From NCBI GenBank assembly GCA_013239625.1, contig MU057357.1, forward strand, positions 6,415,161 through 6,479,160: 64,000 bases of DNA, in the 5' to 3' direction. The stretch comes from Lama guanicoe. Taxonomy: Eukaryota. Numbering within the stretch: the stretch's first letter is position 1; every line of letters begins with the position of its first letter. The notes below the pieces were generated by a model. The model saw only the letters and a list, made by a program, of their open reading frames with translations, was not told the DNA's origin and searched no databases. The position numbers were made by a program, and so were the translations under genes. Of this stretch, positions 1-64,000 are shown piece after piece.

Positions 1-310
1 GGCTCACTTGGAGAGACCTGGGCACTGGGTGGGGTAGGCTCTACTTGCTGGGCAGCCTGCAGACCCCTGTGCTTTCGTGGGGGGGTTTGGGGTGGTGGAC
101 CCATAGCCTTGAGTGAGGACAAGGCTTGGTTGGGGGGTGATGGGGAAGATGAGGGGCCAAGAGGGACTGATTGGGGGCCTGGGGGAGCAGGAGCTGGGGA
201 GGGGCTCGGTGAAGGGGCCAGTGAGGTAGGAGAGTCAGGAGGCGGGGCCCTGGCTGGCCCTGAGGTAACAGGGGCATCTCGGTGAGCAGCAGATGGCAGA
301 GCTGAGGAAT
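1..310 (-). CDS. SPEG: SPEG exon 36 (Pro-rich; truncated by the window edge)
   Basis: ctcag|ATTCCTCAGCTCTGCCATCTGCT (DSSALPSA...), open to position 1. Confidence 0.85.
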
Positions 311-3300
311 CTGAGCGGAGATAGAGAAAATCATCACCATGGTGCTCTGGGGGCAAAACTAGGTGCTCTGAGGAGGGGGGTGTGCCCTGGGCTCAGTGTT
401 CTCTGCCCTCTTTGTCCACCACCCTACCCTGTCCCACTGACCTGGCATGCCCCTAACGAGGACCTTCTCGGAAGGGTTGCTGAAAGGCCCTTGCCCAGCA
501 CGGTTGGCACAGGCCACACGGAACCTCACAGTCATGCCGACTGGTAGGTGGGTCACATTGTAGTAACAGTCAGGGATGCCCGAGCTCACGGGGTGCCAGG
601 AAGACTCCCCTGTAGGCAGCATGGAGGAGGAGCTGAGGCCACAAGAAGAGTGGCCCAAGCTCCCAGTGCTGTGAGGTCTCCCCGGCTTCTCCACCCTCCA
701 CCTGCCTCTGCTCCCCCCACCAGCCTGCTGGCCCCTCACCATCCACCCGCCGCTCCAGCGTGTACGTGCATGGTGCCCTACTGTCTCCTGGCTTCCAGAG
801 CACCAGTGCCGTGTCTTGGTAGGTCTGGGGCACCTCGGGAGGAGCTAGCTTTCCTGGGACACCTGGCAAGAGATGCAAAGCCCTAGTGAAACCCTGGGCC
901 CCAGCTCAGGGCCCATCAAGCCCTGCCCCACTGTTCCCCATCACTGCCCGCCTTGGTCCCTGCCCCAGGCTCACGGGCCACAGAGATGGTACAGGAGCTG
1001 GTGATGCTGCCTAGGACATTGGTGGCTGAGCACTCATAGAGCCCAGCATGCCGCTTGCTGGCCCGGGGGATGCTCAGCAGCTGCCGGCCGTCTTTGCAGG
1101 ACACGATGATCACTGAGGGCTCTGACCGCAGGGACTGCTTGTCTAGGAGCAAAGGAGGAACAGGAGGGGCTGCTGAGTGAGGGAGAACACACGTCCTCCA
1201 GGCCCCCTTGGTTGCTACTTCCCACTGAACATCCCCGGGCCTTGGGGCCAAACTTGTCTACCCATCTCTCNNNNNNNNNNNNNNNNNNNNNNNNNNNNNN
1301 NNNNNNNNNNNNNNNNNNNNNNNNNNNNNNNNNNNNNNNNNNNNNNNNNNNNNNNNNNNNNNNNNNNNNNNNNNNNNNNNNNNNNNNNNNNNNNNNNNNN
1401 NNAAAGTCTGGAGGGAGAGCAAAGACAGCCATAGGTCTGCGGGATCCTGGCTCACTCCCCACTGAGGGAGGGGAGGATGTGTATGCGCGTGAGGGGAGAG
1501 CTGGTGCTGCCTGCAGGGGGCCGAGTGAAAGGCCATCTCTTCCCAGATGTGGGGATTTTGAGAATTTTCTTTGGGGTGAGCACTTTCGCCAGGCACTCAC
1601 TGTGTGCAGAACTATCTTTTTCTTTCACTGATTATTGAAGATGCTTGGTGGCTACCTTGTATGTTTATAAATCACTTCGAGCAGGGCTTGGAACTAAGTA
1701 AGTGCTCTATAAGCATTTGTTAAATAAAATAAAAACAAATATTGAAAAACTACAATGGTTAAGCTCCTGCAATCCCCATTCCTTCTGGGGCACCATGGGG
1801 CAAGTGACAGGAGTGGGTGACCTGAGCTGAGACGCTCGGGAATGAACATATGTTCAATCACAAGTGCAATCTCAAAAGATCTGAAGTCGAGGCAAACCTG
1901 GGGCAGACCCCCAACGTGTGTCAGCCTCTCCCACCCCTCTTCCCCACTGGGGGCCAGGGAGCTGGTCTCAGACCCTCTACATACTCCTTCACGTCAGCTA
2001 AGTAGTGAGAGTTTTTGAAGGGACAAGAGACAATATCTGCATGACCTTGGACCACGTCTGTAAACTGAGGAAAATAACACCAAGCTCACAGGGCTGTGGT
2101 GAGAATTCAAAGAGGCCCACAAAGCACTTAGCAGGTGCCTAACATATAATAAGCGCTCAAAGATGTTAGCTTGTATTGTGATGATTATCTCGTTAGTATG
2201 CCCAGTAGAGAAGCTGGGCACAAACCCCCAGAGAAAGAGGCGGTTTCAGCAAAGCTGGTTTCACAGCTGTCCGGTGAATGAGCCCACAGCAGGGCTGTGG
2301 ATGGCCAACGTCTTTGTTCCAGGTCTTTGCTGGCCTGTGGCTCCTAAATGCCATGAAGATTTGCATTCCTGTCCCCTGAGAGTGTCTCTAGAAAAATCCC
2401 AGTCTGGTCCAGGGATAGTGGTGGTGGTGGTGGTGATGGTAGATTTTTTTTTTCACATGGGCAGAAAGAGCTGAGAGGCAGATACCTCTGAAGAACCAGG
2501 AGGGAGTGGGGTGGGAATGAGCTGGGCAGGATGATCAGGACAGCAGTGTGTCCCCTTTCCCACTTTACCCCAGTGTTCCCCAGGGAGGGGTCCCACACTG
2601 AGGCTCCAGCAACATAAAGTGAATATAGTTTCGTCAATGGCTGCCTTCAGACCAAGTGAGGGTACTGGGTAGGGGGAGAGAGAGGGAGCCGAGGAGGAGA
2701 GGTGAAAGGTGACCCTGGCCCAGCTCTGCCAGTCCCACCCCCACCCTCAGGGGGCCCTAGCTGGTAAAATGGACCTGGGACAGCCTTCTTCCTGCAAGGA
2801 GGGGGCGATAGGATGAAGTAAAGGGACACTGCCTCGGCAAGAAATCAGCTGCACAAGCAAAATGGAGCTGGAGGGGAGGCCCCAGGTGGGAAGGGATCAG
2901 CTGTCCCCAGGCCTCAGGGCTGGCTTTGCTCTCTCTCTTCCCACTCCTTCTCTACCCCTGCCCCCACCAGCTGGCCTCCCTCCCTTCTCTTCTCTCACTA
3001 CACCCTCCACCACCAACTTCCTCAGGTGAGATGCCCCAGCTTCCCCTTCCCTGGTCAAGATGGGACACAGTCATCTCAAGCCCGGCTGAGGCATGTCTGG
3101 GGCAGTTCTGAGGAGTTTTATCAGGAAACTGGAGGAGAACATTGGTAACCAATAAAGATTCTGCATGCAGGCCAGTTTGGTGGGCCTGCTTCTTTCTGCA
3201 GGCTTATCTGGAAACCGTGGCCTCCTGAAGCCTTTGCTTGTCATCCTTGAGTAACACCCCCCTTTCAGGTGGGGGACTGGGGTGACCCAGGTAGAGAATA

Positions 3301-6300
3301 CCTCCCTCCCTGCAGCCCCAGCACATGTGGGCAGAGAAACAGACCAGGGTATATCCCAAGTGCTCCTCCCCCCAGCAAAGAGTCCTGAAGGCTGCTTATC
3401 TGTGCAAAGTGCCTTCTGTAGGGGCAGAGGGGACAGGAAGGGGCACTTGTGTGTTCAGGGCGACAGAGAAATGGAGGATTGGAAGCACAATCCAGATTGT
3501 GGGCCTCTAGGTGGGAGAGAAAGGGTATCTTTGGGAGCACGTTCATGCATACACACATCTGCAGGGGGCCTCGTCCTGACCTCCTTCAGAACTACACCCA
3601 GTGACAGAGACCTAGGGAGGAGACTAGCCAAAGAAAGGCATTAGCACAGTGTCCTGAAGCCACTGCTGGGATCTGGCTGCAGAGGGTCATACAGCCCAAC
3701 ACTCTGGCTGCTCCTCTAACTACCAGCTCTGTGACTTGGGCAAGCATGGCTAAGCCTCTGTCCCCTCACCTGTAAAACAGGGAGATGGTAAGAATCATTC
3801 CTAAACAATGTGGGAAGATTGAGTGAGGCAATGCTTGTGAAGTGCTTAATAGGACACTTGGCATTGCTAATTAATGGCAGCTGCTATTATTATTGTTATT
3901 GTTTCCCTGACTCCAAACCCCTTCCACTACTGCCAGGGCTCCCCAAGGTGGGCCATCTCCCCAACCAGCAATGACCATCCCCTGGGGCGGGAAGGGGCTT
4001 ACTCACCCAGCAGGCCTCTATTACCTGACTCACTGCGCACATACTGGTGACCCAAATCCTCCTGGATGCTGGCAGAGAGGTTTGGCTGGGACAAACCCTT
4101 GTCCTTCCGAAGCCTAGAGAGGCCCCAACGCAGTCGGCTTCGTCTTTCCCCGGGAGCTGGGAAGACCCAGGCCCATGAGCACCTGCCAGCCAGTACCAGA
4201 AAGCTCCCGCCTCCCGGCAGCTCCACACTCCCCCTACCCCGCGCCCAGAGAACTAGAGAACTTGTAGCCCCCACCCTGGTCTGCTCCACCAGCCTCTGCC
4301 CTTCAGCCTCCCGCTGCTCCAGCCCTGCCAGTTCCATCCTCAGGGCCTCCAGAAAGCCTTCCGCCTCTTCGCGGTCGGTGTCCCCGGCCCTCTCCTCGTC
4401 CTAGGGCGTCTCTCCAGCCTACCTATCATCCCAGTCCCACACGCCATCCCCACCCCAGTTGTTCGCATATTCAGACTCCACTCTGTCCCGGCCCCTTCTC
4501 ACCTGAGGAGCCCGATGTACCGCTGGCCTCGGAGCCCAGGGACTCCGCGGAAGGTGCGGTGGCGCCGGCCTGGGCGGCCAGCTGGTTGTGCGCGAGGCCA
4601 AGGCGCCTCAGACTCTCGCCCTCGGACGTGGCCCTGCGCAGCCGTCCGAATAGCGGCGTGCTGCGGCCCGACGCGCCCCCCGAGTCCTCGCTGCTGCCGC
4701 TGCGCTGCAACCGGCTCGACAGTCGCTCCAGCGTGGAGCTGAGCCTCCTGCGCACCGCCAGCACCGGGGAGCCGCGCGCCGAGCTGCCGCCCTCCGAGCT
4801 CTCCCCGTCGGCGCCGCGGGCCTCCCAGGCGGGGTGGCGCTGGGCGGGCGGGGTCCGCCGCAGACGCTGGGACAGCGACAGCGAGAGGCGGCGGACGAGG
4901 CCCGGCTCCCCGACCGCCCTGAGGTCCTGCACAGAGCGGGAGCGCTCGGGCCGTCGCACCAGCTCCAGCGGCGTTCCCGCGGGGCTCGGCCGGTACATGC
5001 CGTCCTCCTCCTCCGCCCCGCGGAAGGGGCCGCGCTCCTCGGAGCGCGACCGGCTCAGCAGCCGCAGCCCCCGAGACAGGGGCGACTCACGGCTGCGCTT
5101 GAACTTGGCCTCGAACACGGCTTCCGACTCCAGGTTCTCGATGCTGCTGCTGAGACTGCTCCCTGGCCTGCGGGGCACCGTGGGGACACGGGCTTTCTCG
5201 GCTGGCACTGCGGGAGCCCCAGCTGAAGGCACACGCTTCTTGGAGGCTCCCGGAGGTGGGGAGGCCACCCTGGCGAACACAGCCGGGTGGGGCTTAGGCT
5301 CCGATGGAGGTGCGACAGGGCCCTGCGGGGGCCCTTGCGCGTGGCCCGACAGCTGGAGCGACTGCATGATCTGGGCATAAGGTGTGAGGGGGGGCACTGG
5401 GGTTTGTAGAGCTATGGGGGGCTGTGTAGGTTTGGGGGCTGGGACTGGTGCTGACATGGATTCTGGGGCCTTCTCTCGGGCAGGCTGGGGTGCTGAGGGC
5501 TGGGCATCACTGGGTGTGGTGGCAGGAGGCTCTGAAGACTTGGGGGCACTGGGTTTGGGGGCGCTGGGCCGCACAGGGCTAGGTGGCTGGGCCTCACTGA
5601 GGGCAGACAAGGAGGGAGACTCCTGCAGCCTGCGGGCCCCAAGCCTGGCCACGGGGATCTCAAGGGGCGCCCCAGCTCGGCGATGCCGGCCCCGGGGCTC
5701 CGCCTCACCCTGCGAGAAGCTGCTGCTTTTCTGCAGGCCTCGTGTCTCAGGTGGATGCTGGTGGCGGGGTGCCGCCTCGCTAGAGGCTGCCCGCGCCAGC
5801 CGGGGATCCCGGGCACGGCCCCCAAGGCTCTCCAGCAGGGGGCCTCTGAGGCCGCTAACCTTACCATCCTCAGGGCCGCCCCGCAGCAACCGCTGGCGCA
5901 AGGCCTGCAGCCTCTGGGCATACTCGCCCTCGCTCAGGCCTCCTCGGGTCAGGCGGGTGGCCCCCGGGCTGGGGCTTCGGCGCTGCGGCAGCTCAACAGA
6001 CGCTGCCTTGTGCAGGCCCCGGCCCGGCTCCCTCGACCCGGCCCGGGGCAGGGCGCTCTCAGCTGAGCTGCCCCTCCGGAGCTCTCCCCGCCGGGGGCTG
6101 GGCCCAGACGGGGGCTCCTGGCCTGAGGAGGGGAGGGCCTGAGGGCTGGGGGTCTCCTGATCCTGAGACGGGGCCTTTCCTTGCTCCTGCCAGTCCATGG
6201 GGGTGGCAGCTCCAGCCTCTGGGGTCCCCAGGGCCTCATCCTCAGTGGGAATGTCAGTGAGGGACACCCGGGAACCCGAGAACTCAGGCTGCAGTGGCCG

Positions 6301-9300
6301 GGGCACTGAGGGCAGCTCCTCCAGCTCTTCCTCTTCAGAATCGGAGGAGGATGACAGCCCTCCACTGGGGGGTGGTCTTCTGGGCACAGCCACCCACACC
6401 CGCTCTGGGGGTGCCCGCAGCAGTTCAGGAATGGGGCGCAGCACCAGGTGGCACTTGTAGCTGATCTGGGAGCGCTGGAGACAGGGTACTAGAGTCAGAC
6501 CTGAGGGACCCCTGGAGCCGAACTGACCCACTCAGGCCCACCTCAGCCCCAGGGGAGATAGCCCGAGGCAGGCAGAGTCAGGGGACAGGAGGGACGTGGG
6601 AGTTGAGAGAGTAAAAAGTGCATGAAGATGGATGAGCAGGAGTGAGGGCACCTGATAGAAAAAGCAGTGTTAGAGAGAGAAGGCTGCAGGGGGAGAAGAT
6701 GAAGGCACAGAGGCAGGGCCCTGCCAAACTCACCTGCCACCTCCGCCGGGAGAGGAATAGCTTTAGGTGATCCGTGCTCACCTCTGCGCCCTTTGCCTGT
6801 GTCTGCAAACCAGGAAAGAGTGCCTGAGGGAAAGTCCTCTGTCCACCCTAACCCTCCAAGTTTGGCAATGGAGAGACAATGCCCACGAGAGGGGACAGTA
6901 GACCAAGCAGCATTGAGTCTGCGTTCCTGGGGCTCCCTTTCCCCTCGGATCTGTCATAGCAACTCCCACGATCAAGGTACCCATGTATGGACAAATGCCC
7001 TGAACCTAAGTGGAGAAATAGGAAACCAGTGGCTCCAGGGGTGGGCTCTAGAGCTTATACCAGAGCTCAAGGCCCTGTCCTGGTCTACTGGCTGCCCTGG
7101 GAGACCCCTGGCTTGAACCCTGCTCCCCAAGTCACCATTTGTCTCCATCTAGAGCCAGCATCCCAGACATATGGAGTCTGGTGGGCCAGCCTTTGGAGGT
7201 GCTGCTCAGCGCCCACCCAGGTTACTCTTTTCAGAACTTATTTCTGAGCTGAGAGATCAGGCTCCTCCTCCAGGGACAGATACCAGAATGACCTCAGCCT
7301 TCTGTTGATCCAGCACCATGCTCATTGGATGATTTATTCAGTTACTCTTTCTGGCTCATTTGCTGAACCCCTCCCTCTGCCTGGCACTGTGCCCTGTGGT
7401 GCTGGGGTTTGAAGATGAATAAGTGAGAGCTCTGCCCACACAGAGCTCAAAACCAAGAGGACAAGCCAGCCAGGCCACCCACCAACCACAGTATGTGGGA
7501 CCAGGGCAGGATGGAGGAAGGCCACAGGAGTGCGGAGGACTGGGGCTGGTCTCAAGAGACAGGGAGAACCCTGATGAGGATCCCTAGGATGGGGAGGTCC
7601 AGACCTGTGCCTTGGAGTCCATGATACCCCAAGCTGAGCCTCAGTTTCCTTATCAGCAAAATGGAAGTAATAATACCTTCCTTTACAGAGCCATTGTGAG
7701 ACTAACAGATCATATGTAAATAAAATGCATTATCATGGTTACTGTACACAGTAGGGACTCAATAATTGGAGCTGTTGATAAAGTTCTCTCTCCTTCCACC
7801 TCTTCTACCACCACATTGTGAGACAAGACTCACTTTAATCTTTTTTTTAATGGAGGTACTGGGGATTGAACCCAGACCTTGTGCATGTTAAGCAGGTGCT
7901 CTACCACTGAGCTATTACCCTCCGCAAGACTCACTTTAAACCACGGATGTTCTAGGGTCTCCTCTGCGGTAGGTCTCCTGTAAAGGAATGAGGATTAAGA
8001 AGGGATTTTTCATTCATTCATTCATTCATTCATTCATTCATTCAATAAATGTTTGGGAAAACAGGGCCTCTAAGGAGTTGGGCGGTTAACTCCCTATGGA
8101 CAGAGGCTTGGGCAGGATTTGAGGGGTGGCATGAGGGGACCCTGCAAGGGGGAGGTTCCTTGGGGCCTCGTACTCACAGGCGGTCCTGTACCAGCACTTT
8201 GATGAGGAAGCCTCGGGCCTCCCTGCTCAGGCTCAGGAATGTGGTCTCCTCGAAGGCCACGTTGTAGTTTCGGATGTTCATCAGCGTCGTCCGATCGTTT
8301 TCCCCAACAAATGGGGAGATTCCCGTCAGACTGTAGGGGTGGAGAGGGCTGGGTGAGAGGGGGCAGGGTCCTGGGGCTGGGGCAGAGACAAAGGTGGATG
8401 CCAGGGGAGCATAGGGCCAGGGACAGATGGAGGCACCAGAGCTGTGGGGCAGGCAGAGGCGGGGTGAACCTGGGCAGAATCTTGCAGATTCTTGCCTGCC
8501 CTGCCCCTATCCAAACCCAGGAATGGGCGGGGAGGCAGTAATGCCTTGAATCCTGGGCAACCAGGTCCTTCTCCTAAGCCCATACTCTAGAGGACCTGTT
8601 CCATCCCTCCTCCAGCCATGCCCTTTCCCTGAGGTGAGGAGTCTGTGCCAATGGGATATGCCCCAGGAGCCAGGGCCTCCCCCTCCTAGTCTGTGTTCTG
8701 GACTAGTTCCCTGCCTAAATGGCACTGAGCCTGCACTGGCCTCTCCCTGTCCTGCCTCCCAAGCACGCTGCCAGTGTGCCCGCTCTTATGGAGGGGCGTG
8801 GTGGTGGACAGAGCTTGGACACACAGTCTGGATGTCCACATTCATGCACATGAGGCCCCTTCCAGTGCAGGAAGGAGCCACAGTATGGAGGAGAAAGGGG
8901 TGGGCTGCAGGCCCCCAGCTGCTCTCTTGCCCCAGGTTCTGCAAATGTTAGCAGTGGACCTGCTTGGAGACTGTTAGAAGACAGGGGTCCTGAGTGCAGA
9001 GGGGTCCTTACCAGAGGAAGGCAACAACACCCACGGGCCTGGTAGAAAAGAAAGGAGAGTAGATGGGTAAGAGGACAGCCCACCTCCCACCGGAAGTGAG
9101 CAGTTCTCTTGCTACTGCTGATCTACTAAGGAAGCATCCTCCTTGTGAACACTGCCATGCACAAATGGGCACAGGGATGCCTCCTTTGGGGAGGATCCTG
9201 AACCCAGAGGTCCCAACATGCCTGGAGGACTCAAGGGTCATGGCAGGGCCAGCCTAGGGAGCCCAGAGGAGTCTAGGGACCAAAAGGCCATGTCTGCCTC

Positions 9301-12300
9301 ACTGGGGGAGGCAAGGTGGCTTCAGGCAGGGAGGCCTAGCACCTGGGGGTGGGGGGGAAGAGGAGCCAAGGACTATCAGGGCTGAGGCCTTGAGTGATCG
9401 GGTCAGCCCTGACAGATGAGGGGCAGGTAGTAACAAGGGCAGGAGGCCCCCGTGAGCAATGCCACCAGCCAACTGTCTGAGAAGGAATCAGAGTAAAGCT
9501 GTTCTCTGCCACCAAACGAGTCCTCAGCATGGCACTGAGGGAAGCTGCTCTGGCCCACCCCAGCAGTCCCAGATGTCCATAATACCAGATGTCAGTGACT
9601 CCGGATACAGGGGTCTGGTTGACAATCTCAGGTGCCACAAATTCAGGTGTGCCGTACTGGCAGTACTGCGGCTCTCCTGGAATCAGCTCCTGAGCATTCC
9701 CGAAGTCACAGATCCTCACCTGCTCTTCACCCTCAACACCATCCCATACCAGCAGGTTCTCAGGCTGTGGGGCACAAGGCAAGACGTGGGGACTGAGTGA
9801 AGAGGGGAGGACACCCCGCTGCCTGGCTCCCACAGGTTCTGCCTGCTCCCCACTTCCCACCTGCATCTCACCTTGACATCGAGGTGCAGCACATGGTTCT
9901 CGTGCAAGTAACATATTCCGTCTAGCACCTGCCGCATGTAGGCCCGGATCTGTGGAAACAGGAGGCCCAGAATCGGGGGGTATTATGTTTGATCACCAGC
10001 AGGATTATGGTAAAAAGTCAGGCCATGCCTGGGAAGTGGCCTTCAGGTGGCTGGTGGAGCGGGCTGAAACATAGGTTTGGGGTTGCTGAGATTCAGGGCT
10101 TCCACGTACAGCTGCACAGGTTGCGTGCAGCAGAATTATAAGAGGGAGTCATTTACATGATAATCAGTAGAATTGTGCAGTACACAACTTGTGCAGCCCT
10201 ACAAGGCAGGACAGCACTGAGACTGAACAGAGTCTAGGTGGAGCTCCTTCTGGAGAAATGTGTGAGGAATACTTACGTAAGGAAGATTGGGAAACAACAG
10301 AGTTAGAGGCCAGGGTAGGTCTGCTGAGATTTACCGAGTACAAGTCCCAGGGTGCGGGTCTGCTCTGATGGGGGAAGGGGACTCTGCCGCCTGCCTAACA
10401 GTACTCCTCTCCACCACAACCCCCGCCTATTTGTGGGCACAGACGGCATGCCCAGGAGGCACCCCTTGGGTCTCGGAGCTCAGGTGGGTGAATGGTGGTG
10501 CGCAATCAGGCCCCTGCCACCCACTGCCCTCACCTCAGACTCACACACGGTGGCTTTCCTGGCCATTCGCTCGAGCAGCTCCTCCGTGCAGCTATGTCCC
10601 AGATCAAGGAGAACAGTGACCAGTGCCAACAGCTGGGCCCGCCTTAGGCAGCACCCTCTACCCACAGAGCTCAGGTTGGGTCCTAGCTCAGCACAGGCTT
10701 CTCCTTCCCCTTAAAGCACATCTGATACCAGTTAGCAACTGCATCTTCCTTCTTCCCCCTGACATCTGGGACAGCCCTGCTTGGACTCTCACTTGCTGTG
10801 GGATCTCAGGCAAGTCATATAACCTCTCTGAATCTAGGTTCCCTGTGGTGTCAAATAGGGATAACACTCCTCTCGCCCACCCTGTGAAGTATCTAGAAGG
10901 ATCAAGGTGGAGCAGTGTTTTGTTGACTGTTTATAGAACTTCTTGCCCCTATTTGAGAATGACCCAGAAGGTCTATGACACATAATAATTTGTCATTTTG
11001 CTGAGGTTTGGGTCCTAACAGTGCAGACTGGGAGGCTGGTATATATAGGACATGGTCACCCTGCTAGGGGCAGTGACAAAGCCAACCACCCAGCCTCCTT
11101 ACCTCGATATTTTTGAAACTCCTAGAACACTGCCAGGCACACATTAAGTGCTATGTAAATTTAAGATAAAAAAATGTTGGTTTTCACACATATGCCTCCA
11201 GACTCCACTCTAAAGAATTTATAAGACATCTTCAGAACTCCCAATTGTCAATGGGACCACTTTGTAAAGTGTAAGTCATGTTGCTAATTGGCTGTTACAA
11301 TGATCAGTCATTCAGGCCGTGTGTCCCCCACCCGCCCAGCCTGCCCTAGGATACAGCTCAGTGACAATGACCAGTCCCCGGCGCCTCTCGAAGGCCTCGT
11401 GGAAGTAGAGGACGCAGTCATGCTGGAGTCGGGCCAGCAGCCGGGCCTCCCGCCACGCTGATGCCTTTGGCTTGGCCTGACTGGGGATGAACTTGGCTGC
11501 AAACTCCAGGCCAGAGCTACGCTCCACCACACGCCGCAGGTAGGAGAAAGCACCCCTGGGTGAGGACACAGGGAGAGGATGGGGATCAGACACTGCTGAG
11601 ACTTAGATGCAGCCTCTCTCAGCCCCCGGACACAGCACCTGCCCCAGCCCCACACCTGCCAATCTCCTGGTGGATGTCATAGAAGTCGCTGAGCCTCCTT
11701 CCTCGCTGCTCCTCGTCTTCCCCGACCCCCTCCACCTCCATAGCTGTCTGAGCTGAGAAAGAGATGCCTGGTGTTAGGTGGGGAGGGCAGGAAGGAACGA
11801 GAGCATAGACTGGCCCAGGCAGGGCAGACAGAAGACACAGAAGAGAAGCAAGAATGTTGGGGGCCCGAGGCAGCGGTGCTGGGGCTGGAGGATGTGGTGG
11901 TCAGGAGTGAAGGGCCAGGTTGGGAGCTCACATCAGATTCCTGGGTGAGCACTTTGCCTTGAACTCCAGCCCACCTGAGTGCACAGCCAACTCTGCTTTG
12001 CAGGAGACTTCACCAGCCAGGTTTCGGGCAGTGCAGGTGTAGACACCTCCGTCCTGGGCCCCCGCGCTGAGCACCACCAGGGAGCACTCATTCTCCTCGT
12101 ACACGAAGCTCACGTGGTTGCTCTCTGTCAGCAGCACCTCATCCTGCAGAGGTGGCTGTCACCTCCAGTCCAGGCCTGGCTTCACCTCCACCTGGGACTC
12201 AGCTGGAGCTCCATGCCAGAGACCCAGTCTCACCCCTACCGCAGGTCCCAGTTATCTCCACCCTAGGGGCCTTGCTCAGACCCAGAATAGGTTCCACCCT

Positions 12301-15300
12301 TATTTCTCATGAATAGTTCTGCAACCCCTCTTCCCACCCTGCCATGGTCCTCTGGTTCCTCAAACCCTTGCCAGTGTCACCAGCACCTCTGGGTCCCACT
12401 TCCTCCTCCTAACCACACCTCTGGTAGCTCCTTTGCTATTCTCTGTCCTGGCTCCCCTGATCCCTCCCACAGCCCCAGGAAATCCCTCCTCCCTTCCCCC
12501 TAGGCTCTTGGCCAGCCCCAAGCTAGGACTCCATCAGCCTCTGACCTTGTACCACATGATGTCCGGCAGTGGTTTCCCCTCAACCACCACAGCAAAGCGA
12601 GCAGTTTCTCCAGCCCCTACCTCCACGTCCTCCATGATGGACTCAAATCGAGGGGCCTCTGAAACACACAGGATTTAGGGTGGGGAAGGGAGGGGGACAG
12701 AACGTTGGGGTCACAAGGGCCTGCCTCCTCAGTCCTTCTCTAAACCCTCCGTAAGCAACTGGCTCAGCCATAACACCAGACAACCCCCCACCTCCCAGAG
12801 CCCCAGCATCCCACCCTGGGACTCTCAGACTCGGCCCCGGGAACATGAGAGTTCCTTGCCTGGACCAAGTGCTCTCTCTACAAATCCAAATGTGATGTTC
12901 TCCAAATCTCAGAAAACCCAAGCCAGGGAATGCAGGCTTGCTTTGTTTGGATCTCAGTATTTTTGCCAGCTTCGAAATTAGGAGATTTTTACACACAAAA
13001 GAAATCTGGATTTCCTGCCTCTCTTGGAAAATCAGGACTGGCTGTCCTGAGCTGCCTCCCTCACTGCATTAATGCGCTGGTGAGGAGTGGCCGGACACTG
13101 CCCCCTGTGGGTGGCTGCCCTTCTGCACAGTCCGACTGCGGGCTTCTCTGACTTTACCTGTCCTGGGCCTTGCAGGTGGCTCAGTCTGTGACCCTGAATC
13201 AAGTTCACGGATGGCATTGCCTCTATCTTGAAGTTTTCTCCCTGAATCTTATTTAAATATTTAAGGGGACTTCTACGATCTGGGAGCTGGCAAGATGAAT
13301 AACCGGGTACCGATTCTCGGTTTAGTTCTCCCACATGCGACTGATTTTATTCTCTACACATATCATGCATTTGTGGTATTTCCTGGTAAGGCAGTTTCTA
13401 ATTCTCATGATGGAATTAAATACATATTCCAACGTGCTTGTGCTTTTCGGAGAAGCCTGTGACGTTCTGGTGCCCTCCCCCAGCATGTTTGAGGATCCTG
13501 GCTTTAAGGGGAGTGAGAGAGATAGGCCCTCAGGGAAAAGCTGGGCAGGGAGCACCTCATGTCCAAGCACATAGCTCAACTTTTATGCAGATAAAGGGGG
13601 AGGTCATCCTGGGAGCAGGGAAGATGCATCAGTGGGGCAGGTGTGGAGGAAAGAGGCCATTCTACCTGCCTGTGGGAGAGGGGGTGGGGCACAGCAGGAG
13701 GGGGTGCAGATCCAAGCCCCAGGCCTGCTCTAGCCCTGGCCAGCTGGGTCAGGGTTTCCCTCAGTTACTGTCCCAGCCAGGCCCGCTGCAGGGCTCTTGG
13801 TGGCCAGGGCCTCCCCAAACCTTGAGTCTCCTCCTATATCTGGGAAGAAAGATGAGTCCTGGAGGTGGTACTGTCAAGGAGCAAAGTGATGGCTGAGTAG
13901 GAAGTGCTGGGGTGGGGTAGGGGGAAGCTAGGCAAAGGGGAAGACACATAAAAGGGAAACCAGAGGCCCAGATCACCTGCAGCCCCTCCCTACCCACCCT
14001 CCACAGAGGGGCCAGTAGGGTCCCCGTTATCTCCTCCTCACACACTCTACTGCCACCTCTCTTCTAGTTTAAAGCTGCCTGCCCTGCTCTCTAGGAATCT
14101 GGTCCTAGTCTGCTAGGGGTGGGGAGTGGGTGTGGGTGGGGGCAGTGGCAGGGGTCAGTCTATGAAGGTCAAAGGATCAGAAGGTTTTAAGCCAACTTCA
14201 ATGACTTTTTTTAAAGCACCAGAAAATGTACATTTACCCCATGATACGATGGCCTGTGTTAACTAAAATGTCACTTCCTTTGCATTTGGTTGGAACCTTA
14301 TCTACTCAGCCGGTAACACTGTTTAGCTCATGCTGATCCGAAGTTCTGAGTGGCAGTTACATATGTCTAGAGTTAATTAACAAACCAGAAAACAAGACAA
14401 TTACTACTTAATGCATGCTACGGCCTGAGAGACTGTATCTTGAAAGGAGAAATTATTAAAAGGTCCTCACTGCAAAGATGGGGAGGCTCGCCAAAGAGGC
14501 TTATGCAAAAAGGCAACAGCCAGGATCCCTAGAGCTGAGAGTCTGGTGATAAGATGAGCTCACTTGGGCCTTTTTCTTTTTTAAGTTGACTTGGACCCTC
14601 TCCCGGCTTGTTATACTTGAGGTTCTACTTTCTGTTGTGTTTAACGCAGGAGCTAACAGCATAGTCTGGCTTTGGAGTAGGGCACCTAGCCTTGAATCCC
14701 AGCTCCTGACTGATTAGGTTATGTGACCTTGGGCCTATTACTTAGCACAATCTCTGAGCCTCGGTTTCCCCATCTGTAAAATGGGGATAATAACCGACTC
14801 CATCTTCCAGGGTTGACAGAAATGTTAAATGAGGTGATAAATGTAAGCTAATTAGCACTGAGCCTGGCACATACTAGGTGTTCAATAAATATCTTTATTA
14901 GTACTATTACTGTTATTGTGGCTAGGACTGGTATTATTGTGGCCATTAAATGGCCCCTGAGAGGGGAGACCTAGGCCTGGCAGGTGGGTGTGTATCCCTG
15001 GGGGTATGAGGAGAAGGCTGTGGGCCTCAGAGGGAGGAGAGGGAAGGAGGCCGGCTGTCACCCACCTGCCAGCTCCAGTGTGACTGAGCAGGCCTGTGTG
15101 CCGTGGCGGTTGCGGGCAGTGCAGGTAAGGGCCCCCATATCCCGGCGGCTCACCCGGCAGATCCGAAGACAGTACTGGTCGTCATCTGGCTGGCTCAGTT
15201 CGTACACACCAGCCCGGGCCTCTAGGAGGGCCCCTCGGCAGCTAAGGGACACACGACAGGGAGGTCACGCAGGATCCAGACCTGGTCACCTGGAGCTGGG

Positions 15301-18300
15301 CTGCCTCATGTGAGGCACAGGGCATGCAAGGCAGAGCCCCACCTCCTCCAGACGACCTGGGCCTCCACATGGTTGAAGGTGACGGTGACACTGGCAGGCT
15401 GTCCCTCCACCACATACACGATGTCTGGCTTGTCCAGCACGGCGGGTGCCTCCTCCAGGGGCGGGCCTGGGAGGAGGAGGGCTGGCTTTATGCTGGGTTT
15501 GACGCCAGATCTTCAGCACCCACTGCTCTTTGAACCCTCCCAATCACCATGCAAACTCCATTTTTCAGATGACGAAGCTGAGGTTCAGAGGTGTTTAGCA
15601 ACTTGTCTAGGGGAACACAGCCAGTAGGCAGCAGAGCTGGGATTGGACCTCCAGCTGGTCTGACTTAGAGCTTCAGCCTTGTCCACTGCATGCGCTATTT
15701 CCGGAGTGGGAAGGAAGCACTCTGACGAGTAGGGGTCACAGCCAGCCATCCCATTCCCACCGTAGTTTTCATGTCCAAATCAGCCCTGGAATCTCCTCCA
15801 TGGACACCCAGTTCCCTGGCCTAGCAGCTCTTGCCCCCACCTCCACCCCACAGGAACCCCCCGACTCACCGTGTTCCAGCAGCTGCACTGGCTCAGAGGG
15901 GGGCGAGGGCTTGCTGCTGCTCTTGATGGTGGTGCTGAGGACCCGGAAGATGTGCTGGATCCCTTTACGCAGACCCATGGCCGCCCACCTGGGTTCCCGC
16001 AGGCCCGAGGCCAGCGCTGTCCACTGGTCCGAGCCCAGCACCTGGTGCTGCACAGTGTAGGTCAGGGCATCTGGGTCTGGGGGGAAGGCAGCTGCTAGAG
16101 ATGGGCCTTGCTGGGGTGCCCTCTGTCCCTATTCAGCTGACTTGGGAACCAGGAACTCATCATCATTCTGCTCTGAGGACCTGCCTCAGCTTCTCCTGTT
16201 GCTTCTGCCTGTCCCCCATCTGCTCCTGCCCAACCACAGGCCTGGCCAGGCTCAGAGCCAATGAGGTGTAAGGTGTGGGGTCCAGTTACAGGCATGGGGG
16301 GAGCTTGACTTAATCCCAATTCCTTGCTGCTACCTGAGGTAGGGAGAAGCACAGAGCAGGAAGAGATGCCCAGGGAAGGAGAGGGGTTTCCCAGGATCAC
16401 AACCCAAGCACCCACTCCCTTTGAGAAGAGAAGGGAATGTGGCAGCCTCCACTTTGTCTCCTCTCCTGACCTGGAGCCGGAGCTTCACCCACCATGGAGA
16501 AGGGACCAGCAAAGCCCCTCCTGGCCATGCTCCCAGTGCTCCATCTATTCCCACCCCTCACCTGTATGCCCCTATGCCCCTGTGCCCTGCTGGGCCTTGC
16601 TCTCCCTTCCTGCCCACCCTCGGTTCCCTTGGCTAAGACTGCCCTGTCCACGCCCCCATCCCTACCCACATCCCTGTGTGGTCCAGACCCACCAATGGCC
16701 ATGTCCAGACTCCTGGGGGGGTTCCACATGAGTTTGATCATCCTCCCAGTCACAGCCACCACTTGCGGGGCACCATCTGGGGGGCCTGGAACCACATCTG
16801 AAAGCCACACATAGAATGTCTGCTGGGTTTTAGGGCCCCATGGCCCCGCAGGACCACCAAGCTTTGGGGCAATGGGCTGGGGGCTGGGGACATGGTCACA
16901 GGGGCAGAGGCAAGGCCAGATGGCTCCCCAGGGGACCAAGGGGAAGGGAGCTGGTGTGGAAGCCATTCCCTTGCCCAGCGTGTGGGTAGGCCAGAGGCTG
17001 GGCTGTGGATGCACCTGACCAGGAGGGTACCTGCCTCACCTGTGACATAGAGGTGGGCATAGCAGGCAGCTTTGCCCAGCTTGTTGGCGATGACGCTCTT
17101 GTAGACACCGGCATGCTGAGGTCCCACAGCAGGAAACACTAAGCGATGGACATCCCTGTCTGGGGGGGAGGGACAATGACATTGTCCTGAGCTAGGGGCA
17201 TACTCTGGGGGATGGGTCCATGCCACCCAGGCCTGGCCATCCACCCCCACTTGCTACAAGGAGCAGAGCAGACACAAGAAGGGTGTCCATCATGCAGCAA
17301 ACTCTAGGTCCGGGCTGCCAAGTCCACACCTACAGCCCTGGCCCCTCTTGCCTGTCCCTCTAGCACTTCAGACTCAGTGACTTCTCATCTTCCTCCCATA
17401 CCAATTCACCCTCTGCAGGTTCCTACCCCACTGACTGCCCCTCATCTCCGCATCTCTCAGGGTTCATGACCTCCATGTCCAAATTCTGACAAGACTTTGT
17501 GCCCAAGTGCCTTCTTCTCCATCCCCAAGGCCACTGGCCATGAAAGCTTCCACCAGTGTGGTCTGCATTGCATGTTACCTCTTGATCTGGAAACCTCAAT
17601 GGCACCTACTGCCAATCAGGTGGCATCCAAAGCCTTCGGCCCAAACTCCCACCGAGCCACGTCTCCTGCTATTCCTCCACATTCTGACCCTGACCTGCCA
17701 TCAGGTCCCTGAACAAGCCACATGAGTTCCCACTCCAGGTCTTTGCTCACAAAATTCTTCCCTTCTGGAATGTTCTTCTCTTACCTAAGGCTTCCTTTTC
17801 CTTCAAGTTGCAGTTCAAGTGAGTGCCAGTCCTGGGAAGCTTCCTGTCTGTGCCCCTGGTCCCCTCTATACCTCCATCTCTGACTCCCTCCCCAGGACAT
17901 CCAGCACCCAGCCCAGACTGCTTTGGGTGGTCCTTCCTTTTTTCTTGCACGCATCATGCCTTCTGCAAGCTCCTTAAAGACAGCTGATTTGTCCTGCCAA
18001 GCCCAGAACCTGACGCCTTGCATACAGTTAAGTGCCAAGTACATTAGATTATAAATTACAAGAAGAGTTGTCTGCACTATGGCTAGACCATGCCAGATAC
18101 TTCACATGCATTTTTTTCTCCATAAGCCTTTCAACAACCCTGCAAAATTATCCTCATTTTACCAGTGAGGTCAGAGACATTAACAGACTTGTCCAAGGTC
18201 ATACCACTAATAAATGATGATGCTACAGCCTGAACTTGCTTCCCTCTGACTCTGAAGCTGTCTCCCTACCCTGTGCTCCCTGCATGATGGTAAGGAGGCC

Positions 18301-21300
18301 ATCCCCGGGGGGATGTGAAGGGGAAGAGACCTGCACTGTCCTCCTTCCTTGACATCAGGGCCATCCCCAAACACCCCTCCCTCCTCTTAGCGATTATCTC
18401 TGCATGGAACAATCACTGGTTCATTTATCTCTGCTGACACTATTTATACGGGAAGAGAAGCCCAGGGCTGCCACTGACCCCAGATACAGACAGAAGCAGA
18501 GACGCCAGCTCAGATCCTGAGACAGACACCCACCCGGGGCCTCAGGGCAGAATGATAGACAGGAAGCCTGTGGGCTGAGCAAAGACAGCCATGGAAGGGG
18601 TTGAGGGGAGGGTCACAGCCACGGTGGTGACACAGGAGATGGGAGGGGAGAGTGAGGCATGGGCAAAAGGGGACGTCCTGGTCAGGAGGTGGACACCAGA
18701 GTCACACCATTCCTGTCTGCCTTTGGGCAAGTCACTGACCCTCTATAAGCCTCAGTTCCCCAATCTGGAAACAGGGATAATAGCACCTGCCTCACAGGTC
18801 TGTGGTGAGGAAGGTGAGATCATCCCTGTCAGGCCTCAAGCACCCAGGGCCTGGCACTCAGGAAGGGCTTAGTAAAGGTGAGTTTTGTCACACTGCAGCC
18901 AGAAGAGGAGCCCATCACAGGTCACGGGGTGGCACTGCTGGTGGGGAGGAGGTAGACCTTCTCACAGGAGACTCAGATTCCCTCAAGGGTGGAACTAAGA
19001 CACTCCGTGAGAAAACATCCTAGGCTGAGAGGACATGGTCCCAAATACGTTCCTAGGTATTTTCCCCACTCTTTCTTCTTTATTTGCCTTTTACCAACCC
19101 CGGACCAAGCATCCATTTGATACCAGACACTGCCCACACTGGGCTTTTCACTAGAATTTCTCCAGGAGGGTGTGAGCAGCAGCGCTTTATCAACAAGGAT
19201 GCTGATGGTGGCAACAACCGCGGTACCCGTAAGAGTAACACTTATTGACCCCTTGTTATTGGCCAGGCCCTGCCCTAAGTGCTTTCCATGCATTCACTGA
19301 TTCAATTCTCACCACAAGCCTACCACAGATGAGGGAACTGAGGCACAGAGGGGTCCTGTAACTTGCCCGCAGTCAGTAGCAGGCTGTACTGCCCATCCAG
19401 TAAATGCTAACAGGCCACCAAGGCCCAGACTGGTGACCCAGCTGACGGGTGCTGTGTGAGCTCAAGGGCTCAAGGAAGGAGGCAGTGGCCTCATAGCCTC
19501 TCTGCGCTCCCCTCTCCCAGGCACAATGAAGACTGCAAAGCAAGACCCAAAGGTGGGAGAGGGAACTGCAAGCAAAAAGGGTGCTGGAGGGGACACCCCT
19601 AGGGTCCCCTCCTGGACACGTACACTGTGTCATGCGCCGGTCATCGCTGCTCTGGATGCGGTGGCCATTGTGGAACCAGGTGATGGTGGGGTAGGGCAGG
19701 CCGGTCACTTGGCACTCCAGCATGGCCTCCTTGGCCAGTCCCACATCCAGGTCCTGCAGTGGCCGCAGGAAGTCAGGCATGGACAGCCGCTCCAGCTCGC
19801 CCTGCTCGGGTTCCTCGGGGATGGATGGCATCTTCTCCAGCTTCGAGCTGGAAGAAGTACACAGCTGCCCAGAGGCCCAGAGCCGCACCTCCCACCACAG
19901 GGCCGGGGCACCACAGAAGCACCCCTGGCAGCCCCAGGGACCCCAGGCAGTACCTAGGGCCAGTGGCCGCCGTCCGCGGCTCCTCCACATAGAGCTGGGC
20001 TGAGCAGTGGGCCTGGCCGTGGCTGTTGGTGGCGCTGACCTCATAGAGCCCTTCGTCCTCGCTGCCCACGTGGGCAATGTGCAGTGAGTGCAGGCCCCCG
20101 TCCTGCCGAAGCCGCAAGTTCTCACTCTCCTCCACGGGGCGGCCTGGGCAGGGAGGGGCAGGAGGACAGAGCAGCCTCAGCTGGGGACCCCGCCCTCTGG
20201 CCCTTGGGGGGGATCCCCAAACATCTACAGGGTGGAGAGCCATACCAAAATGAGCCCAGGTCACAGAGGGGGGCGGGGTGCCGCTGATCTTGCAGTCGAA
20301 GCGGGCTGCGCGGCCCTCCAGCACCTCCATGTCCTCCAGGAGCCGTGTGAACAGGGGCGCCAGTGAGGGCCGCACCGTCAGCCGGGCACTGCAGGTCAGC
20401 TCATCTGGTGGGGAGGGGTCAGCAATGGGGTGGGGAACACCATGCCCCAGGCACCCCAACTCAAGGGTCCTGCTCTCATACTGGGCAGGAAAAAGAAGCT
20501 GGGCCAGAAGCCGGAGCCTGGGCAGAGCCCAGCAACATTCCAGGCACCAGAGCAGGGCAAGATCTAAAGACTGGACCATCTCAGGAGGGTGAGGGTTATC
20601 AAGGGTGGGTGGAAGGCTGCCACGGGGCCTGGGGATATGACATGAGTCCAGGGCCCGGCCTGACTCTCCTCTCCTCATCTCATCCTGCCAAGCTCAGCTC
20701 TAAGGCTGAGCTTAGGGCCCACTCCCTCCCCCACACCCCTTTCCCTGACCCTTAGAACTCTCCTCTGCCCACCCTGGTCATGCCCACACTCCCTCACCCC
20801 GACTCCAGACCCAGAGTAAATGCCCCTTTGCCCCACTCGACCACCCTACAAAGAATCTTCTGGGGGAAATAATGGCCCCTTATGCTGACCTGACTGTTTC
20901 TGCTTACAGGGATCACCTTTAGGTGCCCATCACCACAACTGGGTGAGGCACTATCCCAGCTCTTCAAATGAGGACGGGGCCAGGTCAGAGACGTCATTAA
21001 TAATGACAATGGCGGAGATTTATTAGCTGCCACCCTTTGCCAGGTCTGTGCTTTGTTCTGTACATACATTAGTCCTCATTAGTCCCACCCATCCCCCTAG
21101 GAGGTAGGTATTATCATGATCCCTTTTTATAGATGAATAGTCTGAAGCTCAGAGAGATGAAGTGACTTGTCCAAAGTCACATGCTGGTATGTGGCAGGAC
21201 AAGAACTGGAACCCAAGTCCAGGTGTGGCTGGTATACTTCAGTAACTGGCTCCGACAGGAAAAACAGCGAACATTCATACAGAACATGCTGAGTCAGGTG

Positions 21301-24300
21301 CTACTTCAAACGCTGGTGTTATCCAAGCAAGTGTGCTGCACTATCTCCCACCCCACTGCTCTTCTCCCAGGAGGCAGAGCCCCGTTTTCTCGGCGTCTTA
21401 TTCTGCACCCAGCTCCTCCACCTCCACTCCCCTCCCTCCAGTACCTGGGCGCCATGGCAGCCCTCGGGCCCCAGTGGGCAGTTACCTTTGGCCGTGCTGA
21501 GCTTGCAGGTGTAGACGCCACTGTCGTCCTCATGCACAGAGGTGAGGAGCAGCTTGCATTTCCGGCCATCGAAATGCATCTTGCATTTGAGTAGCGCAGG
21601 CTGCAGCAGGCGGCCTCGGCACAGCCAGTCTACCTCCACGTCGGCAGGACCCGCCACCAGGCACTCAAACAGCGCCATCTCCCCGGCCCCCACGTCCACG
21701 TCCTGCAGGGGGGCCAGCACGGCCAGGGACCGGCTTTCAGGGTGTGCTGGGGGTGGGGAAGCGGCCACAGAGGGCACGCATGGAGCAGAGAAACATGGGG
21801 CAAGGGAAACACACACACGCACACACAGAGAGACAGACAGACACAGAGAAGAGAGATGCATTTTGTTCCTTTGGAGACAGGGAAAGCCCGCCCACCCAGC
21901 AGGCCAAGACAGCAAGGAGCTCCCAGGCCTGGCTTCAGGATGGCAATCCCACATGGGCCAAAAGGGTGAACTCAGAGGAAGCGGGAGGGAATCAAGGGCA
22001 TGAATACTGAGAAGGCCACATAAGGGCAGAGACGGCGGCGGAAAAAAAAAACACAGCACACCAGCTGGGTACAAACTGGACTTTATTTGAACTAAGAAAC
22101 AGGTATTTCCGAGTATTTCCACACCCACTGCAGCCGGCCCCTACTCCTGTACCAAGCCTGGCTAACACCCTCATTCCCAGACAGAGCATCCCCAACTCTG
22201 ACAGTGAACAAGGGAGCCCCAAACGGGCCCTAAGCCTGCCCAGGGCCAGGATTCAGCCAGGCCTCCTCAGCACAGGGCCCAGAGGCCTCTGGCTTTTGGT
22301 CTCTTGTGAAATAAAGTGTTGTGCCACTTGAAACCCGTTTCTGGAATGATCAGTGATCTGCCCCCACCAGGAGCCCCCTGTCTACAGCCCCCTGTCCCTC
22401 TGGGCCCCTCTGTCCTACAGATGCCATGCCCTGTCCTCTCCCCCTCTGCCTCACCCCACATCAGCTCAGAGGCATCCTTCCCTGACTGTCACAGACACAC
22501 AGACAGACAAACGGAAAGACAGACAGGGCCTGTAGAAGCAGTAGCACATGCACTCGCTGGGTGCTCCCCTTTGGGGAGAGACTGGGGGGTGGTTTTGATA
22601 CCCCTCATGGCCGCCCCTTTCTGGCACTCAGTCCGTGTGGGGGCTCCCAGCCTGCCCAGCCATATGTCCACTTGGGGAGTGAGGGGTCCATGGGGTCTCA
22701 TGGGCTATCCCAGGACGCTGAATGGGTAGGGAGGGGAGGGGAGGCTGGGACAGGGTCCGGGCCGGCAGGGTCTGTGGGCAGGAGGCAGTGAAACACAGCG
22801 AGGTCCGAGAGGTGCCTGAGACAGGGGCGCGGCTCGGAGGGTAGCGGCGGGGAGCGCAGGCGGCCCCCTGAGCTCACTCGCCTGTGTACAGACAAAAACC
22901 TCAGTCAGCAAGCGGCAGGTTAGTGCAGCACACACACACGCACACGCACACGCACACACACAGGCACGCACAGGCACGCACGGGCACGCAGACCTGGCTA
23001 GGGCCCCTCTAAAATGGCCAGGGCGGCACTGCCACTTTCAGCTCCCCTGAGGTCAGCCCTGGGGTGGATGGGGAGGGACTGCAGCCAGCCAGAGACTAGA
23101 TCTCCAGGGTTCCTGGGCAGCTAGAGGCCCTGGATAACCAAGCGAGAGGCATTCCCAGGAGTCAGGAGCACCCCAAAGCCTGGGGGATGTTGGGAGAAAT
23201 CCCAAAAAGAGAGAAGCATTGAGACGTGGGTTAATACAGAGAAGCAAGGCAGAGCCAGACCCTGAGGGGAAGGAGCAGGCCAGGGAATGGGGCTGCGTTG
23301 GGGGGCTGAGAGCTGAAGAATCCAGAGACGGAGGAAGTAGCAACCCCAGGAACTGGAGGCACAGGACAGGGGAACTGAGGCAGGTGGGGCCCTGGTAGGT
23401 GACCATGACTCTCAGGGTCTGGGCTCCAACAGGGGGCTGAGAGTATCCTCATAGCTGGCCTCTTCCAGGAAGGAAGGGGTGGTGGCTGAGTGCAGAGCTG
23501 AGGAGGGGTTCCTGACTCTGACCTGCCCATGAGAAGAGTGAGTGGAAGGTCAGGCAAATGGCCTGCCCTCAAGAGGAAAATCACTAGCCCCTGGGGACAG
23601 CCTGGCTAGGGCCTGTCATCCCCGCTGCCTGGAAGGTTGCCCCGACTCTGAGGGCCCGGCCCTCTCCACACTTCCCAGCTCTGTTTACCCTGGCACCCCT
23701 GGGGTCCCTGCGATGCTCCATGCTCAAGTCACTCCAAGGGCCCCTCCGGACGGGTCCAGCTATCAGACTCTCCCCACTGCCACCCCCAACCATAATACCT
23801 TCTGCACAGCAATGGGATGGGTAGAGGAGACAAGAGAAGAGCGGAAGTGGGTGTAAGTAAGGGTCCTGTCAAGGACAAGGTGACAAAAGCTCAGAAGAGT
23901 GTGGGGAGAGGACGGCCGGCGACGGGAAGCAGGGTCTCTGGCTGGCACTGAGGCAGGTGTGACTCAGCATAGGGAAAGCAGTACCAAATAGCGAGCCGAG
24001 CACTGAACAATATGCTGTGTGGCCTTGGGCAAATCGCCTCCCCTCTCTGGGCCTTAGTTTATTCAACTACAGCGTAAGCAGCTAAACCTGGGGACCTCAA
24101 AGGTCCCTTTGGTTCTGGCATCCTAGAACTAAGGTTGTGTGAAAGTTGGCAAGTGGGCAGGGATGAGGTTGGGGCCAGGATGCGGGGGAGTTCGTGGAGA
24201 GTGTGAGGTGCTCACCTCTGACCTCCAGGCGCGCCTCGCACTGCCGAGCGCCATACTCGTTAACTGCTTTGCAAGTGTAGAAGCCAGCGTCGCCCCGCTC

Positions 24301-27300
24301 AGCAGCCAGAATCCGAAGCCGGCACAGCCCACCCTCTGCCTCCTCGGCGAAGCGCCGCTGGTCTGGGCGCACGGGCTGACGGTTTCTCAGCCTGTCAGAG
24401 AAGCAAGAACTCAGTCCCAGGCCCAGGGGCCTGACCTGCATGCACTGGGGAGTGGGGCTGCAGCGCCAATCAGGCCTTCCCTCTCCCCACATCGTCTGTC
24501 CACTTTCCAGATCTGTCCCGCTGACCCTGGGCACCTGGGTTAGGGCTAAGTTTTCCCCCTGACTCTGTCATATCACCCCCTCCAGGAACTTCCAGACTAC
24601 CTCTGCCCACCTGGGTCTCTCCTTTCTTGGAATTTAACCACACTTAGAGTAGCACCAAGCTATTCAGCTCTTACTAATTTTTAGATTCTGTGTCATGTTA
24701 TTTATTTTAATGGACAGATAGCTCTCCCACTTCCCGAAAGAAATATGAAATAATTTACAATATCAAAAAGAATCAGTTAAAAGTGAAAAATAGAACCCAA
24801 ACCAATAGAAAGCTAAGCAAACTGAATAATCGAAGTTCAGGCATTTGGAATGAAACACTACAGCTGAGGCCTGAGTTTAACTCTGGGCTCTGGCAGCTCA
24901 GAAACAAATTATGTGTGGGCCTAGCACAGGGCTGGGCAAAGAGCAGGCCTCAAAAATCACCCTATTGTCAACTGATGGTGGTGGGGACAGGGGGTAGGGG
25001 GCCAGGCTTCTCCAGGAGTAAGATGACTCCTAGCCATTCATCCCAAGTGGACAGGCAGGAAACCATTAGTTCCCCAAACCCCTCCCTAGAGGGGAAGCCC
25101 TGAAACAGCCTGGACCTCAGGCAAGGGGCGGGGCATGTTGGGGGAAGCAGCACCACCATACCTAGGATGAGGCCCCCCGGGCAGATCACGGGTTGGTCCG
25201 CAAAGGGTCCACTGCCCTCCACCCAAAGCCAGGCTTCGCAAGGTGCAGCCTGGAGTGAGTGACACTGGCAGATGGTGGTCAGTGGCTGCTACTCACCAGG
25301 AGACCACCGGCTTGGGCTCGCCCTGCACACGGATGCTCATGGTGACATCTTGGCCTTCTCTTACTGACTGGTCCATAAGTGATACCTGAAGGGGGACCCC
25401 AAAGTGTCAGGGGAGACAGGGCCTAGCTTGGCTCCTGTGGGCAGGGGGTTCTGGGAGAGGGGCCACTTCCACACCAGTCTGACTGAGACCCAGGATGGCC
25501 CCAAGAACAAGAGGCCACACAAAAGAATAGGGGCACCCAAGAGGCTAGGGGCTGGCCTCAGGGATCTGACCTTGAAGGTTGGGGGTGCCTTGGAGCCAGT
25601 GTCAGAGGAACGGCGGTTCTGGCCGGGACTGAGCTTCATGGTGGGGGCTCGGGGCCAGGTCTCCCCGGGCTCCGGGAACTCCTCTGGGGGGCTCAGGTAC
25701 TCCTCATCAGAGGTGATGGGGCTGCTGAAAGGGGATGTGGATCCACCTGGAGGAGAAACAGAAGAGAGGCAGTGGCATAGAGAGAGATGCCAGGGGCAGA
25801 AGGGGGCAGAGAGACTGAGAGAGCTTGATCGATCAGCCCAGGATCAAGGTCCTGATAAGGTCTGAAATGTCACAGAGCCCACAAGCTGAGGCAGCCCCCC
25901 TCACCAGCCCTGCTCTGACTTCACTTCCTGCTTGCTGTGTGACGTTCCCCAGGTGTTTCTTGTCCCTCAGCCCCTGAGTTCTGCTCTGCCAGACTCTCCC
26001 AACCCTGACTCTGCTGGTCCTCCTGAGTGGGGGAACTACAGGGAATGGCCCGGGGCAAAGGATTCAGGAAGCAGGGGAGCGGATCTGGGCCTTATAGGAG
26101 TGTTGGAATTCCACTGGAGCAGGGCACCCACATTCCTGGCATGGAAGTGTAGGCTCCTAATGCAGGTGGTTCATGTCTCTGGACCCCAGAGTGACACAAC
26201 CAGGACACCCGTTTCTTGGGTGAGCCGGGCCTGGTGCAGAGGAACACACACACCTCAGACAAGCCCCATCCTGATCTCAGTGCCAGGGCCAGTGAGACGG
26301 CACTGTCCAACCAGCCCTTCCCCCACTCCCTTCTCAGCTTCCTGCGTCAGATACCCCAGGGGCACCTGTTGGCCTCAACCCTAGAGCATGGACCCCAAAA
26401 CTCTCAGGGGCTGGGAAAGCAGAGTTACAGTCATCCACAGAGAAGGCGGCTCAGCCTGGGAACGGGAGGGGGCACCAGTCTTGCTTTGGGGGAGAGGTGT
26501 CCCCAGGGCCCTGATGCCCTCCCCTGCAACTGGCCAGGGGCCCAGCCTCACTGAGCTGGCTCCCATCCGACTGCCAAATACAGACATGAATCTGCCACAG
26601 CCCCCTGGCCCCTCCTCCTGGTCCCCCACCTCAAGCCCCTTTGGCCCTGCCTCCCCCATGGGGCTGCACCCCAACTCACCCCAAGACTCTGACCACAGAC
26701 CCCAGGCTGCGCTTGTCGCGAAGTCTCTGTCCTGGCACCAGGCCCTCCTGCTGCCTGCCCACTGCCCACCCCCCACCCCTGCCCAGCTCCCCAGGGAGCA
26801 GGAGCCCAGCCTGCCCAGCCCCACTCACTCTGCTGACCCTGCCCAGGCTCTGCACGCGGTCCTGGGGGAGGGGAAGGAGCCTGAGGAGGGGGAAGGAGGA
26901 GGTGGGGACTGGCCAGACCGGGACAGGCTGGGTGGCAGGCAGGCAGCTGGCTGGGAAGGTGGTGCCTGCTGAGACCACAAGCAGCCCAGGCCCTGGAGTG
27001 GAGGGGGAGGAGCAGGGAGGGGCCGAGCGCAGCGGCTGTATTTAGCCACCCTGCTCATTCCCAAGCAGCGGGATCTGCCTTTTCTCTCCTTACAACTTCT
27101 GGACCCTGACAAATGCAAAGCCCCCTCAGCGGCGCCTCGACTCAAAGGGTGGGGGCCTCAGTCTCCAGAGGAAGATGGAGGGCGCAGTGCCCTGCAGCAG
27201 CCAAGACGCTTGCACTGACCCATTTGTTTTGACGTGTCCACCAGAGGAAGTACTGATGGCAAATGGCCCCTAGGATGCCCCTTTTCCTGACCAAACTGCC

Positions 27301-30300
27301 AAGATTCCTGACACTGGAATCCACCAACAAGCCTCAAACACTACAGAGCCAGGGCATACCCAGTCTTCCTTGGTGCTGAGAATCAGAGAGCTATCAGGAT
27401 CTTCAGTCTTCTTCCCAGAGGTGCCCCTCTAAACTTCAGGGGCCCAGAATCCCACCTCTGCCTCCCCAAACCTGCCATGGTAGGTTTGCCCCAAGTCACC
27501 CTGGGGTACTGGGCCTGCACCCAACCCTCCTCCTACAGGCTCTCCCAGGGCACCTGTTGGCAACGATCCCTCAGCCTGTCAGCCCCACCAGGGCCAACGG
27601 TCAGGAAGACGGAGGCTGCTTCCCGCAGTGATCCCTCACAACTAGCACCCATCTGGACTAGTGTGGGGAAGGGGCTTGGAGACAGAGCAGCAGAGTAGGG
27701 GAGCCACTGAGGAGAGGTCACATGGCTTCCTCCCGCCTCCCATCACCCCTGCTCAGGGCCACATTCCCAAGCTATGACCTGTGTTTCCCAGCATTGCCAG
27801 TGAAGAAGGAGGGGGGCCCACCATTCAGGTTGGCTGTCCTGAGGTGGGGGTGGAGAGAAAAGTCAGGACGGTACCTGGCGAGAAACTGCTCGGGGTTCAG
27901 TCACTAGCTAATGCTGAGATCACAAGCATGGCCCCTGGAGGCAGGCGCCCCCTTCCCTCCATGGAGTCTAGTGACCCTCTGGGGTCACCTCCAGGTTGGA
28001 CAGCACTGAGGCAGCTCAAGGGCCCAGGCAGGGACTGCAGAGATTTAATGGGCTGGGTTTGCAGGGAGCCTGAGACCCCTGGTGGTGGCTAGGGAAATAG
28101 CATGCTGGGGGCACGCAGTGACCAAGTGATTCTGAGGGCCCTCAAGTCCCTTAGAAAGGGGGGATGTTGGAGCAACCTAGGCAGGACACTTAGGCTCCAG
28201 AGGGGACAGAACGAGGCCTCTTCAAGACAATGCAGTGGCCCCCCACCCCTCTGTACCTCCAGAATGCATGGCCAAGGAGGGTACTCTAGGATCTCTGTTA
28301 TCAGCTCCCAGAGCCTCTGGGGCTCCACACCAGGCTCGGGTGACACCTAACTTTTCACTGGCCCCACTGCCAAAACCATCTTTGTAGTCAGTCCCTATAC
28401 CCCAGCCCTGCTCTACCCACACACCTGGCTCTCACTGTAAGAAACACAGTTACACCAGGCAGGGAGAGGGCAGCCAAATCTAGGATGCACATATGGAAGT
28501 ATTGCCCCTACACTCTGTGCCTTTGTCTGGCCTTTCAACACTGCTTCTAGGTCAGACTCATTCAATGAAAAGAATGGCATGGGGGAGTTCATAAGTCAGG
28601 AAGCCCTCACCCTTCAGACCAGTGTGTTCCCCTGAGCTGTTTCCAGGATAGATACAGTCACAGCCACCTACATGAAAGGCGTCACACAGGGCCCTCTATA
28701 TCAGGGCTTCTCAGAGTGATCCTTGAACCACTCACATCAGGGAACTATTTAAACTATAAATTCCTGGGCCTTACTCTGACCTGAAAAATTAGATTTCCTG
28801 AAACAGGGGTTGGGAAACTGCATTAAAAAAAAAAAGCCCCTCAGGTAATTCTTATGTACACGAAAGTCTACAGACCGCCATGACCCTCGCGGGAGAAGGA
28901 CAACCCAAAGAGGTGGTACACTAAGTCCCATCTCACTCAGCCACTAAATCTCAAGGCCAGGCTCTGAGCCTTGGAGGTCTGGCCCACGTGCTTCCCACAG
29001 CACCACCTGGCCTTCCACCAGGTGCAAGGTCCCTGACTCAAGGCAGTGGTGCTCAGAGTCCACCTTGCATGAGAATCACATGAAGGGCTCCTTAAACCAC
29101 AGCTTACTGGGCCCCACCCACAGTTTCTGATCCAGTAGGTCTGGCTGGGGTCAATAATACACATCTTTAACACATTTCTAAGGTGACGCTGGCACTCCTG
29201 GTCTGGAGAACACACTTGGAGGACCACTACTCTGTAGCCTCCTCTGCCACCCCAACCTCCACTCTCAGGCAAATCCTCATCACCTTTTGCAGATGCAGGT
29301 ACCACCCAGCCTCTGCAAGTGCCTCAGGTTGTTTCAGGGGCTTGGAAATTCACAGGAATCTCTACCCACAACTGCCACCTTGCACATAGCCCCTGTGGTC
29401 CACACAGCCCCTGACTGTCCAGGAGGGCCTCCAGGTATGGCTGGGAGGGCTGAGAGTAGTGAAGGCATGGTGCTGTCCTCAGGAACCTTCTGGCTGGTTG
29501 GAGCATCAAGCCAGATACACGATTATAACAGCAAGCAGGAATAAGGTGGCAAGGGAGGGGCAGATAAAAGTCACCGGAGCAGAGAGAGCAGGATGTTGCT
29601 TTTGGCTCAGGGAAGAAGGGAGAACTGAGGGCAGGGATATTAGAATTAAGAGTTTGGTTTAAGCAGGAAAAAGCATTCCTGGCAGAGGAAACCGCTTGAG
29701 CAAATGCTCTAAGGCAGAAAGCGTGTGCAGAGAACTGCAGCTTAACCGTCTGTCTGGGTAGGACTGGGTAAAGAAGGATTAGAGCAGGTCAACCCTTGGG
29801 TCATCTGCAGGTCCAGATGGTGGAGACCAGCTTCAGGAGCGCGGCCTTCACTCCAAAGGCAAAGTGGCGCTCCTGGAGGTTTCTGAGGAAGGAGGAACGT
29901 GCTGGAGGTTAACAGCACAGCTACACGGCTGGGCCAGTCACAGCCCTCTTCCCACATGCACTGTCTCAGAAGGTCCTCTAAAGAGATTTCTTTACTCATT
30001 TGCTGTGTAGTCCCGCCACAGAAGTAAGGGAAAAGAGGGCATAGGCTGGCCTATAGCTGGGAATTCCCGCAGGTGCAGTTATGAGTATCTCCCTTTGGAA
30101 ACGGAGCAGGATTGTGTTGAGAAAGTTTCCGTCTTGGTTTAAAATGGACATAGAAGCAGAAGGACTTTCACACAGTCGGCCTGGCCTAGCCATGGAAGTG
30201 TTATTTGGGGTTGCTCCATGTTTAGGTAAATTGGGACTTACAGTAGATTAGGTCCCCATTCTTCTGACAGCTGTGCATGACGACCCCCATTCTGAGGTAG

Positions 30301-33300
30301 CAGCCTGGGGAGGGCACCCATCGGGGCTGACCTGCTTCTGGTAGACAGGAAGGGGGAGGGAGGGCTGAGTTACCTCAAGGGACCGTGCTGCTTTCTTAGA
30401 TGCTGTCCAAACCCCAATCAAAGATGGACAACAGGGACGTGTGGCATTCCGAGATCCTTTCCATGGGCAGTCACTGCCTTCCCAAGGGAAAACCTGTAAT
30501 TCTGCAGCAGTCAGCCAAGACCAGGGCGAGGAGAAGTGGGGGATGCTGATGCTGTAATTTTTTTCCCTCCATTCCTTTTATATTCATGACCTTCAATAAA
30601 CCACCTCTCTTCTGTTATGATGGTGTTGGTCCTATGGGTGGGCTTTGATAAGCTATATCCTCCGGCCCAAATGTCCTTAGCTAAATCACCAGCCGCATAG
30701 AGCCTCACAAATCTTACTAAGGAAGTAGCCTAGGAGTTACAACAATCCTTGCTTTGTAGATGAGGATGCAGCAGCCAGCTAAGGGGAAGTACAAAGGCCA
30801 AGGTCTTGGCTGGAAAATGCTAGAACCCTGGGCTCAAATATATGAGACCTGCGCTTGAGGGGAGGACTGAAGGCAGCAGGACGGAGGCCCGGGTACGTGA
30901 AGCCCCCATCCCCCTTCCTCCTGACCAGAGCCTGTGGGGGTGAGCTGAGTGTGCACGCACCAGGCACGCAGGGAAACAAAGCAGGACCACAGCCATGGTG
31001 GGGGTGGGGTGTCAAGAGAGGAAGGAGAGAAAATGCCCAGACTGACCTACCCACAGAGGGCATCGCCAGTCTGCCCCCACCTCCCCACGCTGGGAGTTCA
31101 TGAGCACAATTCCACCCTAACCCTGATCCTCTTCAGAGCAGAAGGAAAGGGGTCAGGACAGTGCAGTGGTTAGAACTACAGGCTTGGGAGACCCAGGGAC
31201 AGGGCTTCAAATCATGAAGTCTCCCAGTGGCCTCTGCTCCTAGAGCTGAGCACCCAACAGGGTAGCCACTAGCTGCCTGAGACTATTTCAATGCACGTTA
31301 ACTAAAATGAAATAAAATGAAAAATTCAGCCACTCAGTCATACTAGCTGCATTTCACATGCATCTGTAGCCAGTGGTTACCCTGTTAGACAGTGTATAAG
31401 AATTCTATCATCACAGAACGTTCTACTGATCAGTGATGCTCTAGAGCAATTTGCCAAAGCTTTCCAAGTCTCGGTTTCCTCATCTGTAACGTGGGCATGA
31501 TAATAGAAGCTACCTCCCTGGGGGCGGGGGTTCAATGTGATAACACAAACAATACAGGGCCTGGTACACACAAAGCCTGCAGTAAATGCTAACTAGTCAT
31601 GTTATTTTTACCTGCCATCAGAACTAAGTTTATTTGCTTCATGGGTGAGTATTTCCATCATCTGAAATCACCTGTTGCTTCTAACATTCTTAGGTAGATT
31701 ATGGATGCTCACTAAAGGCTGCTGGCCTTGTGTGAGCTCTGTCACTCTACTTGCCGCATATTCATCTTTCCATCTGTAAAATGGAAATACTACTACCTGA
31801 GATGTTCCTCTGCAAGGAGTGTATATGGTGCGATGTAGCTCAAGTAAGGGAAGAGATGTGAAAGGGTTTGGGAAAAAAAGTTATCTGGCACTCTCCAAAC
31901 ACAAGAAACTGTTTAGAGAGATGTAGCACTTGGCAACCAGGTGCTACTCAAATGCTTGTGTGATGGATGTGGGCAGCATCAAGAATGCTTAACTTCGGTT
32001 AAGCACACTTCTCACACTCCCCAGCCACCTGCCCCAAAACATACACACCTTCCGGGAGTGTAACTGTGGTCTCTGGAGTCATTCAGTGGAGTAGGGTGGA
32101 ATGGGAGGGACCCAGAGCTGGGGTGGGGCTGCCAGGGGGAGTGAGGACAGACCCTGCTCTGCCAAACCTGGGAAACTACATCCCTAGTTGCCCCAGGGTT
32201 CCCAACCAGAAATTGAGATCTGTGGGCTCTCAAAAGCATGCTCTGTTGGCAGGGCATCCCAAAAGGGCATGGGGCAGCCAGCCCTGGTTACCAAGGGGGT
32301 CATGAGGAGCGAAAAAGGCGGGTGGTTCCACGAGGCCTCTTCCCACAAGACGCTACACACTCCCTCCCTCAACCCGCTCCCCCTCTACTCACACCACACT
32401 GCCAGACACCCTTCTGTTGCCCCACCCACTCACTCCCTACAGACTCCAGCCCTGGGACCCCTCCCTTGCCAAATGTCTGTACCACCCACTGGTTCTGTCC
32501 ACTCCTACTGCTCTCTGGGTCCATTGGCCCCTGTCCAGCTGCTCTGGACCAAACAGTGCCTTCTAGGGTAAGAAAATCTGCTTCCTCCATGCCGGCTGAG
32601 TCTAGACTCACGTGCCTGCCCCTCAAGCCCTGGGGCCCTCCAGCCAGCTTGACTTACAGGAGCTGTCCTCTGGCTGCAATGCCTGCTGAAACTGACTCAT
32701 GGGATGAAGCTTTCTGGCTCCCCAGGGTGGAGGAGGCACAGAGATGATGTGATGGGCTGAGGACCCAGGGGCTGGGAAATATGGAGGGGCTGAGGGCCTG
32801 GCAAGGGCAGGGGAGGAGTTCCCAAGGCACAGACAGTCTGAAGAAAGGGTAGAAAAGGAAAAGGCAGCTTCCCTGGAGCCCCGTGGAAGCCTACACTCCT
32901 GTGCACAACATCACCCCTTAATAACGCTAACAACTAACATTTGTCTACAGCTTTACAGTTCATAAAGCTCGTTCACACATTTGCTTTCATCGTGAGGATG
33001 GTATAATTATCTCTGGTTTACAAATGAGGAAACTGAAGTGCAGGGAGGTTCAGCATGGTGAACATAGAACTCCCAGTCAAATGCTGACAACTGCCTTGCC
33101 CCAAGCCTCCTTCCCAACCTTAAAAGGCTCCCAAATTGGCCCTGAGCCAGTACTGGGGCAATCCCCTCCCCGGCAACTCCCCTGCGAAATCTTAGACCAA
33201 GCCAGGTATTGACTCAAGTCCTGGGGTCAGATCTGGGCCCCCTAAGGGGAGCTGGGAGCTGAGTCAGAAGCCAGATCCCAGAGGTGATGGAAGGACGGAA

Positions 33301-36300
33301 GCATGCAGTGGAGGGACGGGTATGATTCAGTATGGCGGGAGGGGCAAAGAGAAGGAGAAACCCTAATACCCGGGCTCCTGGGAGGGATACGTAAGCTAAA
33401 GAAGATGACGACTTGTAGGTCTGCAAAGTCAGACAAGTGCAACTGAAAGGATCTAATGCAGGATGGGAACTCAGGTCAGATACCACCAAGAACTCCCTAA
33501 TCATGAAGGTACCGAGGCCCCAGGACCACAGCAAAAAGAGCTCTGTTATCTTGTCTCCTGCAGCACTGAGTGAAAGAAAGGGACAGAACACTGTGTGCTG
33601 TTCCCCTCCAGGCATGCCCAGCCCCTCCCTCTGCCGGTCTAATTCCCAGGCTCCTTTGGGGCTCTGAGGGCTCTCAGTCCAGCATCCCACAACACTGGCT
33701 GATCACTTGGCTGTTCTAGGCACCAGGTTCATCTGCCTTGCATCCAACCCAGGTCGTTTGATCTAGGCTGCTTACCCAATGGTGATATCCTTGAGGTTTG
33801 AGTCTGCGACTTTGCCTTCTGTTAACACCCCCTTACCCAGCCTCACCTCCCCATACCACCATTGGCTCAGCATCTGTACTTTGTCCAGCCCAGCAACCTG
33901 AATGACTTAAACTGGCCATGGACACTGACACCAGCCCAGTCCAGCCCTGAATCAGAAAGAAACTGGGCTTAAACCCAAAGAGAGTAGTATGACACCAAGA
34001 GAGGATTTTCATAAAAATAGAAAACAAGGCAGCCTTGGCCACTGCCATCTCCTGAGAGGTGCTCTCAGCTGCACCTTCTTTAGGGCTCTGGGTACAGCAG
34101 AAGGAGCAAGGAAGCAGAGGAGAGTTGTGGCCCTTTAAATCATCTTTTTACTGGGTTTAAGAGGGTGCTGTTCTAGAGAAGAAATGACCTCAGAAGACTC
34201 CTAAAGGCTTTTAAGCCCTTTGAGCTGGGAGATTCTTCTTCTCTAAGACTGCAGGATAATTTGTTTTCCCCACAGGATCCTGTTGAGGGAAATGCCACAG
34301 AAGGATGGATATCTAAAGAGAAATTTCAATGACTTCATGAGTTGGCCAGCCTCATGTGTCCCTTGGGAATTTGGCCCCTGCCCTGAGGCCAGGGACATTT
34401 AAAATGCTTCGCCCAGAGCAGCCAACACACCAGAACACACTGTGCACACTGGTTGAGAGCCCAAGCTCCAGGCTGGGAGCGGGAAGGGTCGCTGCTCACC
34501 TCACCCAGCCCTGGGGCCCACGGGGTCCCTACCGGGTTTCACAGCCAGCGTGGCAGCACAGCTGGCCTGGCCCAGCTCGTTGGTGGCAGTAGCTGTATAG
34601 CTCCCGGCGTCAGCCGCCCGGGCCTCCCGGAGCAGCAGGGTGTGACGCTCGCCTTCAGCCCGGATAAGAAGGCGGCCATCACTGCGCAACGAGGACCCAT
34701 CCTTCTGCCAGGACACTGTGGGGAAGCAGCGGGGTGACCAGGTTGCCATGGCCCACAGGGCTCACTGGGGCAAATCTCCCCCTACCTGGCACAGAGCTTG
34801 TAGCACTCCTCTCCCCACCCTAGGGAATCCCGAGGACTCCCCCTCAATCACAAAAGCCCAGTCTGCCCTCTCCTCTCGCAAGGAATTCTGGGAAAGCTCC
34901 CTAACACACACAAAGGAGTCCAGACAGCCTCTGGAAGCAAATGATCTCCCTTCTTTCCCTACCCTCTCCTCCAAGGACTGGGGTGGGGGCAGGGAGGGAG
35001 GAACCTCCCCCTCTCTGTCTCAATCTTCTCCAGGCCTGGAGCTTACCTTGGGGTGGGGGGTTGGCAGTGATGATACACTTGAGCAGCACGTCCACCCCTG
35101 GGGCCACCACCGCATTCTGCAGGGGGATCTCAAACACGGGGGCCTCTAGGGGCTCTTCTCCAGCAGACACATAGGAGTCATCCGAAGACTCTGTTGGAGA
35201 CACAGGTGACAGGGTAAGGGAAATGGTCCCTGTGGGCATGAAGCACGGGGAGAGGGGGCAAACCCAAGAGAGGGGCTTCTAAAAGGCAAGGCTTGGGGAG
35301 TGAAGGGTGTCTCCCCTGAATATCCTGAGACAGGGAAAAAAGGAAGACAGAAGAGTGTTCTTAGGCAGGACAGAGTGGCTGGGAATCTATGATAGTTTGG
35401 CTGCTCCTCAGTTTCAGCCACAGTTAGAGTGTTGGTTTCTGGAGGAAGACAGGGACTGTGCTGTGTATGTCTCTACACAGTGGTCATGAGGGGTGGTAGA
35501 TCACGCCCCATGCAAGGTGCTTTCAGGGGGCACGTTACAAGCTTCCAAACAGAGGACAAGCCAATGGTATGCAAGCTTTAAACAATAATAGTGTCAAAGG
35601 GCAATACATGATGCACTGTCAAATTAGTGATGCCACTGGATTCAAAAGAGGGAGCGGCAGGTGCTTCTGGCAGCCATCTGAGAGGCCTCATGAAGATCAG
35701 CTTTGACTGTGTCCATTCACCAAGCAGTAATACTGCACTTACTGCTTACTCTGTACGGATACCAGGCATACAACAGGAAAAAGATACAGTCTCTGCTTAC
35801 AGGAAGCTTGTACACACAAGGAGATCAGAAAACTCCACTGTCATGGCTCTCTCTGGGTATTTTCTAAGTCTGACATTTTATAAGCTAGATAAAGCACAGT
35901 CTGGAAGCCAAAAGAGCAGTGAGGATCTCAATTATGCTATTTTCTAGCTACAGAACCTTGGGCAAATTGGATAATCTCTCTGCGCCCCAGTTTTATCTGT
36001 TAGATGGAGCTGATAAATAACACCCAATGTCTTGCAGAGCTGGCATACAGATTAAAATCAAGTAACATCTCTAAATGCCTAGTTAATGCAATGCCTGAGA
36101 CATGGCTGTGGGTATGCAAAAAATGTGACTAGCAGGATGATGAACAGGTGCTCAATCATCTCTAAAGATTTTGAGGCAGTAATACTAAAATGAAAAATAA
36201 TGTGATGAAAATAAAAATACTGGGTGGTAAGTGCAATAAATGGGACACTGACAGGGCGTCCTGGGAGCAGTGGGTAGAGGTATTTGGCCTGGGGGAGCCA

Positions 36301-39300
36301 GCAGGGGTGGGAGTGAGTCAAAAATGGCTTCCTCTGTCTTACTCCAGGAGTGGCCCCAAGTTGATGTTCAGGATAAGAAGAGTTAGGGGCAGGGGCATTC
36401 GGCCTATCGGTCACCACCCACAGGAAGACTGAGAGACACAGGCTAGCATGTGACCAGTCAGCTCAGCCATGCAGGGACTCAAGGATGGGAGAGGGGAGGC
36501 TAGAAGGGAGGCTGGGTCAGCTCTTAGTAGCCATAAGGGGTCACAGGATGGTGCCGGGATGGGAAGGTCAGTGTTGAGAGTTGGCTGGCCCAAAGCTTGC
36601 CTGTAACAGGTACCTGACCAATTATTTATTGAGATGGACTTCGGTCTCTTCCCCCACAGATGGGTGGAGTGTAGAGGGGCTCCTTAGGTTTCCATCAGTA
36701 CCTCTCCCCAGCGTTAGGTCATAGACCCAACAGCCCAGTAGGCCACTAGACCCAGGGGGCTTATGGTAGGCACTGGGCACTGGGTCTCTGCTCACACCTC
36801 TGCTCCATCCAGCCTCCATCAAAGCACACTCACACTGTGCCTTACTAGCAGGCAGGTTCTAGAACAAGGGACCTTCACAATCCTTCACTCAAATTCAACC
36901 TGCTTCCACACCTCCCCGGGGGAAGCCACACCCTCCCTACTGCCTAGCCTCTTCCCAGACCAGGTCTCAGCACCTTCTCTACTCTTCCCGAGGCCTTACC
37001 GAGCTCAGGTGAGGTGGGCCGGGCCCGGCGACCTCTGCCCTGGCTGCGGGCCCCACGGCGGTCCCAGGGCCCCCAAGGACCGTCCTCCTCTGGCCCTCTG
37101 CGCAGCCTCTTCTCGGCTTCAGGCCCCACCCTGTTCTTTTCCAAGGTCTGGGGCACAGCAGCGCCTTCCTGGCCCGGCGTGGCCCAGGGCAGGAAGCGCA
37201 CGGCCTGCGGCGGGGGCTCCCGCTTCCGACCTGGCGGGGCTCTCGTCCTGGTCTCGGGGGGATCGGCGCCGGGGGGCGGCACGGGGCTCCGGCACTCCTG
37301 GATGGCTCTGCTCCGGGTCAGCGGGAACTGGTCCCGGCGCCTAACCTCTTGCTGTGGACCTTCCCCGGGCTCCGTCCTGCCTGCTGGCCCGCGGCTCCGA
37401 GGCCTCCCTGGCTCATCCCCGGGCTTCCCCGCGACGCTCGGAGGGGGCGGCTGGGCGGCTTCGGGGCTCAAGGCCCGCGGGGTCTTGGGNNNNNNNNNNN
37501 NNNNNNNNNNNNNNNNNNNNNNNNNNNNNNNNNNNNNNNNNNNNNNNNNNNNNNNNNNNNNNNNNNNNNNNNNNNNNNNNNNNNNNNNNNNNNNNNNNNN
37601 NNNNNNNNNNNNNNNNNNNNNNNNNNNNNNNNNNNNNNNNNNNNNGTCGGAGGCTGGGCTGCGCTGCCGCGTGCGCTCGTCTAGCGAGGCCGCCTTCTGC
37701 TGGAACAGGCGGCGCCGCTCGGCCACGCTGCCCGCCGGCGCCCGCAGCTCCTCCTGCGAGGCCCCCGGCGTGCCCCACTGCCCGCCGCCCTCGGACTTGG
37801 GCTGNNNNNNNNNNNNNNNNNNNNNNNNNNNNNNNNNNNNNNNNNNNNNNNNNNNNNNNNNNNNNNNNNNNNNNNNNNNNNNNNNNNNNNNNNNNNNNNN
37901 NNNNNNNNNNNNNNNNNNNNNNNNNNNNNNNNNNNNNNNNNNNNNNNNNNNNCCCAGCGCCGACTGGCGGCCCGAGGCCTCGCTCAGGGGCGTCTGGGGC
38001 CGGGACTCCGCCGTGCCCGTTAGCGAGGGCCCCGACGACTTAGACTTTTTCCCTCGCTTGTCTTCGGCGGTGACGTCCTCGGGCGGCACCGGCTCGCGAG
38101 TGCGCCGGTGGGGCGGCGTGGGGATGGCCGTGAGCTGGGCGCTAGGTCCCGGCGGAGGCCGCTTACCCACCCGAGGGGACGGTGGGGGCAACAGCGCGGA
38201 TTTGGAGGGAGGCGGCAGGGCCGGGCGACGAGGGGCTTCGCTGGCCGGCTGAGGCTGAAGGTCAAGCTCCTCCCTATGCAGTCCACTCTGAGGGACGCTG
38301 CTGCAGAACCGAGACGAAGAGGGGTAGAAGATTCAGGGGGGCTCCCTCCTAGACCTTCAGCTCGCGACAGGCATCGGCGGTGGGCATGCTGGGAAGGCTT
38401 GAGTGTGACATGGGCCAGACCCTTCTCCCCCTCCCCCCTAAGAGGAAGGCACAGCCAGAGCAGGTGCTGGGGAGAGGCTGGCGACTCTGGCACCGGAAGA
38501 TTGGGCTGGTGGCTGGGTCCAGGTACAGACTCAGTCCCAGGGGCTCAGGCCAGCCCCCTCCCCCCAGCCCCGGAAGCTGGGAAACAGCAGGAACAGAACT
38601 GAGTGGTGGGAGAGAAAAGAATGAGGCTTAGGACCTGAAGGATGAAGTGGTGAGGGAAGGCGGGAGGATTCGATGGGGAGGGGCCCTCTCAGGAATGCAG
38701 CCTCCCACTCATTCCTGCCCCCAGCTGGCCCCTACAGCCCTGCCCATCCTCAGCAGGACATGCCCTGTTCACTGTGGCCCCCAGAAGAACAGGCACATGC
38801 CTTCCAGGAGCAATGCCCTTATCCTTGGGCTTGCCTAGCACCTCCTCAGACCTGAGCCCCTCACCAGTGCTGCCAGGATGAAGCAGGTGGCAGCCAGGGT
38901 CCCTGGGGTGGGAAACGAAGACACCCAGTTTCCTGTTCCCTTTGATTAGTCTGCCCCTAGTACAGGCCTTTGAATTTGTCTCGCCCCTGGGAAAGTTACC
39001 TTGAGTCCTTGGAAACCCCCCTGAGAAACACAGAGCTCCTCAAAGGAGTAGGCTCAGAAATAACTCAGCTCAGAAATAACTGCTGCGTGGGCCTGGACGG
39101 CGGGTACGGGAAAGGAGGAGGAAGGTGCTGGTCAGCCCAGAGTGCCCTCTCGCCTCCAAAGCTTTGATGCCTACGAGCTGGGCCTCACCTTCCCCCATCC
39201 AGGCCCTTGGTGGTGGGGGGTTCACATCAAATATAGAGGTTAGCAAGAAAAGGAATCTGAGACGTTAGCATCGTACCTGACACATTAGAGGGAGCTTAAT

Positions 39301-42300
39301 AAAAGCTTATGAAATGGCTCGTTGAGTACTTATTGTGTGCCAGGCATGTGCTGAAAGCTTATTGAGTCATTTAATCCTTATGACAATCCTCTGAGGTAGG
39401 AACTGTTATTCTCTCCATTTCCAGATGAAGAAACTGAGGCTTAAAGAGGTGAAGTGCCTTACCAAGGTAACACAGCTAGGAAATGGTTGGTGCTAGGACT
39501 GAAACCCAGGTAGTCTGGCTCGTGAGCCTTTGTTCCCTCCAAAATGTCTGGGATTCTGGAGGTACAAAAGGGAAGAGAAATGGTAGGGTACCAGCCACAA
39601 GCAGAAGTTCTAGGGGTGCCTAAGTCTCAGGATATTTTAGACTACCTGGGTCAGCCACCCACACTGCAAACCTCACCTCTGACTAGGGGGTAGAGGAGGA
39701 GGGAAGATGCAATCCAGAGTGCCCTGAGGGAGCAGAACCTCGGGCAGCCACCTGCAGGGAGGCAGAGTCTACTCTAGGGGAGGGACAACAGTCCCCTAGG
39801 AATGGCCTCTGGGAACTGGGTGAGGCATGGAGAGAAATTGGAGACAGCAGAGGAGGCCTCTTGCCGGCAGTTTCAAGCTCCAGGCCAGCCTCTGTACCAC
39901 AGACATTACTGAGGAAATGGGTTCCTCGGAAGTTGCCATAGCAACTCCAGGCTCCGGCTGGGGCTTGGCAAAGAAAGGCAGGGAAGGAAAAGGCAAGTCC
40001 AGGGCACGGGAGCGCCTGGCTAATGCCAACCAGATAAGACAAGGGAGCCTCCCCTGCGTCTGCCTTGGACCTCTCCCCTGTCTACCACTAGCCACCTCAG
40101 CCAACATCAAAAAGGCTTCCCTACACCAGGCCCCTTTTTTCTCTTCCGTGATGGTACCTCCCCCACACACCCATACCTATCCCCAATCAGGCCCCCCTCA
40201 GCTCCCCAAATGCCCCCCAATACCTCTTTCATCAGCCACTCCCCTCTTCTACTATAGCACTCCCTCTTGTATCCGCCAGCCCCAAACCTCCAAAAATGGC
40301 TCCAATGGCTCACTCCAACACCTCCGCTCCTCACCACCCCCTACCAGGACAACCTTCAACCCCACCCTCGGGCGTTTCCCCCCAAATCCTCACGTGCCCC
40401 CACCTCCATCACTCCAAGCCCTCTGCCTCCACCCGAGCCCCCTGTCCCCATCCCACCTGGCCCCAGTCCCCTGATACTTCACATCCCCCTGCTTTCCCAG
40501 GCCCCTGGCCCCATCTACCCCCTGACCACCTTGCTCTCTTCTGTCTCCTGGTTGNNNNNNNNNNNNNNNNNNNNNNNNNNNNNNNNNNNNNNNNNNNNNN
40601 NNNNNNNNNNNNNNNNNNNNNNNNNNNNNNNNNNNNNNNNNNNNNNNNNNNNNNNNNNNNNNNNNNNNNNNNNNNNNNNNNNNNNNNNNNNNNNCCCCGA
40701 GGGGGGGGGGATCCTGGGGACAACTGGAGCCTGAATGGGTGAGGCAGTAGAGGGCCCCCGGGAGAGTGGAGATCTTGGAGGAAACAGGAAGGGAGAGGGG
40801 GTCCACGAGACCATGGAGATGGCACAGTAAGCCAGGACAGGTGGGAGCAGGAGGATGTAGGTGGTGATGGCACAGGAGGAGGATGGAGCCATGTGGGAGA
40901 TAAAGTGGGTAACTGGGGCCAGGAGTGGAAGCAGTTGGGGGTGGAGAAGTGCACAGAGAGATGGATGATGCTGGGGACGTGGAGGGTAGAGGCTGATGAG
41001 CGGTGAGGGGCAGTGCAGGACAGCATGGTGAGGTAGGACAGAGTGGGCCCAGGTGAGGCCATTANNNNNNNNNNNNNNNNNNNNNNNNNNNNNNNNNNNN
41101 NNNNNNNNNNNNNNNNNNNNNNNNNNNNNNNNNNNNNNNNNNNNNNNNNNNNNNNNNNNNNNNNNNNNNNNNNNNNNNNNNNNNNNNNNNNNNNNNNNNN
41201 NNNNNNNNNNNNNNNNNNNNNNNNNNNNNNNNNNNNNNNNNNNNNNNNNNNNNNNNNNNNNNNNNNNNNNNNNNNNCCCCTGCTGCCCGCTTCCTGCTCC
41301 AGGACCGTCTGCCCGCTGCCCCACCAGCTCACTTGCTCCTCTGAGGTGCCTGTCACGGAGGTCGGGGGTGTGTCCAAGGAGGTGCCCACCAGGGTGTCAG
41401 AGCCCCCTAGAGAAAGGAGCACAGTGAAGCTCGGCAGCTCTTGGGGACAGCTCGCCTGCTGGCTTTGTGAGCGCCCCAGAGAGCTCACCCGTGGGGGTGC
41501 TGAAGGCCCCGTCATCCCGAAGCTCCAGGCGCTGGGTCCCCTGCACATCGCTGATGTCATCCTCACCCGTCTCCGTCTCCGAGTCTGAAGAAGAAGGGGT
41601 CTGTGTGGGCAGGACTCTCCTCCCTCTGACTCCAACGCTTCCCTCTGTCACCTTCTGCCTCCCCCACAGCAGGCTCCATATCGTCACCGGGAAAGCTTCC
41701 AGAACCTAGCTTCTCCCCCTCTTTTGCTCCCCACATCCCTCTGCCTATCCTGGGAGGCTCAGGGTAACCCCTCCCATGCTGGTCCCCTGGCTCCATCTCT
41801 GGGCCCTTGGCTCCTCACCCCTGCCTCCTTGGTAGTGCCCCCAAAGCTACCTAGAGTACACCCTCCCAGCCACTTAATGGATGGCAGGGCCGCAGCCCCT
41901 CTCCATCCTCCCCTGTTGGTGACAGCTTGTGTTCCTGAGCAGCCCCCAAAATCACAAGGTCCTAGGTGCCAAGGCTCTAAGTGCTGGGTTCCAGTACCCC
42001 AGGAACAAAGGGGAGTCACCTCAGAGTCGTACTGTCAGGGCACTCGACCAACCGCAGGACCAGCCTGTCCTCCACCCCAAATCAGCTGGAACACATCCGG
42101 GTGCAGCTGAGGCAGGGTGAGGAGAGGCCAGGTCGGGCAGGGAAGTGGGGGAGTGGANNNNNNNNNNNNNNNNNNNNNNNNNNNNNNNNNNNNNNNNNNN
42201 NNNNNNNNNNNNNNNNNNNNNNNNNNNNNNNNNNNNNNNNNNNNNNNNNNNNNNNNNNNNNNNNNNNNNNNNNNNNNNNNNNNNNNNNNGGGCAGGCAGG

Positions 42301-42518
42301 ACGGAGGGGCCATGAGGCTACCCAGTGCCCAGAGATGCCCTGTGGGGATGGGAGCAAGGGGAGGGAGATACCTGGGATGGGCAAAGCATCTCATTCTCTG
42401 CCTGCCTGCAGGCTCGGCTGGGCCCACCTTTGGGCAGCCCATGTGCTTTGGCAGATTATTCCAACTACCCCAGTGATTCTGGGCCCTTGGCAATTTCACT
42501 GGTGCTCCCACTGGCCAC

Positions 42519-42550
<32 letters not shown>

Positions 42551-44695
42551 CCCTACGTGTACTCAGCCCAGCCATAGACCCATTAGGGGCCAGGCCCACC
42601 CTATAACAACATTTGCAACCTCTCCTTACAACAAACCTCCCTATCTGTTCTGCACCATGATGTGACAAGCACCCTATTTCTGATCCCTTTCTTCTACTGC
42701 TGAATGGTCCTCAAAAATGCCCAGTGGTCAGGCTAGGAGCAAAGTTTTCTAGGCCTATTTTTTAACTTTCCCAGATTCTACCAGGTTCTGTGCCTCAGTT
42801 TCTCTTAATGCCATGACAAGCAGGAGCCATGTACGGGTTGCTGAAGCATGCACTGAACTCATCCCCACCTGGCCCCACAGATGGAGAACAGTAAGCCCAG
42901 GCCCACGATGAGGTGTGCCAGTTGCCCCCCACCCCCATTGCTAGGTCCTCCCTCAACTGCACGACACAAGGAGCCTTCTTGGGTGGGTAGGTGGGTGGGT
43001 GGGCGAATTTGGACATGGGGGGGGTTCCTGCATCTCATGGGCTGTCTTCAAGGCCTGGTGCCTCACAAAGGGACATGGACTAAGAGGAGTGCACGTGGGC
43101 TAGAGCACGGAGCCCACGCTCCACGCACCATGGGTGAGACGGCCAAGGGCCCGGCGGGAGTGGCCAGTTTTCTGAAAGAGAAAAGCCAGAATGAGTTGTT
43201 GAGAGGAAGGCTTGCTCTTGATGCTCTAACGTCCTTATATCTTTGTCCAAACCTCTATATCAAACAGAAAGTCATTCCAGGGGCCAGTGAGGGTGGGGAG
43301 AGTAAAAGAGACCCCGGGCAGCTAGCTTCTCCTACAGGGAATGTCTCCATTCTTCCTTTCCTGTCAGCCCTCCCAGCTGGAGCTCCAGCTTGGCTCTGGC
43401 AAGGAGCAGGGAAAGAGAGAGGAGCAAGGGTCAAATACTGAGACTTGTGACAGACAGAGGACTGGGGACCTGAGCGACACTCCCAGAGATAGAGACTGAC
43501 TGATGTGAAGGAAGAGATGGGGGGGGGGGTGCTTGGATGGCTGGGAGATGGAGGGATAAGGACATAGATTTCTGCTGGGGGAAGGACAGGTACTTGGGAT
43601 AGGTGTCAACAGGGCGGGGAGCGTGATGAGGGGGCGGAGGGCAAAGTCCCCCAAAGGGCCGTAGCCTCGTGAAGGCAGGAAGGAGGCCCGGGTCCGCGGA
43701 GGACGGGGCTTGCGGAATGCATTGAGCCCTGCGCGGATCCCTGCGCGGTGCTTTCAGGAGCTCCGGAAGATGGAAGGCTCCAGAGTGGGGGGCTGGGGAG
43801 AGCCGGGCGGGGGCCCGGGGCTGGACAGAGGCGAGGGGTAGCACGGAAGCCTCCACGCCGAAGGCCACCACAGGGGCTTCCCAGGTGGTCGCGGGGATCG
43901 CGGGAGCTGGGGGGGTTCTGCCCTTGGGCGCGGGGAGGTGCCTGACGCAGGCCGGGAGCCCCCCGGAGCACGCCCGGCCCGCGGCCTCGGCGGCCAGGGT
44001 GGGGCAGGCGCGGCTCCGGCGGCCCCTCCCCGGGCCCAGCTGCGGCGACCCGCCCTCCCNNNNNNNNNNNNNNNNNNNNNNNNNNNNNNNNNNNNNNNNN
44101 NNNNNNNNNNNNNNNNNNNNNNNNNNNNNNNNNNNNNNGGAAGGAGCCTTCGGGCTGCGGGAACCCGGGCGGCGGGAAGGCGGCGGCGGCGGCGGCAGCC
44201 GAGGCGGCCGGAGCCTACCCCTCCCCCGCCAGCCCTCGCCCCCTACCCCAACCCTGGCGCCCCTTCCCTCGCTTGCCCGCCTGCTTCCCCTGGGGCAGCG
44301 ATCGTCGGCCTCGCAGCACCCCCACCCCGCATCTGCCTCCCGGGCCCTAGGCACTTGGGGAAACTGAGGCACAGAAAGGGTTGCAGTGGCCCCTAGGAGA
44401 GTTCGGGCCACTCTCATTGGCTGCCCAACGCGGCATCCACGCCACCCCCACCCGCCTCCCGTGGGGCTGCTCTGGAAGGTCAGCTGCATCTCCACTTGCT
44501 CACTCCACAAACATGCACACTCGTCCGCCGTGCCAGGCCACAGGGCCATGGTGCTGGGTGGGGGACCCAGGTCATACACAGGGCAAAGGTCCTTGTAGTG
44601 ACATGAACCTAGAATACGAAACCCCAGGCTACTCAGGAAAGCCAGAGAGGGTCCTCCAGTTGCCTGATGGTAGGTATTCTGTCTCTGCACTCTGG

Positions 44696-44737
<42 letters not shown>

Positions 44738-47700
44738 CACCTACACACAGCTAAGGTGCCCAGAGGTACCTCTGATATTCACAGATACAACCCACCTCAC
44801 TCACAGGTAAGCACACTCGCCAAACTTTCTTTGTCCTCCTCCCATTCAGTACCAGCCACACTTTGCCTACACAAAACTCAACCCCTCCTCAACAATCATT
44901 ATAACTAAGTTTCCTAACATTTATAAGTGCCAGGCACTTTATAAATGTTGCCTCATTGACAACAACACCATGAGCTTGAAATCCTTATGAACATGTAACT
45001 GACTCCATTTAACTGACAAATGACTGAGGCTCAGAGAAGTCCTATCACGTAGCTGAAGCCATACAGGTTCTGTATCCTTGTGTCCCCAGGTCCAAATTCC
45101 CACCCCAATATGCACAAGTAGTGCCAATCCTAGTTTCTGAGATGTGACTTCTAAGTCATTATCATCAACACTGACAGCATGCTTAGCACGGACAGAGCAA
45201 TGTGCTAAGTACCTTATATGAATAAACTCATTTAACCTGTGCACAAAGGCACAGAGAGGTTACCTGCCCAAGGTCACAGAGTCAATAATTGGGAGAGCCG
45301 GGATTCTAACCCAGGCACTGTTATTTTGTTACTGATCACTATGCCGTAAAGCCTCATGTGCAGTGGTTCCCCTAACTTTATTTCTTTAAAGCATAGGTCC
45401 AAAATAAATACAGAACCCACTGATGAGTTTTGTTCAGCCCATGTAATATTTTAAGTGGGGCAAGTACACTCAAATTCAGCTGCTGACAACAGCACTTCAC
45501 TCATTTTCAGTTTCTACTTGGCCGTTGAAGTTATTTGAGTTTGTGGTCATGTTTTAGGTCATGTCTTATACATTCTGGGTGCCTACAGGCATTCTTGTTA
45601 CCCACATCCCCAGAGGCAGAGGTTGCACCTACAGACACATGCAGACATGGGGATGTGCAACGAGAGGGTACACGTGTGTGTCCATATCAGTGGCAGCTAG
45701 AGGACCCTGGGATGGGTGCTTTCCCTGCCCACCCCCAAACACACCCACTCACAGATGAGGGAGCTGAGTGAGGAGAGTGGGTAACCTGAGCGCCTGTTCT
45801 GCAGGAGAATCCGAGGGGCTGGCACATTCCGTTGCAAAAATAACCAATGGGCAGCGGGCGTGAGTGACGGGACAGCTGGGCCAAGGAGGGGCCCATGAGA
45901 TTCTGTGTTCCTGCTCTGGGCCTGCACTGCTCAGCCACACAGGGCTGGCCTAGAGCATGCTGTCAGGGTGGGCCTCCCCTAGCTGGTCCCAGAATGCCCC
46001 ATTTTTCCTCCAAGGCTAGGCAGCTGGGCTCCCCTGCCATTTCCCCAAACTCAGACTTTCAATTTCTACACCACCAGCATCTCCCCTTGACTAGAGGAAA
46101 CCCAGGTCATCATGCCATGCCTCATCTCACACGGAGACCTTCCTCTGAGCCAGATACCCACACCCCTCTTTTTCCTGCCTTGCTTCAGTTTTCTCTCTTC
46201 CTTCCTCTGCTTACTCTGCTCTGTATTTCTGACATACTATATAATTTTCACATATTTATTGTTTAATGCATATAATCTGTTTCCCTTCACTAGAATGTCA
46301 TCTCTAGCAGGACAGGAATTTCAGTCCCCCACCCCAACTTATAAATCCCAAGCCCCTAGCACAGTGACAGCACACAGTGGGCGTTCGGTACACATGGGAG
46401 GAGGTGACAGAGCTGCCGGTAGAGAGGATGAAGGGTGGTGGGGATGGGGACTGTAAATCTTCCTGGAGCAGCTCATTTTCCAGCCTCCCTCCCTTCTCTG
46501 TCTTGACCCAGGCCCTTATCCAGAAACAGCTGGAGAAGTGACCATCTCGCCTTCCACTCAGGATGTTCCTGGGAGGGCCTGCCTTGGCTTCTGGAGATTC
46601 TCCTGCATGGACCTTGGCTGACTTCGTGGCCTCTCTGTTCTCCCCTCCCAGGGCTCCTCGCTGTTCCAGCTCTGGCCCCTCCTCCTCTCCCTGATTAGCA
46701 CTTGGCATGAATGGATGGGGCCACTTTCCATATCCATTCCCAACTCCATACTCTTTTCCTCCTGGTTTTTCATGCAGACATTCCCCATGCCAGGTGAAAA
46801 AGACGGTAAGTATAAAATGCACACAGTTCCTGGTGTATTGCCCATATTTCCATCGCTAAATTGGCCTTCTCTCCTCTCTAATCTCTCCTCTCCATGCCTT
46901 CAAGCCCCTTGCATGGTTCACTACCATCTGCTGACCTTTGGCTCTTCAAGTTGGCACCAGGGTCTTCCAGACCCTGGCTATGAAACTTCCAACTGCCAAA
47001 CACAGTAAGCATCGTCAGTCTGAACCTTCTCTTGACTGTGCCCCCGCCTCCCTACACCCTGCCTTTCAGTACAGGCCTCCCCCTGCAGCCACACCATGCC
47101 CCAAACTATGAGGGTGGCCCTTGCTCTGGTCACTTGATTGGCACATGGCTCCTTAGCCCATGCAAGTGGGAGCCTGATGTTTTGAGAGAGAAGAATGCCT
47201 GCCTATCTTGGAGACTGGGCCTGAAGATGACTTTGGGGATACTGATAGAAGGATGATTATGATGACAGATCCTTGCCTCAGTGTCCCCACACTTCTCTTT
47301 CTGAGGACAAGCACTGTGAACTTAGACCCAGAGACCAGGCTTTGAAATCTGCTTCTGCCACCTCACTAGTCATGTGACCTTAGGTAAATTCCCTCTTTGA
47401 ATCCCAGTTTTTTTATACATATGATGGTCAGTAACCTGGGGCTTAAAAGATTAAATACAAAAATGAGACAGGTTGCTTTCCATTTTAAAAGTATCCTGCA
47501 TCTCTGCCGTCTTCACTATTCCTGTTCTTTCCTCATTTCTACACCCCAAATCCTACCCTCCTATTTCCCATCCTCCAAACTCTCCAGCCTGCGGCCCACT
47601 TGCCTTTTCAAGGCCCCAGCCCCCTCTAGCCATGCCAGTATCCCTCTATCCTGAGTTAACATCCCAGGCTTCAGGAGTGCCAGGAACCTTAGCATTACCC

Positions 47701-50700
47701 GTCTTGCTGAGCCAGAGAGCAGTCCCAGCCAGGAAACTGCCTCCTTTCCTCTGCAGCCAGATCCTGCATAGGCTTCCTCGAGAACCCTGAAGTCCTCTTG
47801 CTGTTGATCCCAATCAAGAAATTTTTCCATGAATTAGTCTGATACTGCGCTGCTTGCCTAGCTGCCCCGGACCAGGATCTGTCACTGGGCAGGGACTGGT
47901 GGGGGGTGGGCAAAAGGAGGAGGAGGAAGCCACACTCACCCAGTCCTCCCACATCACCAAAGCAGAGCCCCTCCCTTGCCAATCATGTAGGAGGGGTGTA
48001 GTAGTTAAGCATGTGGTTCTTTGCAGTGGGACAGACTCAGGCTTCCATTGTGCCTTGTCACTTCCTATCAGTACAATTAAGATGCTTCATTTAATCCCTC
48101 TGGGTCTCAGTTTCCCAAGGGTTGCTGCAGGCCTTAAATGATATATCAAAGGATATGTAGCATATTGCCTGCCACATAGCAGCATAGTTCACACTATTAT
48201 AAATTACAACTAAGAATGATTACCAATTAATTATAAAGCTGCTCTTGGGGCAAAGAGCTTACCAGTATGAAAAGCTCTCAAATGTGACTTGCAGCAGCCC
48301 AACCTTCTTCCTGTTTTAACATGACTGGCCCCCAATCCAGTCCCCCAGCACCCAGGGTCCTTCCCTTACCCCAGCCTTTCAAACATGCTGTTCCACCAGA
48401 GCAGCCTGGAGACTGTCCTCTTGGCCTCTGTCTAGGTATGTCCAGCCAGGGCTCAGCTCTGCTGACCACACCATCCATATTACAGAGGGGCTAGGGGGCT
48501 CTGGCATCCTGTCACTCCACACTTTGGGGGACCAGGGCAGGCTAGGAGTTTCTCATCTTCAGAAAGGCCAGGGCTGGGCTACTCTCCATACAATGGACAG
48601 CTCCCCCTCCCTTTTTGCTCTCCTCTGTCTAGAACTTAAGTGGTAAAATGCCCCCAGAGTCCAAACCAAGGGAATGGGTGCTTAGTTTTAGGATGGCCAT
48701 AACTAGTTGTTTGTCTTTTGGTGGATCTCCCTCTGCTCTGGACCACGGTGTCCTGACCTGTCAAAGACAGTGTGTGGACCTGCACTTCTCCGTGGTCCTT
48801 TCCAGCTCTAAACAGACATGATGACACCATACTCCTTCTCGTGGCTTCCTCCCCCTGCCCTAAAATCTCTTTCCTCCAAGTTGTATTCTCATCAATTTAT
48901 CTATTGTGTCCTTTGATTTATGTTCTGTTTCCAGTCCCCTTTGCTTCTGAGGGCACCAGAGCGAAGATTCCCCAAGAAGTACAGTCCTTCCCCAGCTCAG
49001 AGCTCAGCCCCATGCCCTGACCCAAGGCCGGGAAATTCTGTACCTGGTTAGGTATGAGGCCAACTAAGAGAAGCCAGCCTTGGCCCTCTCTATCACTGAA
49101 GAGGAAGGTGAGCGGGGCAGGGCTAGGGAGAAAGTGGAGATGCTGACATAAGGAGGCTGAGCTCCTGCTCCATCTTCTGATATGGCTGCACCTGGGGCTT
49201 TCTTAGCCCTCCAGCAGCTGAGTTCCTTCATGCCTGTGTCTCCTCCTCAGCCTCCAGGGGTGTACCCCCTACATGAGTCTACCTGGCTGTAGTGAGAATC
49301 CCCTCTTGAAAATGCCCAGGAAAGACTCAGTGACCTCCTGCTCTTTGCCATCTACCCCAGCTGCAGCCTGCTTCCTTGGAATTCTATTTTTTAAGACTCA
49401 GTCTGCTGAGGTTCTGTCTTGAGCCTAGAGAAGAACTGGCTTAGGGGCTGAGGGAGTCAAAAAGGAAGCCCAAACACTGACCCAGGGAGACTCAGCCCTG
49501 GCCTGCACCCATAGCAGCCTCAGCAGGACCTTGAGCCCCACGCCGTCTCATGCCCCACCCCTTCTGCCTCAGACCATCATTTACCCTTTCACATGCAAAC
49601 TTGGTACTCTACTCTGTAGGCAGGGGCCCATGCACCGGCCTGAGCATCCCCCTTCCATGCCTTCTGAACCTTCAGGTAGGCATGGCCCAGGCACTTTCCA
49701 TGCAAACTCCACAAACCCCGTCCCTCATCTGCTGTTACCACCAGACCCCTGCCCAGCCTGTACGTGCACACACACATGCACACATGCACACGCATGCTTG
49801 TGTGTGGATTCTCAACCTCTCACCTCCATACACGCCTGGGAGCCCACAGTCCTAGCTCTATTCCTGATGCTCTGCACCCTGTTCATATTTATCCACTGAC
49901 TGGCCTCTTCCAACCAGCCTGCTGCTGACCACACCAACCTACCCCAGCAATGGATTGCAAGGACTTCTGACTCATCCCCTCAGCATTGCCACCAGACCAG
50001 AGGAGCCAGCCCCCTCCTTCAGACATGCACTCACCTGTAAGGGACTAATCAGGAATCTTAAGTCTGAATTATTGGAGCAGATGAATACAATTTCCCCAAG
50101 AGGCCTCTCTTGATAGGGAAACTAGGAGGGCTCACACTACCCAATAACCAGAGAGGCCTGAATGGCCTGCTTATCAAATGCTGACCCTTGACCTCTGACA
50201 TTCCTATAGGGAGCCTCTCTACCTTGACACCCCTTTCCCTGCACTTTCCTCTTGAAGGGCACTTCTGAGTCAGCACAGCTGAGAAGCCAGAGCATCTGGG
50301 AAGAAGGCTGGATGAACAGGTACCTCCCCAGTGTGGCCCAGGCCACTCTTCTCTACCTCTGAGCCCCCTCCCCGCCAGGCTTGGCCTCCACCTCCCCATT
50401 ACCTCCGACTTCCAGCACTGTGAGAACAGCCTCGCAGGAGGCCTGGCCCCGATCATTCTGGGCCCTGCAGCTGTACATGCCGGCATCCTGCGCCCCGCAG
50501 CTCCGCAGCCACAGGCAGCTGGGCTCAGGGGCCGGCGGGGGCAGGAGCTGCCCATCCCGGAACCAGCTGAGACGGGGCTGGGGCGTCCCGCTCACCACCA
50601 CCCGCAGTCGCACGTCGCTGCCCGCAGACACCGCCGCGTCCTTCAGGGGCCGCAGGAAGACCGGCGCCCCGGCCACCGCCCCTCCGCCGGCCCCCACTTT

Positions 50701-50781
50701 GGCCCTCTTCGGGGGCACCCCGGGGCTTGGGGGTGCCCTCGTGCCCGTGTCCTCTCCTCGCGTGCCCCGGGCTTTCTGCAT
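1..50781 (-). CDS. SPEG: SPEG striated muscle enriched protein kinase, long isoform, exons 1-36 (3' part outside the window)
   Basis: [12 protein letters not shown]-terminus; Ig-I and FN3 domains; kinase-1 motifs IGRGAF, AAKF, HLDVKPEN, DFG, APE; consistent splice phases. Confidence 0.98.
442..609 (-). CDS. SPEG: SPEG exon 35 (FN3-2)
   Basis: [49 protein letters not shown]; 168 nt. Confidence 0.95.
740..862 (-). CDS. SPEG: SPEG exon 34 (FN3-2)
   Basis: [40 protein letters not shown]; 123 nt. Confidence 0.95.
975..1142 (-). CDS. SPEG: SPEG exon 33 (Ig)
   Basis: [55 protein letters not shown]; 168 nt. Confidence 0.95.
1271..1407 (-). CDS. SPEG: SPEG exon 32 (only the first bases are visible; the rest is in the N gap)
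   Basis: Polypyrimidine tract ctctccctccag|ACTTT (DF...) entering the gap; its end is not visible. Confidence 0.6.
3700..3900 (+). mobile_element. MIR SINE
   Basis: ctgtgacttgggcaag...ctcacctgtaaaacagggagat. Confidence 0.65.
4025..4156 (-). CDS. SPEG: SPEG exon 31
   Basis: [43 protein letters not shown]; 132 nt. Confidence 0.93.
4503..6474 (-). CDS. SPEG: SPEG exon 30 (large Ser/Pro/Arg-rich inter-kinase linker, CpG-rich)
   Basis: Lies within the 686-aa ORF; [19 protein letters not shown]...[10 protein letters not shown]; 1972 nt; donor TCAG|gtgaga. Confidence 0.96.
6734..6802 (-). CDS. SPEG: SPEG exon 29
   Basis: [23 protein letters not shown]; 69 nt. Confidence 0.93.
7630..7780 (+). mobile_element. 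MIR SINE fragment
   Basis: ctgagcctcagtttccttatcagcaaaatggaagtaataata. Confidence 0.65.
7839..7924 (-). mobile_element. tRNA-derived SINE (camelid Vic-1-like) with 15-bp flanking direct repeats
   Basis: A-box tagctcagtggtagagc, B-box gggttcaatccc, A-rich tail; caagactcactttaa repeated at 7824-7838 and 7925-7939. Confidence 0.88.
7935..7977 (-). CDS. SPEG: SPEG exon 28 (end of kinase 1)
   Basis: [14 protein letters not shown]; tttacag|...TTTAAA|gtgagt; 43 nt. Confidence 0.93.
8009..8044. repeat. (TTCA)n tetranucleotide microsatellite
   Basis: About 9 perfect units just upstream of the exon 28 acceptor. Confidence 0.9.
8178..8330 (-). CDS. SPEG: SPEG exon 27
   Basis: [50 protein letters not shown]; 153 nt. 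Confidence 0.95.
9012..9038 (-). CDS. SPEG: SPEG exon 26 (27-nt microexon)
   Basis: ctaccag|GCCCGTGGGTGTTGTTGCCTTCCTCTG|gtaagg; PVGVVAFL; phase 2 to phase 2. Confidence 0.9.
9586..9764 (-). CDS. SPEG: SPEG exon 25 (DFG to APE)
   Basis: PENLLVW...[43 protein letters not shown]; 179 nt. Confidence 0.96.
9872..9949 (-). CDS. SPEG: SPEG exon 24 (catalytic loop)
   Basis: [26 protein letters not shown]; 78 nt. Confidence 0.95.
10093..10212. mobile_element. MER91-like palindromic MITE remnant
   Basis: Imperfect inverted ends gctgcacaggttg ... caacttgtgcagc. Confidence 0.5.
10534..10591 (-). CDS. SPEG: SPEG exon 23
   Basis: [19 protein letters not shown]; 58 nt. Confidence 0.92.
11355..11555 (-). 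CDS. SPEG: SPEG exon 22 (kinase 1 N-lobe)
   Basis: [24 protein letters not shown]...GLVIVTEL; 201 nt; U12-type donor gtatcct. Confidence 0.95.
11656..11752 (-). CDS. SPEG: SPEG exon 21 (start of kinase 1)
   Basis: [32 protein letters not shown]; 97 nt. Confidence 0.93.
11975..12143 (-). CDS. SPEG: SPEG exon 20
   Basis: [25 protein letters not shown]...[26 protein letters not shown]; 169 nt. Confidence 0.95.
12546..12658 (-). CDS. SPEG: SPEG exon 19
   Basis: [37 protein letters not shown]; 113 nt. Confidence 0.94.
14645..14920 (+). mobile_element. MIR SINE, near full length
   Basis: Core gtgaccttggg...tctctgagcctcggtttccccatctgtaaaatggggataataa and tail gcctggcacata...tcaataaat. Confidence 0.8.
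15066..15241 (-). CDS. SPEG: SPEG exon 18
   Basis: [47 protein letters not shown]; 176 nt. Confidence 0.95.
15343..15466 (-). CDS. SPEG: SPEG exon 17
   Basis: [40 protein letters not shown]; 124 nt. Confidence 0.93.
15870..16076 (-). CDS. SPEG: SPEG exon 16 (FN3-1)
   Basis: [18 protein letters not shown]...[27 protein letters not shown]; 207 nt. Confidence 0.95.
16693..16797 (-). CDS. SPEG: SPEG exon 15 (FN3-1 start)
   Basis: [34 protein letters not shown]; 105 nt. Confidence 0.94.
17040..17159 (-). CDS. SPEG: SPEG exon 14
   Basis: [39 protein letters not shown]; 120 nt. Confidence 0.95.
19624..19847 (-). CDS. SPEG: SPEG exon 13 (Ig6 start)
   Basis: [32 protein letters not shown]...[18 protein letters not shown]; 224 nt. 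Confidence 0.95.
19954..20143 (-). CDS. SPEG: SPEG exon 12 (Ig5)
   Basis: [22 protein letters not shown]...[24 protein letters not shown]; 190 nt. Confidence 0.95.
20246..20404 (-). CDS. SPEG: SPEG exon 11
   Basis: [52 protein letters not shown]; 159 nt. Confidence 0.95.
21000..21230 (-). mobile_element. MIR SINE
   Basis: ttttatagatgaatagtctgaagctcagagagatgaagtgacttgtccaaagtcac. Confidence 0.7.
21486..21746 (-). CDS. SPEG: SPEG exon 10 (Ig4)
   Basis: [28 protein letters not shown]...[13 protein letters not shown]; 261 nt. Confidence 0.96.
22082..22881 (-). other. SPEG: Alternative terminal exon of the short SPEG isoforms (APEG-1/BPEG type): encodes GE-stop, then the 3' UTR to AATAAA
   Basis: acag|GC GAG TGA gives ...LEVRGE-stop after exon 9; AATAAA at 22082-22087 followed by a GU/U-rich downstream element. 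Confidence 0.8.
22929..22990. repeat. Degenerate (CA/CGCA/CAGG) repeat; UG/UGCG-rich on the SPEG pre-mRNA
   Basis: cacacacacgcacacgcacacgcacacacacaggcacgcacaggcacgcacgggcacgca. Confidence 0.85.
24216..24391 (-). CDS. SPEG: SPEG exon 9 (Ig3, RGD motif)
   Basis: [58 protein letters not shown]; 176 nt. Confidence 0.96.
25297..25385 (-). CDS. SPEG: SPEG exon 8 (Ig3)
   Basis: [30 protein letters not shown]; 89 nt. Confidence 0.94.
25571..25746 (-). CDS. SPEG: SPEG exon 7 (contains the ATG at 25639 used by the short isoforms)
   Basis: [58 protein letters not shown]; 176 nt. Confidence 0.95.
26829..27045 (-). promoter_or_regulatory. SPEG: Putative internal promoter and non-coding first exon for the SPEG-alpha/APEG-1 isoforms
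   Basis: TAAATA at 27039-27044, E-box CAGCTG at 26944-26949, and donor GCAGA|gtgagt at 26829/26828, about 1.1 kb upstream of exon 7, which carries the short-isoform ATG. Confidence 0.6.
29040..29232. mobile_element. MER5A-like hAT-Charlie DNA transposon remnant
   Basis: cagtggtgctca...gaatcac...gggccccaccc...tctgat...cacacttggaggaccact with terminal inverted repeat-like ends; related pieces near 28700-28880 and 51810-51965. Confidence 0.7.
31240..31447. mobile_element. MER3-like hAT DNA transposon remnant
   Basis: tagccactagc...taaaatgaaaaattcagc...ctagc...catcacagaacgttcta, flanked on both sides by ctagag. Confidence 0.6.
34533..34715 (-). CDS. SPEG: SPEG exon 6 (Ig2 end)
   Basis: [26 protein letters not shown]...[18 protein letters not shown]; 183 nt. 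Confidence 0.95.
35047..35190 (-). CDS. SPEG: SPEG exon 5 (Ig2 start)
   Basis: [25 protein letters not shown]...[10 protein letters not shown]; 144 nt. Confidence 0.95.
37000..38300 (-). CDS. SPEG: SPEG exon 4 (large, contains two N gaps)
   Basis: SVPQSGL...[25 protein letters not shown]...PTSPEL; donor CTCG|gtaagg. Confidence 0.93.
39320..39530 (-). mobile_element. MIR SINE
   Basis: Antisense MIR core ccatttccagatgaagaaactgaggctt...ccaaggtaacacagcta. Confidence 0.75.
41277..41406 (-). CDS. SPEG: SPEG exon 3 (5' part; remainder in the N gap 41065-41276)
   Basis: [41 protein letters not shown]. Confidence 0.9.
41489..41584 (-). CDS. SPEG: SPEG exon 2
   Basis: [33 protein letters not shown]; ttcag|...|gtgagc; 96 nt. 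Confidence 0.92.
42516..42550. repeat. (CA)n microsatellite
   Basis: Visible directly, with one interruption. Confidence 0.9.
44695..44740. repeat. (GC)n(AC)n compound microsatellite
   Basis: gcgcgcgcgc followed by about 15 ac units; alternating purine-pyrimidine tract. Confidence 0.9.
47995..48200 (+). mobile_element. MIR SINE
   Basis: gtgtagtagttaagcatgtgg...tttaatccctctgggtctcagtttcc. Confidence 0.65.
50403..50781 (-). CDS. SPEG: SPEG exon 1 coding part (Ig domain 1)
   Basis: gccATGCAGAAAGCC; [10 protein letters not shown]...[12 protein letters not shown]; donor GGAG|gtaatg; 379 nt. Confidence 0.96.
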
Positions 50782-50960
50782 GGCCTCTACGAGTTGGGCT
50801 GGGGGGACGCTGGAACTGGACGGCCACGGGGGCACCCGGGGGATGTTGCCCTGGGAGATGAGTCCTGGGGGGCCGGCGCCCTGCCTTCCTGCTGCCCGCC
50901 CGCCTTCGGCCTGTGCTACCCAGAAGGTCACCAGGGCGGCCGGTGGTTGCGCCTCGGGGG

Positions 50961-50970
50961 CTATTTTTAG
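50961..50970. promoter_or_regulatory. SPEG: Perfect MEF2 site (CTAAAAATAG on the minus strand) in the SPEG CpG-rich promoter
   Basis: Exact YTA(W)4TAR match 180 nt upstream of the ATG, in a position where it could also act as a TATA-like element. Confidence 0.75.
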
Positions 50971-52009
50971 GCCCCCCGGCTCGGGTTGCGAGGGAGCTGT
51001 GGAGGGAGGGGGCAGCAGAGGAGGGGACTTGGACACCACTCGGCTCCTTGTCCCCCCTCTAAGAGCCCCCATCGCCCTCCTTGGCCTGAATGGGTCCCTA
51101 AGGACTTGTTCCAAGCCCCCTACCCTGCGGTGTGCCCCGCCTCTAAGCCACCCACTTGGGGAGTCAGGTTACCCTTGGGCTCAATCCCACTTCCCTTCCT
51201 CCCTCCTCTCAGGCCCTGATTCCCAGCCCCACGTGGCTCTGGGAGAGGGAAAGGAGGTCCTGGGTGAGATATCAGAGAGGCAGATGAGCAGGCAGGCTCA
51301 AGTGAAGATGAGCAGACCCTGGGGAAGAGGGACCAGTGGCCTCCCACAGCCTCCATGGCAGCCGTGGTCAACAGTAAGACCAGGAGCAGGGAGTCAGATG
51401 GATTTGGCTCCCAGCAAGTCCTGCCCTTCCTTGAGTGACATCAAATCTCTCTCAACCTTCAAATCCTCGTTTGTCTAAATGAGTTGTTGTGTAGAATTGC
51501 AACAGGGAGAGGAAAGTAGGAAGGACGTTCCAGGCAGAGGGAACAGCAAAATCAGTAGGTGATGTTTTCTGAGAATCAGAGGAATTTGGAGGGACTGAAC
51601 CACAGTGGGGTGAGGTGGGTGGAGGTGAGAAGTGGGGCCTGAAAAGAGGGCTTTGCTTGCTAAGGTCCCTATCCTGATGGCCATCCGGGGCCACTGCAGG
51701 GCGTTCAGCAGTAGAATAACATGGTTAGACCTGTGTTTTAGAAGGATCGTTCTAGCAGCCACAGTGTGGAGGGTGGGTTGGAGATAGGAGAGTTGCAGGC
51801 CAGTTAGACCTGCAGTTCTCAAAGTATAGCCTCTGTTAAAAGTACAGATTCCCAAGCTCTACTCTGAGGTGCAGATTCAGTATAGGGGCTAGGAGGGTTT
51901 AGGAATCTGCACATAAATAGCCCAGTGACTCCAATGCATTTAAGAGCTGTACTTTGAGAAACATCAGGATAGGACATTACTGCTTTTAAAAGTCCAAGTA
52001 AGACTTTTG

Positions 52010-52310
52010 TGATGGGACAGTTCTGTATCTTGAGTCTGGTGGTCACATGAATCTACACATGTAATAAAATTGTATTGAACTAAATACACACACGCAAACA
52101 AGCATTAATGAATGCATGCAAACTGGTAAAATCTAAAGAAGGTGGTGGACTATGTCAATGGCAATTTCCTAGTTGTGATATGGTATTATGGTTATGTAAG
52201 ATGTTACTACTGGGGGAAACCAGGTAAAAGATACACAGTATCTCTCTGTGTTGTTTCTTATAACTGCATGTGAACCTAAAGTTATCTCAAAATAAAAGGT
52301 TTTTTTTTAA
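52010..52310 (+). mobile_element. Ancient L1 3'-end fragment (L1MC-like)
   Basis: Resembles an L1MC 3' UTR from memory (tatctctctgtgttgtttcttataactgcatgtgaa...tctcaaaataaaag); boundaries approximate. Confidence 0.65.
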
Positions 52311-52768
52311 AAAAGTCCAGGTGAGAGACCTAGCCCTGATGTTGAACCCTAGGGGATGAAGCCTGGGAAGAGCAGAGAGGAGCCAAAGGAGGAGCCAGCA
52401 GTCATTAGGAGATGGAGAAAGTTACCCTTATCCCCCATCATCATTCTGAAAGGCCCAAGTCAAAGTGTTTGTGTGTGCATGGAGAGGGCAGAGTTATACA
52501 CTGAATTATATCTATAGTGTCCAAGAGCCTTAACGAATGACATCTTTGGTTTTAGTTTGCATACATTAAAGCTTACTCTTTGTGATGTGCTGTTCTCCTG
52601 GTTTTGACAAATGCAGAGAACTGCATCTGCTACTCCAGGATCATACAGGACAATCTCATCACCCTGAAGATTGCCTGAGCATCCCCTTTGTTGTCAGACA
52701 TACCCCACCCGCCAACCCCTGACAACCACTGATGCTGAACTGAACTCTTAAATGTAAACTGAATTCTA

Positions 52769-52907
52769 GGGGGGAGGGTGTAGCTCAAGTGGTAGAGTGT
52801 ATGCTTAGCATGCACAGGGTCTTGGGTTCAATCCCCGTACCTCCTCTAAAAATAAATAAATAGACCTACTAATTACCTACCCCCCACCAAAAAATAAAAT
52901 AAAATAA
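52769..52907 (+). mobile_element. tRNA-derived SINE (camelid Vic-1-like) with about 19-bp target-site duplication
   Basis: ggggagggtgtagctcaagtggtagag...gggttcaatccc, (A)n/TAAAA tail; aaatgtaaa(c/t)tgaattcta at 52750-52768 and 52908-52926. Confidence 0.9.
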
Positions 52908-54064
52908 AAATGTAAATTGAATTCTAAAAGGTAAAAATGTGGGGGAAGACATTGTAAGCAGATGGAACATCAAGACCAAAGGAGGAGGATTCCTGTCCCC
53001 ATGTTGCTTATATTCCAGGAAGGAGACAAATGTAAAGAGATAAAGAAATGATAAAGATCATCAGGCGATGCATATTGTGGGGAGAATGGAGCAGGGTAAG
53101 GGAGATGGAAGTGTGGTGGGTAACTTACACTTTCAAACAGGAGGATAGGAGTTGGCCTCACTGGGAACAGTTGAGTCAATCTTGAAGGAGGCAAATGGTG
53201 CAGAAGTCTGGGCAGGACTGCTTCAGGCAGAGGTGGAAATGTGCCCTGTGGGCTCCAAAAGAACCAGGAGGCCGTCGGGCAGGAGAGTGGAGGGACAGGA
53301 GGTCAGACAGGCAATGGGGAACAGATGGCCTAGCATCTTGTAGGCCATGGTTTTTTTACTCCTAGTGAAGTGGGAAGTCATCTCACAAGATTTTGAGCCA
53401 AGGAATTACATGATCTGACTTAGGTTGTTGTGATGGCTTTAACTTATTATATTAAATTTTAAAATGAATATTAACTATTTAAAAGGGCCTGGCACAGAGC
53501 CTGGAACATGGCTTGTGGGTCTCCTGTTTGAATGTCCATAATGGCTTTCACTGTTGGGCGCACAGGAGTGTGTGGGCCTGGGTAAGGAGGGCATAGCCCC
53601 TTGCAAGTCGCGGGCGCCCTCTCCTGGAGGAGCCCACACTAGCCGTGACGCCGGAAGCCATTAGGCCCTGGCCAGGGCCCTTACCCAGAGCAGCTGGCTG
53701 GCTGCAAGGAGCTCATCTGTCCCTCAGAATGGCCCCACAGTGCCCCACGGCTTGGCGCCAGGATGGGTGTGTGCTGCCAGTCTGCCCTGCCTTGCAATCA
53801 CAAGCCTGTGGTGTCATGGAAAGATATCTGGGCTCCGGAGGCCAAGGAGCAGGGGGCCTGGTCCTCCTCTGCCACAGATATGCTGTGTGACCTTGGCAGT
53901 TCACCCCACCTCTCTGGGCCGTGGGGTGTTTCCTCCAAGTCATAATGATGCACCGTGTGGTAAAAGCTCAGTAAGTGTTCATTGAATCAGTGAATGAAGT
54001 TGGGGGAGGGGCATCAACCTCTCTGGTAAATATTTAATTTAGAGAAAAGTACATTTAAAGTGCC

Positions 54065-54200
54065 CAGTTCATATTCATTCAACAAGTATTTAAATATTTG
54101 ATTGGCACCTTCTATGGACCAAGCACTCTTCCAGGTACTGGGAATACAGTAGTGAATAAAATGAATAAAAACCTTGGCCTTGGGTAGCTGACATTTTAGG
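54065..54200 (-). mobile_element. L2 LINE 3'-end fragment
   Basis: ttcattcaacaagtattt...gcactcttccaggtactgggaatacagtagtgaataa; further L2-like pieces near 51500-51810 and 53000-53430. Confidence 0.65.
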
Positions 54201-55824
54201 TGTTGAATCAAAAGTCAGTGATATACTTGCATATGTGTCCTGGGCAGGGTTGTGGTCAGAGGAGGAATAAGGGAGGTGGTGAATGGGTGGGATGCTTGTC
54301 TTCAGGGGCAGGGAGGGTAGCCAGAGTGGACAGTGCCTGCTGAGACCTCAGTTCTTGGCTTAAGGACTTTGCCCCACAATCCTTCCTACTCCATTGCCTT
54401 AGGTAGGGTCTGAGTCGGTCAGGAACTGGTCCCAAAGGAATCAGTGAAAAGCTGGTTAGCCCTCTATGAGCCCTCTTATTTCTTGGTGTTGGGTCTTAAA
54501 GGAGAAGACATCAGAGTTTCCCAATGAGCAGGGAGAGTTTTTGCCATGGAGATGATGGGGTGTGTGTCTGTGTGGATGATAGTATGTTGAAGGTCTGCTT
54601 GTGTTTGTGTGATCCCATGAGACTCAGATCTCTTTGGGTTTATTTTTGTCCATTCTCTGGAGCACTACATTCACCAGGGGCCACAGGGGGTGGGGCAGAG
54701 GGATGGGGTGTAGTCCCAGGTACTCCCAGGGCAAGGTGAAGAACAGTATTCCGTGGAGAAGTGGTCCTTCCTGGAGGGAGGGACCCCACAAACAAGAGGG
54801 GAAGAGGCAAACTTGTGAGCAAAGGCAGCATCCAAGGAGAGGGGGAAGACAGAGACACCAGAAAGTCTTTCAGTAGCTTCTGGAAAAAGCCAGTTAGGAA
54901 CGGCACACTAGAGACTTTAAGACTAAAACCCCATTAGATTTATTTCACCTACAGGCTGTCCGAATTTATCATGTTTGTGATCTCTGCCCTCTTCCAGTCT
55001 CTAAAGGGTAATCCCTGAAATCTAAGGAGCGGCTGGAAGGCTGGGACCTACATGGATTTACCAAGCTTCCTAAATCTCCTATCCACCTGGAATTTAGTTT
55101 TTAGAAGAAGTGGAAAAAGAGACAGCTTTCCCTTGTGCCCTACCCCACCCTCCACGGCCACCTAAATGCCCCCACGTCCTATATTGAATAATTAAGGTTT
55201 CTTGACAGAAACTTTGAACATATCTGTGTCAATGTTTTATTCCATGATTGCCTACTTATTTTCGTGTGTTCTATGTTCCTCTCATCTTCCTAAATTCTTC
55301 CTAAATTTCCTTTTGGTATTTTAATTGAGATTGTATTGCACCAAAATTAAAAATTAACATAGGATGAATTGACATCTTTAAAGTATTGAGTCCTTTTCTC
55401 CAAGAACAAGGTAGAGTTTCTGTTTTTCTTCACATGGTTATTTTTCCTGAATCGGCCTTTGTAGGTAAAAGGTGCAGGTTTAGTGGGAAGAGGGTGTAAG
55501 CTTCTCTAGGGAAGGGACTGGGGGAGCCCGACTTCACAGTCAGGCTGTGGGGGCAGCCTGGCACTGGGGCCTAACAAGAGGTATTTGATTCCCCAACAAA
55601 AGCCTACGCCCAGCCCCCCTCCCCCAGATGTTACTACCCATGTACAGCAAGACTGAGAGGCTCTGGGAGGAAAAGGGGTGACAGGCCCTGGGGGACAGCC
55701 TGGCTGGGCAGGAGGACAGCACACAGTCCATCTCGAGGTGGTGGGCCAGGGCCTGGGAGGGTCCCCAGCGGAGGCCTGGCAGTCAAGGCAGCACAGGACG
55801 ACGTGTGAGGCTTGTGCTTATCTT

Positions 55825-55830
55825 TTTATT
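55825..55830 (-). terminator. DES: DES polyadenylation signal (AATAAA)
   Basis: AATAAA on the minus strand about 750 nt after the stop codon, consistent with the expected 3' UTR length. Confidence 0.8.
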
Positions 55831-56580
55831 ATTTCTGTCCAGAGCCCCTGCAGTGGGGGAGGGGTGGGCACGGGGAGGTGGCACCCCTGCCAACCGCCTG
55901 AGACCGCTCTCTGCCTCTCTCCTCTCCTCTCTGCTCCCCTCTGGCATCACACCCACCCTCTTTCCTTCGGAATCTCCTGCTCCCACATCTGGCACCTTCG
56001 GGGGTTCCCTCTTGCAGCCCCTACTTTCTAAGCCCACCCTGGGAAAGAAAGGGACCATGGGGTCAGTATCTAGCCTCCCAGTCTCCACAGGGGGCTGGAT
56101 CCCCAGTTACCTGCCGGGCTTGCTGAGGATGCTGCCCCTTCTCTCTGACTCAGGCTGGGCAGTGGGGAGTGGGGAGGTCACGGGGCTGGATCCTGACCCT
56201 GCGGGGTCCCTACACCCTGCTCTGGGGCCCTCTCCAGAGCCAGAGGCTAGAGCCTGAGGTCACAGAGGTGGGAGGGGCAGGGTCACTGCTGCCTTGGCTC
56301 CATCCTGCCCCTACCCAGCACACCCTTGTGTCGCCAAGAGCCAGGCTCACTCACTTCCAACATCCAGACCTCACACAGCGGGGGGCTTCCTGTGCGGGGA
56401 GGGGGATGGGCTATGTCCCCTGTGGGGACCTTGAGCGGTGGTGGTCGGTGAGCAGGGGTCAGAGGCTGTGAGGGGAGCATTGTGGCCGGGTACAGTGCCC
56501 TGGGATGGAAGGAGGCTGGCTCTGGGAGGCAGTGAGGACAGGGGTGAGGACGGTCTCTGGTGGCAGAGGGGTCTCTGGCT

Positions 56581-62790
<6,210 letters not shown>

Positions 62791-62805
62791 CTAGGCCGTC
62801 GGCAC

Positions 62806-62855
62806 TATTTGTATCCGCCTGACATCAGCCCCCGCCGCCCCTCCCCTGACAGCTG
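62806..62855 (-). promoter_or_regulatory. DES: DES core promoter: TACAAATA TATA-like box (62806-62813) and proximal E-box CAGCTG (62850-62855)
   Basis: Minus strand reads ggaTACAAATAgtgccgac about 110 nt upstream of the ATG, with a GC box and E-box upstream; matches the known desmin promoter layout. Confidence 0.85.
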
Positions 62856-63682
62856 CAGGATCCCGCTGCCTTGCCAAGAAAGGGCGGCCTCTGGCGTGGG
62901 GGCGGGGAGGCCAGCTCCCCCGCGAGAGGACTGTGCCCCTCAGCCGGCGAGTGGGAGGCCCCTGAGGGGTGCGGGAGAGGCTGGTGAACCCAGGAGGGCA
63001 GAAGATGGGCAGGCCTGCCAATTGCTTCACCGGGGCGGGCGTAAGCATTTCTGGAGCCCCCAGGCAGGCCCCTTTCAGCCTCCTCCTGGGGGTGGTCAGG
63101 GGGAGAGCTGGGGAGAGGCTTCCAGTTAGTTTGAGGCTCCAGGGAGAGATTTTGGGTCATTGCCTGAACAGACAAGACCTGTTTCCAAGAAAGCTCCAAA
63201 TCACCTTCTTTCTTAAGATTCTCTGAAAGTGGCAGAGGTTTAGGAGGGAGTCCACTAGCCAGGCCTAGAGGAGTTGACAAGCAAGGAGGACAGGAGGGCC
63301 TCCTGGGGGCAAGCAGGAATCCGAGCCAGGGCCCGCCTACTTAAGGATGCCCACCAGCACCTAGGGCCCGGCTCCCAGCCTCAGTTTCCCTCTGGACTAG
63401 TGAAGGCCCTTTTCCTCCCCTCTACCGGTGAGGGCGGGCCCTTAAGTTGATAAACAACCAGAAAGGGTCTGGTAGGCTTTCAGTTTCCAATTATAACCAT
63501 CATAACATAGCTGTACACTCTCACCCCCACCCCACCAACTTTGCCTGGCTTCTGCCCCCTTGAGCTTACCCCTACCCCTTCTCTGATTCATCCCCCTCCT
63601 CACACCACCCACGCCCCCACACACCAGGGGTTTGTGTTTTGTCAGGAGCCTCATGTCAACTCAGCCATCTCCCTGGCAGCAA

Positions 63683-63720
63683 CAGCTGCCAACCCAAAAT
63701 ACCAGAGCTGGTATTTATAG
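63683..63720 (-). promoter_or_regulatory. DES: DES upstream muscle enhancer (MEF2 site CTATAAATAC, Mt site GGTATTT, E-box CAGCTG)
   Basis: Minus strand ctcctCTATAAATACcagctctGGTATTTtgggttggCAGCTGttg, about 0.9 kb upstream of the TSS; this is the classical desmin enhancer arrangement. Confidence 0.88.
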
Positions 63721-64000
63721 AGGAGAATGCATCCGGGAAACAAGAGCATAGGAGAGGACCTCTGAGGGGTGGGGGCTGGGTACCTGAGGGGACACGGGTG
63801 TCAGAGGGCCGAGGGAGGCTTGGGGGGTGATGAGCCGCAATCACTTCCCACCCCCCATAATGCCCCAAGCCCCCGGCAGGAATGGAGCCCAGCAGAGCGC
63901 TTGTCCATCCCTTTCACAGGCCCCCCTCCTTAGTACAAGGCACTGGCTGACCGCTAAGCACATCCCTACTTCTCCATGAATACTAGCTGTCTCTCTGCAC

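Follow-up and report, generated by a model that had tools for sequence, protein, structure and literature searches.

A splice donor present in several copies is known from intron 7 of human F7, in which a minisatellite of five to nine tandem 37-bp units repeats the donor; the downstream copies are functional, and only the most upstream one is used (PMC1557585). The Discussion of that paper mentions earlier work with tandem duplications, where splicing took place at the proximal copy, as well as another group that found the opposite, so the upstream-donor rule is not universal. Splice sites are also hit by insertions. Alu insertions at splice sites of NF1 disturb splicing and cause disease and, by our reading of Table 2 in PMC3219598, the 11-nt duplication of the AluY in NF1 intron 14 ends in the acceptor AG. 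In dogs, one polymorphic SINEC_Cf element occurs where a SOX6 exon ends and another 1 bp after PTPRK exon 13 (10.1101/2020.10.27.358119), and their duplications should span the donors. In merle, a SINEC_Cf is located at the PMEL intron 10/exon 11 boundary, with an antisense T tract and a threshold of 56-66 (PMC6091007). Sense SINE ends are moreover known to give rise to cleavage sites within introns (PMC6969169, PMC2553571), and a GT-rich polyadenylation element downstream of such sites has been described (PMC2553571). In the literature searched, with subscription papers mostly outside its reach, we found no direct description of a donor duplicated by a SINE target-site repeat and no paper on the SPEG SINE locus in camels or alpaca.

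The locus considered here is SPEG exon 28 in the window (the whole 64-kb stretch of DNA that was analysed). Full-length SPEG proteins mapped onto the window exon by exon. The exon number was obtained by counting the matched exons of the Camelus model P0155, among which exon 26, too short to be found by tblastn, was located by eye. A perfect 15-nt direct repeat with a spacing of 101 nt was detected on the minus strand (Table 1), its upstream copy covering the last 5 nt of exon 28 and the first 10 nt of the intron. As the repeat spans the exon/intron border, the donors at 7934 and 7833 are identical from -5 to +10, and their GT dinucleotides (7934-7933 and 7833-7832) are 101 nt apart. Two other repeats are situated close to the short exon: a (TGAA)n run on the minus strand (8009-8048, intron 27), a length-variable tract whose end lies some 30 nt before the exon 28 acceptor, and a perfect 11-nt inverted repeat (7678-7688/7978-7988) with one arm over that acceptor and the other in intron 28. 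Pairing of the latter would loop out exon 28 together with both donors, and may be a matter of chance. The window also contains seven N runs (999 bases in total, in 1271-1402, 37490-37952 and 40555-44138), several of them inside or beside SPEG exons 3 and 4; the window-coded model P0179 lacks part of exon 4 at these runs.

Table 1. Position of features at the duplicated SPEG exon 28 donor (coordinates of the window)
Feature	Position	Strand	Support
SPEG exon 28, 43 nt, last residues of kinase domain 1	7935..7977	-	100% match to P0155 residues 1781-1794 and P0179 residues 1572-1585
SPEG exon 29, 69 nt, basic segment after kinase 1	6734..6802	-	homologous segment aligns with DAPK1 beyond kinase core
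Upstream target-site duplication copy, holds working donor (GT 7934-7933)	7925..7939	-	used by P0154, P0155, P0179
Sense-oriented simple tRNA-derived SINE, likely vic-1; tRNA-like body 7851-7921	7839..7924	-	Rfam, ARAGORN, sister copy
A8 tail	7841..7848	-	residue count through tail equal in P0002
Downstream duplication copy; duplicate donor GT 7833-7832; TGA 7832-7830 is the read-through stop	7824..7838	-	P0001 and P0002 end here
Predicted 5-bp hairpin with 6-nt loop over +1 to +5 of duplicate donor; absent at upstream copy	7818..7833	-	minimum-energy fold, 4/4 folding windows
Cryptic in-frame GT at +57, 19 extra residues if used	7876..7877	-	local matrix 6.8 bits, U1 duplex -4.8 kcal/mol
Cryptic out-of-frame GT at +16	7917..7918	-	local matrix 5.9 bits, U1 duplex -6.0 kcal/mol
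First ATTAAA hexamer, polyadenylation-signal-like	7846..7851	-	sequence match
Second ATTAAA hexamer, abuts duplicate donor	7834..7839	-	sequence match
TGTG/GT-rich stretch, placed like downstream polyadenylation element	7807..7815	-	read from sequence

The 86 nt between the repeat copies matched the Rfam tRNA model over its full length (44.4 bits, E 3.3e-08, model positions 1-71 of 71). They consist of a single tRNA-like unit with no further modules in the Rfam comparison, and their 3' end is formed by A8 and two bases. A sister copy, 84% identical, was found at 52773-52855, and a profile search of the 64-kb window revealed no third copy with E <1, giving two copies per 64 kb. ARAGORN named the SINE at exon 28 tRNA-Val(AAC) and the sister copy tRNA-Ala(AGC), tRNA-Ala being the origin of vic-1. 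The SINE at exon 28 is likely a member of this camelid family, to which it was assigned by resemblance without consensus comparison; SINEBase describes vic-1 as a simple SINE of camels (PMC3531059). A genuine tRNA-Val gene, as the ARAGORN call would have it, was rejected because the unit carries an A tail and is bordered by repeats, and because the Rfam alignment marks five of its pairs as non-standard. A chance repeat was also rejected: the two copies agree at 15/15 positions and are placed exactly at both SINE ends. The sister SINE region (52750-52926) lies on the plus strand, that is antisense to SPEG, upstream of the first SPEG coding exon. There a TT/AAAT site is followed by a separate 19-nt flanking repeat (one mismatch), and the tail is composite and longer.

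L1-type insertions are characterized by direct repeats of 7-20 bp and by an endonuclease consensus which is TT/AAAA-like (PMC3219598). The flanking repeat at exon 28 (15 nt, 100% identical) falls within the range expected of L1-mobilised insertions, and the motif TT/AAAG at 7938/7937 shows one deviation from the consensus; the A8 run supplies the A-rich tail typical of such elements. From this motif we infer that the nick likely occurred at 7938/7937, three nucleotides inside exon 28, so that coding sequence would have been hit by the insertion. With the site at this position, the strict duplication would likely measure 13 nt, and the remaining 2 nt may represent SINE tail. Most of this geometry had been recognized by a sequence-only reading of the same DNA, namely an 86-nt sense tRNA-derived SINE with a target-site duplication spanning the donor, two identical donors of SPEG exon 28 placed 101 nt apart, and an L1-endonuclease-like TT/AAAG at the exon end; the repeat, the Rfam match and the donor positions confirmed it, with the nick likely 3 nt inside the exon.

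The most satisfactory explanation is, in our opinion, that of an old and tolerated SINE insertion, in which the target-site duplication rescued the exon and the second donor has since remained mostly idle, its product likely being degraded; we regard this as probable. The SINE would likely have been inserted by the L1 machinery three bases before the end of exon 28 in the common ancestor of Old and New World camels. Duplication of the target site would then likely have rebuilt the exon end and the donor upstream of the SINE, sparing SPEG. Such an insertion was likely harmless only because the duplication reached past position +6 of the donor. Little use is predicted for the second donor, and whatever it yields would likely be destroyed by nonsense-mediated decay (NMD).

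The age of the insertion can be judged from Camelus gene models. When exon 28 plus the 101-nt extension was searched among proteins of 84-2000 residues, two proteins among 12 candidates contained it, both from Camelus bactrianus (P0001 and P0002). Both models end in the same 34 residues as the read-through of the window, with two substitutions (32/34 identical) and no length change, and both stop at the TGA inside the second donor. Since P0001 and P0002 read through the SINE, the SINE is common to Old and New World camels, in agreement with the earlier attribution of the element to the camelid lineage; the split of the two tribes is placed in the Early Miocene (PMC6675863). The equal length of the extension in C. 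bactrianus and in the window, judged from one allele each and read via protein, indicates that tail length has remained unchanged across two tribes. Around kinase 1, the window-coded P0179 and both Camelus models show three differences in 386 residues, so that the window stems from another camelid than these two, most likely a South American species. The exon 27 peptide was also compared with a metagenome scan (26 of 64 parts), which yielded a single locus with 58% identity over 24 residues; this encodes an unrelated kinase and was rejected as a SPEG orthologue, and no mammalian SPEG DNA was present in the parts scanned.

We then turn to the use of the two donors in annotated proteins, 120 of the 484 SPEG protein matches being listed. 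Exon 28 was joined straight to exon 29 in 115 of the 120 SPEG proteins among the matches listed, and the extension was carried by none of them (0/120); such gene models, guided by homology and grouped at 90% identity, could conceal a minor isoform. The exceptions are represented by four dromedary models and one chimpanzee isoform. The spacer after the kinase measured 19 residues in 111 of 119 proteins, the pattern not being fitted in the other eight. As for full-length camelid models, three of seven (P0154, P0155 and P0179) used the first donor, and splicing from the second donor, or from within the SINE, was shown by none (0/7). In the four dromedary models (P0180-P0183), exon 28 is replaced by an intronic stretch at about 7490-7551 on the minus strand, which is probably a prediction error and possibly a cryptic exon. 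The chimpanzee protein (P0003, SPEG isoform 4) jumps from exon 27 to the middle of exon 30, with exons 28 and 29 dropped. Against an idle second donor speak the two Camelus models that run into the SINE (P0001 and P0002), and low-level use of the second donor may occur.

We infer a preference for the first donor, which is the first site met after the exon and should have the more open structure. The predicted cost of opening was 1.1-3.5 kcal/mol for the first donor and 4.6-5.8 kcal/mol for the second in all four windows folded, and the first donor was among the three most open of 28 working SPEG donors in 3/3 settings. The hairpin predicted over the duplicate (Table 1) was nevertheless rejected as its sole silencer, as the duplicate is mid-range among working donors: between 14 and 18 of the 28 are at least as closed. 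Such a hairpin would thus tilt donor choice without settling it. Donor strength was assessed by a local matrix, for which 29 donors were hand-placed, one was dropped because of a wrong boundary, and exon 28 was excluded from training, leaving 27; exons 3, 17, 29 and 32-34 are omitted. The exon 28 donor scored 5.8 on this matrix and formed a U1 duplex of -5.7 kcal/mol. Higher matrix scores were obtained for 23 of the 27 other SPEG donors (training donors, hence self-scored), and better U1 binding for 20 of 28. The donors of exon 25 (9575-9590, minus strand) and of exons 13 and 22 (near 19623 and 11354) also appeared weak or unusual on the matrix, their boundaries being hand-placed.

On these values the exon 28 donor is on the weak side and the exon itself is short, which could favour the 144-nt option, i.e. 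the exon with its extension. Exons of 144 nt are more usual than exons of 43 nt. It might then be supposed that the second donor is used at a meaningful and regulated rate and that this lowers SPEG through NMD. The reading frame is suitable: the translation of the 101-nt extension contains no stop codon, and splicing of the second donor to exon 29 is out of frame, with a stop at nt 23-25 of the 69-nt exon 29 and further junctions downstream, so that the product is a predicted NMD target, just as the sequence-only reading had held for this stop-free, frameshifting extension. The identity of the donors from -5 to +10 and the constant tail length between the tribes also suit such regulation, but an unchanged A8 is equally expected under neutrality, the second donor was found in 0/7 camelid models, it is the more structured copy, and in F7 the downstream copies are passed over (PMC1557585). 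Because loss of SPEG leads to recessive myopathy (PMC8199188), heavy use of the second donor should be selected against. We therefore regard regulated decay through the second donor as improbable.

The frame of the extension had earlier been taken as the basis of a splice switch that depends on poly(A) length, in which A9 alleles or cells would turn the second donor into an in-frame insert of 34 residues. The arithmetic is correct: one extra A in the tail gives 102 nt, or 34 codons, without a stop. A precedent for SINE tails that govern splicing also exists in merle (PMC6091007). However, merle acts via a long antisense T tract beside an acceptor and not via the frame, and the A8 tail is far from its threshold of 56-66 T. 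Furthermore, tail length is equal in two tribes (one allele each), and the switch needs both an unseen allele and the unseen use of a donor which appears in none of the seven camelid models, so the idea was not borne out and seems to us extremely improbable. Nor is the open frame peculiar to this copy. The sister SINE has the same frame open, each copy has one open frame out of three, and stop codons were also absent from 1212 of 10,000 shuffled versions of the extension; the open frame is a trait of the SINE family, and the 'stop-free SINE' was rejected as a sign of selection. When the 33 residues of the extension were compared with 1.84 billion protein representatives, a single match was found (P0185, an ankyrin-like repeat protein, E 3.2e-05), and we judged this likeness to be due to chance.

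Two cryptic GT dinucleotides are situated between the donors (Table 1). The one at +57 could add 19 SINE-derived residues between kinase 1 and the regulatory segment, with the tail unchanged and in New World camelids only. This insert would be in frame (57 nt), and its donor exceeds the real one on the local matrix (6.8 vs 5.8), although this matrix rests on 27 donors only. Codon 19 of the extension encodes K in the window and N in P0002, from which it follows that the -1 G of this donor is likely absent in the Bactrian allele. On the other hand, its U1 duplex is weaker (-4.8 vs -5.7 kcal/mol), the bases at +3 (C) and +4 (T) are poor, and the insert is absent from all proteins among the matches listed. 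Use of this site is thus very unlikely.

A different role of the SINE is suggested by the sequence around its tail, which may constitute a polyadenylation signal. Some transcripts would then skip both donors and be cleaved near 7820, so that SPEG would end after kinase 1 with 34 SINE-derived residues, devoid of the calmodulin-binding-like helix and of kinase 2. The two ATTAAA hexamers account for two of the three AATAAA/ATTAAA matches on the sense strand of the 1.1-kb intron. A CA dinucleotide is found 14 and 26 nt past the hexamers (7820-7819) and TGTG at 7815-7812, a spacing which fits the 10-30 nt expected between a signal hexamer and a cleavage site with a GT-rich element behind it, as judged by sequence match only. 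P0001 and P0002 end exactly at the read-through stop. A stop codon in the last exon escapes NMD, and so the message would survive. Yet P0002 begins within exon 18, at an internal Met, and does not otherwise differ from P0155 as far as the junction, which gives it the appearance of a fragment model extended to the first stop encountered. Both differences of the extension from Camelus change residues, which also counts against a coding terminal exon, and an A8 run can prime oligo(dT) and so fake a 3' end. U1 bound at the donor 83-95 nt upstream should moreover repress cleavage (telescripting; PMC6969169). Taken together, a composite terminal exon is unlikely, though a more promising lead than the tail-length switch. 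The sequence-only reading, sound as regards the geometry of the extension, had overlooked the two hexamers, the stop inside the second donor, the hairpin over it and the in-frame cryptic donor at +57.

The locus would gain in importance if such a terminal exon were real. The junction falls exactly between kinase 1 and the segment that aligns with DAPK1 beyond the kinase core; alligator SPEG aligned with DAPK1 through residue 311 (4tl0_A, E 1.3e-61), a stretch which we take to be the calmodulin-binding autoregulatory region of DAPK1. A calmodulin-binding motif is suggested by the stretch that follows kinase 1 of SPEG, while in vitro the kinase needs no calmodulin to be active (PMC7957886). According to a review (PMC8199188), no SPEG isoform carries just one of the two kinases. 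We can only speculate that camelids acquired their own last exon for SPEG, in which the SINE tail polyadenylates, the duplicated donor provides the stop, muscle makes a kinase-1-only SPEG and U1 sets the balance of splicing and cleavage; we give this little credence. If true, the truncated form, one not described for SPEG, would serve as a natural tool for studying the regulation of SPEG kinase 1.

Returning to the tolerated insertion with an idle duplicate donor, we estimated how often such events should arise. With 60,000-100,000 SINE copies and round numbers of 200,000 donors and 2.0 Gb, some 30-70 insertions per genome with a duplication covering -3 to +6 of a donor would be expected before selection. 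The lower copy number was extrapolated from two copies in 64 kb and the higher one to the SINEs other than MIR given for the Bactrian camel in Table 2 of PMC6675863, but the dromedary columns of the same table imply <10,000 copies, by which the expectation falls about tenfold. Dogs show no depletion of polymorphic SINEs immediately downstream of coding exons, whereas fixed SINEs are depleted on both sides of exons (10.1101/2020.10.27.358119). At SPEG, an insertion into an exon would thus have been neatly made good by the duplication of its own target site, and the pair of identical donors lends itself, as a natural experiment, to examining how the spliceosome decides between them.

How does the locus compare with the systems described at the beginning? 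As for F7, the repeat unit also spans the exon-intron boundary there, with identical donors downstream of the real one; as predictions, the SPEG gene models use the upstream donor (3/7) and not the downstream one (0/7). The difference is one of architecture: F7 carries 5-9 tandem units, while SPEG has one extra donor that stems from a target-site duplication, 101 nt away and with a SINE between. As for merle, both loci have a tRNA-derived SINE at an exon boundary, an alternative site that adds, or at SPEG would add, SINE sequence to the protein, and a tail whose length has been proposed to matter. The merle element, however, is antisense and polymorphic, lies at an acceptor, has a T tract tens of bases long and is accompanied by a phenotype, whereas that of SPEG is sense, located at a donor and shared across tribes, with A8 and no known use; no long, unstable and polymorphic tail of the merle type was seen here (A8, of the same length in the two alleles compared). 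The NF1 and dog insertions resemble that of SPEG in being L1-type insertions at or beside exon borders, but the NF1 cases cause disease and the SPEG insertion appears tolerated and old. With vic-1, the SINE shares a tRNA-like body, a short A-rich tail and its camelid host, the sister copy being called tRNA-Ala. Intronic poly(A) sites derived from SINEs (PMC2553571, PMC6969169) are resembled by a sense SINE 3' end with signal-like hexamers just inside the intron, except that at SPEG the sites are putative and a donor copy abuts the second hexamer. In sum, the SPEG locus holds a donor duplicated by a SINE target-site repeat, most likely through an old and tolerated insertion whose duplicate donor is idle.
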